A stretch of 64,000 bases of DNA from Epithemia pelagica (taxonomy: Eukaryota; Protista; Bacillariophyta), in the NCBI GenBank assembly GCA_946965045.2, contig OX337231.1, positions 3,348,001 to 3,412,000 on the forward strand, in the 5' to 3' direction. The notes beneath the pieces are model-generated. The model had not been told where the DNA came from. It did not search any database and saw only the letters and a list, made by a program, of their open reading frames with translations. Shown piece by piece: positions 1-64,000 of this stretch (positions are counted from its first letter, which is position 1; every line of letters begins with the position of its first letter). The position numbers and the translations under genes are program-made.

Positions 1-661
1 TGGAGTTTGGAAGTGTTTTATCCTTCTGGGAGGTTTCCAATTGAATGTTGTCAACAGAATCATTTGTCTGAGCGTTATCTATTGAATCTGTTTCGATCTT
101 CTTTGACGTTTTACAAATGATGCGGTCACTACATGCACTCGTTTGAGCGTGCTCGAAAGGTCTTTTCTTGCTGCTGTTGCGGTCCATCGTCACGATTCCT
201 TTTGCGTTGAAATATAAGTGCAATGGGGGAAAGAAGAAAAAGAGTGAAACGGCGGGTAAGCATGAGAGATGAGAGATTCCGTGCACGTTTGATTATTTCA
301 AATTTCAAAAAGCGAATGGATTTGAAAAGGAGACGGTCTGTCCGCTTTCCGACTAGGTATTCACCGAGTAGCCAATATAGAGGACTCTATCGACTCCTCT
401 CTAGCTGGAGAGTACTACTACACGTAAAGCACAACAACACGATGACTTCACTAAAAACACAAGGAATAGAAGACTTTTCTTATCATATTGGCGTAGAAAA
501 GAAAAAAAAACAGCCCCGATATTGCTCCGTTCCAATGATACAAATGCGAACGAAGTGAAGATAGAAGTACATCCTTATATGGAGCAAATCTTTGATGCTT
601 CAACCACGACCTATTCATCCTTGAGATAGCTCGTGGTACACAGAAGCGTCTCTCCGGTGAT

Positions 662-3523
662 TTAGTGCTCCGAAGGTTGATCATGGTCAAATCCCTCGGA
701 CACGCTTAGCTTGTTCCTGTTTTTCCGGGGAGAAAGGGATTCGTCGTGCTCCGAATCGTCACCATGATGATGTGATTTGGACTTGTGCTTCTTTTTCTTT
801 TTCTTCTTCTTTTTCTTCTTGAGGGATTCACTGGCGCCACTATGGGCTGAATCATCTCGAAGACTTCTTGATGATCCCGTTTTGTTGAATGACTTTTGAA
901 ACGGAGTTGAAGGGTCTTCAAAATCATCCCCAATGCTACGACTAGATTCATCACGCTCTTCACTCTTTCCTACGGCTTGCATCTCCAAATCCCTGATTTT
1001 GCTCCGGGGAGAAAGGGATTCGTCGTGCTCCGAATCGTCACCATGATGATGTGATTTGGACTTGTGCTTCTTTTTCTTTTTCTTCTTCTTTGTCTTCTTG
1101 AGGGATTCACTGGCGCCACTATGGGCTGAATCATCTCGAAGACTTCTTGATGATCCCGTTTTATTGAATGACTTTTGAAACGGAGTTGAAGGGTCTTCAA
1201 AATCATCCCCATTGCTACGACTAGATTCATCACGCTCTTCACTCTTTCCTACGGCTTGCATCTCCAAATCCCTGATTTTGTTAAGCGCGCGTTGGGACGC
1301 ATGAGATTCAGGCTCCGAAGAGGGCGCCATGTTGGAATGGGCATAGAGACTGCGTCTTGAATGCCTTGACCCTTTATCCAATCCAGCTCGGCTGCTCCGA
1401 CGCCTCTGCATCTTGCCCTGGTTATCGACACTTTGACGACGGGGAGGTCTCCGGGCGTCTTCCGCTTGATTTTCCTGGCCATCGGTTCCATCGTAGCTGC
1501 GTTCATTTCCGGAAATTGGGTCGAATCCCATTTTACTCGGCCCAGTTGATGCTTGATCTGCTTCTTTTCCAGAGAAGGGGTCAAAGTTTGATGGGGCGGT
1601 CTCCGGTGCGGCGTCATCCTCTCCGAAACCACCAATATCAAAGCCTCCGCTTCGGTGGCTTCCGTGACGCTTCAACAACTCTGGTCCGAAAAGATCAGAT
1701 GACTTATCGCCACGGGCCTTGCTCGAAGGAAGGAGACTTGATTCATTATATCCCTCGCTCGATGTGGTCGAAGCCTCGTCCACAAATCGATCGGAATTTG
1801 TCGTAAAGCTCTCGCCGCGGCTCAAGAATCCCTTCCTCGAAGATTTTTTCTTCTTCATCTTTTTGTCGTTATTCTCTTCTTCCGCATCTCCTTGTCCAAT
1901 GGTTATCTGTTTGGGAGGCTCGGAAGGCTGTTCACCACGCAAAATTGCTTTCATTCGGGCACGTTCTTCACGGCGTTCTCGTTTCTCCGCTTCCTTCTTT
2001 CTCTTTTTCTTGACGTGCTTGACCGTGCAGTAAAGAATAGTAAGGAGCATGACAACTCCCCCTACAACTCCTACAGCAATAAAGACCCCCGTATCAATGG
2101 ATTCGGCAGCATTAAGGCCGAGAGTAACGCCCTTGTCAATCATATCCTCTTCACTTGTCGGGGCCGGAGTAGGGGCTTTGGTGATTTTGTCCGCCTGCAC
2201 AATCATTGTCAAGTCCGACGCTCCTGCAAAATATTTGTGCCGATCGTTTTCTGAGATGGGACCGGGGTAGTTCATGTTGTACTTGAGGACTTCAAAAAAC
2301 TCTGGTTCAAACTGCTCAAACGCACGTCGGATGCGTCTGGCAAAGTCGACGTTGGTGTCGGAGGCAATGACAGCACCTGTGATGGTACCCTCCACTTCGA
2401 TGGAATCAATATCAAATAGCGCCTGCTGTGCAATATTGACGTTGAACGCTTGTGTAACTTCTTCCTCCAGCACGGAATCCAAAAAGGCTACAATCTGATC
2501 CTGTAGATATGCCTGTTGTTCTCTGTCCATTTCTGCCTTTTCGGAGACGCCATCCAATACAAGTCGAAACTCGGCTTTACTATCGACCAATCCGACGTAC
2601 GAAGCCTGTGTACCTTCGGAGAGGACCTTGAGTTGCTCTTGGGAAACTTGCCTGTAGTAACGATAGAGACGATCTTTGACATCTCCACTGGACCGGTCCT
2701 GGTCATGATCCAATTGCACCGTTGTGACCACGGCATCGCATCGACTCCACGTTCTGGGACAGTTCCCCGCATAGGCCCGAATGACAGTCTTGGCCCCACC
2801 GCCACCACGAGGCTTGAGCTTGAGGCCATCCTTGCTGACATAGTTCTTCAGTTCAGGGTCCACACCCAACAGATTGTTGACACTGTTGAAGGTGGCAATT
2901 TCAATCTGGTTAAAGTTGTTCACCTCAAGACCAGTGTCAATAATCAAGGCAAACTCCAGTGCGGTAGTGACAAAATTGTGCTGTGAGCAACTCTCGGATA
3001 CCTTGTAATGGATTTTGCCAGCAAAAATGATTCCCATGTCAGAGCCCACTCGGGGTGGAAAAGTGCTACTCGACTGATCGAGGTAGTAACCAGCAAAGAT
3101 GGACATATCAGGTCCATTTTGGGCTTCATTTCCTGCTCTAATCGAATTCGAAACAGTGTTGTCGATATAGTTCCCCTTCATGCGAATGTAGAGGCCCTTT
3201 TTCTGACCCGCCTTTACTGTGATCGGGTCAAATTGCCATGATGGTACAATCACCGTCTGCTTGTCTGGGTCTTCTACAAACTTAGTCCGCGCGACAAGCT
3301 CCCAGGACGACTCCTTGTTAAAAGCCTGATTCACGGGAGAATCTGTCGCATAGATGTCAACATTGAGAGGATTTCCCAAACCAGTTCGGGCGTCCAACTC
3401 GATCGTATCAATGGTGAATGCCTTGCTCTTGGCCCTCAGTTCAAACATAATCCCAGTGTGCGCCAGCACCTGAGGATTGTTGTTGTATGGCGTCTCAAAG
3501 ACTTTCGAGTTTGAGCACGACAT
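662..3523 (-). CDS. Uncharacterised single-pass membrane protein: N-terminal globular region, one TM helix, long disordered K/S/D-rich C-terminal tail with a 93-aa internal duplication
   Basis: 953-aa ORF; hydrophobic segment GVFIAVGVVGGVVMLLTILYCTV followed by a basic stop-transfer KHVKKKRKK. No clear signal peptide at the first ATG, so a 5' exon may be missing. Confidence 0.75.
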   Translation of the reverse strand: MSCSNSKVFETPYNNNPQVLAHTGIMFELRAKSKAFTIDTIELDARTGLGNPLNVDIYATDSPVNQAFNKESSWELVARTKFVEDPDKQTVIVPSWQFDPITVKAGQKKGLYIRMKGNYIDNTVSNSIRAGNEAQNGPDMSIFAGYYLDQSSSTFPPRVGSDMGIIFAGKIHYKVSESCSQHNFVTTALEFALIIDTGLEVNNFNQIEIATFNSVNNLLGVDPELKNYVSKDGLKLKPRGGGGAKTVIRAYAGNCPRTWSRCDAVVTTVQLDHDQDRSSGDVKDRLYRYYRQVSQEQLKVLSEGTQASYVGLVDSKAEFRLVLDGVSEKAEMDREQQAYLQDQIVAFLDSVLEEEVTQAFNVNIAQQALFDIDSIEVEGTITGAVIASDTNVDFARRIRRAFEQFEPEFFEVLKYNMNYPGPISENDRHKYFAGASDLTMIVQADKITKAPTPAPTSEEDMIDKGVTLGLNAAESIDTGVFIAVGVVGGVVMLLTILYCTVKHVKKKRKKEAEKRERREERARMKAILRGEQPSEPPKQITIGQGDAEEENNDKKMKKKKSSRKGFLSRGESFTTNSDRFVDEASTTSSEGYNESSLLPSSKARGDKSSDLFGPELLKRHGSHRSGGFDIGGFGEDDAAPETAPSNFDPFSGKEADQASTGPSKMGFDPISGNERSYDGTDGQENQAEDARRPPRRQSVDNQGKMQRRRSSRAGLDKGSRHSRRSLYAHSNMAPSSEPESHASQRALNKIRDLEMQAVGKSEERDESSRSNGDDFEDPSTPFQKSFNKTGSSRSLRDDSAHSGASESLKKTKKKKKKKKHKSKSHHHGDDSEHDESLSPRSKIRDLEMQAVGKSEERDESSRSIGDDFEDPSTPFQKSFNKTGSSRSLRDDSAHSGASESLKKKKKKKKKKKHKSKSHHHGDDSEHDESLSPRKNRNKLSVSEGFDHDQPSEH
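725..1280. repeat. Intragenic tandem duplication, 2 x 279 bp
   Basis: 725-1001 and 1004-1280 are near-identical; they encode the 93-aa unit KIRDLEMQAVGK...HDESLSPR twice. Confidence 0.95.
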
Positions 3524-3765
3524 GATGCTCTATCCCTATCGTCTTCGAACAAACCCAAAATACAACAAGAACGATGAAAGGGAGAGAGAGGGGCCAATTG
3601 GCAGTCCAAAATGATTGTCGACAATGAAGAGGATTTGATTTTGTTGGGGGAGAACACTTCGAATGACCTCGGGCATTTCAATTCTTAGGCCGTGGCCCTA
3701 CCCAATTGCCAGTTCCCAGACCTTCACCTACAAACTACGAGTACGAGTACGAGCTCGTACGAGTA

Positions 3766-4232
3766 CCGTAAAAATCACATCTATTGCACCATCAGCTGAA
3801 ATTTTCAGGCTCGCGTTCTATATGCACAATGTGTACCACCCAACGGATTGGTGGTTAATTTTCCGAATCAATTATAGATTATTTCCGAATTATGTTTGAA
3901 TGTATAACATCATAAGTATTTCTAATTGAGAAGCTCATTCGAAAGAGCTCGTCAGGCGCTTTCCAAATCACTGCGGTTCGTGAAAATCGGACTTACCCTT
4001 CCCATAATATCGACGATTGAAAATTCGTCAGTGTTCGTGCGAAAGATAAGGATTTTTTGCCATGGCTTCTCCCCCCACCCTCTCCACCACGATGGCAATG
4101 CTCCGTGGTGGAGGGAGTGGGGCTCTGTTGGAGGGAGAGGCACGCGATTTTTGGGTAGGGCGCGCTCATTCTACAGGTAAATCGTGCGTTTTCTGCACCA
4201 ATACGATGGTGCAATAGATGTGATTTTTACGG
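3766..4232. mobile_element. MITE 1 (non-autonomous, Tc1/mariner-pogo type), 467 bp
   Basis: Perfect 28-bp TIR CCGTAAAAATCACATCTATTGCACCATC at 3766-3793 and its reverse complement at 4205-4232; TA on both flanks (3764-3765, 4233-4234); no credible coding capacity. Confidence 0.9.
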
Positions 4233-4276
4233 TAGTATTATCTCTATCTACGAGTACGAGTACTGTATATCGCCTA

Positions 4277-4712
4277 CCGTATTTTGCGGAGTCCTGTCCT
4301 CCCCCTAGTCCTGTCCCCCCCCACTCCCCTTAAACGTACACGGCCCCCTAATTTTTTATCTGTAGCTTCTTTCTGGGCTTATGGGTTACCCCCACATTCC
4401 TCACGTTCCGAGCTTTCTATCACACTGTCTGACATTATATGGGAGTGAACAAAAGAAGAGAAACAAGAGATACAGCATGATGGGCATTATGCTTAGGGTT
4501 AAGGCTACGCATTGAAGCACGGTCTTTCCCCTAACTGGAATAGTGCGACCAACTCTTCTCTACTACTCCGATGTTGAAGTTGACTATTAATATCAAGTTA
4601 ATTGTACCTTGCGTATGGAATCTTAAGAAAAATTATCCTAAATTGCGCAGTCCTGTCCCCCCCATGGTCGTTTCAGTAACATTCCGGGGGGACAGGACTC
4701 CGCAAAATACGG
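4277..4712. mobile_element. MITE 2 (non-autonomous, Tc1/mariner-pogo type), 436 bp
   Basis: 23-bp perfect TIR CCGTATTTTGCGGAGTCCTGTCC at 4277-4299 and 4690-4712; TA on both flanks (4275-4276, 4713-4714); internal copies of AGTCCTGTCCCCCC near 4307 and 4650. Confidence 0.9.
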
Positions 4713-4970
4713 TAGTCGTTTTCCCAATTGTTGAAAAAGATAATATGGGCCTTCTACCACATAGTCTTAGAATATGCTATAGCCCTATCATTTTTTATTG
4801 GTTGGGCCTGATGTTTCACTGACTTCTTTCTGTGTGTCAGTTCCCATCCTGACTGTCGGTCGTTGAGATTCGCACCTGGCTCCTTCTGCCTCTCCAAGCC
4901 CAAAGCCATCATCCAAGACGGCGATCATCGGTATCGCCTTTCATTGTCCATTCATTGTCTCTCAACAGGC

Positions 4971-6827
4971 ATGCATCAAGCGATGCGAATGCTGTCACCA
5001 CTACGAACGGTTCATCGCTTTTCAAATCTGACTCTCAGAACACTTTCGTCGCAAACGAATTCAACAAAGAAACCCTCCCTGCTTCCTCAAGATGGGCTTC
5101 GTTTCCAAGATTTTGTGGGCGGCCAAGCTCATGGCCTAGATACAAGAAGCTTGTCAGTAAACGAGCTTACAGATGATGTAAATCCATCCTCAAACCATTC
5201 TTCATTTCACATCAAAACCTATGGTTGTCAGATGAATGTTAACGACTCAGATATTGTTCGGAGTTTGTTGAAAGAATCTGGATTACAGGAAACGGAGGAC
5301 GAGACGGCGGCGGATCTTCTTCTCACCAACACATGTGCCATTCGAGAGGGCGCCGAAGCCAAAGTGTGGCAGAGATTGCGTGAACTACGGGGTCGGCGAC
5401 GCAAACTTCCCAAATCACGTCGAGTTGTGGTTGGTGTTTTAGGGTGCATGGCTGAACGTTTAAAAGAAGATTTATTGGCCGATGGAATGGCCGATGTGGT
5501 TGTCGGACCCGATGCCTATCGAGATCTCCCACGTCTTGTACAGCAAGTATGGTCGTCTGAAGACATGCCAGTCGAACAGGCTGTTAACGTGCAACTTTCC
5601 ATGGATGAAACGTATGCCGATATCACTCCAGTAAGGCGAAATCGCGATGATTTGTCGGCTTTTGTCAGTATTCAGCGTGGCTGTGCCAATCGGTGTTCGT
5701 TTTGTATTGTTCCCTTTACAAGGGGACAAGAACGAAGTCGACCTTTGGAAAGTATTGTGGGTGAAATCAAACGATTAATACAAGAAGAAAATATCAAAGA
5801 GGTTACCTTGTTGGGACAAAACGTGAATTCATACCATGACAAGAGTGAGGACGCGCTTCAAGCTCGTCCTACCAGCGAATACACTCTTTCCACAGATGCT
5901 TTCCGAAGTCGAATACGGCGGACCGATGGTGGATACCACTTTGCGGATCTGGTAGCCCAAGTGTCTGACTTGTCGCCGGAGGTACGCGTTCGATTCACGT
6001 CACCACATCCCAAAGATTATCCACCAGCCTTGCTAGACTTAATGGCCGAACGACACAACGTTTGTAATCATCTTCACATGCCGGCACAAAGTGGTTCCAC
6101 CACCACACTCCAACGAATGAAACGTGGATATTCTCGTGAAGCATATCTGGATTTGGTATTGAATCAAGTGATACCACGCATTGGTGATGTGGCAATCTCC
6201 AGTGATTTTATTTCTGGTTTTTGTGGGGAAACTGAAGAAGAGCACCAGGATACGCTGTCGCTGATGGAGATGGTCCGCTACGACCAAGCCTTTATGTATG
6301 CATATAGTATGAGGGAAAAGACGCACGCTCACCGAGTAATGCAGGACGATGTTCCTCTCAATGTCAAGAAGCGGCGACTTGCGGAGGTTATTGAAACATT
6401 TCATCGCACTGTCCAACAAAAGAATGCCACAGAGGAAGTTGGTAAATTTCGATGTGTGTTGCTGGAAGGAGAGTCCAAGAGAAGCCAAGAGAATAGCCCA
6501 CTATGGCATGGCCGAACCGACCAAAACAAACGAATCACGTTTTCTGTGGAGGACGATGGTTTGTATTTGACCGACGACGGTCTAGGTGACTTTTTGAGCG
6601 GAGAAATTAAAGCCACGCAGGTTTTGTGTGGACCAAGAGTTCCTTTTCAGCAGGGAGATTATGCAATTGTCAAGGTCACGGAAGCCAAGGGGCACACATT
6701 GCGTGGTCAATTGCTCTGGCGAACGTCCCTAAAAGGATTCTCCGAATTCGCACTCATGAGGGACAGTGCGGCATTTCATGCAAAGCTTGACGAAGCCACC
6801 AGTATGTGGAAGTCAGTGGCTGCCTAG
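4971..6827 (+). CDS. CDK5RAP1: tRNA methylthiotransferase MiaB/CDK5RAP1 family (UPF0004 + radical SAM + TRAM), probably mitochondrial
   Basis: TYGCQMNVNDS, NTCAIRE, GVLGCMAERLK, radical-SAM CxxxCxxC (GCANRCSFCIVP), LLGQNVNSY, RFTSPHPKD, SSDFISGFCGETEE. N-terminus R/S-rich like a transit peptide. The ORF track starts at 4863; first ATG is 4971. Confidence 0.93.
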   Translation: MHQAMRMLSPLRTVHRFSNLTLRTLSSQTNSTKKPSLLPQDGLRFQDFVGGQAHGLDTRSLSVNELTDDVNPSSNHSSFHIKTYGCQMNVNDSDIVRSLLKESGLQETEDETAADLLLTNTCAIREGAEAKVWQRLRELRGRRRKLPKSRRVVVGVLGCMAERLKEDLLADGMADVVVGPDAYRDLPRLVQQVWSSEDMPVEQAVNVQLSMDETYADITPVRRNRDDLSAFVSIQRGCANRCSFCIVPFTRGQERSRPLESIVGEIKRLIQEENIKEVTLLGQNVNSYHDKSEDALQARPTSEYTLSTDAFRSRIRRTDGGYHFADLVAQVSDLSPEVRVRFTSPHPKDYPPALLDLMAERHNVCNHLHMPAQSGSTTTLQRMKRGYSREAYLDLVLNQVIPRIGDVAISSDFISGFCGETEEEHQDTLSLMEMVRYDQAFMYAYSMREKTHAHRVMQDDVPLNVKKRRLAEVIETFHRTVQQKNATEEVGKFRCVLLEGESKRSQENSPLWHGRTDQNKRITFSVEDDGLYLTDDGLGDFLSGEIKATQVLCGPRVPFQQGDYAIVKVTEAKGHTLRGQLLWRTSLKGFSEFALMRDSAAFHAKLDEATSMWKSVAA

Positions 6828-7073
6828 TAGATCGCATCTTGTAGTGGGGCGCTATCGACAATGGAGACATCAGTCACCCGAATGCCATCGATCTGCAAGG
6901 CACATCATGTTTAGCTCTGGCAGCTGTCTAACCAGTTGGTTTATTTTTGAAACGAAAATGGAACGGGATTGAGAGCCTTGTTACATAGATCAGATTCACT
7001 TAGGACCGTATGGCTGTCCCTCAGCGATTGCGGAATGCCACAGTCGAAAGGAGATTAGGCAGAGCCACGAGCA

Positions 7074-7216
7074 ATCGAACCATGGGCGACTGTAAACCGC
7101 TAGGAATACGTCTGGGTGTCCCTCCCAGCGGTTGTTGGATGCGACAGTCGCTTGAAATCAACATGGAGATTATGGACAGCGATCGACCATGAGCGACTGC
7201 AAACCGCTAGGAATAC
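7074..7216. repeat. Two ~35-bp imperfect direct repeats
   Basis: atcgaaccatgggcgactgtaaaccgctaggaatac (7074-7109) vs atcgaccatgagcgactgcaaaccgctaggaatac (7182-7216). Confidence 0.8.
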
Positions 7217-7364
7217 AAATACGTTATTCCTGTGGACCATTCTGCACGATGTTCAGGTAGGCGGAATTCTATCGTCCGGTTCGAAAGGAGCTCAAACTCA
7301 AAGACTTTCAGTTCGATTACCTAGACATATTCCCTTGTTCGAGGAAACGATCAAGCGAGAGACC

Positions 7365-7867
7365 ATGGAAAATACGGAACGAATCTACACGGCCACGGCC
7401 GATGAACTGAATACCGAAATTGCCAATTATTTGAAAAAGGTAGGAGGATATTAGTTTGTCACGTTGTTGATCGACGGCACAGTTCTGTGCAATGTTCTTG
7501 GGTGGTCGAGGCTGGCCCCCGGAAACCATTGTTTTGTCATGTTGCTTGCGCCCACCCATATTGTTTTGTGTATCGAATTCAATAATAGAAACCCGATGCG
7601 GAATGGAAAGAAATATGCTCGGATTTGTTGCGAACCAAAAAGGATTGGATTGTTCCGGAACGTCGGGTGGCCAAATTTCTCAAACGTCAAAAACAGGGCA
7701 AACCGATTGCAGGAGATGAAGAAGCTTCCGTCATGTCACGTGGCCCCGTCCGTCGCTTCTTTTCCGGCAGTTCGTCGCGCAGCAGTGGAGGGAGTAGCAG
7801 AGATCCAAACGCTCCCGTCGAGTCCAGTGGCCCTTCGCGTCGCTTCTTTCGAAAATTAGGTTGGTGA
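7365..7867 (+). CDS. Small two-exon hypothetical protein, paralog A
   Basis: Exon 1 7365-7439 (MENTERIYTATADELNTEIANYLKK), GT-AG intron 7440-7588, exon 2 7589-7867 (KPDAEWKEICSDLLRTKKDWIVPERRVAKFLK...RRFFRKLGW). Splice positions are conserved in paralog B. Confidence 0.8.
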
Positions 7868-7977
7868 TACAGCGGGCCACTTGAAAATAAGATTACATTT
7901 TGGCAAAATCCCAGGTCCAAAGAATACCTCAATATGACACCTTTCCCCAAATCAATCTCGGCAGTACAGTGAAAATG

Positions 7978-9253
7978 TCAATAAAATAGCCATTCATGTT
8001 CATTGTGGATCCCAAGCGCGATTCGAGGACGAAAGAAAAACATGGTCTTGTTCTTGAGCCATGGTACGAACCATCGAGTAGCAAAGAGTCCCAACAGCTG
8101 TGCCACACCCCGATCCACGCCCGTTGTAACCACATAGACTTCCGGACATTTCAAATATGTCCAGAGTCTCACCAACGCCAAAGACTGGTCGTTGTGGTGT
8201 TTGCCTCGAGAATGTGTGGTCCGCAACACGTCCAAGACTCGTTTCATGTTGAGTCCAAAAATATAACCATTAAAGAGAATTTGAGAGGCACTGTTGGGAA
8301 GCAGCGTACAGCAATCGCCTGCGGCAAAGACGTGACCTCCCGCTAACCGGACCCGAAAGGAATGGTCCACATCCAACCAGCCTTGGTCCGTTCGTGACCA
8401 CGAGGGATCCATAAAGTCGTTCCTGGGTGTTTGACCGGTTGTCACAACCACTTGTTCGGCTTTCAAAACCATTCCACTCGAGGTTGTGACCGAGACCAGC
8501 CCGGTGGTGTCGCGTTCTGGATCAATGGTTGCTTTTTCATTCAACAGGACCCGGACTCCTGCGTCTTGCAAATCTTGCAACACCATTCGTGAGGCACTTG
8601 GGCCCAGTTCACGGGAACACAAGGACGACCCCGAATGTATCAATGTGACATTGAGATTGTCATGACGGCCGAGTCTTTGTTTTCGATAATGAGCAAGGTC
8701 ACCCGCCAACTCACAACCGACAATTCCTCCACCCACAAGGAGCACAGAGGAAGCACCAATCAGTTTCTCACCTTTCTGATTCATTTGTCGTTGGCGCTCG
8801 GCCATCCTGTCGGTCGATGAAGGTGTGTATTCTGCATTCGACGTTCCTGATGTATGGCCGTCATAGGTGGAGTGATTCAGGTGATTCAGTCCAAGGGCCG
8901 CACAATGGTTTTTCGCACCAACGGCAATAAATGCCACGTCAAAGGGTAGAACGTTGCCGTTGGACAGTACGGCCGAGTGGGAGTGCATTTGAGAGACTCT
9001 TTGTTGAACATGATGAATGTCATTGTCCTGACAAAACTGATGCAATGAAAAGAGCGCCCGTTCGGCGGTGCGTTTGTCGAAGATCGACCGATACGAAGCC
9101 CAGATAATTTCGACATGGTCCTTGGGTTCGACGAGTACAATCTGGACCGTTTGGTCGAATTTGCGCAAACTCGAGCAGGCCGCCAATCCTGCCATGCCTC
9201 CACCAACAACGACAACACACAAGTTGTCGTTGTTGTTGTTGTTGTTGTCGTCG

Positions 9254-9284
<31 letters not shown>

Positions 9285-9441
9285 CCTCAGTGGAATCCTC
9301 AGCTCTGCCTGTGGTTCTTGTGGTGGTGGTGGTGGTGGTTGTCATGAGTGCCACAATCCATGGGACACTCAACAATGCCGTCAAAGTCCAGAAAGTACAT
9401 CCAAACAAAGACTCAGCTACGACCATTGCTTGTGCATCCAT
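7978..9441 (-). CDS. FAD-dependent pyridine nucleotide-disulfide oxidoreductase, AIFM2/FSP1-like
   Basis: FAD-binding VVVVGGGMAG, NAD(P)H-binding LLVGGGIVGCELAG, VFAAGD; N-terminal hydrophobic segment followed by poly-T and poly-N tracts. Confidence 0.88.
9226..9285. repeat. (GTT)n microsatellite encoding poly-Asn/Asp
   Basis: Run of gtt/gtc triplets inside the oxidoreductase CDS. Confidence 0.85.
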
Positions 9442-9929
9442 TCTCTTTCTTCTTCTCGGAACCAAGGTTGAGAATCACGCTTGTCCCACATGACGAGATA
9501 TCATACAACAAACAATCGCCATGATTCACATGATTGTGATCCGATGACTCATCGTCGGTCGGCGACTGAATTTCGGTTGTATTGAAGCGACTGAAGTGCT
9601 GTTCAGAGAGCCACCAAAATTGGTGGGGAAGGCTCTTGACATGCGAAAAATATTCCCTAAGTAGGTCGCGCCGGCATCGCTTCCGTTCTTCTTGCAAGCT
9701 GCTGCCGACAAAAACTACATCCATGAATCGGGTTTGGATTTCTCCGGTACAACATTGTAGTTGTACTCGTAGGTGATGCGCGTGTGGTTGGACACGCCGC
9801 CTACTACGCCTCGAACAGAAAAGTCATTATTAGAATTTGCAAAATCTTTCGAAAAACGAGAACCAAGCCAAAGAAGGAAACGGAGTGCAAGGAACGCGAG
9901 CGAAAGAAAGAAGAAACGAGGCTACCACC

Positions 9930-10669
9930 ATGGCGAATACGGAACGAACCTACACGGCCACGGCCGATGAGCTGAATACCGAAATTGCCAATTATTTGAA
10001 AAAGGTAGGAGGATAACGAGCGCACCTCTTGTTGTGGATCGACGGCACAGTTCGGTGCAATGTTCTTGGGTGGTCGAAGCTGGCCCCTGCTTTGCTGGTC
10101 TGCCAAGGCACTTTGTTTCTCACCAACAGAACCCATGTTCTTGTCCTTTTGCTTGTCCACCCATATTGTTTTGTGGATCCATCCCTCACGACGGATAATA
10201 CAAATAACAGAAACCCGATGCGGAATGGAAAGAAATGCGCTCGTATTTGTTGCGCACCAAAAAGGATTGGATTGTTCCGGAACGTCGAGTGGCCAAATTT
10301 CTCAAACGTCAAAAACAGGGCAAACCAATTGCCGGCGATGAAGAAGCATCCGTCATGTCGAGTGGTCCCGTCCGTCGCTTCTTTTCCGGCAGTTCGTCGC
10401 GCAGCAGTGGAGGGAGTAGTAGCAATAACAAAGTGAGAAAGAGCACGGCCGCCAAAATTGCGGCGGCCGAAAAAGCACGAGCGGCCAAACTGCCACCGGC
10501 AGCAGCCACGGAAGAACCCAAAGCGGTGGTGCCCGATCCCGAACCATCCACCAAAGAAGTGGAAGCCGCAACGACGGAAGAAGTCAAGGAGGATATTCCA
10601 CCGGAAGCTGCCGACGACAATGATGGCAAGAGCAATGTGGAATGTTGCGCAGGTTGCGTCATTTTGTAA
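9930..10669 (+). CDS. Small two-exon hypothetical protein, paralog B, with C-terminal CaaX motif
   Basis: Exon 1 9930-10004, GT-AG intron 10005-10210, exon 2 10211-10669; near-identical to paralog A through ...SSRSSGGSS; ends VECCAGCVIL*. Confidence 0.85.
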
Positions 10670-11003
10670 CCACCCATGATGATGATAACTGCCATGGTCG
10701 ACCGACTGACTGACTGAACCAACGGTTTCGCCCGGTCGTCGTCCTCTTTTTTATTTTTCTGGAACCGTGACTGTAAACTTGTGTGTGTGTGTGTGGGCGT
10801 CCAACCAACCAAACAAGGGAATGGAACCATTGCAACAATACTCTCGTTCTGGTGGGCGTGTTTGTTGGATTTGATTGGTAACCCTTTAAATTGTTGGCAT
10901 GTTAAAAACACTGAACCTGCAAGTGACAAAACTCTCCTGTGTTCTGTTGTTGTCGTCGTTGTTGAATTGTCTAGAGTGCGACGGACATGCGTCGTTGAGC
11001 AAG

Positions 11004-11760
11004 TGTGTGGAACAGTCGAACTGGACTGGGAATCCATAGGGATGCCAGTTCGTGTCGTGCGTGCATCCCTTACCAAGGACGTTCATGGTATAGGGTTTGG
11101 CGTTGTAGGCGCTCCCAGAACCTGGCGGCCTCGAGAGAGGTCGAGGAAATGGGAGAAAGGTTGTTCCATCCATTCGATTCTACGACGACAAGCACACATC
11201 CCTCTAGAATATAATTTTTTTGGACCTGTACGCAACCTCCTCCAAGCTCCAATGGCCAGGGGACGACCCATTACTCCATATCATGGACCAACACCACAAC
11301 CATCAAGATCTCTAGCTACCCTCTCTATGGGAGTTCTACCTATAAGCTATGACATCATGTGTGGTGCGGAACAGACGAACTGGACTCGGAATTGATCTGA
11401 ATACAATTTCGTTGTGTCTACATATCTCTTGCCAAAGATGTTTGGGGTATTGCATTAGGCGCTCCAAGAAGCGTGGAACAGAACCACCTTCTTACAGGAA
11501 TGACGCCTTGTCGAACCTGGCCTCGAGGGAGGTAGAGGAAATAAGTTTCCTTCTGCCATACTATTGGAGGAAGGTTTTTCCATCCATTCGATTCTACGAC
11601 GACAAGCACGCATCCCTCTAGAATATTTTTTTCTGGACCTGTACGCAACCTCCAAGCTCCAAGGGACGACCCATCATTGCTCCATCGTCATGTGGACCAA
11701 ACCCACAAACGAAAAAGATCTAGCTACCCTCTCTATGGGAGTCCTACCTGCGATAGCTAT
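11004..11760. repeat. Degenerate intergenic tandem duplication (~360-400-bp unit, 2 copies)
   Basis: Shared blocks: ggaacag(t/a)cgaactggact (~11008/11368); ttccatccattcgattctacgacgacaagcac (~11164/11578); tttttggacctgtacgcaacctcc; ctagctaccctctctatgggagt (~11311/11720). Confidence 0.85.
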
Positions 11761-12154
11761 AGAAGCGGTTCAGGTGCGATGGACCACGTGGCACTACTTC
11801 TTCTCGATTTTGTTCTGTAATTTTACTGTAGTGAACCTTACACAGCGACTTAGGCGCAACCATTAATCCACGCACGCCCTTCCGGGTACGAACCCAGGAA
11901 CCGTGTCGGATTGGGCGCGCCTCCTCACACTTGCCTTGCAGTCTTGGCGGGATCATCACAAGATGAGATGGTGTGAATGAGAGAAGGGAGGCGCTGCCAC
12001 TACACGGAAGACGACACAAACCAACACTCGCACATGCAAGAAAAAAAAAACATGAGGATCCAAACTGTGGTTCTTTCTCTAGTTGCAGTGTGTCATTTGC
12101 GGTGGGACAGTCCGTGGCCATTCTCATCCAGATACCATCACTACCACCACCACC

Positions 12155-15100
12155 ATGTCGCCGCCATCTTCTTCTTCGTCGTCGTCTTTCGAGGTTGTTG
12201 TTGGCGGTGGTGCAGCAGTCAGTAGTAACCTTGGTGGTTGGACGGTCCAGGACTTGTCGTATCAGGACATGGCGGTGGATGAAACGGGTGCGGTACTAAG
12301 TCGAGACCGCAAGGAACGATTGCGTCTCAAGCATGGCTATTGTCCCACCTGTCCCACCATTCCCATTCAATTGTACACCATGAAACGATCTCGTCTCAAT
12401 CCACTCTGGTCCTCCAAAACGCCTCGGTCCGTCGAGGCCGAATGTCACAATGGCATGTGCCTCAAGTGTTGTGGTTCCTCTGCATCCTCGTCAACCGCTG
12501 CAACCACAAACGCCGCAGCAGCAGCAGCAGCACGTTCACGATCCGTGTCGTCCTTGCCAACAATTCAGTCGTCGTCGGCGGCGTCGCCCTTGCTCCATGC
12601 TCCATCGGTTTCCAGTGGCGCTTCGTTCCGGAGTACCGCCACTGCTGCAACGACCACCACTACCAGTCCCGAGGCCACCAGCAGTATCGCGAGAGCCCCC
12701 AGAAGCCACACCATGACGACCACCAATCACCATCCTTCTTCTCATGCTCATTCTCATCGTCACCCCGCTTCACTGCCGCAGTCTCCTCCCATGAAACGCA
12801 CTGGCACACGTCGTATTGGTGGAACGCGCCATTCCACCAGTCGAGGAGGAGGAGCCTTGGTGCCACCACCCCCTTGGGCCTTGGAGGAGGAAGGAGAGGA
12901 ATCGAGTCATAGTAGCAACAGCAGCCCGACAACTCCAGTCTCGTCCGCCACGACCAACAAGAAGAACAAGGACACGTGCAATCCTTCACTCAACGACTCC
13001 TTGAGTACGACGAGTGGTAGCAGTCGTTTCACCATGCCCTCGTTGGTGCCGGCAGCTTCCGTGAGTACGACTACCACCGACAGTACTACCACGGCAACCT
13101 CGACTGCCACGACCACCCACAGTCCCACCAGTGTGGCATCCACAACCGCAACGACCGTGTCCTCTTCTCCACTCTTGCATTCCCGCAGTACTCATTCTGT
13201 GCGAAACAACAGTCCAACAACCGGAGGACCCGTATCATCCTCTTCTTTGGGTGGTTCCTCCTCTCGCTCCTTGTTGCTATCCTCGTCGTCAAATTCCCTG
13301 CGCAGCATGAACAGTAGCAGTCATCACACTCACAACGCTGCTAGTACTACCACTACCACCACCATGCATCGCCAATCGACCCGCACCAACATGATGATTC
13401 GCGAAGCTTCGGTTCGGAGTGCCGTCTCGACCCTGTCGGATGGTCCCTCGTACCATTCAAGCAACCACACGACTACGAGCAGCCCCCACCACCCACAACA
13501 CACTACGGGCGAACTGGGGGGACGACAAGCCAGTACCCAATCCTTGGAATTGGTAGTCCCACAACCACACCAACATCATTCCAGTAAGGAACACGACGAC
13601 TGGATGGAGAGTGCGACCACTGTTGGTGGCGGCGGCGGCCACGAAAGTCTTTCCACATGGTCCGAACTGCATCTCTCCGGTTCCAACCACCATACGTCTC
13701 CCAGAAGTGTCCTTTCCACCAATACCGGCCGGTCCATGGAACAAGAACCACAAGAAGACGATACCAACAAGAACCACACCGACCCACAAGAACTCTTCCT
13801 TTCTCTCCAAGACGACGACGACGAAAAACAGTCGCCACAAGACCAGCATCACGACAAACAAGACCCTCAAGATTATCCACATGTTGCCCAAGTAGTACTG
13901 GACGACTTGCAAAGCTTGGTCCACCAATTGGTCTTGGCCTCGAGTTGGACCGTCTTGGCCAATGTCTTGGCCAATGCCATGAAGCAGCATGCGTCGTATC
14001 ATGCAGCAGTGGCCCGGTTTTGCTTGTCGACGCTGGCAGAATACTATGGTCATGGTGGTGATGGTGGTACTCCAACGGCGAACCATGAGCAAGAACAACA
14101 ACAACCACAAGGCTCTATTCAATTGTTGTGGCATGTGCAAGTCGACAAGTGGTTGGTCCATGCCATGAAACAGCATCCCCACGATCCCGTGGTACAAGAA
14201 CAGGCCTGTCGATTGGCGCATTGTCTCTTGTTGGCACCAGACGAGGACGATGACAACAACCATTCGTATCATCAAGACTGGTTGGTCCAAGCCCAACTTC
14301 CCTGGTATTTGTATCAGGCCATGAGGCAGTTTGGAACAGAAAGTGTGGCCGTGGCCATCCATGGCATGGCCGTAGCTCGAAGCTTGTCCATTCATGCGAC
14401 GGCCCGTTCCGTCTGGAATGACATATCACGGCAGGATTCTGGTGGCGCGTCGTCGTCGTCGTCGTCTTGTGGTTTCGTCTTTGTCCAAGTCATGCACCAT
14501 CATCCAACGGTGGCCCAAGTCCAACGCGATGCCTGTGCCCTCTTGAACAATTTGGCCGTGGATCTGGAACAATACCATGTTTCGACCGTCCCTCCCGACA
14601 CCTTGCAGGGTGTGTTGTTGGCTCTCCAGAATCGTGCCACCCATGACGACGACAACAACAACAACGACAACAACAACAAGTCATCATCCGTAGTGTCAAG
14701 TGCTTTGTTTGCCTTGCAAAATTTGACGTACAATGACACCAATTTGGGTACCCTGTGTCGTCTCCCCAATGTGTGTCGGATCCTCCACCAAGTTGTTGTG
14801 GTCGCCACAACGTGTGCCAAAAGCCACAACGATTCGGAGAACGCCCAAATGCTCTTGGAACGAGTTCAACTCCGACAAACCCAAGACTTGTCACTCGAAG
14901 AACAAGCCTTGGAGTCCTTACAGGCTCATATACAACTCAAACAGGACGATCCACATCTCTTGGTGGATGTGTTGGCCGTTTGCGATGCTCATTCCGGGTC
15001 CCAGCAAATTGTCTCGACTGGCTTGCAACACATTGGTCAAGTAGTAGTAACATCTTCTTCTTCTTTTTCTTCCAGCAGACAACAGCAACTGGACCACTTT

Positions 15101-15223
15101 CTTTGCGAGGAAACGGCACTTTCTCGGGTTCAAGCCCATCTTGTCACCTTTGCCTCCGATCCAGTCGTTGCGCCAACGGCACAAGCCATTTTACAGGCCT
15201 GTGCGTCCGACAAGCACAAATAG
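12155..15223 (+). CDS. Uncharacterised protein: N-terminal Cys motif, long S/T/H low-complexity linker, C-terminal ARM/HEAT-like helical repeats
   Basis: Long ORF (track start 12083, first ATG 12155); GYCPTCP...ECHNGMCLKC; helical repeats with AMKQHP..P.VQEQAC, VQRDACALLNNLA, ALFALQNLT. Confidence 0.75.
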   Translation: MSPPSSSSSSSFEVVVGGGAAVSSNLGGWTVQDLSYQDMAVDETGAVLSRDRKERLRLKHGYCPTCPTIPIQLYTMKRSRLNPLWSSKTPRSVEAECHNGMCLKCCGSSASSSTAATTNAAAAAAARSRSVSSLPTIQSSSAASPLLHAPSVSSGASFRSTATAATTTTTSPEATSSIARAPRSHTMTTTNHHPSSHAHSHRHPASLPQSPPMKRTGTRRIGGTRHSTSRGGGALVPPPPWALEEEGEESSHSSNSSPTTPVSSATTNKKNKDTCNPSLNDSLSTTSGSSRFTMPSLVPAASVSTTTTDSTTTATSTATTTHSPTSVASTTATTVSSSPLLHSRSTHSVRNNSPTTGGPVSSSSLGGSSSRSLLLSSSSNSLRSMNSSSHHTHNAASTTTTTTMHRQSTRTNMMIREASVRSAVSTLSDGPSYHSSNHTTTSSPHHPQHTTGELGGRQASTQSLELVVPQPHQHHSSKEHDDWMESATTVGGGGGHESLSTWSELHLSGSNHHTSPRSVLSTNTGRSMEQEPQEDDTNKNHTDPQELFLSLQDDDDEKQSPQDQHHDKQDPQDYPHVAQVVLDDLQSLVHQLVLASSWTVLANVLANAMKQHASYHAAVARFCLSTLAEYYGHGGDGGTPTANHEQEQQQPQGSIQLLWHVQVDKWLVHAMKQHPHDPVVQEQACRLAHCLLLAPDEDDDNNHSYHQDWLVQAQLPWYLYQAMRQFGTESVAVAIHGMAVARSLSIHATARSVWNDISRQDSGGASSSSSSCGFVFVQVMHHHPTVAQVQRDACALLNNLAVDLEQYHVSTVPPDTLQGVLLALQNRATHDDDNNNNDNNNKSSSVVSSALFALQNLTYNDTNLGTLCRLPNVCRILHQVVVVATTCAKSHNDSENAQMLLERVQLRQTQDLSLEEQALESLQAHIQLKQDDPHLLVDVLAVCDAHSGSQQIVSTGLQHIGQVVVTSSSSFSSSRQQQLDHFLCEETALSRVQAHLVTFASDPVVAPTAQAILQACASDKHK

Positions 15224-15549
15224 ACGAATCTGTTTCAAGTTGTACTACAACGTGTTCATAACGTTGGGCTGTGTGTGTGTTGGCACAACAACAAACAAGG
15301 TATTCGTAACTCAAAAACGACTCGACACAACTAGAGAGGCGCACGCCAAAAGGGGGGTTCTTTCCAACGTACCAAACGGAAAGACAAGCATAAAATCATG
15401 TGGTACTGTTACATTCATAAGTCAATAAAGCAAACTTAAGCTGCTTTTCAACGGATAGCAATTTCATTCTAGCACTCCACAAAAATGTTCCACACAAACT
15501 TTTGGAATATCGTCGGCCCCCATACAAACAAACATTCCATGGCAACAGT

Positions 15550-18500
15550 TTACTTGTTCAATTGGATCCGCCCCGTGACTTCGTTTTGACAGAGTGGACA
15601 CGTGTCAATATGGTCAAACTTGGAAGAACAGTCGGCACAAATGGACAAATGAAAGCAGGGTTTCATGACCACCACGCGCGGATTTTGCTCGCAAATGAGG
15701 CACAAAAAGTCATTCGCAGCCGAGGCATCCTTGTCTTTTCCGCTTTGCTGTTCCGGAATGCTTCCCAGTGGTTTATTCAAGGAAGGGGACTTTGTACCCA
15801 AATTCAACTTGATGGAAGGTTGTTTCCGCTTTCGCTGTTGGCCTTTTCCCTTGGCATCAGGTGTCGATGATACAGAGCTTGCAATTGAATCTTCTTCTTC
15901 GTGTTCACCTGTTTCGTCAACCACTTCCTTCCAACGAAAGGCAACCCTGTCAAATGTCATTCGTTTCTTTGGGCCAGTGCTCAACGTGCTGGATTCGGAA
16001 ACACTCTGTGGACCTGGTTGTTTTTGGACCCATCTCATTGTCAGTCTGTCAAATTGAGCGACATGATCGTCCTTTCGTCGCGGCATCTCTGCAACCGAAT
16101 AGGAGCGATGGCTGGAGCATGTGGACAATTCATCGATCGTGTCAGATTGGGCGACCGACAATGACTCCGATGACACAACAAGAGGATTGTGATCCTTCTC
16201 GGATACAACAGTGCGGCTCGTTTCGGCTCCTTTGCCCTTAGAGGCTATTGGATTCGTGTCATGATGGGTGCCATTCGTGTGACCCGCATTGGAGACAGGG
16301 AACGACGATTTGGGCTCGGAAGTATCCTGTACGAGGCCATCTCTTTCCGGTGCTGGTATTGATGCAGTAACCTGCAAGCCCCCACTGCATTCTGACATCG
16401 AGTCCAAAGAATTAGAATCACCATCCGACGGATGGCCATCAGCACTGACAGCCGAGTCGACCGATTCATTGGTGCTTTCTTGGTCAACAGCGGAATCTTT
16501 TAGGGGCTTCGCTTGTACATGAGGGTTTTTAGCCGATATTTGCACGGCATCAGTTTCCAGCCCATGATCATGGTTTTTGTGGGAAAAGTCTTCCATAGAA
16601 GTTTCATGTCCAAGATCGTCGTCTCTTGCGATAACATATGACGATTCTGGCTTTGTGTTGCCAACGGATTGAACGCGTTCTGGTTTTGTATTCACTTTTG
16701 GAGATTCCGGTTGTTTATCGAAGAGATTCACAAGTTCTTTTACCGAGTGCCCTCTCGTTAGCTCGCGCCCCTTGTTGAGTCGATCCTCGGCATTGCTTGA
16801 TTCAGCAAGCAACCCAGGTTGTGTCTCTTTCTTGTCACCTTTTGGAAGCTCTATTTTTGTGCCATTCGGCTTGCCAAGAGAGTGTCCATGAGTGTCGTTC
16901 GACAAGGCAGGCCCACGTTTCTCTGGCTCTAATGCCGCCGTCGAGGATTTCTCATTCCAAATGTTCTCTTTCTGCTCAACCTCTATACCATTCTTGTCAC
17001 CTTCCACTTTGTTGATCACAGCCTCATCTTTTCCCTCGATTTCAATGAGAATATCTTCCTCAACGCTTGATTCGTCAGAGTTATCACCATCCGCTAGAAC
17101 TGATTTTGGCCGCCTACTATCTGCAACAAATTCCATCACACTCGAGGACTCACTTCCGTCGTCGCAAGAAACAAGGTTGTTTGTTCCGAGAGCCCTGAAT
17201 GAGACAGATTTTGAGGATCTCTGTGACACGGAGCGTTTCGAGTGATCCGAGTCTACAAAGAGAATCATTTCTTTACTCTCATCCAAAGTTGTTTCGAGCA
17301 GTCCATGGCCTCTGTTCCCCTCTGTGATCGACGTTTTGTTCTTGTTCCTTGTCTCTTTCAATTCGGTATCGTCTCCTAGCCAAACCATTCCAACGGCACC
17401 AGCATCGATCATATCGAAAGGCAATGTCATTGAACGATATGAGTTGTCTCCAGACCGAACGGAATTGCTATGAGCTGGTTCAGAGCGACCATGAGAGGAG
17501 GAGTACAGGTTATTTCCATTTCCTTCGCTCTTTTTCTGAACCAGTTCGTCCTCGGCAATATCGCTTATTTTCCCTTTCACTCCATGACGTTCGTTTTCGG
17601 TTCGACCATAATCGGAGTTCCTTTCAGATTTGGATTCTTTCGGACTTGCTTGGCTCGCACCACTTAGACTTCCTGTTGCGAATGACTTTTCTTCATATGT
17701 AGCAAAGGACCTATCAGATGTGGCAAAAGACTTGATCGTCTTGGTCGAACCCTCTGTCGCAAATGATTTGAAAGTGTGTTTCGACTCGCCGCCCTTGTGC
17801 GAGGTTGTGAGATCCGAAAGATGAGATCTCAATGAAGTCACACTCCCTCGTTTAAAGGTATCACTGGATTGAGAGGATGCCACGGACTTGGTTCGTTTTG
17901 GAGCTGCCCTGCCCTTTGTTTGCTGAGTTGTCCCCGTTGCAGTTGACATCTCGGCAATCTGACCACTCGCTCGAATACTAACTGGAAGCCGAGCGAAGGA
18001 AGCCTCCCTTTCTTCCAACGAATCCCGTGATCTACGTCTGTACTCAAAAGTCACAAGACCACCATATTCCGAATCCTCGGAATCGGATTCATTCTCGTGG
18101 TCCACCGCCCGAAGTAAATCGCTCGGGACCGGGAGACTCAAAGCTGCAGACGACTCATCACCGGCAAATGTGCAACTGGCATCCCCGATGTCAGATTCAC
18201 ATGCAAATTCGTAAGCTGAGGACTCTCCTCCTTCTGTTACGGAAACTGAATCATCACTTCCTTCTTCCTCGTCAAAGCTCTCTGCGGCAAGCAAGGTATT
18301 GTTCCCGGCAGCCATGCTATGTGCGGTGACATTCACCATACTGTGTGCCGTCACATTATGAAGGGTTGAAGAAAGAGTTGACATGACATCCAGATTCGAC
18401 AAAATTGATGCATCGCATTCGTACACGTCCCCGACAGCAGGAGTTCTTGTTTCGTGTTTGGACAGCAAGCTCATCAAAGTAGTCTTTTCCGGTCCATCCT

Positions 18501-21500
18501 GCACTCGGCTTCCCTGTGAAGACAAAGTTGCTTTAGAAGGAGTTCGCTCTAGACCAGAGCGACTGCTTCTATTACTTCCCTGTGATTCCAGTTCCAGCAT
18601 TTCACTTCCGTGACCGCTCGAGTCTAAATCTGGGATTCCAGCATTACTGATCGCGATAGAGTCAAGGTCGGGAAGAGGAGTTGCTTCGCTGTTGACGCTA
18701 GCGTCAACAGGTCCGGTTTGTTTCCTTCGAGGAGAGCCCAGGACGGCGGGGATATAACCCTGTATCTGTCTTGTGTTTCCAGCATTTGGATCCAACAGAT
18801 GGCGAATAGGAGAGGCGAGAGGAGGCGTCGGAGAGTGGGCATTGTTCGAGGACGAGTAGATTGTATCGGCTTCCGTCAAAGACTTCGACGTGTCGGTATG
18901 GTCATGATCGGCCAGGTAGGAGTGAGCACCACGGCGTTCTGTCGCGGCCGAGGTTTCGGTCCCTTCTTCCTCCTCCTCCGCGGCAGCATTCGGAAATACG
19001 CGAGACCGTTCCGTCGCAACGTAAGAAGCAGTTTCTTGTCGAGCGGGTTGTATCATTGTCACATCTGCCCGAAGAAGTTCAAAGATACTGCTCAACACGT
19101 TGCGATCATGGTTCTTTTGATGTTGATAAACGGCATTGGTTTGCTCAAAGGGACTTAGCTTGTTCCAATCGGCCAGCGATCCCTCATTGCGCGCCATGAA
19201 CAAAAACCGCACACGATCTTCCCGGGTGAACTCCCGTTTGACCGCCATGAGCTGAAAGGGATACAAGTTGGTCGTTGGATCTCGACGCCGCAATACTCCT
19301 GGATCTGGTTGGACCAAGGGTTCCAGTTCGTCCTCCCAATGGACACGGCCTGCTTGAATCGCCAAATGTAAGGGTACCTTTCCTTCGTCCGTCGTCTCAC
19401 TGACCGCCTGGCTATAGGCATCCACCAACAAGGAAATTAACGATTGTTGACTGCGTAGGTTGGTTTCGTAGTGACGAGGAATGTAGGGACAGGTTTGGAC
19501 GGCCAAATGCAAGGGTAGTACATGCGTACCAGGAATTGGTAGAGATGCGGAGGCCACAGAAACAGCCAAAATCAATTCCACCACAGTCGGTGGTGTATCG
19601 GGGTTCAAGACAGCCATGTGTAAGGTATATTGTTCGTTGCTGGTGGGCAAAAAAATGGACACAATGGAATTGCTATGAGACAAGAGCCTCGGCGATGGCT
19701 TGGGACAGCAATACTTGATCCAAAATCTCATTTTATTCCACCATCGTTCAAATTCTGGCGACAAGCTGGACCAATCGCCCTTGGGTGCCAAATCAATGGC
19801 AGCTTCCAAATTACGTATATGCTCCTCCACGGGTTTCCGGTGTGCCCCATCACTTCCGGCTTTGTGAAAGAGATAATTCAAATAATGTTGAGCGACCGTC
19901 CCCATACCGGAATCATCCCGTGCTTCTCGAATGGGTCCCTTTTTCTTATGACTGGCTTTGGGACCGGCCGCTGCTTCCACGACAGAGGGTGCCCATCGCA
20001 ACAATTGAAAGACAGTCGATGTGCGTTCCAAGACTTCCGACACGAAGTATTGTTTTTGGACGGCATTGCTTCGTTGTCGGTCACTGAGTCCCCGCCAGAC
20101 ATGATGGGTATACTTATTCCGAGCACTAAAGGCCCATCGCGAATGGGCATTGTATTTGCCATTGGGTCCAAACAAGGCACCTTCCGCTTCTTGTTCCAAA
20201 CCGGTGCCAACGGCAGCCACATGCAAAAAGGGAACCAAGTGTGTTCCTGGATCTCGACAGAGCAGTGTTTCGGGAGCAGCATTGACCAAGGGTTGAAGAC
20301 TGCCCAATTTGCCGGCCGCAATAGCCAAATGCAAAGGAAGTCGTCCTTTGTACCGTTGGTGCACGCAGGAGTGATCGGCATGAGTGACAATCTCCGTCGT
20401 GGAAAGTGACGAGGAGGAAAGGTTGGAACAAACATAGCTTCCTTCCAATTGCAATTCGTAATTTCGAGGAATGTAATCCGGTGTGACACAGGCCAAATGG
20501 ATGGGCAAACTCCCTTCCATATCACTGGGTGCCGGTGTCGTCAAGGCCATGGAGTCGGGATACAAGGCCAACAAGAGTCGTGAGACCAACGGTGGTACAT
20601 CGGAATTGGACAAGGCGGCATGCAACAAATACTGCGAGGGGTAATTCTTGTCCGCCGACAATTTCTGGCCTGTCCCAAAGGCAATGAGAAATTCCATCTT
20701 TTTCCACCAATCCCAAAATCCCGGATGATCGTCCTGGGGCGGCAAGGAGCCCTGTTGGAGCAAATGGGCCGCTTGTTCCACAAAGTCCGTCACCAAGACC
20801 CATTCTTCCGTGACAGCCGATAGTTTGCGGAAAAAGCCAGCTACGAATTGGGCAGCCACCAAACCCATACCGGTTTCATCTTGAACCAGTCGGACATCGC
20901 GGGGACATTGCAAACAGAGCGATACCAAAATAGTCAAGGGATAATGTCGGTAGATACACGTGTACAAAGTAGTGCCAGCAAAGGCAGTCGCTCGTTTTTC
21001 AAAGGTGAGATAGCCCACCGAAGCTCCAATGAGCAAGGAAATGACCGCTGGTGGAGCCGCAAAGACAAGAGATTCAACCAACATGGGTCTTTTGCCTCCC
21101 ACTGTGAGCGAGGTTTGTGGATGTGTGGCCGACGCCAACAACAGCCAATGCACAATGGACCAACGATCCACTTGTTCTTCTTGCCATTGATTTGCCGCAC
21201 GGACACTGTCATCCTCATCGGCCGATTCTGTAGGTGGTGGCGGCAACTCTTTTTGGGCCATCCAGAAATTTCGGGGTGCGTCGGGCAAATTCGTGTCGGC
21301 CTTGGCTCGTTCACAGGCATAACTGAGTGGCGATTGTTGCTGGGCGTCCAATTCGGAAATTCCTGCTGGATAGGCTTCGACGAGACCGGCAATGACTTCC
21401 AAATGCATTTGATTCATGACGGCGGTATGCAACGGAAATCTACCTCCCGAAGATGCTTGTTCCGGAATGGCGGCCGCACGAGGTTCCAATCGAATCAAAT

Positions 21501-21945
21501 AGAGAACAATGTCGGTTGGAGTCTTTTCCGGATGGTTCAAACAAAAATTCAAGGCGGTCCTTCCAGTTCCCTTTTGTTGTTTCAGCAAACCTCCTTTCAT
21601 ATGTTGCAATTTGGAATTTCCAGGATTGGCAGCAGCTTCTTCGTCTCCCACGACCGAATTGGCAATCCGTCTCCAAAACGACTTTTGTTGCTTTTGTGTT
21701 TCTTCGTCGTTGCGGATCACCACTTGCGTGTCTTGTTGTGAGACGGCCAAGGATAAAATGCCACGCAGATGTTCCCACCGATTGAATTGAATGGCAGTGG
21801 TAATCTCTCGGAACCAGTCCATCGAGTCCTCATCGCCATGATTGCGACGCCGTCGTCGTCGGCTTCGATTCGCCGTGTCCAAACTGTATTTCGGATGTGA
21901 CTCGGGGGACGGTGTGGTTTTTGGTGTGGCGCTTTCCACCTGCAT
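15550..21945 (-). CDS. Large ankyrin-like repeat protein with C-terminal RING finger (putative E3 ubiquitin ligase)
   Basis: Repeated FPLH/LPIHLA/LPLHLA motifs in the N-terminal half; C-terminal CLIC...PCFHLSICADC...CPLC (C3HC4, IAP-like spacing). Start uncertain: ATGs at 22110 and 21945. Confidence 0.8.
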   Translation of the reverse strand: MQVESATPKTTPSPESHPKYSLDTANRSRRRRRRNHGDEDSMDWFREITTAIQFNRWEHLRGILSLAVSQQDTQVVIRNDEETQKQQKSFWRRIANSVVGDEEAAANPGNSKLQHMKGGLLKQQKGTGRTALNFCLNHPEKTPTDIVLYLIRLEPRAAAIPEQASSGGRFPLHTAVMNQMHLEVIAGLVEAYPAGISELDAQQQSPLSYACERAKADTNLPDAPRNFWMAQKELPPPPTESADEDDSVRAANQWQEEQVDRWSIVHWLLLASATHPQTSLTVGGKRPMLVESLVFAAPPAVISLLIGASVGYLTFEKRATAFAGTTLYTCIYRHYPLTILVSLCLQCPRDVRLVQDETGMGLVAAQFVAGFFRKLSAVTEEWVLVTDFVEQAAHLLQQGSLPPQDDHPGFWDWWKKMEFLIAFGTGQKLSADKNYPSQYLLHAALSNSDVPPLVSRLLLALYPDSMALTTPAPSDMEGSLPIHLACVTPDYIPRNYELQLEGSYVCSNLSSSSLSTTEIVTHADHSCVHQRYKGRLPLHLAIAAGKLGSLQPLVNAAPETLLCRDPGTHLVPFLHVAAVGTGLEQEAEGALFGPNGKYNAHSRWAFSARNKYTHHVWRGLSDRQRSNAVQKQYFVSEVLERTSTVFQLLRWAPSVVEAAAGPKASHKKKGPIREARDDSGMGTVAQHYLNYLFHKAGSDGAHRKPVEEHIRNLEAAIDLAPKGDWSSLSPEFERWWNKMRFWIKYCCPKPSPRLLSHSNSIVSIFLPTSNEQYTLHMAVLNPDTPPTVVELILAVSVASASLPIPGTHVLPLHLAVQTCPYIPRHYETNLRSQQSLISLLVDAYSQAVSETTDEGKVPLHLAIQAGRVHWEDELEPLVQPDPGVLRRRDPTTNLYPFQLMAVKREFTREDRVRFLFMARNEGSLADWNKLSPFEQTNAVYQHQKNHDRNVLSSIFELLRADVTMIQPARQETASYVATERSRVFPNAAAEEEEEGTETSAATERRGAHSYLADHDHTDTSKSLTEADTIYSSSNNAHSPTPPLASPIRHLLDPNAGNTRQIQGYIPAVLGSPRRKQTGPVDASVNSEATPLPDLDSIAISNAGIPDLDSSGHGSEMLELESQGSNRSSRSGLERTPSKATLSSQGSRVQDGPEKTTLMSLLSKHETRTPAVGDVYECDASILSNLDVMSTLSSTLHNVTAHSMVNVTAHSMAAGNNTLLAAESFDEEEGSDDSVSVTEGGESSAYEFACESDIGDASCTFAGDESSAALSLPVPSDLLRAVDHENESDSEDSEYGGLVTFEYRRRSRDSLEEREASFARLPVSIRASGQIAEMSTATGTTQQTKGRAAPKRTKSVASSQSSDTFKRGSVTSLRSHLSDLTTSHKGGESKHTFKSFATEGSTKTIKSFATSDRSFATYEEKSFATGSLSGASQASPKESKSERNSDYGRTENERHGVKGKISDIAEDELVQKKSEGNGNNLYSSSHGRSEPAHSNSVRSGDNSYRSMTLPFDMIDAGAVGMVWLGDDTELKETRNKNKTSITEGNRGHGLLETTLDESKEMILFVDSDHSKRSVSQRSSKSVSFRALGTNNLVSCDDGSESSSVMEFVADSRRPKSVLADGDNSDESSVEEDILIEIEGKDEAVINKVEGDKNGIEVEQKENIWNEKSSTAALEPEKRGPALSNDTHGHSLGKPNGTKIELPKGDKKETQPGLLAESSNAEDRLNKGRELTRGHSVKELVNLFDKQPESPKVNTKPERVQSVGNTKPESSYVIARDDDLGHETSMEDFSHKNHDHGLETDAVQISAKNPHVQAKPLKDSAVDQESTNESVDSAVSADGHPSDGDSNSLDSMSECSGGLQVTASIPAPERDGLVQDTSEPKSSFPVSNAGHTNGTHHDTNPIASKGKGAETSRTVVSEKDHNPLVVSSESLSVAQSDTIDELSTCSSHRSYSVAEMPRRKDDHVAQFDRLTMRWVQKQPGPQSVSESSTLSTGPKKRMTFDRVAFRWKEVVDETGEHEEEDSIASSVSSTPDAKGKGQQRKRKQPSIKLNLGTKSPSLNKPLGSIPEQQSGKDKDASAANDFLCLICEQNPRVVVMKPCFHLSICADCSSKFDHIDTCPLCQNEVTGRIQLNK

Positions 21946-22780
21946 GGTTGTAGGGAGTTTTGCTTTCTTGGACGAGACAAGATTAGGGAAGATTGTCAAT
22001 CGTTCTGGACACAGACAGGAGGCCAAAGTTCTCACGTCTGCTTGGTTGGAGTTCACACCTGCCGCTACCCACGATTTCTTTCCATGGCCACAATGGCGGA
22101 GAGTTTGCATATTTTCTTCCAGACGAGCAATCAATCAAGTCATACTCTTTTGTCGAGCCGGCCGGCGTCTCTGTGCCTCCCGTTATGTCTATTGCCCTTT
22201 TGGTCTTTGGTCTGATCGTGGACACACCACCAAACGGGAAGCGACTCCACGCACATGCAATGAGAAGAAAGCTCGCGTTCCGCTTTCAATGTGGTCAGTG
22301 CTCCCAAAATGAATAAGTGCGAACGAAAAAACGTGGAAACGGAGCAAAAGGCCCATCCAAGGATCAGTTGGGAGCGAACGAAATGCCCAATTGAGCAATG
22401 TATTAATTATTATTGCTACTCCTTCTCGTACTCGTACTCGTACTTCCATGAAGGCCCAAATCAATAAAACACCCAATGAAATGTCATAACGAACAGAGGA
22501 AAAATCAACGAGTACAGGGCAATAGTTAGGTCCCCATCTTAACACTCCCTACGGAAATTCCCAACCATAGACTGGGACACCCGTGATTTTGGTTCCCACT
22601 AGAGAATTTTACCTATTCCGGCAACTGGGTAGCTAGGGCTGATCGCTGTTTTAGCTAGCTAGCTTTATTTTCTGTACTCTTATTATAGTAATGTAACGAC
22701 ACGTGCTTAAATCAAATAATTAAGTTAACAATTTCTTTTTCGATGTCGCAACTGAGTCGTGGATTGGGATAATCGCTAAA

Positions 22781-22960
22781 TGTTTCGAGTTTGTGTCATG
22801 TCTTGTTTCGGGTTGGTCCCGTATTTAACGGCTGGTTTCGACTTTGTTTCGACTTTGTTTCGACTTTGTTTCGACTTTGTTTCGACCTGGTGTCGACTTT
22901 GTTTCGGCTTGTTTCGGTTGGTATCGACTTTGTTTCGACTTTGTTTCGGTTTGTTTCGAC
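22781..22960. repeat. Left subterminal tandem array, 11-bp unit TTTCGACTTTG
   Basis: Roughly a dozen perfect and degenerate units; four perfect copies from ~22835. Confidence 0.9.
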
Positions 22961-23100
22961 CCATGATGGCGAACACAATAATCAACCATGGTCGCTCAAT
23001 GTCGCTAATGGTGGCACGATGAGTGACTCGAGCGAGTGAGAGGGGAGATTCTTGTTCACCGCAGGGACAGTCATAAAACAAAGCAACAGACAAGACAAAT

Positions 23101-23559
23101 ATGGTGGAGAAGAAATCGTCGAATCTTCCACCCATCAATGAAAGAAAGGGGGCAAGGATCAAGATTGTGCTGGGAGACTACAAGGGATTGCGAGCATGGG
23201 TGGACACGGCGAAGGAATGCACTCGCCTCTACACGTATGTGATCATCCAAGTGAAAACAAGTCCTACGGTTCTGAAGGCAACAAGGATTCTACACACAAG
23301 TTTTGTGATGGAGGCTGATGTCCGGCTCCCATCAAACAAGGAGGAGGCAATGCTTTTTGAGAATGCAGACATTATGGAGATGTTCATGGTGCTCACAAGG
23401 AAAATGGCTGAGTTCGAGGAGATCTCAGGATCAGGAGAAGGAGGAAAACGAATTGCAACTCTGTTCTTGTCATACCTCAATAGAGCCATTGCTGCACAGA
23501 ATGCCTTACCCAATGAAAAGGCCCGCTGGCGTCGCATCAAGTTCAAGGGACAGCATTAG
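23101..23559 (+). CDS. Transposon accessory ORF1, 152 aa, KOW-like N-terminus
   Basis: Intact ATG-stop ORF inside the TIRs; KGARIKIVLGDYKGLRAWV resembles a KOW motif. Confidence 0.65.
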   Translation: MVEKKSSNLPPINERKGARIKIVLGDYKGLRAWVDTAKECTRLYTYVIIQVKTSPTVLKATRILHTSFVMEADVRLPSNKEEAMLFENADIMEMFMVLTRKMAEFEEISGSGEGGKRIATLFLSYLNRAIAAQNALPNEKARWRRIKFKGQH

Positions 23560-23643
23560 CATACATGAATAACTAATAGGAGTAGTGCATTTCAAACAAA
23601 GAATTCGCTTTTACTATGTAGTCAATTACTAGGGGCGTACTGG

Positions 23644-25032
23644 TTAGTCTTCAAACATGCTCTTGGCCTCGGCCTCCTTCTTCTTCTCAGATTGCTTACC
23701 ACCAATCTTTTTGCCTCCCTTGAGAGCAATGCGCCAAAACAGGGTCATGGCCAGGATTTCTTTGTTGAAGAGGTTTTCTGGGTGGTCCTTCTTTAGCTTG
23801 AGAGGGTTCTTGGTGACTGGCACGATGTTATCGTCCAACGAGAAAATCTTGTTCTCAAGCTGAACGCCGGGCGGGAAAACCATGATCCAGTAGGCACTAG
23901 CACGCCAGTGTTCTTTGGACTCTTCAATCGCAACCTCAGTCGCACTGTGTGCGTTGAAAGTTGCGTCACACTTGATCTTCGACTCCCTGCCAATCCCCGT
24001 ATGGTAGCGCTCCGTATCACGAATCCAAAAATCTTGAGCGGGGCCCCTGAAACGGATGAGTCGTCCTTTCCACATCTCGTTGTAGTCGTCCGTTGGGATG
24101 TCCGCTTCCCAGTCGTTCATATCCGGGCAGGCAACGGGCTCTTGGTTGATGTTTTCGACGAACTGGACATCGAACTCGCGGTGTCGCTCGGCCATCTTGT
24201 CTAGACGGATCGGAATCACCCATGGATTCTTGACTGTACCATTCTGGTTCACAAACCAGGCAGTGGGTACAAAGGCATGTGCCACGTTGGTACGGGCGGC
24301 CTGGGCAACAAGAGGAGAAAGGCGTCCGAAGCGATGCTGTTGTTGGCCAGGGTTAAAGCCACCAGCATGCGCAACAGGACAGGGTGGAGTGTGAAACATC
24401 CTCACAGCTTCTTGGTTTTGGGCCGCCGGGAGAGATGGGACGCTGGCCCTTGCAGCAGGCTTCCTGTCGTCGGCAAGAGAAACCTGGCCAAAGTCTGCTT
24501 CAAGCTGGTCCACGTTGTCATTTGCAAAGGGATTTCCAATCCCAACCATCGCATATGGGTCTTCTTCTTCTTCGTCGGGAACGATGATCTCTTTATCAGA
24601 CGCGTTGCCGGAGAAGGCTGGTTTGTCGGGGTAGGCTGGTTTCTTGTTCATCTCTTCGAGGCTTTTGGGACCGGGTGTCACACCAATCTTTTTCAAGTAT
24701 GCAATGTAGGCCCTGATTGAGCGGCCCTTGCACTTTGCCCAACGTTGCTGCACTTGCCTGCGAAGCACGGTTCCTTCGGCTCCAAATGTGGTCGGGTTGG
24801 CTGAACACAGTGCCCAGAGGTCAAATGATTCCCTTGTCTCGCCGGACAGTTCAAAGGCTTCAAGGAGGGTCTTGGTTTTCTCAGCACTCAATCCACCTGG
24901 CGCCGGCTTCTTTCGTTGCAAGGTTCCAATCGACGGTTGTTCTTGCTGATCTTGGGCCTCACTGTTGACAGAGTCAACAACCCAATCTTCCTCTTCGTTG
25001 ATTTGCGAAAGTTTGTCTTGTGAGATCTCCAT
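23644..25032 (-). CDS. Transposon accessory ORF2, 462 aa, unknown function
   Basis: Intact ORF inside the TIRs (ATG 25032); small helical N-terminal domain (LLEAFE...LWALC...FGAEGTVLRRQVQQRW), P/A-rich linker, globular C-terminal region. Confidence 0.7.
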   Translation of the reverse strand: MEISQDKLSQINEEEDWVVDSVNSEAQDQQEQPSIGTLQRKKPAPGGLSAEKTKTLLEAFELSGETRESFDLWALCSANPTTFGAEGTVLRRQVQQRWAKCKGRSIRAYIAYLKKIGVTPGPKSLEEMNKKPAYPDKPAFSGNASDKEIIVPDEEEEDPYAMVGIGNPFANDNVDQLEADFGQVSLADDRKPAARASVPSLPAAQNQEAVRMFHTPPCPVAHAGGFNPGQQQHRFGRLSPLVAQAARTNVAHAFVPTAWFVNQNGTVKNPWVIPIRLDKMAERHREFDVQFVENINQEPVACPDMNDWEADIPTDDYNEMWKGRLIRFRGPAQDFWIRDTERYHTGIGRESKIKCDATFNAHSATEVAIEESKEHWRASAYWIMVFPPGVQLENKIFSLDDNIVPVTKNPLKLKKDHPENLFNKEILAMTLFWRIALKGGKKIGGKQSEKKKEAEAKSMFED

Positions 25033-25453
25033 GTTTGTTTGTCGAATGGGCAAACGGAGAGAAAACAATCTCCTGGGATCGAGCGAGTGAGTCGTCTACC
25101 TACCGAGATTGCCAATCCTGGTTTGGCATCTACATCAATGGATAACAAATAAACATCGTTTGATTGTCATGTGCATATGTAATAGGATGTCTATTTCGGC
25201 GCAGCCTTCTTTGCTTGTGCTCACGAGTTGAGAACTCGTGAATCTGCAGGCGCATCATGTGTCTCTCCTACTACCCACGGGTCCTAATCATGGGGGTCCC
25301 CCGCCGTGTGAGACAGGCGTGGAGTTCTTGAACACTTTTGTGACAGAAGACAGAAACCTACCTACTAGTGAGTGACCTTCCCGAGTGCCAATAGAGTTCT
25401 TGTCCCCAAGAATCCATCATTGCATTCGTCACCACATTTTCAACAATCAAAGA

Positions 25454-26377
25454 ATGTCTCTTCAACCGTCGGAAGTCCTCGAAAGGGGCCTACGGCTTCT
25501 TCATGTGGATGATGCGGGCAAATTGACATTGGAACGACGACGACTCAAGTTTACGAAGCACTACGGGTCTCACCCGTTGGTGATTGCTGCGCAATGGTTC
25601 AACCTATGCCACGCAACAGACGACAATGGCGAGGAACTACTATCTACGAATGAAATCAAAAGAGGAGGATTCAAGATGTTCATGGTTGCACACTTTTTCC
25701 TCTACAAGTACACGAGAAATAGTGAGCAGCTCAGTGATCGCTTTGACATGTGTGAGTGCTATGCGAGAGGAGAGCATTTGTGGGGGTGGATTCGGAAAAT
25801 TGCGTTTCTCCAGAAGAAGGTAATTTTCTGGCCGAGAATTCTTGACAGTCCCGAGTCTGAGGTTAATGTGTTGTCCGTGGATGGTGTCGACAAAAAAGTT
25901 TTCGAGCGCAAGCACAAGACTCAAATGCTTCCGTTCGATCGTGGGAACTGCTCTCACAAGCATGCGCACGGTGCTCTGAAATACCAAATTGTTTTGGCAG
26001 CACATCGACCGAGGTGTGTTCACATATATGGCCCCGTGCGTGGGGGAATGGGGGGCTTGGAGATGCTCGAACGGTCCGGCGTGTTGGAACGACTCAAGCC
26101 AGGCAAATTGATTGTGGCTGATCGTGGGTACATTAAGAAGGAGTACAGTGGGAAAATATCCTGGCCCAATCCCCATGAAGATTCCAAACAAGCCAATAAC
26201 CTCAAGAGCCGGATCCGTCTTCAGCATGAAAGTTTCAATGGAAAAATGGCTACTTTTGGATGCCTCAACCAGACATGGAGGCATTCGGACAAGAAACACG
26301 GCATAGCATTTCGTGCAGTCGCTGTGACAGTTCAGTATGCACTTGACAATGGCACAAGTCTCCTATTTGAGCCGTAG
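25454..26377 (+). CDS. DDE transposase, PIF/Harbinger-ISL2EU (IS5-like, DDE_Tnp_4-type)
   Basis: LSVDGVD (D1), SHKH..GALKY, HIYGP.RGG, IVADRGY (D2), RIRLQHESFNG (E), WRH...KHG.AFRAVAV. Confidence 0.85.
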   Translation: MSLQPSEVLERGLRLLHVDDAGKLTLERRRLKFTKHYGSHPLVIAAQWFNLCHATDDNGEELLSTNEIKRGGFKMFMVAHFFLYKYTRNSEQLSDRFDMCECYARGEHLWGWIRKIAFLQKKVIFWPRILDSPESEVNVLSVDGVDKKVFERKHKTQMLPFDRGNCSHKHAHGALKYQIVLAAHRPRCVHIYGPVRGGMGGLEMLERSGVLERLKPGKLIVADRGYIKKEYSGKISWPNPHEDSKQANNLKSRIRLQHESFNGKMATFGCLNQTWRHSDKKHGIAFRAVAVTVQYALDNGTSLLFEP

Positions 26378-26425
26378 ATTCATCCATAAATTCAATGTAG
26401 TTGAGATTTGGTTTTCTACTATGTT

Positions 26426-27022
26426 TTACTTGTAGGCTAGGATGTGGTTTGCAAGTTCTCGGCGTCGCATCAATTCGTCCATTGGAGAGACAGCAGGTAG
26501 ATTGAGCTTCTGTTTGGCTTCCTCTTCCTTGAGCCGCAAGTAGTTGAAGTAGCGCACTCGTCTCACTTCTTGGTAGATTCGAAACTTGAAGATTTCTAGC
26601 TTGAATGCCATATAGGCGGGACGCGTCTTCCTCAGTGCCATGGGCGTCAATTTCAAGTGAACGCCATTGGCCACGTCCATCCGGAGAAGCTTCTTTGCTG
26701 GATGGACGTCGAAGACCAGCTCTCCACGGCAGTTCCGGTCCTTTCTTGGATGGACGTGACGGTCAACATGGTGCGCCTTGTGGTCACGGTCCACCAATTC
26801 CTGCGCGTTGTTTGATTGTTTGCGGTGGTCCTTCAGTCGTTCCTTGAATTGATCGAAAGGAACATTCGCAAACTCGGGAAGCTTCTTGTAGAACACAAAC
26901 AAGTGGTCAGCCGGAACTGCATCCATGCTGTGAAGGAGACCGCCTGGCTCAAGATCTCGAATAAGGATGGCTCGTGCTGCACTGCGACGCCAGTCAATCC
27001 ACTCAGACCTTCGTGGCGGCAT
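26426..27022 (-). CDS. Transposon accessory ORF4, 198 aa, two Myb/SANT-like repeats (putative DNA-binding partner)
   Basis: ATG at 27022 (MPPRRSEW); repeat 1 WRRSAARAILIRDL...PEFANVPFDQFKERL; repeat 2 VHPAKKLLRMDV...PAYMAFKLEIFKFRI. The longer track ORF to 27196 merely runs through the repeat array. Confidence 0.7.
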   Translation of the reverse strand: MPPRRSEWIDWRRSAARAILIRDLEPGGLLHSMDAVPADHLFVFYKKLPEFANVPFDQFKERLKDHRKQSNNAQELVDRDHKAHHVDRHVHPRKDRNCRGELVFDVHPAKKLLRMDVANGVHLKLTPMALRKTRPAYMAFKLEIFKFRIYQEVRRVRYFNYLRLKEEEAKQKLNLPAVSPMDELMRRRELANHILAYK

Positions 27023-27025
27023 GGC

Positions 27026-27184
27026 TTGGTTTCGACTTTGTTTCGAGTTGGTTTTGGTTTGTTTCGGCTTTGTTTCGACTTTGTTTCGGTTGGTTTCGGG
27101 TTGTTTCGACTTTGTTGCGACCTTGTTTCGACTTTGTTTCGACTTTGTTTCGACGTTGTGTCGTGGTTTCGACATTGTTTCGAG
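27026..27184. repeat. Right subterminal tandem array, 11-bp unit TTTCGACTTTG (same strand orientation as the left array)
   Basis: Roughly a dozen perfect and degenerate units, e.g. ttcgactttgtttcgactttgtttcgac at ~27127-27153. Confidence 0.9.
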
Positions 27185-28694
27185 CCAGCAGGTCAAGGCT
27201 TTTTTGGCGAAACCCTATATTAACGGTCATAATAAATGTTGGTCTTGATGCAAGATCAAGTCTCATTAATACTTGTAATCAACGGAAATCGAATTCTTAA
27301 GTACAACTCTCATTGTATTGTAGGTAGTCGCTGAAATCACACTGTACTGAATAGGAAGACTACTATGAAAGCGGAAAAGTCCATACCGCTGCCAAAGTAG
27401 CGGGTGTCCCTGACGTGGTGTGTTGTTACTCGGAAGCTACCACAAAACTACATCGAATACTCGTGTAATTATTCGTAATGGCCAAAAAGACAAACACTGC
27501 AGCAAACGAGACCAACACGACAAGAGAGACATCCAATCTTCTGTGGACTTGCAATCTATGGTCCTCATCAAGATGTGGAAACGAGAGCAACCACACGCGT
27601 TTCTCGACCACTGCGATTATCACTGAAAGCGCTTGCTCTGATTCTTGTTCGTTGGAGCAACTCTTGTTGGAAGTCCACGCCTCAAGAAACTAGGCGTGTT
27701 GTGTCGTTTCAACTTCATGGCCCCTTCAGCGCACTGCATCTATACTCTCAAGTTGCGTACAGGAATCCCATTGCCTTGCGCACGAGATCCATCTACAACC
27801 TTGAATTGGGACTGAGATGTTCCCGTCCCTCGTTGTGCAACCCATCCTATTAGCGCAATGGTCCGAAGAGCAATACCACAACTATGTAGGATAGCTTATC
27901 GTGGATGTGAGCAGAAATTCATAATTTCTCCACTCCTAGGAAGTGAAGTCCTTGTGTGAGAAAAAACTAGTAGCAGCACTACTACTTTCCTCCTCTCTCG
28001 AGCTCTAGGGGTAGTTTTACGAAGTTACAAAACCTGGCGAGTAAAGAGTAAAGACATAATTCAAGGCTTCCTACCTCCTACATGATGTGTATGAGTCTAT
28101 TCGTAAGTTGCAAGCTGGACATGAAAGAGACTTCTTTTGATTTTCACTTTTCACGTCGTCCAGAGACATGGTCCGAAGGGGGCGACGCACGGACGAGAAG
28201 CGAGGCTCATGTGAGATGTGGGATCAAAAAATGGATGCGCCATGACCATGACCATGACCGCCATGACTTTTTCTTACTCGTACTCGTACTTATACAATCT
28301 ATCTTACTCTGGATTAATGAATGTCTCTCCGGGACCAAATCTATTTATTTCGCAATAGTGACTGGTGACGTCATAGCATAGGTTCTCATTGCAGTAATTT
28401 CATCGAAATTGCTGTGACCTGGCGATCGTCATGAACCCTCCGATTATGGAAAGCTACGAACGAGACTTGAGGTTGCAGGGTTTGATTCGTCAGGTTTCTT
28501 CGCCCAATAAAATTTTGGAACTGGACGCAAAGGTGCTTCCATCACATTTTTCTAGCCCGCAAAGTGCATTCGGTATTGCCGCTAGAAACTTCGTTGCATT
28601 CACCTCCGCCTCCCATCAGCTGCCCCAGTGGAGAGACCATTTCACAAGCAATCGTGTGTCCAAAAGATCAATTGAAGACATCTACAAGTGAAGC

Positions 28695-29405
28695 ATGACT
28701 ACTTCATCAGCAGAAGTGTTAGCCATTATCTTAAACAATCAAGGCGTCGAGTTTCTCAATTTGGGTTGCTACGAAAGGGATGCGGAAAGTGTTTCTAAAG
28801 CGCTCGAGCTCGTGAGAGGCGAGTTCTGCGATGACAGATCCCGTCCCGTTCCATGGCGGACAAAAGGTGTTGCAGAAGCCGTGCCAGTACCGGAGTACTT
28901 GTTCCAGGATCTCACAAAGTCGGCCACGAACGAATACCGTACAAGTGAAGGAAAGGAAGAATCGTCATTCGTCTTTGACAAGCCTCTTCACATTGTTGAT
29001 CCGGTTTCCCCGCCACCTTCTTTTTGTTACGAATACCTTGTTTCGCTTTCAATCATGCTACTTTACAACTTGGCTCTGATCCATCACTTGCATGGATTGG
29101 AGTCGAGTGAAAGCGCGAGACTCCACAAGGCCACGGCGCTCTACGAACTTGCCTACTCGGTTCAGATCAACGAAGATCTTTCCGTTTCTACTCTTCACAC
29201 GATTGCCATTGTGAACAATCTCGGTCAGATTCATGAACAACTCGGAGAAATGGCTCGATCTCATCAATATTTCAGGCATATGCTAACGGCTCTCATGTAT
29301 GCTCAGAACACGGGAGACAAGGAAGTCGCCCTTCATCAAGTTGGATTCGTGACAAACGTTCTGCCATTAATCTTTCCACAAACGAAACCGGCACCTGCTG
29401 CATAA
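28695..29405 (+). CDS. TPR-like helical hypothetical protein, 236 aa
   Basis: LNNQGV, LLYNLALIHHL, KATALYELA, IVNNLGQIHEQLG helical-repeat motifs. Confidence 0.75.
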   Translation: MTTSSAEVLAIILNNQGVEFLNLGCYERDAESVSKALELVRGEFCDDRSRPVPWRTKGVAEAVPVPEYLFQDLTKSATNEYRTSEGKEESSFVFDKPLHIVDPVSPPPSFCYEYLVSLSIMLLYNLALIHHLHGLESSESARLHKATALYELAYSVQINEDLSVSTLHTIAIVNNLGQIHEQLGEMARSHQYFRHMLTALMYAQNTGDKEVALHQVGFVTNVLPLIFPQTKPAPAA

Positions 29406-30267
29406 AGCCTTCTTCTCGCTACAAAACATACTATGTGTCTACACTGCACAAGCAAGAACAAGAATACACGCCAACATATACATGTTAATACCACAGTTAG
29501 ATGCTTATAATCTGAATCCGTCTCCTTGGACTCACTACGCAAATCGATAAATCGATGAGCAACGGAAAACGAATTCGCGCATTCTCCCATGGACCATACA
29601 GAGAGGGCTTTCAAAAACTTCTTCACAACCACCACCCACCACACGGCGCTTCTACGGTTCTTGATCAACTGGACCCTACGCTTTTCCTGGGAATGGTATT
29701 GAACGTGTGGTGTGGAGTAATTCCTTTTTTTCATTGAAGAGACGACGTCGTCGCCTTCCAGAACACAAAGGCCTATTCAGCTTCCAGCAGCAAGAGATAT
29801 TGGATCTTGGTAAACGAGAAAGGCGCTTGTTGCTGTGTTCCGAAGATTCCCATTAGCTTCAGTCGCGGTAAGCATCGCGCGCCATCATAAAGCTATAATT
29901 TGTTTAAGTCCATCCCATAAATCTGAAAATTTTGCTTGGTGTCGCTTGTTTTGTTCCTGTCTGAAAAAAAATGGCGAACCACATTCATTCCTCAATTCTC
30001 ATCGTCGAATGACAGAACCCCCGAAAGCCTACCACCATTTAGTTTTTTCATCTCATGTAGCTTCTCCATCGGACTATCGGATCGTTCATCCACCTTCACC
30101 TCATACCACAAAGTGGTATAATAGTAGCATAGTAGAGAGTAATGTGGTTTGCGTGAACAAATAGAAAGTTCATCATCAATCACGGGTAGACATTGTTGCA
30201 TGAATGAGGCAATTTGTGCTTGTGACAACAGCTTCTACTTGAGGAGTTGGGGGTTGCTTCACGCAAC

Positions 30268-32709
30268 CTAGTAGGTTGTTTCATGTTTTCGAAGAATCAC
30301 CAAAATGGGGTGCTTTCCATCCACCTGAGTGGGAAAGGACTTTCTGGTCCCAGGGGATGGATTGTTGTGATTGTTGTTTTGGCTGTTCTCGTTGTTCGGA
30401 TTGTCGTTGTCCGGGGCATCGTCCTCGTCCTCGTCCCCCGTGTCCTGGTATTGGACCAAGGTCAATTCGTAGGGTTTGGGTCGAGCAAATTCTGCAGCAA
30501 TTCGTGCTCCTCCCAGTTTGACTTCACGGTCCGCTTCCTCTCGATTGACTTTGTGATATTTTCGCATTTCCTTGGGAGGTCGGCCAAAGTGCGGTTCTTG
30601 CAAGGCACTCGACACTTGACATGTTATCAAGGACAAGGAGGGAGGCACCGTTAGGTCCCCGTCCTTTGCGGGGGTGTTGTTGTCCACACGCTGTGGTTGG
30701 GCACCGTACCGGCAAATGAGTTTGTATACATAGTGTTTTTCCTTTTTCTTCTTCTTCTTTGTCTTGTTGGAAGCGGGTTCCTCCTGGGATGGTGCCTCCG
30801 GGGACGGTGATTGGGACCGGTCAATGTTAAAGTACACGCGCGGGCCAATTTGACAAAGAGATGTGACAAAGACACGTCCCACATATTGTTGGTAAAGCGT
30901 GGGATTGCCACAAATTCGTATCATCAAGAGTCGCAATTCGTCAAAGGAAAGCCGCAAGGGTTGCGACTGTGTTGCTTGCAAAGAAGAAGAAGAAGAAGAA
31001 GAAGAAGAAGAAGAAGGAGGAGGAGGACCTGCAGTGTTTGTCGGAAGGTGTGCAGAAACGGCTGGCATGGGAGAAAGAGTGGAGGAGGGTGTCGTCGCCA
31101 TGCTTCTTGCTGTGTTTGGTGTCTCACGTGCCTGGAATGATGTGGATGGATTGTTGCTGGTGGTGACGCTCGTTCGGTGGACAGTACTGGTATTCGGGTG
31201 ATAGGGATTGTTGTTGTTGGTTTGGGATGGCGCCTGGATAGCACTGGATGCATCGGCCTGTGTATTGTGGGAATGGTTGCTGCGACGAGTAGTGGGTGAC
31301 ACGCCCGCCAGTGGCAACGTTGGAGCTGGTGCATTGCTGGCATAGGGGTTGCGACGCGTTTGTTGTCGAACCGTGACGGGGTTGTTGTTGTTGTTGTTGT
31401 TGTTTGGGGGTGGTGGAGTCGTTTGGGTGGATGGGGGCGGATGGGCCGCAGCGTACGGATTGGATGGATGCGGTGGTGCAGACGACACTACGGAGGGCAC
31501 CGCCGTGTGGACTGGAGGAGGGGTGGCGGCGAGGAGCTCGTCAATACTGTCATCGTCGAGTTCAATTACTTCCACTTCCATGGGCTGCGTCCGTCTGCTA
31601 GTAGTAGTCGTGTTGGTGGTGGTTGACGTGGACCCAGTATTGGCAAAGGAATGAGAAGTCGACGAAGCATACGGGTTGCTTGTTGACAAAGAAGGAGGAG
31701 GGGCACGGTGAGTGTTTCTTCCAGCAGTAGATGCACTGGAAGGAAAGGTCAAGTGATTGGTACTGTTGTTGTTGGGAGTAACGGTAGGTGGTGCTAGAGA
31801 TGGTGGTGGTGCCGGTGCGAGATCGCCACTGGCGCCTTCTCCAGTATCTCTCTCCTCCTCGTTTTCCTCGTCGTCTTCTTGCGGCTGATTCCCAATCAAG
31901 GCTCGAATAGTCGGATCAACGCCCACACCCGCCAAGCGCTTGGCTTGTTCGAGAGCTTGTTGTTGCCATTGGACCAGTTCCGGAACATGACCTCCCAAAA
32001 CCATGGCATTGCCGGGATGCAAGAGCAGAACACCGTGGCGAACAGTAATGGGAGCCCCCGTCAAGAGTACCTTGAGGCCCGCAGGACTTTGCAAGGACAA
32101 ATCCGGAAGAGCTCCTACCTCCATGGCCACCAGGACAGTGCTATTCGCGGTGCAAGTTTCGGTAGCATGCCAATCGTCGTTTGGCGGACAATGCGGCAAA
32201 CCTGTCTGTGGATGGTATCCATCGGAAATGGCCAGTTTCAAACACCGTCCAGTGCCCTGCCCAGCTCGTCCGGTTCCTTCCAATCGCGCGGTAGCACTTT
32301 GACTGACATCCAAAAACTCTTCCACTTGAATCAACAATCCATGAGATGCCGTCCAAATCGCTTTGCGTTGTGACGTTTCTTGTTTGGACTGTACAATCGC
32401 CTGACGCAAACTCACCGAGGACAAGGTGTTGGAAGTGTCATGTTGTTGTTGTTGTGGTTGGTCCTCAAAGGTTCGCACGACATCGCGCAAATCATGATGC
32501 AACACTTGCTGCAAACACAAATCGGCCAGGACATTTTCGTTGTGACTACTCGTTTGATGTTGGACTGCCGCAATACAATCCATAAGCCAATGATCCGAGG
32601 GCGTCACACCGGCCTTGGTCTGCAAGGCCCTTCGAATCGCATCGTGTAGGGTACTTCCTCCCAATGGTGGTGAAACCGTTGGTGGTGGAGGGTGAGGTTC
32701 CACCTCCAT
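30268..32709 (-). CDS. RMI1: RecQ-mediated genome instability protein 1 (N-terminal helical + OB-fold domain, long disordered tail)
   Basis: QVLHHDLRD, LIQVEEFLDVSQS, RCLKLAISDG, VAMEV, PAGLKVLL, VRHGVLLLHPGNAMVLGGHVPEL match the RMI1 N-terminal OB-fold pattern; TDRD3-like identity is not excluded. Confidence 0.78.
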   Translation of the reverse strand: MEVEPHPPPPTVSPPLGGSTLHDAIRRALQTKAGVTPSDHWLMDCIAAVQHQTSSHNENVLADLCLQQVLHHDLRDVVRTFEDQPQQQQHDTSNTLSSVSLRQAIVQSKQETSQRKAIWTASHGLLIQVEEFLDVSQSATARLEGTGRAGQGTGRCLKLAISDGYHPQTGLPHCPPNDDWHATETCTANSTVLVAMEVGALPDLSLQSPAGLKVLLTGAPITVRHGVLLLHPGNAMVLGGHVPELVQWQQQALEQAKRLAGVGVDPTIRALIGNQPQEDDEENEEERDTGEGASGDLAPAPPPSLAPPTVTPNNNSTNHLTFPSSASTAGRNTHRAPPPSLSTSNPYASSTSHSFANTGSTSTTTNTTTTSRRTQPMEVEVIELDDDSIDELLAATPPPVHTAVPSVVSSAPPHPSNPYAAAHPPPSTQTTPPPPNNNNNNNNPVTVRQQTRRNPYASNAPAPTLPLAGVSPTTRRSNHSHNTQADASSAIQAPSQTNNNNPYHPNTSTVHRTSVTTSNNPSTSFQARETPNTARSMATTPSSTLSPMPAVSAHLPTNTAGPPPPSSSSSSSSSSSLQATQSQPLRLSFDELRLLMIRICGNPTLYQQYVGRVFVTSLCQIGPRVYFNIDRSQSPSPEAPSQEEPASNKTKKKKKKEKHYVYKLICRYGAQPQRVDNNTPAKDGDLTVPPSLSLITCQVSSALQEPHFGRPPKEMRKYHKVNREEADREVKLGGARIAAEFARPKPYELTLVQYQDTGDEDEDDAPDNDNPNNENSQNNNHNNPSPGTRKSFPTQVDGKHPILVILRKHETTY

Positions 32710-33008
32710 GCTTGCTTCCACGAAGGACTGCACAGTTGTCACATGCAACCCGCACTCTAGATAAACACAAGATCAGGAGGTTCAACACTGTGCATCAATC
32801 ATCAGCAAAGCGCACACAGTTGTTACTGTTGTTTGACTTGCACTTCCAGGGTCACCCACAAATTGTAAGGTTATTGCTTTTGGGAGTGGGGGCGAGATTT
32901 TCTCGTGCCACTTTCCAATGACGATCAAACGATGGGGTTTGTGACTGGACAGTAAGTCATTCAGTAGTGTACCTCAGCAACTAACTATTACTGCTTAGTC
33001 TTGATCCC

Positions 33009-33040
33009 GTTTGTGGCGCGCCCAAAATCAGGCGCGCTTC
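33009..33040. promoter_or_regulatory. Candidate E2F-like GC boxes in the RMI1/ORC1 divergent promoter
   Basis: GTTTGTGGCGCGCCCAAAATCAGGCGCGC: two GGCGCGC cores, T-runs flanking the first on both strands. Motif resemblance only. Confidence 0.3.
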
Positions 33041-33215
33041 ACGCCCGCCATGCCAGAGTCGACCGACCTTCTCACAAAAAACGGCGTGAAACAACGAGTG
33101 GTTCTTCTGATGTCCCTCATGCAAAACTGGATCAACAGTACCATCTTCTTTGGAAGGCTCTGAAAGTTATCAAAAGTTACAGAGAGTCAGTCATCAAAAG
33201 AAGCTGTGAGATAGG

Positions 33216-36200
33216 ATGGCGAAACGCGGTCGCAAGTCCAACTCCTCCGCAGCCAAAAAAGTGGCACCCACCACCAAGCCAACCAAGACCAACACCCATG
33301 CCCACGATTCCGCCCATGAGGACCACAAGGTGGTTGTCATTGATTCCTTGACCGATTGCTTGTACATGGAACGAACGCCACTGGATCCTGTCACCAAAGA
33401 TGCCCTGGAATCTCGCTGTCGCATGGGCGACAAGGAACCCATGCGATACCTTCCACCTCCCACAACCTCCTCGTCGGCTGCCACACCATCGGCTCCCTCC
33501 ATGTACCTCCGCAAGTACTATGGACGAGTACGACTGGAAAGCGGGGGCTACGAACATGTCATTTCGGTGGGCGATATCATCGCCTTTGAATCGCAAACCT
33601 ATGGCATGAAGGAAGCTCCCGTCAGTCAAACCTTGTGGAGCATTGGTCAAGTGGTGACCCTCTTTGACTGCATTGTGCCCTCCACCCAACAAAAAGAATA
33701 TTATGCCACGGTCCAATGGCTCGAAAGTTGGAACAATCAATTGAAAAAGCGGCTCAATCTGGCTGCCTCCAGTATGCGGACCTTGACCAATGCCTTTCGT
33801 CCCAATCAAGCCTTGGTGGAAACACGGCAACTCTTGACCCTGCATTTGGCCACGCATGTATTGCCCATTCATGTCTCTTTGATCGAGTCGGAAACCTTTC
33901 AAGCACGCGACAAGATCAAACCCACACCTCTCTATGAGGACCGCTGTGCCATGGACGTGTGGACCGTCTATTGGTATTGCGCCTTGTGTTGTCGTCAAAT
34001 TCTCTGGAAGCAGGATCCATCTTCCGACCCTCTTGCCCCAGAATCCGTTCAACAAGGACTACCTCCCCATGCTCCCAATCGCAATACCATGTATACCCTC
34101 ACCACCAAGGACGACAATCCACAAAACATTATCTTGTACGATGCCCGCGACGACTGGAAGGCCTACCTGACACCACCAACCACCACCACGCCGCCCCTCG
34201 TGTTGCAACGGGCCTGGGCCTTGTTGCAACATGACCAGTTGGTGGACAAATTGGAACAATACTACTCCCAGCACATGGCCAACTCTTGTAATCCCCAAAC
34301 CAACCACCGGAGGCGCGATCAAGACGTGTACACCTTTCATGGATACCAATCGCAATGGAAACTGATCCCTCCTGTGGAATCCCAAACGGTACCAGTCCTG
34401 CACACAATGAATAAAGAAAACCGTGGCACTGTCCTACAGCGACCCGAAAAGAAACGAAAGGAGGCCACATCCGCTCCTCTTGTGACCACGCAACCACCGG
34501 CCAAAAAAGGCCGCAAGTCCTTGGAGCCTGTCGTCAAAAATGTCTCGTTTGACCTGGGCGGTCCACGAAACCAACCACCGACGACGAGCAAGCCACGCAA
34601 GAAACCCAGCAATATCAAAATTGCACCCTCCCCCAAGAAGCAAAAGACCCGAATTGACAAGGCGATGCGCCTCAACTGGAACAAACTTCCCGTCTTTACA
34701 CCAACCGTGTCGGCAGTCTACGCTCAACGACGCCAACAGGACGATCCAGAGGGGCTGCCACTCCTTTCCTTTTACACAGAGGCAAGCTGCTCACCGGTGC
34801 CCGTCCACCATTACCACCCCCATTGTTGGAACAAGGCTGGACCACCATCGTTTGCTGAGACAAGCAGTTGGACTATTTCGATTGGAGACGTGATTGCGAT
34901 TCGTTTGGTCGATCCCTCGAATGCTAATGGTTCCGACGATAAGTACAAACCAAGCGAATGTTTGCCATTTGTTACCAAATGGGGAGTGGGACAAGTGCTG
35001 AGCTTTTTCTCGTCCTCCGACAAGGAGATTCAAGAAAGCTTTCGCATGGAAATTCGTTGGTTTAATTCCTATGACGAATTGGATCAACTGGTTCGGGAAC
35101 GTGCTCCCAAACATGTTAAGGATGGCTTGTATTTTGTTGAAATGGACGAAGCAGTTTCGATCCTTCCAGTTTACTTGGCGCTTGCACCCATTGTTGTCAC
35201 TTCTTCTCTCCTTCCCAAGTCCTCGGAACGAGTTCCAGATACCCTCACAGAATTGAATCAATCCGCTGTAGGTACATCTGGATCTCCATCGTCCATGCCA
35301 TTTTGGACCATTTCCTGTCGTGACTTGTGCCTTACCGAAATTGACGACACTGAATTGTACAGCCTAGACCACGATGGTTGGCCATCTTTGGAATTCCTAC
35401 AATCCTCAAACAACTCGTGGTCGCTTTCGTCCGATGCGCCCATTCGAAGAGGCCTCCACTGTCCCAAGAGCATGACTTATGATAGCGCGATCCTCAAAAA
35501 CGAATACACAAAATTCCTTCAAACCCGTGTCGCACAACGCATGATTCAAGGATCTGGTATGGACGGTCCCGGTTCGACCCACATGCCCAGTCTGTTCGAA
35601 TGGCAGCCCTGTAGTAACCGTGGGGCACCCTCGAGACGACTTTGGTCCACCGAACAGCTGGACCCTTCAACACCTGTGGTTCACTGTCCGAGCCGTCAGG
35701 ATCGTATCTGCTCAATCGGGAGAAAACATTATTACCTATCCATGCAAATTTCGGTCCTAAAACAAAGATGCGATCCCAGAGCCCTTTCCAAAAAAGTTCT
35801 TCACAATGACGGAAGAAACAGATTGTCGTTTCAGCTCGGAGACGTGGTCTGCTTTGCAGACAATGAGTCCAAATTTCCCCGCGTGAACAGCAGTTCACGA
35901 GCCAATCCATTTTCCCCATTTTCTGGACCATGGTCTGTCTATCAGATCCTTGCGCTGTGGGAGTATGAACAACCGAACAAACCATCAAGGTACCGGTTTG
36001 ATGGGAGACGGCTTTATCGACCCTGTGAGCTACCCAGCAAGGAATGGCGTGATTTCCTTCCACGGTATAAGGTTCGAAAGGGAAAAGGATCCTCCACACC
36101 TCAGTTGTACGCTTCCAACGTTGTGGACGATAGTTTGCCTATCAGTCGAATCCTTGGACTTGTTCATTGGAGCCTGGATACTGCAAGCGTGGACAAGCGT

Positions 36201-39200
36201 GATAAGCCTCAACCCGTTTTGTTGTCTTCGCTGTCTCGACTGACAGTGGCACATCAGTGCCCTTTCTACTACGATGCTGGCCGTAAAAGACTTCAGCCTT
36301 TTGCCGATGGGAATACCGAAGTTTGGAAGCGGCGTTTTGTGGCAAGTGGACTAGCCTTATCGGACATTTGGAGTGACCCGAAGCTTTCCGTCCTGGTTGA
36401 ACCTAAGCTTGGTATTCGTCTTCCAAAAGCAGGGACTGGACTTGATGACGATGCGCTGCCAGAAGACATCACATCATCAGTCTCGGATGGAAAGGTCTTG
36501 GAGCAGATGTGGAGTGATTTTGCCTCCAAGGCAGTTTCGAAGACGACACATCCCGAGAAAGCGTTCCAGAGAGGACAACGGACTTTCTTCTACTTTGTCC
36601 ACGTCACACCGCCTTGGTCCAAGTATCAGATTGATGTGTGCAATAAATTTGAACGAAATAGTTGCAAGTGGAAGATTCGCGTTGGAGATTTTGTTTTAGT
36701 CTCAGATGACTCATCTGGCATCACCACGAATAAGGAATCCTTCCCATTCACGGAGTTCTTCTCCGTGAGCCAGGTTCTATCAATATATACGGATCAAGAT
36801 ACTGAAGTTGAAAATGACTGGTACTTTGAAATTCGGGTGTTAAAATCTCAAGGTCAGAAAGATGGCAAAATTTTCCCCGTTTTGTGCGACGACCAAACAC
36901 AAGACCACGCCAAGTCTATTGAGAGGGTGACAGCCGGGCAACTCCTTGGACCGGCAGCTGTTGCACCTCGACAAAGTTTTAGAGCGGTCTGGGAGTACGT
37001 TATTCCATTCATGCCTGTTTGTCCGTATGTCTACGAGGGTGTTGCTATTGAATCGAGTTCTGGATCCCAATCCCCAGAGAGCTCTGGGGACTACGCGAAC
37101 TCGATGATCTGTTTTATCGAACGGGGTTTATCTCTGTCTATGGAATACAAAGAAAACGAAAAAGAGGAGCTTCTAGCGTGTCTAGAAGCCATGATTTTTC
37201 GTGAGTACCGAGGATCAGAGTCGGACGATCATTGTTCGATTTCCACGTCGTCCAGGGCAGCTTCCTCGAAAAGCTCATCCTCGGAAGAGTCCGTGGCAAA
37301 TTTGGTCGAGAACCCGTTTCACAAAGATCTTTCCGCTGGCCGTGATTACCATAAATCTATTCGCGTGATTCCGTGTTACGAAAACTTCCCTCCCGAGTTC
37401 TCACCGCCATTCAAGGGTGCAAGTTGGCGAGTGTTGATTGGAGACATGGTCATTGTGCAATATAAACACTGTGTTGGTCGCGCAATTTACGGCCCGCCTG
37501 ACTCGAAGAATAACAGCACCTACCCCTTCAAGCGGCCTTGGGCTGTTGCGGAGGTGGTAAACATATTCAAGGTCGGTCCTAATTCGGCAGATGCGTCACC
37601 AGATTCAAAGAAACGTGGAGGCATCTACATTGAAATTCGTTGGTTTTATCGGGTGAAAGAGATCGCACGTCATATCTCGTCTACTGTTTCGGATCTGACT
37701 CTGTGCGAGGAGGTCGTAGAAAGTGACCACTATGATATTGTGTCTGCTTCATCGATTCTTTCCCGCGCTGACATGCACGAGAAGCCTGTTGACGCTACGA
37801 AAGAAAAGAAGAAGTTTTTAGGAATGCCCGTTCTCGATTTCGTTTGTCGGCGATTTTGGTCGGCTCGTCGGACTGGGTTGGTTCCATGTGGGCCACTTTC
37901 AGGCAGGTTTTCTCGAGCAGTTTCAAGATCGGGAGTAGTCCGCAAGGATCCTGTTCTTGCCGACTGGTTGCAAAAGAACATGTTGGGTCGTACTGAAGCA
38001 ACGTCAGCCACGACCGCATCGGTAGAAAGGTCAAAACCCAACGCTTGTGAGGCACAGAGAAAGTCAACCCTAACGTGGAAGGAGAACTTTGCCAACGCAA
38101 TTCGAAAGCTTTCACTTTCTGATGCCTCAAAAGAGGGTTTTGAGGGAGAGTTCTCTCTGATTGGAAGGGAACACGAACGCAAGAAAATCATGTCTTTTCT
38201 CAATGCTTCAGTTCTCGGTGATCGTCGAGATACTTCTGCCTCAATATTTATTGCTGGACCCCCAGGAACTGGAAAGACCGCTAGTGTTTTTGCCTGTGTC
38301 AAAGAAATGCTACGGAATCAGAGCAAGAGAGAAACGTCGAATCTATCGTTCTTTTACCTTAATGGGATGGAAATGCGGACGCCCTTCGAGGCTTATGTTC
38401 ATCTATGGGAACAGATTAGTGGGGTGTCTCAATGTACTCCTGAAGTAGCGGTTGCAAAGTTGGAGGCATATTTCACTCGCGGAGAAGCGTCTCAAAACTC
38501 GTCTTCGGTCACAATCGTCTTGCTGGACGAGATCGATTACCTCGTGACCAAAAACCAGTCCATTCTCTACAATTTCTTTGACTGGCCCATGCGTCCTGGC
38601 AAACATAAACTTGTTCTGCTGGGTATTTCCAACACGCTCAATCTACCCGAATTTCTCCATGCCAGAGTGCAATCTCGTATAGGAGCGCGTCGGTGCATCT
38701 TTAAGGCATACGAAGAGCGTCAAATCATTCCTATTCTGAAATCCAAGTTGGAGCTCGCAGCTCCCGGTGTCAAGTTGTTTGAAGATGATGCAGTGATTTA
38801 TGCCGCTAAAACCACTTCGGTCAAGAGTGGAGATTTGCGACAGGCGTTCCACTTCTGCCGGGCTGCGGCGGAAAAGGTTTTGAACGAGAATACCTCACAG
38901 TCCTATTCCAACGGGCAATCTCCAGTTGTTCGCATCAGCGATGTCCTGAAAGTAAGCCGGGACTCCTTTCATTCAAGTCATATCAGAGCAGTGTCCATGT
39001 GCGCTCCGTTTGAAGCATTGATTTTGGTCGCCATGGTGTTGCTGTCCAGGAGTACGGGAAGATCTGGTTTTGACATTGAGGAAATCGTGGTCAAGATGGA
39101 GAGCATCGCCAACGCCTTTGGTGAAACGCTATACTTGCCCCCTCCGTCGTTGGGAGAAACTTTGGATTTGCTAGCTCGGCTTGGTGAGACTCAGTTGTTG

Positions 39201-39377
39201 CGACTGGAATCCTCCAAAACTTCTAGTGTGTGTTTTCGAGCTTCTCTGGCGGGTAGTGGCGGTCCGTGGCCCTTGGCATCTTTGGTGGTGGAAGATCATG
39301 AAGTTCTCAAGGCCCTGAAAGAGACCCCACACAGGCAACTTGCGCTCAAGTATCTCGGCCGTATGAGCAAATTCTAA
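33216..39377 (+). CDS. ORC1: Origin recognition complex subunit 1-like (multiple BAH-like modules + Cdc6/ORC1 AAA+ + winged helix), 2053 aa
   Basis: LIGREHERKKI, Walker A FIAGPPGTGKT, YLNGMEM, Walker B VLLDEIDYL, ILYNFFDWP, GISNTLNLP, SGDLRQA; BAH-like EIRWF motifs upstream. Confidence 0.85.
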   Translation: MAKRGRKSNSSAAKKVAPTTKPTKTNTHAHDSAHEDHKVVVIDSLTDCLYMERTPLDPVTKDALESRCRMGDKEPMRYLPPPTTSSSAATPSAPSMYLRKYYGRVRLESGGYEHVISVGDIIAFESQTYGMKEAPVSQTLWSIGQVVTLFDCIVPSTQQKEYYATVQWLESWNNQLKKRLNLAASSMRTLTNAFRPNQALVETRQLLTLHLATHVLPIHVSLIESETFQARDKIKPTPLYEDRCAMDVWTVYWYCALCCRQILWKQDPSSDPLAPESVQQGLPPHAPNRNTMYTLTTKDDNPQNIILYDARDDWKAYLTPPTTTTPPLVLQRAWALLQHDQLVDKLEQYYSQHMANSCNPQTNHRRRDQDVYTFHGYQSQWKLIPPVESQTVPVLHTMNKENRGTVLQRPEKKRKEATSAPLVTTQPPAKKGRKSLEPVVKNVSFDLGGPRNQPPTTSKPRKKPSNIKIAPSPKKQKTRIDKAMRLNWNKLPVFTPTVSAVYAQRRQQDDPEGLPLLSFYTEASCSPVPVHHYHPHCWNKAGPPSFAETSSWTISIGDVIAIRLVDPSNANGSDDKYKPSECLPFVTKWGVGQVLSFFSSSDKEIQESFRMEIRWFNSYDELDQLVRERAPKHVKDGLYFVEMDEAVSILPVYLALAPIVVTSSLLPKSSERVPDTLTELNQSAVGTSGSPSSMPFWTISCRDLCLTEIDDTELYSLDHDGWPSLEFLQSSNNSWSLSSDAPIRRGLHCPKSMTYDSAILKNEYTKFLQTRVAQRMIQGSGMDGPGSTHMPSLFEWQPCSNRGAPSRRLWSTEQLDPSTPVVHCPSRQDRICSIGRKHYYLSMQISVLKQRCDPRALSKKVLHNDGRNRLSFQLGDVVCFADNESKFPRVNSSSRANPFSPFSGPWSVYQILALWEYEQPNKPSRYRFDGRRLYRPCELPSKEWRDFLPRYKVRKGKGSSTPQLYASNVVDDSLPISRILGLVHWSLDTASVDKRDKPQPVLLSSLSRLTVAHQCPFYYDAGRKRLQPFADGNTEVWKRRFVASGLALSDIWSDPKLSVLVEPKLGIRLPKAGTGLDDDALPEDITSSVSDGKVLEQMWSDFASKAVSKTTHPEKAFQRGQRTFFYFVHVTPPWSKYQIDVCNKFERNSCKWKIRVGDFVLVSDDSSGITTNKESFPFTEFFSVSQVLSIYTDQDTEVENDWYFEIRVLKSQGQKDGKIFPVLCDDQTQDHAKSIERVTAGQLLGPAAVAPRQSFRAVWEYVIPFMPVCPYVYEGVAIESSSGSQSPESSGDYANSMICFIERGLSLSMEYKENEKEELLACLEAMIFREYRGSESDDHCSISTSSRAASSKSSSSEESVANLVENPFHKDLSAGRDYHKSIRVIPCYENFPPEFSPPFKGASWRVLIGDMVIVQYKHCVGRAIYGPPDSKNNSTYPFKRPWAVAEVVNIFKVGPNSADASPDSKKRGGIYIEIRWFYRVKEIARHISSTVSDLTLCEEVVESDHYDIVSASSILSRADMHEKPVDATKEKKKFLGMPVLDFVCRRFWSARRTGLVPCGPLSGRFSRAVSRSGVVRKDPVLADWLQKNMLGRTEATSATTASVERSKPNACEAQRKSTLTWKENFANAIRKLSLSDASKEGFEGEFSLIGREHERKKIMSFLNASVLGDRRDTSASIFIAGPPGTGKTASVFACVKEMLRNQSKRETSNLSFFYLNGMEMRTPFEAYVHLWEQISGVSQCTPEVAVAKLEAYFTRGEASQNSSSVTIVLLDEIDYLVTKNQSILYNFFDWPMRPGKHKLVLLGISNTLNLPEFLHARVQSRIGARRCIFKAYEERQIIPILKSKLELAAPGVKLFEDDAVIYAAKTTSVKSGDLRQAFHFCRAAAEKVLNENTSQSYSNGQSPVVRISDVLKVSRDSFHSSHIRAVSMCAPFEALILVAMVLLSRSTGRSGFDIEEIVVKMESIANAFGETLYLPPPSLGETLDLLARLGETQLLRLESSKTSSVCFRASLAGSGGPWPLASLVVEDHEVLKALKETPHRQLALKYLGRMSKF

Positions 39378-39657
39378 GTCTTAGTATATAAGACCCTAAA
39401 TGTTGAACGGCCACCTTACGACAGGATTTGCCATCGTGTCACTTGGCACTTCGCCTCTGCCTTTCGGACCCCACTCGCTATTTCCGACAAGCGTCATGAG
39501 AGTGTAATGTACATTAGTTGCTGCTCCGCAACGGTTGTTGCTACAGGGCCGAATGGTTTCACGAACTGAACTCTTACAAGGTCCTAATCTGGCAAATGAT
39601 GATAGAAAATATTAACGGCTCTAGAAATACAGTATTATGTATATTTACAAACATGCA

Positions 39658-41191
39658 CTAATTGTTTTCGTCGCTTTCGGTATACGAGGTGCCTCCACCA
39701 CAGGCACAGCACGATTGTGTGGCCGACACACCCGTGTGCACGTCCTTTGCCTGACATTCTTGCGAGGTGGCATCTTCGTACTCTCCACAATGGTATCCTT
39801 CGTCGTCCAAAAAGTCTTGATCAATGCACAACAAGCCTTGCTTTTGGCGGAACCAACAGGGATCCCCTCGTCTCATAAAGTGGAGCAAATCTCGACTCTT
39901 GAGTCCTTCCAACCAATCGGGAGAGGTTTGCAAATGACACATGCACGGCAAGGCGGGTTCCAATTGTAGTTTGGAGGTGGGATCGAGGGCTAGATTTTTG
40001 AGAGCACCCGTCGCAGCCCACGCAATCAAATGAGGATTGGTCTCGTCGCGACCAAGGACATCATTTTCGCCGGGAAAGACATTGTTGTCACTGGCTTGTC
40101 CATGGACCGGACCCGTACATGCCATTTGCACGAGGGTTTCCACCAACCCCGAGTCCTCCAAGGACGACAAAATTTGTTGACGCGCCAGACTTCCATCCGA
40201 AACCATGGGGGCACTGGAGGGATCCAAAACGACATGAGTATCGGTAGGATTCCACTTCCAGTAACACCGCCCATCGTCCTCGGTAGCACAATAAGAAGCG
40301 GCCACATTTTGCAGGGCGGCGGCCGCCCACATGATCTGAGCAGATGCTGCCAAACAGGAGAGGAACAGACCAACAATTGTGAGAAAATTTGGTTGCAAAA
40401 AGAATACACACTGAAATTGTACAGGCGACGAAGCTGGACGTACTTGAATCTTTATTCAAAATGACATTGGCCAACGCTTGAACCACATTGTGTTCCAGAA
40501 AGGTTTGATGATTGACCTTGTTGGAAAAGGAAGAAATGTAAATCAAATGACAGGCCAACGAGGAGACTCGGGCATTGGAGGATGTCACCAATGCAATGAC
40601 GGCGGTATGGATATCTTTAACGGTACTGAATCGTTGTCGTTGTTCGGGCGAATCGGTAATGCAAAAGGTCAAAAATTCCATGGCCAAGGACCGTGCTCGA
40701 ACGGAGGCGTCGGATTGTGTCACGACCGTGGCAGCTTGAATTAATTGGTCGCAACCATGAAACTCTCGTCGCTTGACTGTTAGTTTTTGGGCGTCCCATC
40801 GAAACAATCGATTGTCATTCCCCTTGATATTCTCCAGCAGTTGCTGCAATTCCTCCTCACTCAAGAGGGACCGTGTCACTGTGTTGCTCTTGTTCTTTGG
40901 ATTGTTGTTGTTTTTGTTGGATGTCGTGGCACGAGTCCTGGTCTTGGCCTGCAGTGCCGAAAGATGTTGCTTGTTGTCTGGATTGTCGACGTACGATTGC
41001 TTGGTGGTATGAAGGAGAAGGGCATTGTTGCGGCTCGGATTGGTTCCTGTTTCTTCATGGTTCCGAGGCGGAATCAAGACCAACAGTAGCACCACTGTCA
41101 ACACCACTGTCGCAAACGCAATCAGGCGTCTCGGAGATCGAACGCTGCCGCCAACGAGGGAGTTGACGCATTGTGTGGTAGTGTGATCCAT
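39658..41191 (-). CDS. Type II membrane/secreted protein with ARM-like repeats and C-terminal Cys-rich motif, two exons
   Basis: Exon 1 41191-40444, GT-AG intron 40443-40347 (97 bp), exon 2 40346-39658, which joins two track ORFs in frame (KDST-SAQIMWAAAALQN); TM LIAFATVVLTVVLLLVLIPP. Confidence 0.8.
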
Positions 41192-41742
41192 CCTGAGGTT
41201 CTTTTTCTTGTTCGAATAGTGGGTTCGTGAAAAAGGATTCATATTCGTCTTTGACCAAACGTATGTGGACCGAAAAGTTCTTTGATCCATTCACAGTTGC
41301 GTGTCACACAACCAACTAAAAGAGATGAACACTTTCGTTGCAAAAAGGAGACGAAGATACACACCAGCAAAACGCACGGTCAAGATGGATGGATCGCCGC
41401 CAATGGTCCAAGCATTGGTGACCTGCGGAATATCAGGTTCCAACCGACACGGACTCACACGAATCAAACGAAATAAATAATGAGAGCCAACTCCGATGAG
41501 AAAAGGGACTCCCCACGCGTTCCATGCTGGCGCGCGCGACCGACACACCCACGTCGCATGCCAGCCACATGCAGATGATGATGACGTCATGAGTCAAGGA
41601 CACGATGCCACCATTTGGATCCCGATTCCATCCAAAAATAGAGGCATTATTTTTCCTTTGTTACATCTGTTCATGCAAGTCTGAAACTGTTCGTGGTCAA
41701 CGGATTGAATCGGCAATAACTATACCACTTCACACCACCACC

Positions 41743-44700
41743 ATGAGAGCAATACGACATGCGATTGCGATACTTCATCTCTGTTCGATTTGTCACAGAG
41801 CACACTGCTTTGTTTCAACAATTGTCCATCCCAATCTTGTTTCTGTGTCCCAACAACCATCAAGACATTCTGGACGAATCATTGCCAATCAGGACCGACC
41901 AACATGTTTGTATGGCGAAAAGGAATTGGCAAATTCTCAACCATCCAATGAATTATCTAACAAAGAGAAACCAAAAGCGACTGTAGATGAGAGCAACATC
42001 AAGAGAATGGATGGATCCATCAGCAGTGACTCAAAAGAGGATACGTCTTCGTCCTCGTCCTCGTCCTCATCAAGGTCACTTATGCAAGGCGAGAACCTCG
42101 TAGAAACGACCAACCTTTTGTTAGATGAAGCGGACCAGGAGACAAGTTCATGGGGAGCAACGACCCGTCGTGCCTTTTTCTCGACGGCCTTGTTCACCAC
42201 TGGATTTGTGCTCGGAAAAGCCTCCGACAATATCTCCAAAATGTTTGAAGATCAATCCAATCGACAAAAACAACCCTTGCAGTATTCTCCCTCGTCCAAA
42301 CTGCAATGGGAAGTCACTCCCATTAATAAACGGACCGGCGTCACAGTCTTTGATGCCGAATCGGCCGGATACAATGTGCGATTTGTCACATACTTGAGTC
42401 GATTTCTCTTGTCCTTTGACGAAGATTGTCAACGCTGGTGGTTTAACAAGGCGAGGGAGATTCCCAATTTTGCCAAGGAAACCGAAATTTCCGAAACACG
42501 CAATTCACACTTTGCCGCCTTTGCGGCCTCGGTCGAAATTGGCTTGCAGGAATTCAAGGGAGAAGATGGACCACCGCGACTCTTACGATCCTTGGTCCAA
42601 CAATATGGCTCGGTGGATGGACAATCTATGGGAACCCCCTCCGATCCCTCCTTCCAGGAACTCGATTCCAAAGAAGCCAAACGACAAATTGCTCTCCTGT
42701 TTGCCCTCATGGAAGTCAATCAACCCGTCAATGAAATTACCAAGTTATTGGCTGCTATTGACAATGGAAGTTTGACCAATGGAGTCGAAATTGTCAATGG
42801 TGGCGGAGGCTATGCTCCTGGGTACGGGCCACCCCTCGTCACCTTTCCTCCCCCCGAAGCCATTGGGGAAGGATACGAACAAGCCACGGGACGTGCGACC
42901 TTGCAACCCAATGGAAGACTTTTGCGCATTGATATTGTCAATCGAGGCAAGGGATACAAAACGGCACCCACTGTGACCATTGGTCCTCCAGCGGCCATTC
43001 GGTTTGCCGAAAAAGACGATGTCCCCGTGGAAGCCGAACCGGCAACGGCCAAGGCGGTCGTCTTCCGATCCGGTCCCAACAAGGGACGGATTGATCGAAT
43101 TGAGGTGACAAGTCCGGGGGCCGGTTACAAAAAGACGGAAATTATCAAAGTGCGCATCACCCCGCCGGATGTCACGGCCGAGGGCGGGGGAGTGACAGCC
43201 ACTGCCACGGCTGTCTTGGAGTACGAAGTGGCCGCCATTGAAATGACCAACAATGGAACCGGCTATGCCGTGGAGAAACCCATTCCAGTAGAAGTGGAAC
43301 CTCCACCCATTACAGCCCGCGTCAACATGAATGATCCCTTGCTTGTCTCAAGAATTCTGACAGATGGAAGCACGGACTTGGATGCGCAACGACTGCAAGA
43401 GATTATGGGTTCCAAGGTGATGAATGCTGCCTCGAAAAAAATGTCGGGATGTTTGGGTCGTGCCTGCTACGATACTCCCGTCGAAGCAGTTGCCTATGCC
43501 CGGTCGGAACGAGTCGATTCCTATACGAGCAGTTACGAAAGTGGATCTGGAGTTCCCTTTGTCAGTGGGAGTGGGGATTATGGAACCTTGGACATTCCCA
43601 AGTTTGGTTTCTCTCGATCGACCAGTGCCTCCAAACAACTTTTATCCCTGATTCCCGGTGGAATTGGTCTGGTCTTTGATGAGGAGATTGGTCGATACGT
43701 GCTAGCCGTACAACCTGATGTCGAAGTGGGTGGTTTCTTTTTCCCAACTTCCAAGTCCTACCAAATGTTTGATCCCGACTTTGGACCACGGGGACGGTCT
43801 CCGATTGAACGGGACATGGTACTGAGCTTTGGGACATATTTGCGATTTGTGGCCGCTGGAGCCATGTGCTCTTCCATTGTTCATTTGGTCTTGACGCCAA
43901 TCGATGTTGTCAAAACAAGAGTTCAAACGGATCCGGAGAACTATCCAGATATGGTGACGACTGTCAATCGCGTCCTGGAAGAAGGTGGTATCGGTGGTTT
44001 CTTTCGAGGATGGGCACCTACGTTTGTAGGATTTTTCTGTTGGGGTGGTGTGGCCTATGCCATGACTGAGTATTTTCGACGAACGCTTCAAGTCATTGCG
44101 CTCCAATGGCTTGGTGTTTCGGCCAATGTGGAAGTACCCATCATTATCGCTGCTTCGGGGGTGGCCTCCATTTTTGGTTCGTTTGTCATTTGCCCCTTTG
44201 AGGCGGTTCGAATCCGTTCCGTCGCTCAACCCGATTATGGTCGCGACGTTTTAGCGGTGCTCAATCGCATGCTTCGCGAAGAAGGCGTCTGGGCACTCTT
44301 CTCGGCCGTACCGGTTTTCTTACTCAAAGAAATCCCGTTTGCCGTGGCCAAGTTTACAGTGTTTGATATCAGCACCGACTTTTTGTACGAGCAATTTCCG
44401 GCGGCGAGGGAAGAAGTCCAATTGTCGTTGTTGGTCAGCCTCATTGGGGGTACAATCGGGGGGATTGCTGCTGGTATTGTCAGCAACCCAGCGGATGCCA
44501 CCATTAGTGAGATGAAGAAAGCACAATCGGACATGGGGGCTGTGGAGGCGGCTTCACTTGTTTTGGAGAAAGGCGGCGTTGCTGGACTGTTCCGTGGTTT
44601 GCCGATTCGCCTCATCTTTTACTCTCTCATGATATCCATGCAATTTTTGGTTTACGATGCAGTGAGACTTGCACTGGGAGTTGGGTCGGACGACCTCAAG

Positions 44701-44745
44701 CTATATCTGGACGTGTTAGGCGGAGTACTGCGAGATGTCAAATAG
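41743..44745 (+). CDS. Mitochondrial carrier family (SLC25, phosphate-carrier-like) domain fused to a long N-terminal region; probable plastid targeting
   Basis: Three carrier signature repeats PIDVVKTR, PFEAVRIR, PADATIS in the C-terminal ~300 aa; N-terminal signal peptide ending AHC-FVS; RRAFF motif; four GxGY repeats. Confidence 0.85.
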   Translation: MRAIRHAIAILHLCSICHRAHCFVSTIVHPNLVSVSQQPSRHSGRIIANQDRPTCLYGEKELANSQPSNELSNKEKPKATVDESNIKRMDGSISSDSKEDTSSSSSSSSSRSLMQGENLVETTNLLLDEADQETSSWGATTRRAFFSTALFTTGFVLGKASDNISKMFEDQSNRQKQPLQYSPSSKLQWEVTPINKRTGVTVFDAESAGYNVRFVTYLSRFLLSFDEDCQRWWFNKAREIPNFAKETEISETRNSHFAAFAASVEIGLQEFKGEDGPPRLLRSLVQQYGSVDGQSMGTPSDPSFQELDSKEAKRQIALLFALMEVNQPVNEITKLLAAIDNGSLTNGVEIVNGGGGYAPGYGPPLVTFPPPEAIGEGYEQATGRATLQPNGRLLRIDIVNRGKGYKTAPTVTIGPPAAIRFAEKDDVPVEAEPATAKAVVFRSGPNKGRIDRIEVTSPGAGYKKTEIIKVRITPPDVTAEGGGVTATATAVLEYEVAAIEMTNNGTGYAVEKPIPVEVEPPPITARVNMNDPLLVSRILTDGSTDLDAQRLQEIMGSKVMNAASKKMSGCLGRACYDTPVEAVAYARSERVDSYTSSYESGSGVPFVSGSGDYGTLDIPKFGFSRSTSASKQLLSLIPGGIGLVFDEEIGRYVLAVQPDVEVGGFFFPTSKSYQMFDPDFGPRGRSPIERDMVLSFGTYLRFVAAGAMCSSIVHLVLTPIDVVKTRVQTDPENYPDMVTTVNRVLEEGGIGGFFRGWAPTFVGFFCWGGVAYAMTEYFRRTLQVIALQWLGVSANVEVPIIIAASGVASIFGSFVICPFEAVRIRSVAQPDYGRDVLAVLNRMLREEGVWALFSAVPVFLLKEIPFAVAKFTVFDISTDFLYEQFPAAREEVQLSLLVSLIGGTIGGIAAGIVSNPADATISEMKKAQSDMGAVEAASLVLEKGGVAGLFRGLPIRLIFYSLMISMQFLVYDAVRLALGVGSDDLKLYLDVLGGVLRDVK

Positions 44746-45075
44746 AGAGAGTATTCCAGGACGGGGTGTTACATGATTGTTCACAATGATGCCATTAGGA
44801 GCCTGGCCAGAAAAGGACTCCGAGAAAGTAAAGTTCCGGAATTCTCCTGGAAATGAGGACAAAACGAAGAACCACTCAATCGCTACACGAGTAACGACTT
44901 GTCAGTGTGAGATCACACCAGACTACAACGAAACCGGCGACGCCTTGGAGTCTCGTAAAAGCTACTGCCCAGGATGTGCCTTGCTATGATTCTTTCCACA
45001 GTTCCTCGATAATGGTAGTCTTGATGGAGTTTTCCCTTTTTATGATGACATTCTTATTATATTAACAAAACATTC

Positions 45076-45499
45076 TTAGTTCCAGTCACGGATGATCTTT
45101 CCTCGGGTCTTGCTAGTGTAGCGGACATTGGGGCAGTATGTGAACTTGCGGGTCAAGAAAGTGATCCAAACACAGTTTGCGAAAAAGACAATGCCCATGA
45201 TAGGGTAGGTCGAGATGTCGGACAACCAAAGTTTTCGGAAACTGGGTTGAGGAGGAATAAACTTGGGCATCGCGACGGTGGACATTGATCGTGCGGCAGC
45301 ACTGCAATAGAAAGAAGAAAAAGCAATGGAACGTGTGAGATCCGTATCACATCAAAGGCAAAGTCGCCCAAATCTCCCCTGACGCGACGACGCGGTAATT
45401 CGTCGTGTTCCATATCTGAACACGGACTTCGCTGATTTTGTCGGTCCAGATCACCTACCGTTGGAGTCCATTGGCAGCAGAGCGAGTCAAAGCATTCAT
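45076..45499 (-). CDS. NDUFA4/B12D-like small mitochondrial membrane protein, two exons
   Basis: Exon 1 45499-45459 (MNALTRSAANGLQR), GT-AG intron 45458-45302, exon 2 45301-45076; WLSDISTYPIM, single TM, PNVR..KTRG..IRDW. Confidence 0.75.
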
Positions 45500-46660
45500 A
45501 TTGGAAATAGAGTGTTCTGTTGTAAAAGAAAAGCTTGTTCAATTGCTTTATCAATGAAAATTATGTGTCTGGCGAAGTGCCAGTGGCTTTCCATGGAACG
45601 CAAACGCAAACTGTTGATCTTGACTGTTAGGAATTCATTTTCTGCTGACGTGGGAGGGGGAAAAAGCAACGCATGCATGCCATGTGTACCCAAGGACATT
45701 GAAAAATATGGCCCACGTCAACAGACGTCAGCCGTTTATGGAAGGCGAATTATTTCCGAGCGGTAAGAGAACCTTTAGAGGCCACATAACTCATAACATA
45801 AGATCTTGCAGATTATCGTCCTGACCGATGAGGCGTTTTCTTTGCTCACATTTTTCATGTCCTCTGTTTCACGTCACACCAATGGGACGACAGGACAAGA
45901 GAAGACACACGTATCCTTTGTCCACATGCCCCTGTCATGCTTTCACCTCTATTCTAATGACGTGAAAGTGAAAGCCGGAGGTCATTGTCATGTTCCACCT
46001 TCGAGATTCTTCACGTGTTGTTTTCTACATGGAACTGTGAACTGTGCCTTCTCCGAGTTTCTTATTACCTTAGTGAGATAAGACATTCGATCAATTGGGG
46101 AGTCTGAGCCACTGTTCGCCTCACACACAGCATCGTCCCGAATGCAGAAGACAGAAGACACCACCTATGGTATATACGTAGGCTTCTTTACGTGGAACAC
46201 GAAAAAGCATTGCGACCAGTTTACTTGCTCCATTTGGATGAATGCAACGAAAGCCAGTCATTATTTTTGTTTTCAGACTTGGTACCGTCTAAATCACGAA
46301 AAGAAGAGCTGGAAGCAAATATGGTCACAAACATTGCTCTTTTGGAAACACGTTCGTCTCCTTTCCCTTTTCACATTTTAGACCGAGAGATCGTCCTGTC
46401 CTAAACTTCTACAGCAACGAGTATGATAGATACACCGAAACTTCTAGAGAAGAATAGGATATGCCACATGCCATCCTCTACTTGGAGTATGCTGTACTCC
46501 AGCTAGAGAGATCCCACCTACCTCTAGCTAGATGTAGGTAGGTAGCCTTAGGTAGGTAGTACTCCTAGGTAGTAATGCTGTGCGTTGTTTTGTGCGACTG
46601 GAGACGGCGGAGGTCGTCCCTCCACGACACCATTTCTAATACAGTGTTGTTGTTTCGACC

Positions 46661-47365
46661 ATGATCACGGCTCCCTGGTTGTGGATAGGAGGATTTCTAG
46701 CTTCCGCTGTGGTCACCCACCATGTTTTGAAGCCTCGACTCCCAGTGTACGTCATCCAACCAACCCTTGGGCTTCCAAGATTGAAGTGGGATGATGAAAA
46801 CATCATGTTGGGAGTGCCACTATCTATAAGCATGCACAACGACAATTACATGGAGATTGATATTTACAGCTTGGCGTTTGACCTCTTCTACATGGACGGT
46901 GATGGGGATCTTCTTCATTTGACGGATATTAAGGACCATGGACAGGTGGAAGAGCAAAACGTCAACAACTCGTCAAAACCTATGCTCTGGCAAATTCCAA
47001 GCCGTTCCAACTTTACAATAAACGATGTTCTGTACCTTAACTTGGAACCAACACTGGTGACGAATCTTCTGTGGAACTCAAGATTCTATTCAAGCCTTTG
47101 GCATGGATCAGGGGCGTTTTGGTTGCCAACAACGGGTGTGGCGCATGTGAAAGCAAAGAAGAATTTGAAGAATGGCATACCTGCCACAATATCCATTATA
47201 TGCGACAATCTCGTCGATAATTTGGTTGTCCAAGGCTTGTCTTGTGTCCTACACGATGCGCAAGCCGGATGGGGTAACCTGGAAAAGATGGCTCAATCAC
47301 TCAGGGTACATGCCATTGCCGAACTAAAAGCAAATGAAATAGGCGTCATACTCGAGACGCCTTAG
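46661..47365 (+). CDS. LEA_2/LEA14-like membrane-anchored protein, 234 aa
   Basis: N-terminal hydrophobic anchor, then ISMHNDNYMEIDIYSLAFDLFY, resembling the LEA_2 'v.NpN...i.....i.y' pattern. Confidence 0.55.
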   Translation: MITAPWLWIGGFLASAVVTHHVLKPRLPVYVIQPTLGLPRLKWDDENIMLGVPLSISMHNDNYMEIDIYSLAFDLFYMDGDGDLLHLTDIKDHGQVEEQNVNNSSKPMLWQIPSRSNFTINDVLYLNLEPTLVTNLLWNSRFYSSLWHGSGAFWLPTTGVAHVKAKKNLKNGIPATISIICDNLVDNLVVQGLSCVLHDAQAGWGNLEKMAQSLRVHAIAELKANEIGVILETP

Positions 47366-47433
47366 CAATCATAGACCAACATAGCACTTATATAACTCAT
47401 TCTCTGAAGATGGCGACGACAATGCCAACTTCT

Positions 47434-48460
47434 TTATAGTCCAGCGTCACGTTTCAGCTTCTCCAGTTCATCATCGACTTTCGTGCCTCCAGACGAAGCA
47501 GCGCCAGTAGAAGACGATGAGGAAGATTTGCGGGCTGAAGGATCAGCATCCCCAGACAATAGACCCTTCAGCTTCTGCAATTCGCTATCTACGGATGACG
47601 AAGCCTCCAATGCTTTGAACTGTGCCTCAACAGATGATTCAGCAGATCCAGGCAAGGCATTGCCACCGATAGAGCCCATTTCTGCCGACACTTCTGCAGC
47701 AGCTTCCAGCGCTTCTACTTTTTCTTCCATTCGAGCGAAAGCATCCATTGACGTTTTGCCTGTAATACCACCAAGCATATCATTCACTTGTTGTGTAGAT
47801 TGAGCAGTTCTGGCACGGGCAACGAATTGATCTTTCTTTGCCTTTGCCTCTAAAATCTTCTTCTCCAACGCTTGCATTCCCTCATACAGTTTATCGATGG
47901 AATCAGCTTGAGCATCAACTTGTTGCTGCAAACTTTCAGCCTCCTCAGTATGGGCCTGTCTGCGAGAAAGCGCCTCTCTTGCCAGTTCTTCGGCCCCTTT
48001 CTGAAGGGCTAGTTGGGCGCGTTTGTACCAATCATCCGCCATTGCTTCAGCTTGCTCTTTTTGTTTCAAAAGCCTTCGCTGCGTTGCCGTCACTTCAGCG
48101 TACGACTGGCGAACCTTTACGAGATCTTTCTGGAGAACGCAACCATTTGTTTAGGCTGTACCTTAGCAAATGTTGCAAAAAAGCATTAACTCCACGTACC
48201 TGCATATCTTCCACAGCCTGGTTCATAATTTTCTCTGGATCTTCCAATTTCTGCAAGATGCTGTTCAGGTTGGACTTTGCAACTCTGGAGAAGCGGTCAA
48301 ACAGGTTCATTGAAAGAGCAGTCGTCGAATCAGCGGCAACCGGGGAGTTGGATACGATGGATCGACCCAGGAAAGCTGTTCTATGGCTCACGGGGGCGAA
48401 TGCCACTGACAGTCCAACGACCAGAGCGATCGCAAGCGATCTTTCGATAACATATACCAT
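47434..48460 (-). CDS. VIPP1: Plastid VIPP1/IM30 (PspA family), two exons
   Basis: Exon 1 48460-48200, intron 48199-48130, exon 2 48129-47434; bipartite presequence SVA-FAP; MNLFDRFSRVAKSNLN..LEDPEKIMNQAVEDMQ; ELAREAL; AFARMEEKV; C-terminal VDDELEKLK extension. Confidence 0.95.
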
Positions 48461-48762
48461 GGTACTTTATATTTGTGGCAATTATTTCTGGAACACAAGA
48501 AGATCTTCGACGGCTGATAAGACTAACTCAGGCCAGAGTGAATGCACACAGCAAGAAAAGAGCACGTTTGATGCCGTCGTCACTCGTCACTGCAACTTCA
48601 GCGCGTGACCCAAAAGCGACCACATCTACTATCACGTAGGCATCAGTAGGTAGTTCGTTCGGAGCAGCCTTTAGTTTAGAGTTGGTAAGAGTATGTAGGA
48701 GTAGGAGAGGAGAGGAAGCTGAAAAGGAGTTCCTTACGGATAGAGACTTGAAGTTGTTATGC

Positions 48763-50067
48763 TTATGACGCGGGTCGAAATTTCTTTAGTTGCATCTTGG
48801 AAGATTGTTTACAGGAGTGATGCTTTGTACATTGTCCCAAAAGAGCATCATCCACGATAGCAGGTAGATCACTCAATAGGTTGGACCGAGCAACCACAAG
48901 GTTGTCCGTGCTCACACCATACCTAGAAGGTAGCTCGCGCCACAATTTCTCGTGAAAACTCACAAACCGGTGGGAGATTTGTTCACGACCATCTCTAGCT
49001 TTGTTCGGCAATACACCAGACATTCCAGCCGATGTGGGTGTCCGTGCTCTTAAAACACAAGTTTGTGGAGTTGGAGCGATCCGTTGCAAACACTTGTCAT
49101 GTCGATTTGGCATCTGGCAAGGTGGTATCGTTTTTGAGAGCTTGTGATGTTTTTGAGTTGGGAGATCGTTTTTTGTCGCGTTGACTTCGTACAAATATGT
49201 CAAACCAGGAGTCACACAAGCATGGCTATGAGTACAGATGAGCAACCCATCCTTCGAGTGCCCATCAAATGGGCTATATAATTGCCATTCAAGCGAATCA
49301 AAAGAGCAAAATGTGATCCATGATATCTGGTTTGCCTGCGACGATAGCATGGGTGCGACTCGGGCCTGTAGAGACGCAAGGAAGCCTGATGACAGCGCAT
49401 CGTCTGCATCCAAGCGGGTCTCTAGCCGGGGCTTTTGTAAGGAAGCTTCATGATACGACATGATGAGATCATAGCTTCCTGCGAGAACGGATTCCCTTGT
49501 TACATCCTTGATTCCATGACGAATATCGTCGTCGTTTTGATTGGAAGCGATGAGAACAGCATTTGGAAGTTTGAGCACTTCATTGCAAAGATCGCGAAGC
49601 AAACTCCCATCAAGATTTGGATCCGTTCGAATTATCCAGAGGAATTCAGAAGTTGTCTGATGCATCATACTGGGAAGTGTGATTGTGCGAAAGAGGTCCA
49701 ATCTCGCTCTCCCCAGGTGGATGAGATGTGGTTGCAGTTGCATGAAGCGAGTATGAACAGTATGGACAACATCGAACTGATTTCTCCACATGCGCTGAGC
49801 GAATGTGTGGTCTTCCCAGTCATGCCTCTCTGTGCCTTCCGTTTTGGTTCGTGACAACGCTTTTGTTGCGTTACGAGGAATCGTCCTGCCCACACCGTCC
49901 CTCAGCAATCCTCGATTTTGGTTTCCATCAACTATTCCGTCAAGCACCCAGATTCCTAGAACCAACCAGTAAAGAGCTAGAAGAATGGACCAAACTCCCG
50001 CCAGAGGATTCCATGTCATCAAACTAGTGCGACGCAGAGAGGAAGATCTTGAACTCATATGTTTCAT
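48763..50067 (-). CDS. Type II membrane putative glycosyltransferase (rhamnosyltransferase-like, GT-A fold)
   Basis: N-terminal TM; TLPSMMHQT..FLWIIRTDPNL; ETRLDADDAL DxD-like motif. Start uncertain. Confidence 0.6.
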   Translation of the reverse strand: MKHMSSRSSSLRRTSLMTWNPLAGVWSILLALYWLVLGIWVLDGIVDGNQNRGLLRDGVGRTIPRNATKALSRTKTEGTERHDWEDHTFAQRMWRNQFDVVHTVHTRFMQLQPHLIHLGRARLDLFRTITLPSMMHQTTSEFLWIIRTDPNLDGSLLRDLCNEVLKLPNAVLIASNQNDDDIRHGIKDVTRESVLAGSYDLIMSYHEASLQKPRLETRLDADDALSSGFLASLQARVAPMLSSQANQISWITFCSFDSLEWQLYSPFDGHSKDGLLICTHSHACVTPGLTYLYEVNATKNDLPTQKHHKLSKTIPPCQMPNRHDKCLQRIAPTPQTCVLRARTPTSAGMSGVLPNKARDGREQISHRFVSFHEKLWRELPSRYGVSTDNLVVARSNLLSDLPAIVDDALLGQCTKHHSCKQSSKMQLKKFRPAS

Positions 50068-50447
50068 GGCGATGCAAAAGAGGATATAATAAAAAATATG
50101 ACACGACAATATGTCGTGCTCGTTTGCGACACAACCAAGGTAGTGTCGAAAGTTGAGATCCACACGAAAGGAAGCGAATTTTCATTTCTTTTGTTGATTG
50201 AATGAGACTGAATCCGTCGCCTTCACTCATTTTTCTCCCCATTCCCCGAGTTGGGTTTCGTGGGAAGTGGGAAGTGTGCTGATCAAATGGAAGCTCGGCT
50301 GGCGCGAAAGAAACGGCAGTCCGAAGCCATCACACATTCTTTGTGCGACCAAATAATGATGGATCTTTTCGTTGTTGTCTCGCCACCACAGCAAGCTTAT
50401 TGATCCAGGTGATCTCGACAGGCCTGCCGCTTTGTTACTGGCATCCA

Positions 50448-52136
50448 ATGACATCAACGGGAACCAAGGTGGTGGGAAGCTTCGGCCGTTTGTGGGGCCG
50501 AGGGTACGAATGTTTGAGTCCGAACCTTAGACGGATTTTGTCCGTGTCGGGCTCTGGGGCCACAACATACTTGCAGGGTTTGGTGACTTCGGATCTCAAA
50601 TCACCCCCTACGGCTCCAACACCGGAACCAATCGGCTTGGCAGAACCAGGAATACCGAAGCGTTTCCAGTCGACATCTGACCTGAAAGAATCAGATTATG
50701 GAAGTGTAACCTTTGATGAAAAACTTCGGGCGACTTGTTTCCTCGACGCCAAAGGGAGGATTGTTACAGACTCGCTGCTTTGGAAAATCAATGAGGAACA
50801 ATACTACATTGATGTTCCAACGTCTGCTGCGGACATCTTATTGGATCATTTGAGGCAATATAAGTTAAGACGAACCAAAGTTGTTATTGAGGACAAGACT
50901 GATCGGATGAAGTCGCACGTCATATTTGGATCTCTCAACGCAGAAGAGCCCCCTCCACCGCAAGGACTTGTTGCCAGAATGGATCCGCGTCACCCGAGTT
51001 TAGGGATGCGCCTGCTAGAAAATTCGGAGGAAACTCAACCTGGCTTTGATTTCTCTGCAATGATGAAGAAGGCGTTCACGAACATGGATGGTAACTACGA
51101 GTTGGTCCGCCGTCTTGCAGGTGTGGCAGAGGGTGCGGAAATCACGGGACAAGTTGCCTTGCAAACCAATCAAGAATTTATGAATGCTGTTAGCTTTGAC
51201 AAAGGTTGCTATCTCGGACAAGAACTTACAGCGCGAGTGCAGCATACGGGTGCCATCCGAAAACGCGTTGTACCACTTCTGCTGCTAGACAAAACGTACG
51301 AAATCCCGAAACAGTGGAAAGTAGCCTCCGACTTCCAACGAGGTCGGTCCATTAACCGATACACAGAGAAGCAGCTTAGAAGGTTGCCCAGTCGTCAGCC
51401 CAGGCTATCGGTATCTACTGCAGGACACTTTGTTATGCTTGCGACCGGCAGTATGCTCGATCCGGATCAAGTAAAGGGCTCCAACGCAGAGAAGGAATAT
51501 GAAACAGCAGAACAGCTGATAGATGTCTTAGACGAACTCGCAGTTCATGGAGCCAAGATCATCGATACAGCAGATGATCAGACGATTGGGAAAATTTTGA
51601 GCCCACCTGTCCCAGGATCCAACATTGTGAATGCTCTGTGTCGACTAGACAGCATTGCGCTAATGGGAAACAACATGTGGAACCACCACAACAAGGTCCG
51701 GATTGGTGATTCTGACGTTATTTTTCGTTATCTACCATTCGTGCCATTGTGGTGGCCACGCCTTGACCCAGAGACAGGTAAAGCGGAAGAGGCTCATGAA
51801 GATGACGACGAAGAGATCCCCGGTGAAGAGCTCCCAAATCCCAATATTTGGGAGCTTCCAGACGATGCTTATTCAAAAATGGTGGAGAACGGAGACATAT
51901 CAATTGAACAGGAGGAGATAATGGATGACGAGGAAAACGACCCTGATAAGCCAACTATTGGGTTGATGACGGCGCTTGGAAGCGTCGGCAAGAAAGCTTC
52001 ACAGGAAGAACTAAAGGAACAGAGAAAAGAGGAACTTGAGAGCATAAAAGCGGGAAAGCGGACAACTCCGCATACAGAAAAGGACGATTGGTTTAAGCCG
52101 GAAGAGAAATCAGACGACAATCACGAAAAGGCATGA
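50448..52136 (+). CDS. IBA57: IBA57/CAF17/YgfZ folate-binding Fe-S cluster assembly factor
   Basis: VSGSGATTYLQGLVTSD, FLDAKGRI, signature FDKGCYLGQELTAR. 5' end uncertain. Confidence 0.9.
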   Translation: MTSTGTKVVGSFGRLWGRGYECLSPNLRRILSVSGSGATTYLQGLVTSDLKSPPTAPTPEPIGLAEPGIPKRFQSTSDLKESDYGSVTFDEKLRATCFLDAKGRIVTDSLLWKINEEQYYIDVPTSAADILLDHLRQYKLRRTKVVIEDKTDRMKSHVIFGSLNAEEPPPPQGLVARMDPRHPSLGMRLLENSEETQPGFDFSAMMKKAFTNMDGNYELVRRLAGVAEGAEITGQVALQTNQEFMNAVSFDKGCYLGQELTARVQHTGAIRKRVVPLLLLDKTYEIPKQWKVASDFQRGRSINRYTEKQLRRLPSRQPRLSVSTAGHFVMLATGSMLDPDQVKGSNAEKEYETAEQLIDVLDELAVHGAKIIDTADDQTIGKILSPPVPGSNIVNALCRLDSIALMGNNMWNHHNKVRIGDSDVIFRYLPFVPLWWPRLDPETGKAEEAHEDDDEEIPGEELPNPNIWELPDDAYSKMVENGDISIEQEEIMDDEENDPDKPTIGLMTALGSVGKKASQEELKEQRKEELESIKAGKRTTPHTEKDDWFKPEEKSDDNHEKA

Positions 52137-52417
52137 AAAACTGATTCAAAGATTAGCAGGGTAGCTGCCACCCAACAAGCATTGCAGATAATTGGGAATC
52201 TACTCTCTAGAGATGTTCATTAAGATCCTAGCCCCATCGACTTCATCTCGACCACGTGATTTAAATCACCATATCATGATCCAGAAATAAAACGACCTGC
52301 GACTACACTGTGACATTAGTGCCTGGTCGACCAATGGAACTGATCCTGGACCTCTAGAGGTCGATCTATCTAGTGGGTATTGTTTGAGATCTAGAGGAGC
52401 AAGGGCTTGACAGTTTT

Positions 52418-53245
52418 CTAATCCTCAAACAATGGGTGAATAGGGAATCCCGGTTCAAATCCTAGCTTGAGATAGATTCGGTTGGTCGATCTAGGATTTG
52501 GGCACACCCAGAACTGAAGATCAAACCTATTTGCATCAGGGTGGTAATAAAAGCTTGAACTTGGTGTTGTCATCCCAAACCAGCTGGTCGCAAAAGCCAC
52601 AAACTGGCTTGAAACCATGTCATGATTTGATGGTAGTGTGATCCAGTCTTCAATATGATGCCGATCCATGAGCGCTCCTGTTACACCAGAGCGATAGAGA
52701 AAACCATCATTGGGAATGTGAAAGTGAACAAACTTGTCAACACGACCTCCTCGAGCGTGACGAACTTCTTTTGTCTCAATCGTGGCCTGGAAAAGAAGAT
52801 TGTCGTGGAAGAATCCTGGCGTTGCCTTCGCAATGACTCCGTACGCATCAGCTGGTCCAGCACCTTGAACCCAATCGTAGGTGGGGATTTGGGTTTGGGG
52901 GGAAGCAACGAGTGACTGGAAGACTGTGTAGAGGTAACCAGCGCTCATTCTTGGACGTAGCTCCTCGTCGATGGTGGACGGCTCATTGGGTTCGTGAAGT
53001 GGTGCCATACAGTGGTAGGCAATCCCATGTTAGCGATACCCATAAAGGAACTCAGCATGCGGTCTTCGGGGGGATAGTCGTCGATAGAACCTCTTGAAAC
53101 GCTCGTAGGCTTCAACCTGCTGTTGTAGTTGCGCTTCGTCTGGAACGAAGGGATTGGCTGACGCATTCAGAAATCTTGTCCCTTGTTCAGGATCTCCTTG
53201 TTTCTCCTCCTCTCCTTCGTTCTCCTCTTCATTTGGATTAGACAT
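52418..53245 (-). pseudogene. Unknown ~275-codon reading frame interrupted by one in-frame TAA
   Basis: Track ORFs 53030-53245 and 52418-53008 are in the same frame, separated only by TAA (53032-53030) plus seven sense codons; N-terminal FLNASANPFVP is PAM2-like. Confidence 0.45.
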
Positions 53246-53735
53246 GCTGCCTGAAACAGAGCCGTAGTAATCTGCGAGATCGATCGCTTAACTGGTAATG
53301 AGTGGTTGCCTGTTGCTGCTGCGATTTGGCCCTCTGAGTCCCCTTCAACCACTTGGTCCACTATTAGAAAGCAGTGCCATACCCATGTAAAATAGCACGG
53401 TATAAAAATTGTGATCTTAACCCTTTCAGCCCGGCACTTTTTTTGGCCCGGTCACTTACCCCCAAGCAGGGGTGAGTCCAGGTCGCATATAAGTCGTACC
53501 TAAAGGTACATTCTCTTTCTCACCCCCTTGGCTCGACCACCCAAATTTGGCGATTTTACGACATTGATACAAATCGCATTTCACCTCAACGCATCCACCA
53601 CGGTGCCAAACAAGTGAGGTCGATTTCATCCGCATTGCAGGTTTTCCAACCACACCCAAGCCCCTCTAAGCTTTACCATACTACCAACGACACTTCTGCT
53701 TACTTGGTGTTGTATTCAATTGTCCATCCACAAGC

Positions 53736-55832
53736 ATGGACAGCCAGCAAAACACCCCATTTCGGAACAACAACAACGAAGGCGGAGATCCATCGACCGC
53801 ATCCGCAACCGGCTCTAGTACATTGCTTCCGTCGTTCCATTCGGTCCACAACCCTACCGACCGTCCTTCCCATGGTCCGGACCTTCTGCAACAGGCCATA
53901 GAAGCCGTCTTCACAGATTGGCATGGGAAGACCGCCCGTCCGTGGCAGATCGACGCCACAAAGCAAGTTCTCCTGCGCCACATTGGCCCTTCTACACCAC
54001 CGTCCATGCTACGTCCTCTCCTCCTTGTTCGTTCGACCGGCGGCGGCAAATCGGCCGTCCGTGACATCGGTGGTATTCTGTGTGGAGGGATCACAGTAAC
54101 AATTGTCCCCTTACTGAGTTTGGCAGCCGACCAAACGTCCAAATTGAAGCACATATCGTTGGCCAACCATCTTTCCAACCGCCTCCAAGTCTTTAATCTT
54201 GATGTTCTTCGTTCCGGTCGACTCAATAACATTCTCCGTCGTCATTTGGAGAATTTACCTAACGACGATCCAGCAAAGAAGAGGATCTTTATATTTACGT
54301 CACCCCAAAAAATCAGCAACGATCCCTCTTGGCAAGCGACCATTGCCCAATGTTGTTCCAATGGAACCTTACGTCTTGTGGCCATCGACGAATGCCATCT
54401 GTTCGCCACTCACGGAATGGAATTCCGTGAAGAATTCGGAGCATTGAGAAAGTGTTTTTTCAAAGTCCTACAAAAAAAAACCAAGGTCCCCATCCCAGTC
54501 ATTTTCATGACTGCCACAGCCTCCCCACCTATGTTGCAAGACTTGTCCAGTCTCACCGGAATCTCCTTCGACTTCTCCAACGATCTAGTTTGGCCTTTCC
54601 ATCATTCAGGAGTAGAGCGACGAAATGTGCTCCTTGACCTTTCATTCAAGGATTCTCCTACTACCCGCATCAAATCCGAGTTAAGGAAGACCTGCCGGCT
54701 GCCGGGTGGTAGGAAATTGATGGTGTATTCAAACTCGCGGAAGGCTATCACCAACTTACACGAGAAGTCTCGTGTGAAGCTTAACCATTTGAATCACCGT
54801 GATGGAATTCAAAAAGATGTTCTGCTTGTACACGGCAATATGTTCCGGGAACAAAAGTTCCACCATACGGACATATTTGTCGGCAAGCCTCTCCTTGACG
54901 AATGCCCAACGACTGGACGGGCTCTACAATTTGACCCTGTTGCGTACTTTGCTACTGCCGGCACGGCAAGTTCAGGTATCGACTGTGGCGAGGTTGATAA
55001 GGTTATTTTCCATGGAATACCTGCAAGCTTACAAGACCTGCTTCAGTGTTCCGGCCGATGTGGCCGAAGTCAGCGTGCAACACCTGCTAACTCTTCCTTC
55101 ACAATCGTCATGTCCCTCAACAGCCTTGTATCTATCATGACCCGTATCTTCATTATACCCAAATATGAAGAATCCAAAAAGGCGTCACAAACCGCAACAA
55201 CCACGGACAACGCCACAAGCAGTCCAGGAACAAAGGTCTCTGCTGCTACTACAATGCCTGCTCATGTCCTTGCTGAGCGCCAATGGCAGAATCTCTTGAG
55301 TGTCCTGTCGTTGCTATGTCTTGATAATGGCAAGTGCATCCATTCGCAATTAGAGTCCATGATGCTCAATCCACACCACCCATCCGTTTGTGATATTCCA
55401 CTTCGTTGCAATGGTGCCTGCTGGCGCTGTCGTGAGAAGCCCATATCTACGGCATTGGACTGTCGCGTTGATATCGAAGCATTGAAGCAATACTTCGTTC
55501 GTATCTTCATCACTGACAAAGTTCGTCCCTCCCAGCTATCCCTTCACAAGGACGTGTTCCTTAACACACTTGTTGATTTCGAAACTGAGGACCGAGAGGG
55601 CAAGAAGAAGAAGGCATTTGGCCGCCGAGTTTTTCGGATTAAAACCAAGGCAACCATAAGACAACGGGCTAAGGCTACCATCATGAAATGCTTCGCCAGT
55701 CGCATTCTGGAGCCGGATGTTGATGGCTTTCAGCTTCGAGTTAAATTGGGGTACGATACCAACGGCAATCCACGTATGAATCTACCTGGGGCATGGGATG
55801 GCTTTGCCATCTTTCCTTCTAAAGACTCGTAA
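53736..55832 (+). CDS. RecQ-like superfamily 2 helicase, transposon-encoded
   Basis: RPWQ (Q motif), STGGGKS (I), IVPLLSLAADQ (Ia), VAIDECH (II), MTATA (III), VYSNSR (IV), SSGID (V), QCSGRCGR (VI), C-terminal Cys cluster C..C..CNGACWRC. Confidence 0.9.
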   Translation: MDSQQNTPFRNNNNEGGDPSTASATGSSTLLPSFHSVHNPTDRPSHGPDLLQQAIEAVFTDWHGKTARPWQIDATKQVLLRHIGPSTPPSMLRPLLLVRSTGGGKSAVRDIGGILCGGITVTIVPLLSLAADQTSKLKHISLANHLSNRLQVFNLDVLRSGRLNNILRRHLENLPNDDPAKKRIFIFTSPQKISNDPSWQATIAQCCSNGTLRLVAIDECHLFATHGMEFREEFGALRKCFFKVLQKKTKVPIPVIFMTATASPPMLQDLSSLTGISFDFSNDLVWPFHHSGVERRNVLLDLSFKDSPTTRIKSELRKTCRLPGGRKLMVYSNSRKAITNLHEKSRVKLNHLNHRDGIQKDVLLVHGNMFREQKFHHTDIFVGKPLLDECPTTGRALQFDPVAYFATAGTASSGIDCGEVDKVIFHGIPASLQDLLQCSGRCGRSQRATPANSSFTIVMSLNSLVSIMTRIFIIPKYEESKKASQTATTTDNATSSPGTKVSAATTMPAHVLAERQWQNLLSVLSLLCLDNGKCIHSQLESMMLNPHHPSVCDIPLRCNGACWRCREKPISTALDCRVDIEALKQYFVRIFITDKVRPSQLSLHKDVFLNTLVDFETEDREGKKKKAFGRRVFRIKTKATIRQRAKATIMKCFASRILEPDVDGFQLRVKLGYDTNGNPRMNLPGAWDGFAIFPSKDS

Positions 55833-55894
55833 TGGTTCCTATACTGATAGGAACTCTCAATTCGTGTATTCAATGAAATAACTATAAAGTATGT

Positions 55895-58800
55895 TTAATG
55901 TAACGATTTCTTGTATAGCTCGAAGAGATCCAACCCTCTATCCAATTTATCACCTAAGGGGGTACCAACATCGTTCCTCGTTGTGAGTGAAAGAGCGTTT
56001 CCATCATCCTCCATTTTTTCAAGTCTTTGGAACAACTGCAGCCGTAGGAAATGGTCTTCCCGCTCTTTCCTTGCTGCTTCCCATTGTCGTAAAGCCATTA
56101 CATTCTTCTTCTCTATTTCTTGTACCGCATGGGCCATAACATCTTTTGCCGCTACTGCATTCATTGGAGCGACCTTCATCCCTGTTACTTTCCCTTTCTC
56201 AATAAGTGGTTCTTCCTCTTTATGTCCTTCTGTACCACCATCCCCTTCATCTCCCCGTTGGTCGTCCACGCTCCTGTTCTCGTCATCTTCAGCGTCGTTG
56301 TCTTCTGCTGAGCCGACACTTGTAGCGTCGTACTCATTTTCGGTACCATCCATCAGTTCTGTCTCTTCGTCAGCTATCATGTCTTGCAACTGTGTTTCTG
56401 CTATCTCGGTCCCCTCCATGTCTTTCTCTGGAAGACGTGCTTCTTCTTCATCTCCATCCATTCCATCATTGTCGTCCTCATCATCCGAGACCAGCAAATC
56501 ACTTGTTTGTGTCCCAAAAAAAGACGTGTCTCCCTCAACTTCCACCACGGCAGACTCGTCATCACTAAAATACGCAAGCCCATCAGCAGAGCCCTCGTTA
56601 TCTTGCTCTTTTATGGCCTCTTCGAGATCAATTGCCGAATTTGCGTTTGTTTCCATAGACTCATTGTCGCTGTTATCTCCTTCCGTGTGTTCCTTTTCCG
56701 TCTGTTCATTTTCCATTGTATCTTTCTGGCTTTTGAACGACTTCATCATCTGTTGTGCCTGTACAACAACATATTGGTGCGTTATGTCGGTTTCCACTTT
56801 GCCGTCTCCGCGATTTCGGATCTTCTTCTTCACTTCAAGGGAGGTTCCATCGAGTGCCCTCCAAAAATGGTTGCCATCAATAACCAAGGTCGCTTCTTTT
56901 CTCGTTTCGTGGCATCTGGCGAGAACAAGGACTTCCGTTACCAGAATGCGGTTAACCTTCGACTTGGGATGCGTGGTTTTCTTGTGTCGATCCCCTGGAT
57001 CAGCAAGTTTATCTTCTGTACTCTTGGTATTCGCTGTTGCATTATCTTGACTTGCGTCGTTCCTTGTGTCATTACCTGTGTCGTTCGTTGCGTCGTCATT
57101 TTGCATTTCCTTCATCTCCTTCTTCCTTTCGGCAAGTTCCGCCTCACCATCAGACCTGGTACGAGTATAGAACTCAACAAAATGCTTTGCTCGTTGGCAT
57201 GCAGTGAGCATTTGGGAGACTCGCACAAATGCGGCCTCGGTTCCATTGTGGCTCATGCCTTTGAAGAAAGGCATGAGCCGCTCCATGATTTGGTCTAACG
57301 CGCTTTCTTTTTGATACGCAGGATTTGGGTTGTTGCTTGTCTTCTGTCGTTTCGTCCGATTCATCCTGATCAACTGCAGAATGGAAATTGGTAATCCATG
57401 GTAATACAATTCGATCAGTCGCAGCTGGATACTGAAAGAGTTGCTCTTTTTGGTTACAAAGAAGATGGGGAGATAGTCAATTACCAATGCCTCCATAGAC
57501 ACGGCGTCGCCACTTTGCTCCGCTTGCAAGAAGGCGAGATATTTTTTGACGATAAGGAGGAAGTTACACAGAAAACGACGTAGCCAATCTTTACTTTCCT
57601 TTGCCTGTTCATTGAGGAAGGACATATACTTATTGGCAATAAAGACTGCCAAGTCTTCTTCCTCTTGGCGATGGACAAACCTGTCGGCTTGTTCTTCTTT
57701 CACCGTTTCTAAAATAAAAACATCAAGCATCATGCGCTCCAGTTCCTCATACACCAGAACTACCAACCGATGACAGAGTCGGTAGCTCTTCGAAACCTCG
57801 TAGGGATCCAGGCGCTTCCATTTCAGTCTGTGCTGCACGCACTGAAGGAAGCCGCCATAAAAAAGACGGTAGATTGCCTCCAGCATATGGAATCGGACAT
57901 GTAGGTCGCCGTTGATGGGGACGACACGATGGATCACACGAGAAATCGCCATTGCCTGACGATACGCTTGCCGGAAAGACGCTGTCTTGGAGTCCACAAT
58001 GGAGAGAATGTTATCAAAAAATTGGAACATTCTCTCAACCGATAATCCATCCCCCACAATGAACAGCCATTTGGATTCCCAGGAATCACCTGGACAAAAA
58101 CTCTCCGTGTGTTCGTCGTATCGTAACAAACCATGTAGGACCATGAAGTCCATGATGATTCCGGTTGCGCCGACTTTGGTAGTTTCATCCAGCACCGACA
58201 CAGGCAGAATCAAGAGTTCTGCAACCGGAGGGACATAACGCCATGTACGGACAACACGAGATTGGAATTGTCGGGCAATTTCGAATATGTTGCTGTCCTT
58301 GTTTTTTCTGAGCCCGTTGAAAGCGGCGTTGATGCGTCGTCTCGAACGGCAATTAGAGAAGGCCTTGGGCTGTAGAGTGTAATCCACATCAAGACCTTTA
58401 CGCCGTTTCACTGACAAGAACCGTTTAAGATTGTGTAATGTATTGCAACATGCAACCATGTTCACAAAAACAGAGACTCGTTGGCCAGAAAGGTCAAAGG
58501 GGTTGCCATTCTTCTCTAAGTCGGTGTCATAGGTACCACGGAAGACAGAAACAATATCACTGATGAAACTGAAAGACTTGGACTTCTCAAACGCGGGCAT
58601 TTGGTAAGGTGCCGGAATAGCTTGCCTTAGGAACGTGAGTTTAGGCCGTTCCAAATATGAGTATACCCACTCTGGAAACTTGGCTATATACATAGCCATG
58701 ACAAATCGCGCTGTTACCCGTGTAAAGATGCAGCTTTGACCGCTCTGGAATTGTAGGCGTCTACCGTCTTGGAGGTTGTCAAAGACACAAAGCAAGTTGC

Positions 58801-61093
58801 TGACTTTCCGAATTGATCTTTTAACTTTGGCATCGTAGGTCATGATCCATTCCTCAACTCTACGCTCCATCGTCCGCTTGGAGACGGATATACCGAACCA
58901 AACAGGGAGTTGTGTGGCCAGCATTGAATGCCCACACGCATATTGAGCCAATGCAAAGATCATGGCGAATGGCACGAACATGTGATTATTGTGCTTTCGT
59001 GCTCTTGCGACAAATTGGAAAAACACGTCAAGAGAATAACGAAGTCGTAGAAATCCTCGTTGTTTCTTTGGAGCCAATTCAAGTTTCTTGTCATAGCCAC
59101 TGAACCCCATTAATGCATTGAATTGACGTGGTAAGACACGCTCAAATTCAGCAGCAAGATGTCGTGTTTCGGATTCAGAGAGGAATTTCTCGAAGATGTT
59201 GTTAAATCTACCGAAACAATCTTCGAGCCTCTCCTGAATCCGCGAATCGACGCGTTTGCAGAACTTCTTCACAACCGGAACATCAACAATAGGGGGGGGA
59301 ATCAGAGGTTGTCTTTGAGCATCTTTGACGGCCACAGCTAGTGCCTCTTTGGATTCTGCAGCTTTTTCTTCCGCACACTGTTTGTTCTCAAGGCGCTCCC
59401 ATACACTTTTCATCTCCGCCATCATGAATCTATCTCCGTGACTTTCTTGAATAGCACGATGGAACAAGGTAAGTCGGTCGTCTCCACTTGTCTTTAGACG
59501 CTTAAAAACTTCCAACCAACTCCTTTCTGGGTGGTAGTCTGCTTGCATGAAAAGCCCCTCAGGGTAGTGAAAAACCTCGAACCATGACAGTAACTGTTGA
59601 ATACACTGTTGAGGAGGGAATGCAAGGTTGCAATCTATCGCTGAAAAGATAGGAAATTTCATTTCAATACCAATTTGGGTTCGTTCCACAAGAGTTTCAG
59701 CTAGCTGCTTCATCGGATGCTCTCCCTCAACCTTGTCTCTGTGTGGATTTTGATGGACCCAGCCGACGAGCTGTTTATATGGTTTTCCTTGACACAAAAC
59801 AGTCGGGATGAATTCCGATTGCAATGTGTCCCGCCAAACTTTCAACCAACGCTTTCCGTATCGCGGCGGAAGGATGGTCTCGTCAAAAAAGAGTACGACA
59901 GGGGTGTTGGGTTTCAGAAACCATACATCTTCCAACAGAAGAGTCCTGAGAGCAAATGATGTAACAACATGAATGGCGTGGGTTCCGGTAGGTGACGACG
60001 GTGAGGGTATAGGCGTGGCATCGGAAAGAGTGGACGATACCGCTGATTGTTCGCTGATTGATTTCCGCTTTTTGGATTGAGGTTGGTATCGTTGTTGTTT
60101 GGATTTGCCGTTTGAGGATCTAGTGACACCAGATGTGTAGTTTTTGGCCTTCCTCATGAGCTGTGAGCAGTTGTTGGAGGCAAGGGTAAGTTTTGACCGA
60201 GTTGTAGTAGCGGTTGGAGAAACAACAATCAGAGGAGGATGTAGCATGGCGGAGTTGCCAGGATTGGCACATGCAAAGGGAGGTTGGCGTCGCAAAGGAA
60301 GGAGATAGGCTCCTTCTTTCACATTCTTCACTCGTCCGGTGAGATGGGCATAGGTTGGAGAAGGCTTTGTAGCGGTAGGTGCTTGGATTGGGGTTGGAGA
60401 TGGATCGTTAGTAGTAGGTGCTGTCGTCGGCTCCTGGGTTGAGGCCGATGGAGCGACGGCAGTAGGGACAGTATACTCGGTATTTGGGGCATCCTCTGGT
60501 TGTTCTACACCTGGCGATTGTGCCGACAGTTGTAGAGTGGAGAGAGGCTTGGGAGGGGACGATTGAGTCCCAAATTCCATCTCGCCAAACGAATTTTTCC
60601 TGTGCCACAATTGGAACGAAAGAGATGAGACACCCCTTGTAGTTGGGTTGTGAGTCTGTGCTTCTTCATCGACTTCGTTTCCTGACGGACGATGACCAGA
60701 ATCGTTAGAGGCCAAGGGAGGGAAGGCAACCATTTCGACACGGCGAGGAGGCTGAGTTCGGTCAGAGGCAAGAGTGGATAAGGAACTGGCCGCAGCGCTG
60801 TCAAGAAAGGTAGATGGTTCCGACCTGCCAACATTGGATGATTGTTGTTGTTGTGGCTGCCGACTGGCCAAGGGGGTTTCGTAGGGAACGTTGGCACCAA
60901 TGGCAACGGAGGAAGCATGGCGAAAGGACTGAATACCGGGTGTAGAGGACGAACGGGCATGGGACGCAGGGGTGCTGTTTGTTTTGGCGATGCCTGCAGA
61001 TGCAACCGATTGTAAGGATCCCATTTGAGCATCAAAGGATTCTCGGGCTTGCTTCTGAGACAGCTTCTGACGTTTGTGGGAAGAAGAAGACAT
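55895..61093 (-). CDS. Academ-type transposase-like protein, 1732 aa
   Basis: CVFDNLQ, FIVGDGLS, PINGDLHVRFH, ALDQIMERL resemble the DN / GD / GxxH / DxxxE motifs of Academ (DUF6589-like) transposases; disordered S/P/T N-terminus and acidic C-terminus; lies within the TIRs. Confidence 0.75.
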   Translation of the reverse strand: MSSSSHKRQKLSQKQARESFDAQMGSLQSVASAGIAKTNSTPASHARSSSTPGIQSFRHASSVAIGANVPYETPLASRQPQQQQSSNVGRSEPSTFLDSAAASSLSTLASDRTQPPRRVEMVAFPPLASNDSGHRPSGNEVDEEAQTHNPTTRGVSSLSFQLWHRKNSFGEMEFGTQSSPPKPLSTLQLSAQSPGVEQPEDAPNTEYTVPTAVAPSASTQEPTTAPTTNDPSPTPIQAPTATKPSPTYAHLTGRVKNVKEGAYLLPLRRQPPFACANPGNSAMLHPPLIVVSPTATTTRSKLTLASNNCSQLMRKAKNYTSGVTRSSNGKSKQQRYQPQSKKRKSISEQSAVSSTLSDATPIPSPSSPTGTHAIHVVTSFALRTLLLEDVWFLKPNTPVVLFFDETILPPRYGKRWLKVWRDTLQSEFIPTVLCQGKPYKQLVGWVHQNPHRDKVEGEHPMKQLAETLVERTQIGIEMKFPIFSAIDCNLAFPPQQCIQQLLSWFEVFHYPEGLFMQADYHPERSWLEVFKRLKTSGDDRLTLFHRAIQESHGDRFMMAEMKSVWERLENKQCAEEKAAESKEALAVAVKDAQRQPLIPPPIVDVPVVKKFCKRVDSRIQERLEDCFGRFNNIFEKFLSESETRHLAAEFERVLPRQFNALMGFSGYDKKLELAPKKQRGFLRLRYSLDVFFQFVARARKHNNHMFVPFAMIFALAQYACGHSMLATQLPVWFGISVSKRTMERRVEEWIMTYDAKVKRSIRKVSNLLCVFDNLQDGRRLQFQSGQSCIFTRVTARFVMAMYIAKFPEWVYSYLERPKLTFLRQAIPAPYQMPAFEKSKSFSFISDIVSVFRGTYDTDLEKNGNPFDLSGQRVSVFVNMVACCNTLHNLKRFLSVKRRKGLDVDYTLQPKAFSNCRSRRRINAAFNGLRKNKDSNIFEIARQFQSRVVRTWRYVPPVAELLILPVSVLDETTKVGATGIIMDFMVLHGLLRYDEHTESFCPGDSWESKWLFIVGDGLSVERMFQFFDNILSIVDSKTASFRQAYRQAMAISRVIHRVVPINGDLHVRFHMLEAIYRLFYGGFLQCVQHRLKWKRLDPYEVSKSYRLCHRLVVLVYEELERMMLDVFILETVKEEQADRFVHRQEEEDLAVFIANKYMSFLNEQAKESKDWLRRFLCNFLLIVKKYLAFLQAEQSGDAVSMEALVIDYLPIFFVTKKSNSFSIQLRLIELYYHGLPISILQLIRMNRTKRQKTSNNPNPAYQKESALDQIMERLMPFFKGMSHNGTEAAFVRVSQMLTACQRAKHFVEFYTRTRSDGEAELAERKKEMKEMQNDDATNDTGNDTRNDASQDNATANTKSTEDKLADPGDRHKKTTHPKSKVNRILVTEVLVLARCHETRKEATLVIDGNHFWRALDGTSLEVKKKIRNRGDGKVETDITHQYVVVQAQQMMKSFKSQKDTMENEQTEKEHTEGDNSDNESMETNANSAIDLEEAIKEQDNEGSADGLAYFSDDESAVVEVEGDTSFFGTQTSDLLVSDDEDDNDGMDGDEEEARLPEKDMEGTEIAETQLQDMIADEETELMDGTENEYDATSVGSAEDNDAEDDENRSVDDQRGDEGDGGTEGHKEEEPLIEKGKVTGMKVAPMNAVAAKDVMAHAVQEIEKKNVMALRQWEAARKEREDHFLRLQLFQRLEKMEDDGNALSLTTRNDVGTPLGDKLDRGLDLFELYKKSLH

Positions 61094-61442
61094 GTTGTAG
61101 GTCGTTTGGATACCACTGCACCTCCACCACCGTGATGGATGTGTGGAGGTAGAATGAAATTTGTATCAATGTCGAGAGCGGCCAGGTCGAGCCAAGGGGG
61201 TGAGAAGGAGAAAGCACATCGTGCTTTCAGACACGCGGGACTGGACTCACCCCTGCTTGGGGGTACGCTCCATTTAGAATAAATAGATCTTCTGCTACAA
61301 CAGGGTATTACGTACTCTACTCCTATTCTATTGCACATTAGCGGTAGTAGCTAAGAGTATCCTTCAAGTTTGCGCCTACCGGTAGAATTGAAATGACCAA
61401 CGAAAACCAGCAAAGGAGTCCTTCTTACTGGTAGGTATAGAT

Positions 61443-62852
61443 TCATTCAATACGATAGAGAATTTTACCCTTGCTCTTTCCCGATTCCAAGTACTGGTGT
61501 CCTTCCGCTGCTAAAGGCAACGCAAAGACGGAATCAATCGACACGCGCAATCCTCCTTGGGCCAACCAGGTAAAGACGTCGTGACATCGTTGTTTCAATT
61601 CGTCGGGATCGGCAATGTATTCATTGAGTCGAGGTCGTGTGACAAAGGCCGATTTGGACAAGAGTCTCAAGAGGGGAAAGGCCGGAACGGCTCCCGAGGC
61701 ATTGCCAAAGGACACAAAAATGCCTCGTGGGGCCAAACACGCCAAGGAAATCTCATACGTGCTCAATCCGACACCATCCACGACACACTTGACCCCGGCA
61801 CCACCCGTCACCTCGTGCACGCGCTGGACAATGTCGACGGACGTATAATCGGCATAGGTGGCACCGGGTACGGTATCCAAGACGATTAATTCGTCGCAGT
61901 TGAGCGACTGGGCCACGTCCAATTTGGTTTGGGAGGTGGTTCCAATGACCTTGTAGCCTCGTAATTTGGCCATTTGGGCGGCCCATTGGCAAGTGCCACT
62001 GCCCACGGCATACAAGAGACACCACTCGCCCGGTTGAATCAAGTTGGCATGAGCCGACGACACGAGGTACTGTGCCGTCAAGCCTTGAATCATACAGGCC
62101 ACGGCCAGGTCCAATTCCAGGTCGTCGGGGACGGGCACGAGTTTGTTGCGAGGAACCAAGGTGTATTCCGCATAGGATCCAAACGCCATGTACACAACCC
62201 GGTCACCCACCTTGGGAAACGCCGTGTCCTTGTCGTCGTCGTCAGCGTCATTGGGATGCATGGCCACGACGGTGCCTCCTCCTTCTTGTCCACCGACAAA
62301 GGGCAATTCTTGTTTATACAAGCCTTTGCGAAAATACGTGTCAATAAAGTTGAGACCGGAATACGTGTTGTGGACCAAGACATGGCCAGGTTTCAAGGTG
62401 GGTACGGCATAGTCGGTTTCGTACTGTAACACATTGGCATTGCCCAATTCGCGAACCACAACCGCCTTCATGGTCTCTGGAATTGTCGTTGTCGTTGTCG
62501 AATCCGTCATGGTGGTGGTGGACAGGAACCGTTGGCTTGGTGAAACTGTTGCTTGTTGGAAAGCGCGTAGAGAAAGGGCCTTGAAACGCTGGCTCCACGG
62601 TACCCGCAAGGACTGTGATGTTGTTCTTCTTGTTGGACAAGAAGTGGCACTAGAAAATAAGGAGCGCCCAGTAGGAACTACAAAGGCTGCCCAATTCTTG
62701 GTGTGGGTTGTTGGGGCACAATAGGTTGCCTCCTTGTAGGAATGACCGGCACAACCAGTTGCGGCGGCGGCTGCTGGAACCAAAGAGCCAAGTCTCCAAC
62801 CCTTGCTCGGATGCAGCAAGGACAAGAACAACAACGAACCTCCTTTTCTCAT
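61443..62852 (-). CDS. qor: NADPH:quinone oxidoreductase (zeta-crystallin/MDR family) with N-terminal targeting extension
   Basis: GLNFIDTYFRKGLY, GQEGGG, YAEY, IQGLTAQYL, AVGSG, VDGVG, VSFGNASG, LESGKSKGK. Confidence 0.92.
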   Translation of the reverse strand: MRKGGSLLFLSLLHPSKGWRLGSLVPAAAAATGCAGHSYKEATYCAPTTHTKNWAAFVVPTGRSLFSSATSCPTRRTTSQSLRVPWSQRFKALSLRAFQQATVSPSQRFLSTTTMTDSTTTTTIPETMKAVVVRELGNANVLQYETDYAVPTLKPGHVLVHNTYSGLNFIDTYFRKGLYKQELPFVGGQEGGGTVVAMHPNDADDDDKDTAFPKVGDRVVYMAFGSYAEYTLVPRNKLVPVPDDLELDLAVACMIQGLTAQYLVSSAHANLIQPGEWCLLYAVGSGTCQWAAQMAKLRGYKVIGTTSQTKLDVAQSLNCDELIVLDTVPGATYADYTSVDIVQRVHEVTGGAGVKCVVDGVGLSTYEISLACLAPRGIFVSFGNASGAVPAFPLLRLLSKSAFVTRPRLNEYIADPDELKQRCHDVFTWLAQGGLRVSIDSVFALPLAAEGHQYLESGKSKGKILYRIE

Positions 62853-63563
62853 TCAGAAAAACAATCCGAACACAACTCAAGCATGAGAGCCATCGAGAGA
62901 AAGATCACATTTTTTCACCAAAAGATTTTTTCGATTCGCAAGCGCGACCGAAATCATTGTCACGACTCACGATTCACGACTCTACTATTTAAGCTATCGA
63001 AACGACACTGGTGCCGATGTGGAGTAGCTAGGAGTAGCAACGAATGCTCTGGCCTATAAAATCAAAACTATAGATATCATGCCATGGATCACTTTGTCTT
63101 TCGCAAACGAACCAACATTGGACGGAGAAACGAGAGACAGCGTGTGAGAAACCAGCAGAGAACGCACGTTCTCCGTTTCTGCTCCATTCCAAGGGACTGG
63201 GAATCCACTCATTTGGGTTTCATTCGATCCATTCCATATCCATTGGGACTGTTTGCTTCTCTTTTGTAGGAACAATAGCCGTGAAGTGCCTTTGCACACA
63301 ACACGGGGAGGAGGTAGAGAGAGCCACATGGGCAGTCGTTGCGTATGGTTGGTAGGAGTATGTGGCACAAGCAAGTACGTCGTCAAACTTCCTCACACAT
63401 GCTCACAAGATTATGGGCAACAACATGCATTCCAAACGAAAACACTTTGGGTCCTCCTTTATCTTTGGGGTTTGGATCCACGAAAAGGATCACCACCGTC
63501 TCTCTCTCTCTCTCTCTTTTCTATACGGCACAACCGACTCCCGGGTCAGGGAACAAAGAAGAA

Positions 63564-64000
63564 TTAGGACCGTTGGACTTGATTCCACTTGTCGTCCAGT
63601 ACTTGTTGCAAGGGAGTGTGCATCATGTCCTGAAGCTGTTGGGTCACACTACTCGTTAAAGGAGGAGTAGAAGTAGTAGAAGAAGGACTGCTCGCGGCCT
63701 GGTTGTGCAAGAGGGAATAATCGTCCAAGACCAAACACCTCCTTGTTGTTCGTGGCACGTCCCGGCAAGAAGGATGCGTGCAAGTCGTTGTTGTCATATC
63801 GGTCGTCGAGTCCTTGTTATTGTTGTCGTTGTTGTTGTGGTGTTGCAGATAGGTGGCCTGCGGTGTGTCGTGAGCCGCCTGTTGGAGTTGGGTTACCACT
63901 TGCGCCAAGGAGTGGTGCGGTGGTGGATAGGCAAAATAAACCAACGAGACACGAGGTTCTTGTGGTTCTTGTTGTGGTTGGGATTGTTGTTGGGGAGAGA
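63564..64000 (-). CDS. 3' part of a hypothetical protein running off the window edge
   Basis: Frame open from 63998 (SPQQQSQPQQEPQEPRVSLVYFAYPPP...) to the stop at 63564; composition resembles neighbouring genes. Confidence 0.45.
   Translation of the reverse strand, partial: SPQQQSQPQQEPQEPRVSLVYFAYPPPHHSLAQVVTQLQQAAHDTPQATYLQHHNNNDNNNKDSTTDMTTTTCTHPSCRDVPRTTRRCLVLDDYSLLHNQAASSPSSTTSTPPLTSSVTQQLQDMMHTPLQQVLDDKWNQVQRS

Follow-up and report, generated by a model that had tools for sequence, protein, structure and literature searches.

A four-gene PIF/Harbinger-type DNA transposon with CWG target duplications in the diatom Epithemia pelagica

Harbinger is the textbook two-component DNA transposon of eukaryotes, and the domesticated host gene pairs HARBI1/NAIF1, ALP1 and HDP1/HDP2 come from Harbingers. 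Within the PIF/Harbinger superfamily (PHIS), Harbinger3_DR has a Myb-like protein that binds to a subterminal motif of 9 bp (PMC9710019). NuwaI elements, which have been reported only in animals, make CWG duplications, have terminal inverted repeats (TIRs) beginning with GGG, average 4.46 kb and carry two ORFs, one for a transposase and one for a Myb/SANT protein (PMC4482050). Two further lineages carry other genes: HarbingerS of oomycetes encodes a SET methyltransferase, and PHISTA of rust fungi encodes a TET/JBP protein and a third, non-Myb protein (PMC12730594).

We analyzed a stretch of 64,000 nucleotides of E. pelagica DNA, called the window below. Positions 22575-27409 of the window are a 4,835-bp DNA transposon of the PIF/Harbinger superfamily, with GGGACACCC termini, flanking CTGs and four open genes. 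Its features are listed in Table 1. The four ORFs, read without spliced gene models, are all open and start with ATG. The first-pass annotation had placed an element with short TIRs and CTG flanks at these positions, and the placement proved exact; 8 full-length copies in the genome all terminate at the same bases. The ORF coordinates likewise bear out its description of two tail-to-tail pairs with stop-to-stop gaps of 84 and 48 bp.

Table 1. Features of the transposon in the window
Feature	Position	Strand	Description and basis
Left target-site duplication, CTG	22572..22574	.	Same CWG on both sides at 30/35 paired termini genome-wide
Left TIR, (G)GGACACCCGTGATTTTGG	22575..22592	+	Identical termini in 8/8 copies, also in families B and C
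Left subterminal array	22835..22960	+	11-bp unit GTTTCGACTTT in 11.7 copies; the ORF1 ATG follows about 140 bp downstream
ORF1, 152 aa	23101..23559	+	KOW-like N-terminal motif (KGxxIxxxxGxYxGxxGWxD), then a helical tail; without a Pfam family
ORF2, 462 aa	23644..25032	-	Helical N-domain, disordered acidic linker, C-terminal β-sandwich domain (predicted)
Central intergenic region	25033..25453	.	Between the divergent ORF2 and transposase genes; presumed bidirectional promoter, from gene geometry
ORF3, DDE transposase, 307 aa (DDE_Tnp_4)	25454..26377	+	Pfam; motifs D143 (SVDGVD), D223 (DRGY), E259 (HESFNG)
ORF4, 198 aa	26426..27022	-	Two tandem three-helix modules (W..W..S.AR..L..DLEPGG; AK.LLR.DV..G.H) (predicted); without a Pfam family
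Right subterminal array	27025..27183	+	15 copies of the 11-bp unit GTTTCGACTTT; starts 3 bp upstream of the ORF4 ATG; direct-repeat family D1
Right TIR, CCAAAGTAGCGGGTGTCC(C)	27392..27409	-	Inverted-repeat detection; end shared by all copies
Right target-site duplication, CTG	27410..27412	.	Window sequence and genome-wide paired termini

The inverted terminal arms (22574-22592 and 27392-27410) are 19 nt long and match at 84%, the outer 10 nt perfectly. The genome contains 98 instances of CWG followed by GGACACCCG and 5 of the reversed control, and the agreement of the CWG on both sides of the plus/minus paired termini (30 of 35) has a binomial p of 1e-5. Because the terminal G/C can be assigned either to the TIR or to the duplication, a 3-bp CWG and C-[W]-G look the same by sequence alone. 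The 3-bp reading is in line with the known behaviour of the superfamily. TIRs together with a short target duplication, within the 0-3 bp typical of PHIS members, recur at independent copies.

The product of ORF3 matched PF13359 (DDE_Tnp_4), the PHIS transposase family, with an E value of 4e-10, above the gathering score. The same domain was found in all 7 aligned homologues, and the motifs around D143, D223 and E259 are invariant. By motif analogy, these three residues are the more likely catalytic triad. A PDB search with the transposase profile returned nothing significant. Both the domain and the recurring TIR and CWG thus agree with the PIF/Harbinger-type identity first proposed for this locus. 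The feature is a copy of a young, multi-copy, cut-and-paste PIF/Harbinger transposon that inserts at and duplicates CWG.

Compared with the canonical PIF/Harbinger elements (Harbinger3_DR, Ping/Pong), the element shares the DDE_Tnp_4 transposase, short TIRs, a 3-bp duplication, tail-to-tail gene pairs and MITE-like derivatives of the kind mobilised in trans. It differs in that the usual duplication of those elements is TWA/TNA, that two proteins suffice for them, and that their partner protein is recognisably of the Myb/SANT/MADF type. The likeness to NuwaI lies in the 5'-CWG-3' duplication, termini with a run of G, a size near the 4.46-kb mean and a DDE transposase without any other domain. 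As to the GGG start of NuwaI, the junction CWG-GGACACCC yields GGG only when the shared G is assigned to the TIR; a full CWG duplication leaves GG. In contrast to NuwaI, the host is a diatom, four ORFs are conserved instead of two, and no Myb/SANT domain was detected. With HarbingerS and PHISTA the element shares stable extra genes beyond the canonical two, and the third protein of PHISTA also has no Myb/SANT domain. However, the duplication here is CWG and not TA, and the three extra genes encode small proteins that do not look enzymatic and belong to unnamed families; Pfam found neither a SET nor a TET/JBP domain in any of the four ORFs. Harbingers normally carry two genes, and this element is a variant unusually rich in them.

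The family has been active very recently. Four copies (L002-L005), which lie at four different loci, are 99.90-99.98% identical to one another. Two derivatives (L034 and L036) have lost every gene and still contain the subterminal arrays. Such derivatives, reduced to TIRs and arrays, would be mobilised in trans.

The copy in the window itself is probably no longer self-sufficient, as judged from its coding changes. Residue 201 of its transposase is Gly (codon 26054-26056), whereas Asp is found in all other copies and homologues. In addition, its ORF2 encodes 462 aa compared with 480 aa in the intact copies, with 12 and 6 residues missing, including the conserved GFHIR strand, which is a predicted β-strand. 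We considered whether Gly201 marks the loss of the second catalytic Asp and set this aside, since DRGY corresponds to the IS5-type second Asp and the triad given above is more likely; D201G is therefore reported only as the loss of an otherwise invariant residue. Because Asp201 lies outside that triad, as assigned by motif analogy, its loss may not abolish activity. The first-pass annotation called all four ORFs intact. This holds for their being open and ATG-started, but it overlooked these probable loss-of-function changes. As its ends are intact, the window copy could still be moved by its intact siblings.

We then consider whether the four genes belong together. All four were found together within about 4 kb at 27 loci of this genome, which represent at least 6 diverged families and two gene orders. 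The same four genes occur on environmental contigs (L041-L044), with protein identities of 31/32/48/48%, and in another order on two more (L046 and L050). The contexts P0047 and P0053 share their ENA sample with L037 and do not widen the taxonomic breadth. The dN/dS values between subfamilies were 0.05-0.06 for ORF1, 0.16 for ORF2, 0.10-0.12 for ORF3 and 0.15-0.16 for ORF4, which indicates purifying selection on every ORF. These results show that the element family encodes four co-inherited, selected proteins, namely, a DDE_Tnp_4 transposase and three accessory proteins without a named family. The earlier proposal that ORF1 and ORF2 are encoded by the element is thus supported by the co-occurrence of the genes and by dN/dS.

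Host-gene capture by transposons does occur, and ORF1, ORF2 and/or ORF4 might be host genes acquired by transduplication and carried along without serving the element. With 1030 clusters at E<=1e-3 among 50%-identity clusters of public metagenome and genome data, the ORF2 family is large, and only a dozen contigs show the genomic surroundings of its members. The ten clusters that we looked up all had no protein name and came only from ENA, JGI or Logan. However, the three genes accompany transposases that are only about 37-65% identical, in two gene orders, and they are under purifying selection between element subfamilies. No free-standing full-length paralogue of ORF1, ORF2 or ORF4 was found in the 60.5-Mb genome, where homologues are either short fragments or lie beside a transposase, and a transposase adjoins the accessory genes in every context examined on other contigs. 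We consider capture very unlikely. Syntenic host genes outside TIRs, or a TIR/CTG match confined to this site, had been named at the outset as what would speak against an element origin; the homologues found are fragments or transposase-linked only, and the TIR with CWG recurs.

The two tail-to-tail pairs also resemble the usual two-gene Harbinger layout twice over, as if one two-gene element had been nested in or fused to another. Against such a composite, each element has one transposase gene, a single TIR pair and a single duplication pair, and all copies share an identical structure. The genome-wide survey of loci never found the ORF1/ORF2 pair as an element of its own. A composite origin is hardly credible to us.

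What the three accessory proteins do has to be considered from domains and models. Pfam searches of the four ORFs and their homologue sets, lax thresholds included, gave DDE_Tnp_4 as the sole family; ORF1, ORF2 and ORF4 showed no Myb/SANT/MADF, enzymatic or chromatin-reader domain. The canonical Myb/SANT partner expected among the ORFs was thus not found by Pfam, and what remains of that expectation is a weak fold hint for ORF4 and the ORF2 N-domain. The AF2 model of ORF4 (pLDDT 90.7) shows the two three-helix modules, and its VIA-align Z values against homeodomain, FF and Myb/SANT folds were weak, at 4.5-6.1. Taken together, the models of ORF4 and the ORF2 N-domain resemble three-helix DNA-binding folds at Z 4.2-6.1 only. 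In the ORF2 model, the N-domain, at about residues 46-130, and the C-domain are both confident. The C-domain is predicted to be an HSP20/CS-like β-sandwich, and HSP20/ACD/CS domains made up most of its best 50 VIA-align rows. For ORF1 the KOW signals are weak: the Pfam E value was about 0.06, and uL24 supplied the best four PDB profile matches at E 0.14-0.8.

All VIA-align fold matches were weak (Z <= 6.5). Sequence searches of the PDB with ORF2 and with the ORF4 and ORF1 profiles gave nothing significant, and Foldseek, run with the ORF4 and ORF2 models, found no PDB match at E <= 0.001. In the ESM-Atlas, look-alikes of ORF1 scored at most 0.83 and ORF4 had no usable match. We therefore regard the fold and motif assignments of ORF1, ORF2 and ORF4, which come from models and profiles, as weak. 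Since the ORF2 N-domain and the ORF4 modules both have the motif LLxD(I/L)ExxG, their homology was also considered; hhalign gave it a probability of 0.2%, and it is unsupported.

The left and right arrays lie on the same strand and are not mirrored. Families A, B and C all have arrays at both ends, with family-specific units of 9-11 bp (GTTTCGACTTT in family A and TGTATCGG in family C). By analogy with the short subterminal repeats of Harbinger3_DR, which are bound by its partner protein (PMC9710019), the arrays are likely, as putative sites, to be bound by a protein here as well.

On these grounds we favor, at a probability of roughly 70%, a four-gene PHIS element whose accessory proteins bind the arrays or act in a multi-protein transposition complex as assembly, bridging or regulatory subunits. 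The transposase would cut and join at the GGGACACCC termini, and sequence-specific accessory proteins on the 9-11-bp arrays would bring it to the ends. The likeliest array binder would be ORF4, through its homeodomain/Myb-like three-helix modules, and/or the helical N-domain of ORF2, and this binder would be the counterpart of the Myb-like partner in canonical Harbingers. The HSP20/CS-like β-sandwich of ORF2 and the KOW-like barrel of ORF1 may then serve as the assembly, bridging or regulatory subunits.

The arrays could be regulatory instead, because they lie on the same strand, unlike mirrored end-recognition sites, and sit where the promoters of ORF1 and ORF4 are presumed to be. This would fit an explanation in which ORF1, ORF2 and ORF4 are not transposition cofactors but regulators of the host response, such as anti-silencing, chromatin or transcription-elongation factors. 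The first-pass annotation had raised anti-silencing factors as a possibility. A KOW-like ORF1 and a CS/HSP20-like ORF2 would suit such roles, and all three proteins are strongly conserved yet have no canonical Myb/SANT signature. VANC protects the expression of plant VANDAL elements; proteins of this type bind repeats of their own element and bring about a loss of its DNA methylation. The likeness to VANC-type systems is limited to the presence of family-specific repeat arrays. The SET enzyme of HarbingerS, and the TET/JBP and third non-Myb proteins of PHISTA, give examples within the superfamily (PMC12730594). However, the domains mentioned above that such regulators might carry were not detected, and the 307-aa transposase matches a catalytic family only, so that some DNA-binding partner is still needed. 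Moreover, the gene-less derivatives keep their arrays, and cis sites for transposition explain this better than promoters of lost genes do. We think that a host-directed role is unlikely, and we retain the transposition complex as the preferred explanation.

A broader speculation, which we judge quite unlikely, is that diatoms and other marine protists harbor an abundant Harbinger-type lineage in which a four-protein machine has taken the place of the two-protein system. In it, ORF4 would bind the arrays, and the KOW-like ORF1 together with ORF2, whose CS/HSP20 fold is co-chaperone-like, would link the element's transposition or transcription with Pol II elongation, chaperone or silencing pathways of the host. 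If true, the transposon would encode a counter-silencing or assembly module for which there is no described precedent.

The young and apparently intact family, with four copies at least 99.9% identical and natural non-autonomous partners, is suited to transposition assays and could become a genetic tool for diatoms. Our findings add a diatom to the animal hosts reported for CWG-targeting, Nuwa-like elements, and three orphan protein families gain names and a context. That three further proteins are kept under selection suggests that the machinery of transposition or of its regulation in this superfamily may be more complex than has been assumed.

The DNA search of the window's own genome (G000, 60.5 Mb, 23 contigs) revealed eight full-length copies of the element, and the similarity among them starts and stops exactly at the proposed termini. 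Four of these copies, L002-L005, lie on four contigs with a mutual identity of 99.90-99.98%, and their identity with the window copy is about 99.0%. The element is real, mobile and young, and it exists in multiple copies. The first-pass annotation had claimed CTG flanks, inverted termini and four intact ORFs with stop-to-stop gaps of 84 and 48 bp; the flanks and termini are present exactly where it had placed them, and both gaps were measured as claimed.

Features of the window element, with dN/dS values between subfamilies A and B
Feature	Position	Strand	Description	dN/dS
Left CTG duplication	22572-22574		read in sequence; followed by GGACACCCG...
Right CTG duplication	27410-27412		directly after ...CGGGTGTCC, whose last base is 27409
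Terminal arms	22574-22592 and 27392-27410		repeat finder; 19 nt, 84% complementarity, outer 10 nt perfect
Left array	22835-22960		11-bp unit GTTTCGACTTT x11.7; ~140 bp upstream of ORF1 ATG
ORF1	23101-23559	+	152 aa, ATG start, open	0.05-0.06
ORF2	23644-25032	-	462 aa, ATG start, open	0.16
ORF2 helical N-domain	residues ~48-130		model, confident
ORF2 acidic linker	residues ~137-260		model, disordered
ORF2 α/β C-domain	residues ~265-465		model, confident
ORF3 (transposase)	25454-26377	+	307 aa, ATG start, open	0.10-0.12
ORF4	26426-27022	-	198 aa, ATG start, open	0.15-0.16
Right array	27025-27183		11-bp unit GTTTCGACTTT x15; begins 3 bp upstream of ORF4 ATG

All eight full-length copies are bordered, in element orientation, by CT before GGGAC... 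and TG after ...GTCCC, or by CA and AG at the same positions. These borders are a CWG duplication whose G/C is common to the terminal base. A duplication of C-[W]-G would fit the sequence equally, and we adopted the 3-bp CWG reading because the stagger of the PIF/Harbinger superfamily is known to be 3 bp. In the whole genome CWGGGACACCCG was counted 98 times and its reversed control 5 times. When plus and minus termini not more than 15 kb apart in G000 were paired (n = 35), an identical CWG was found at both ends in 30 pairs (binomial p = 1e-5). The pairs span 1.2-12.8 kb; the gene-carrying elements measure 4.8-5.1 kb, many pairs are shorter, and the three shorter ones inspected (L034, L036 and L031:185-1497) are without the four genes. 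A sister family, with 65% identity in the transposase, has the same ending, ...AGCGGGTGTCCC, and after it AG or TG in 8 of the 8 copies examined, and the ends of the environmental relatives are GGGTGT(C/T)CC, then TG or AG. Thus, the combination of terminus and CWG, which had been read from a single copy, recurs at the full-length copies, the terminus pairs and the sister family.

Two family A copies, L005 (G000:C8:2266507-2271405) and L008 (G000:C8:2533889-2540089, with an internal insertion of 1.3 kb), occupy one and the same site of a paralogous sequence. Their flanks agree over 12-13 bp on one side and over ~860 bp (91% identity) on the other, and relative to this longer flank the two copies point in opposite directions. 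It looks as if a repeat had been hit twice, independently, at one site, and this hints at a target preference beyond CWG. The left end of L007 (G000:C5:1948192-1953079), in which the transposase gene has a stop and ORF4 is truncated, is abutted by a 27-bp solo TIR-like fragment, GGGACACCCGGCATTTTGGTTCCCCCA, and a further related fragment lies just beyond. At L031 (G000:C9:3211475-3217834), a gene-less 1.3-kb derivative (L031:185-1497), whose TIRs are of the family C type and whose arrays are of TTGTATCGG, adjoins a family B element (L031:1503-6540), and their two CTG duplications are one C apart (…GTCC CTG C CTG GGAC…). At G000:C18:2129335-2154622, four minus-strand termini (CTG+GGACACCCG) are spaced by 5,078-5,081 bp, and 10 kb upstream there is one on the plus strand. 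The protein searches of G000 listed no ORF1-4 matches there; this run may consist of tandem repeats of a unit that includes one transposon end.

All four ORFs are intact in each of the copies L001-L006. When the matches of whole-genome protein searches were clustered by position, 27 loci in G000 had all four genes inside ~4 kb. The commonest order was ORF1+ ORF2- Tnp+ ORF4- (Tnp, transposase), and a second order, ORF1- Tnp+ ORF2- ORF4+, was seen in a more distant set. It is hardly credible, in our estimation, that the element is a nested composite. The same gene set in mirror order was found on the metagenome contigs L041-L044, the identities with the window proteins being 31% for ORF1, 32% for ORF2, 48% for the transposase and 48% for ORF4. 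The environmental contigs L046 and L050 possess all four genes in the second order, with a transposase identity of 37-38%, and their small ORF adjoining the transposase can be aligned to ORF1, also across the motif KGxxIxFIAGKYAGKKGWID.

At the thresholds used, the transposase and ORF4 alone were found at six loci. At C16:893312-900342, C7:3689525-3692941, C5:2082141-2085449, C6:1713949-1717412 and C13:2826984-2830313, the transposase has ~42% and the ORF4-like protein ~32% identity, with ~2 kb between them; this gap may hide strongly diverged ORF1 and ORF2 or a different gene set. Solitary matches to ORF1, ORF2 or ORF4 in G000 were every one partial (87-510 bp), and therefore no free-standing host paralogue of these genes was found in the whole-genome protein searches, including host homologues of ORF1 and ORF2 outside TIRs. 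That the accessory genes are captured host passengers seems to us quite improbable.

ORF3 is a DDE_Tnp_4 transposase with the conserved motifs SVD143GVD, D223RGY and HE259SFNG, and we take D143, D223 and E259 to be its catalytic triad from their resemblance to motifs of IS5 and Harbinger. Residue 201 is Gly in the window copy (GGC, 26054-26056) and Asp in every other copy and homologue. In ORF2 the window copy also lacks 36 nt and 18 nt that the intact siblings have, in both cases in frame; the 36-nt deletion takes out the conserved DGFFTRSGFHIRR segment, a β-strand in the model. Each of its arrays differs from those of the siblings by one 11-bp unit. The window copy is probably not autonomous, but its ends are complete. 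About 440 bp from its left end terminates a single 2,194-aa ORF (15550-22134, minus strand), which encodes ankyrin repeats and, at the C-terminus, a RING finger of the C3HC4 type; it is presumably an E3-ligase-like gene of the host.

A canonical Myb/SANT partner is not demonstrable among ORF1, ORF2 and ORF4, and the best candidate for a partner of this type is ORF4. Its 34 word-search relatives are all unnamed, and it had no Pfam match. AlphaFold, run on an alignment, modelled it with confidence (pLDDT 90.7) as two tandem three-helix modules (residues ~5-93 and ~98-165); Foldseek found nothing for it, and VIA aligned it with homeodomains, FF domains, GARP/Myb and SANT domains at Z 4.5-6.1, a range that fits a common helical arrangement. 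Upstream of ORF4 (27023-27196, minus strand) the right array is open in the ORF4 frame, so that mechanical ORF calls and some database models lengthen the protein by ~50-70 residues that the repeats encode (256-aa TTG ORF; database model P0007, 267 aa). This extension is probably an artefact, because all homologues align from the MPPRRS start.

The family of ORF2 has no name and is large: out of 1.84 billion representatives, 1030 clusters matched at E<=1e-3, and 593 still did so at E<=1e-10. No Pfam family recurred among the 65 members scanned, which gave six scattered weak matches in at most two members each. For the C-domain, most of the top 50 VIA rows were small heat-shock (α-crystallin) or CS/p23/Sgt1/NudC β-sandwich domains (Z 4.2-6.5), and the N-domain gave weak helix-turn-helix matches (Z 4.2-5.1). 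A short motif, (A/K)xxLLxD(I/L)ExxG, is common to ORF2 (residues 54-66) and ORF4 (residues 18-30 and 108-120); homology of the two proteins through it was unsupported (profile-profile probability 0.2%). ORF1 has a KOW-like motif with consistent but weak support: KOW and KOW5_SPT5 in Pfam (E ~0.06, one of eight members), ribosomal protein uL24 as the top four of the PDB profile search (E 0.14-0.8, aligned on this motif), and one KOW cluster among the atlas leads (score 0.80).

The two arrays of the window element lie on one strand. Subfamily B has arrays of TGGTTTCGAGT (x13.8 and x15.8) at equivalent positions, and the unit of family C differs, TGTATCGG(G)T x12. Two derivatives, L034 (3.2 kb) and L036 (1.8 kb), lost all four genes and kept the TIRs together with both arrays, which here too share one strand. 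In zebrafish Harbinger3_DR, a Myb-like protein, needed together with the transposase, binds a 9-bp subterminal motif (PMC9710019). We infer that the arrays are candidate binding sites of the DNA-binding accessory protein(s) of the element. A regulatory role is possible, because the arrays are on the same strand and overlap presumed promoters. It is rather unlikely that the accessory genes act in regulation or anti-silencing and not as transposition cofactors, and the anti-silencing proposal of the first-pass annotation is pure analogy.

The NuwaI group of PHIS elements is defined by CWG duplications and TIRs starting with GGG; its members average 4.46 kb, have two ORFs for a transposase and a Myb/SANT protein, and were found in animals only (Han et al. 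2015, PMC4482050). By the published description, the present family resembles NuwaI in the CWG duplication, and its TIR would start with GGG if the shared G is counted with it and with GG if that G belongs to the duplication. It differs in its gene content, without the two-ORF/Myb structure, and in its stramenopile host. Extra genes have been described before in Harbinger lineages: SET in HarbingerS of oomycetes, and TET/JBP in PHISTA of rust fungi, which encodes in addition a third protein that is not Myb (PMC12730594). In the brown alga Ectocarpus, every autonomous Harbinger is reported to have two genes (PMC12477816). No description of the present four-gene set was found in the literature searched, Repbase being outside that search.

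We compared subfamily A (L002) with subfamily B (L031, L032 and L037), between which dS is 0.6-2.1, with synonymous sites near or past saturation. ORF1 and ORF2 had been proposed as element-encoded extras, and the presence of the same four genes at the 27 loci and on environmental contigs, together with the low dN/dS values, bears this out. Since dN/dS is low in all four genes, these alignments indicate that all four encode proteins upheld by selection, that is, kept through the evolution of the element lineage.

Follow-up and report, generated by a model that had tools for sequence, protein, structure and literature searches.

The window analysed here is a 64,000-nucleotide stretch of Epithemia pelagica contig OX337231.1. 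By sequence inspection, it carries at positions 53457-61265 a transposon of 7,809 bp, bounded by terminal inverted repeats (TIRs) and holding two long genes (Table 1). The first-pass annotation had described 25-bp perfect and roughly 150-bp imperfect TIRs starting with TA, together with two uninterrupted convergent open reading frames (ORFs) 62 bp apart, and all of these were found at the positions it had given. The perfect repeat has no further match in the window with up to three mismatches allowed (chance expectation 0). It is extended to about 150 bp at each end of the element by two imperfect inverted blocks, one at 53506-53538 and 61185-61217 (91% complementary) and the other at 53559-53605 and 61128-61174 (85% complementary). 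Both ORFs are intact, and every other ORF of at least 100 aa within the element overlaps one of these two in an alternative frame. A scan of the spacer between their stop codons for bacterial promoters and terminators, with models that are irrelevant to a eukaryote, was empty.

The two ORFs are similar in GC content to the flanks, which contain eukaryotic genes and copia, gypsy, and piggyBac-like elements. A neighbouring VIPP1-type gene encodes an N-terminal signal peptide that ends in SVAFAP, which we take to be similar to ASAFAP, a plastid-targeting motif found in diatoms and related groups. An atlas search with the host's SDH iron-sulfur protein returned no informative taxonomy, and cluster look-ups supplied neither names nor taxa for host proteins or for relatives.

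Table 1. Features of the element and its immediate flanks, in window coordinates.
Feature	Position	Strand	Remarks
TTAA plus 36-bp piggyBac-like terminal fragment	53417..53456	-	insertion context
Left flank 9-mer CCGGTCACT (reverse complement AGTGACCGG)	53448..53456		half of the site 2 target duplication; twin beside the ctg1351l copy
Left perfect TIR, helicase side	53457..53481	+	begins TACCCCCAAGC
Left subterminal region	53457..53605	+	has blocks conserved in diverged families
Helicase ORF, RecQ-like SF2	53736..55832	+	698 aa
Spacer between convergent stop codons	55833..55894	no strand	62 bp
Transposase ORF	55895..61093	-	1732 aa; Pfam DUF6589 at residues 958-1230
Conserved transposase core	56894..59176	-	residues 640-1400; RNase H-like fold plus alpha-helical insertion
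Candidate catalytic E1271	57281-57283	-	helix after the helical insertion in the model
Candidate catalytic D1015	58049-58051	-	directly after the fourth strand of the model
Candidate catalytic D772	58778-58780	-	first strand of the model
Right subterminal inverted-repeat region, transposase side	61128..61265	-	perfect TIR (61241-61265) at its end
Right flank 9-mer CGCTCCATT (reverse complement AATGGAGCG)	61266..61274		half of the site 1 target duplication; twin flanks the other copy; single in empty allele L012

Against Pfam, the product of the longer ORF matched DUF6589 alone, at 29.5 bits and just above the cut-off of 27; neither a THAP nor an XPG domain was detected in it, and XPG was likewise absent from the transposase relatives that were scanned. 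A profile of the core, made from eight paralogues, retrieved 678 proteins at E < 0.001 among 1.84 billion representatives. A word-indexed search with the deep transposase profile gave 14 matches, nearly all of them proteins of the same assembly, and three were short fragments from other samples. In the alignment with relatives at 22-30% identity, D772-N773, E970, D1015, G1062, H1065, D1267, and E1271 are invariant where covered. The motifs DN, GD, GxxH (G1062-x-x-H1065), and DxxxE, to which the first-pass annotation had drawn attention, are 100% conserved down to 22% identity.

The AlphaFold model of the core (pLDDT 83, pTM 0.80) has an RNase H-like fold in which a helical insertion of roughly 180 residues precedes E1271. 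While a Foldseek search with the whole core against the PDB gave no significant match, an exhaustive structural aligner placed the P element transposase first among solved structures (Z 9.0, 361 residues aligned) and Hermes second (Z 8.1), followed by retroviral integrase cores (Z about 6), Tn5, RAG1, and Sleeping Beauty. Among predicted structures, the top match was a cnidarian DUF6589 cluster (TM 0.60/0.73), and the next were another cnidarian cluster without a family and then a Mucoromycota cluster. By language-model features, 28 of 30 matches were DUF6589 clusters, from Basidiomycota or Cnidaria, and two were a Mucoromycota cluster with no assigned family. According to the predicted model, the 1732-aa ORF encodes a DDE transposase whose fold is RNase H-like and whose acidic triad, D772/D1015/E1271, is 100% conserved and in the canonical positions; the catalytic role of these residues is predicted. 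Like the P element and hAT (Hermes) transposases, it has an RNase H-like core into which an all-helical segment is inserted ahead of the catalytic E. However, there is no similarity to them at the sequence level, neither a hAT dimerisation nor a THAP domain is present, and P and hAT elements, unlike this one, are not known to carry a helicase gene.

The shorter ORF had been called a RecQ-like SF2 helicase, and that call holds by both sequence and fold. Pfam assigns DEAD and Helicase_C domains to the protein, which has a Walker A motif (K105), a DECH box (218-221), motif VI (Q437-R444), and four Cys (534/558/562/565) where RecQs have their zinc site, all of them conserved. In a sequence search of solved structures, 36 of 36 matches were RecQ-family proteins (RECQ1, BLM, bacterial RecQ, RECQ5, and WRN). 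The structure model (pLDDT 85) likewise had a RecQ-family protein as every listed fold match, with E about 5e-19 over roughly 520-670 alignment columns. The ORF thus encodes a full RecQ-type catalytic core with a RecQ-like fold, yet it is far from true RecQs. Its NCBIfam RecQ_fam score is 72 bits, far under the cut-off of 219.8, Pfam PF16124 gives no match, and identity to true RecQs is about 24%. In a tree with long branches and a mostly bacterial RecQ sample, from which the host's own RecQs were left out, all element-linked helicases stand apart from RecQs on a long branch with 100% support, and helicases paired with very distant transposases fall in the same group. The features of a cellular RecQ, namely a single syntenic copy, scores above the family thresholds, and RecQ_Zn_bind, RQC, or HRDC domains, were not found. 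The gene is multicopy, lies inside the TIRs beside the transposase, and is missing from the alternate haplotype; it is no syntenic host RecQ.

Close homologues of the element's proteins all came from the window's own ENA assembly, in which the transposases fall into 11 clusters and the helicases into 17, at 54-65% amino acid identity. At each of four sister loci (L001-L004), the transposase is followed by a convergent helicase, the terminus TACCCCC is common to all four, and exact target duplications measure 10, 9, 9, and 10 bp. A non-autonomous copy of 743 bp has the same ends and a 10-bp target duplication. All full-length copies that were examined (L001-L006, L009, and L010) have a convergent helicase beside their transposase. 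Across the family, target-site duplications (TSDs) are 9-10 bp long, varied in sequence, and without TTAA, and the termini read 5'-TA..TA-3'. The possibility that the terminal TA is itself a TA target duplication was rejected, as the sister copies have clear 9-10-bp duplications outside it. Recurrence of the TIR pair around homologues, on which the initial reading depended, is borne out by the shared terminus and its duplications.

Read word depth over the termini is 15-70x that of the flanks, and many copies with these ends must therefore be present. When the ends of diverged families were aligned, four shared blocks emerged within 150 bp. At the left end these are the terminal TACCCCC..GGGG.GAG, a second CACCCCC about 65 bp in, TTGATACAAA about 115 bp in, and CACCACGG about 145 bp in. 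CACCCCC and TTGATACAAA are candidate transposase-binding sites.

A second copy of the element (L006, on contig ctg1351l) is identical to the window copy at 7809 of 7809 bp. When both are oriented so that the transposase is on the plus strand, the order is AATGGAGCG / element / AGTGACCGG for the window copy and AGTGACCGG / element / AATGGAGCG for the L006 copy, the flank 9-mers of the two being reciprocal. The window copy shows no target-site duplication, its left flank CCGGTCACT differing from its right flank CGCTCCATT, because flanks are swapped between the two copies. Contigs of the alternate haplotype were located through 90% clusters of flank proteins; an exact look-up of a 196-aa flank protein found its own contig only. 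In one of these contigs (L012), a single AATGGAGCG connects the flank on the transposase side of the window copy with the far flank of the L006 copy, and the other contig (L013) joins the other two flanks; the site is empty in both. Consequently, the empty alleles and the reciprocal 9-mers together indicate that both insertions made 9-bp duplications and that both are hemizygous.

Site 2 falls within a piggyBac-like transposon (TTAA target, 16-bp TIR), 27-36 bp in from its end, and this transposon is missing from L013 and is hemizygous too. Reads contain the uninterrupted site, although such reads could stem from other piggyBac copies. The element has thus moved very recently, as shown by two identical 7,809-bp copies, both absent from the alternate haplotype and one nested in a hemizygous piggyBac-like element. 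The first-pass annotation had proposed an element that is potentially active, and the two 100% identical hemizygous copies support this. With intact genes and non-autonomous derivatives in addition, the family looks alive.

The same observations bear on whether this is a mobile element at all. The two ORFs could be host genes, a RecQ paralogue and a domesticated transposase, as their intactness and flank-like GC content would allow. However, TIRs and TSDs are present, many diverged copies have both genes inside repeats, a non-autonomous derivative exists, and an identical copy sits at an unrelated locus. The absence of the insertion from the other haplotype refutes the host-gene explanation, to which we attach a negligible probability.

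When the two contigs with an insertion are compared with the empty haplotype, they prove to be swapped at precisely the element, and this exchange can be explained in two ways. The first, that the assembly switched copies within an exact repeat of 7.8 kb and no real rearrangement lies behind it, has in our estimate slightly better than an even chance. Copies that are identical at every base are the hardest case for an assembler, the contigs of the alternate haplotype retain the unswapped order, and the window holds an orphan 36-bp end of the piggyBac-like transposon (53421-53456) while its body adjoins the ctg1351l copy. On the other hand, both contigs extend far beyond the element on either side, so that a reciprocal misjoin in two contigs is needed, and ectopic recombination between identical 7.8-kb repeats would leave exactly the same picture. 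We therefore consider, tentatively and at somewhat less than even odds, that the swap is real and that ectopic recombination between two identical, just-transposed AcademH copies left two chromosome regions reciprocally exchanged in the heterozygous state. If so, and with the same reservation, the exchange would be kept at base-pair resolution with the unrearranged haplotype in the same assembly. Insertion with hybrid ends was also considered as the origin of the swap and rejected, since it requires a third duplication sequence and just two reciprocal 9-mers are seen.

Beyond this genome, a distant transposase, about 23% identical in the core, occurs on two metagenome contigs with the same convergent helicase, and it is bounded by a perfect 25-bp TIR of different sequence and an 8-bp duplication. 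In another relative (L008), a single ORF encodes both DUF6589 (77 bits) and the helicase. Relatives retrieved with the transposase profile and scanned with Pfam reach up to 77 bits on DUF6589, and P0223 among them carries a helicase. The metagenome relative P0236 has its transposase paired with a helicase, and the contig of P0181 holds that gene alone. The distant relatives with a helicase imply that the transposase-helicase pairing is old and extends beyond this genome. The metagenome and transcriptome relatives suggest that the element type is also found in other marine protists.

Taken as a whole, the evidence is best explained by an intact autonomous AcademH-type transposon at 53457-61265, a reading to which we assign a probability of about 0.8. 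AcademH is the helicase-encoding lineage of Academ (Kojima 2020, Mob DNA 11:15, as cited in PMC10045372 and PMC10799480). Target duplications are given as 9-10 bp for AcademH and as 3-4 bp for AcademX, a lineage that carries an XPG nuclease, in PMC10045372. Like AcademH, the window element is TIR-bounded, with a large DDE transposase, a separate gene for a RecQ-like SF2 helicase, and low to moderate copy number. Duplications of 9-10 bp are found in the four sisters and the 743-bp derivative, and 9 bp was reconstructed for both window-type copies; the 8 bp of the distant metagenomic relative differs from the AcademH length. The assignment is based on the architecture, on the length of the duplications, and on the taxa in which DUF6589 relatives occur, which agree with those reported to host Academ, and on these grounds the element fits AcademH. 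AcademX presumably belongs to the same transposase superfamily, but it has 3-4-bp TSDs and a nuclease, whereas the window element has a helicase and no XPG.

Since Kolobok also includes lineages with RecQ helicases (KolobokH, and the red-algal Kolobok-1_CCri with its helicase on the complementary strand) and is known in a diatom (PMC9587614), the element might instead be a helicase-bearing Kolobok of one of these types. They share with it a DDE transposase and a RecQ-type helicase, and the fold of its transposase is similar to those of P and hAT, which are relatives of Kolobok. However, Kolobok has TTAA-specific 4-bp TSDs, 5'-RR..YY-3' termini, and a shared C/DxxH motif (PMC9587614), and none of these features is present here. 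The 9-10-bp duplications without TTAA therefore argue against Kolobok, the termini are TA..TA, an invariant G1062 stands three residues before the invariant H1065 in place of C/DxxH, and the transposase has no THAP or other Pfam domain beside DUF6589. We regard a Kolobok origin as very improbable.

A separate, undescribed DUF6589-type lineage of superfamily rank, AcademH-like in architecture only, is unlikely but deserves more weight. The DUF6589 match of the window transposase is marginal (29.5 bits), identity to non-diatom relatives is 22-30%, and the link to Academ is inferred solely from taxon distribution and TSD length. Our literature search found no link between DUF6589/PF20231 and Academ among accessible papers. 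Against this, relatives reach 77 bits on DUF6589, with P0223 carrying a helicase and P0236 paired with one, TSD length is as in AcademH, and the closest clusters belong to Basidiomycota, Cnidaria, and Mucoromycota, from which Academ has been reported. We thus retain the AcademH assignment. The known AcademH hosts are animals and fungi, whereas the host here is a plastid-bearing protist, and the literature search found, among accessible papers, none tying Academ to diatoms or stramenopiles. The novelty is a new host record, the AcademH type itself being already known from animals and fungi. To this, our analysis adds the swapped-flank, nested, hemizygous configuration.

Helitrons offer a further comparison, as they are eukaryotic transposons with a helicase of their own. 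Their helicase is of the PIF1 type (SF1) and is fused to an HUH Rep, and they are not known to have TIRs or TSDs. The window element, in contrast, has both TIRs and TSDs, and it encodes a DDE enzyme and a RecQ-like helicase of SF2.

At each end the element has about 150 bp of conserved subterminal sequence, and one gene reads inward from each. The transposase may bind the conserved terminal blocks, and this DDE enzyme would then excise the element by cut-and-paste. The excised element would be joined to target DNA with the 9-10-bp stagger seen in the family. The helicase would help, most plausibly in the opening or remodelling of the DNA ends or of the target, or else in directing repair.

These observations add a photosynthetic stramenopile to the animals and fungi known to host the helicase-carrying Academ lineage, which has been little studied. 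In diatom genetics, the family is a candidate for use as a natural insertion mutagen, and it offers a tractable system in which to ask how a RecQ-like helicase serves a DDE transposase. The swapped flanks are either an assembly error to be corrected or the record of a transposon-mediated chromosome rearrangement.

The AcademH insertion lies within another transposon, a piggyBac-like element about 3.9 kb long, and divides it in two. The window retains only the final 36 bp of this element; the table gives its positions in the window and in L006, the contig with the second, identical AcademH copy and exchanged flanks. The entire piggyBac-like transposon is missing from the alternate haplotype with the empty site (L013), and its insertion is therefore also recent. 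Elsewhere, the alternate haplotype contains an insertion of its own. This approximately 8.4-kb sequence (L013 11486-19927), which is missing from the window's haplotype, lies between a rhamnosyltransferase-like gene and a VIPP1-like gene, and the protein it encodes, 2027 aa long, contains an endonuclease/exonuclease/phosphatase domain (LINE-like).

A sequencing run from another sample with the same organism label (X4) was compared over window 52700-53774. The flank was present, with 5 differences in 670 bases, and the run also contains TIR-like pieces, but no match of at least 95% identity to the interior of the window's AcademH element was found in it. The missing interior may reflect a strain difference or thin data.

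Features identified at the window and related loci
Feature	Location	Characteristics
piggyBac-like transposon, ~3.9 kb	window 53417-53456 + L006 5974-9828	TTAA target; 16-bp TIR CCCTTTCAGCCCGGCA; DDE_Tnp_1_7 gene
Non-autonomous derivative, 743 bp	L004 7348-8090	AcademH-family termini and subterminal blocks; 10-bp duplication AGTAGTCCTC
VIPP1/PspA-like gene	L005 22634-22999	begins with a signal peptide ending SVAFAP
Distant AcademH-like element, 7,363 bp	L009 9636-16998; same element in L010	perfect 25-bp TIR starting CACACTG; 8-bp duplication ACTTACTC
Fused transposase-helicase variant	L008 7979-13012	one 1677-aa ORF with DUF6589 (77 bits), DEAD and Helicase_C

At L005, a locus with a full-length copy, the neighboring VIPP1/PspA-like gene apparently comprises two ORFs, a split that is presumably caused by an intron. 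The end of its signal peptide is similar to the heterokont plastid-targeting motif.

More distant relatives include an element present on two metagenome contigs, where it is adjoined by eukaryotic genes (a cNMP-binding kinase and a cytochrome b5 domain-containing chitin synthase). In another, transposase and helicase are fused, and the surroundings of this ORF were without clear TIRs. Within the family, the non-autonomous derivative is separated by 67 bp from another full-length copy. The outermost 20 bp of the window element (53457-53476) and of all sister termini hold a small palindrome (CCCC, 5-6 bases, GGGG). Conserved across all of the diverged families and the non-autonomous copy in the alignment of termini (A3), this palindrome could form a short hairpin.
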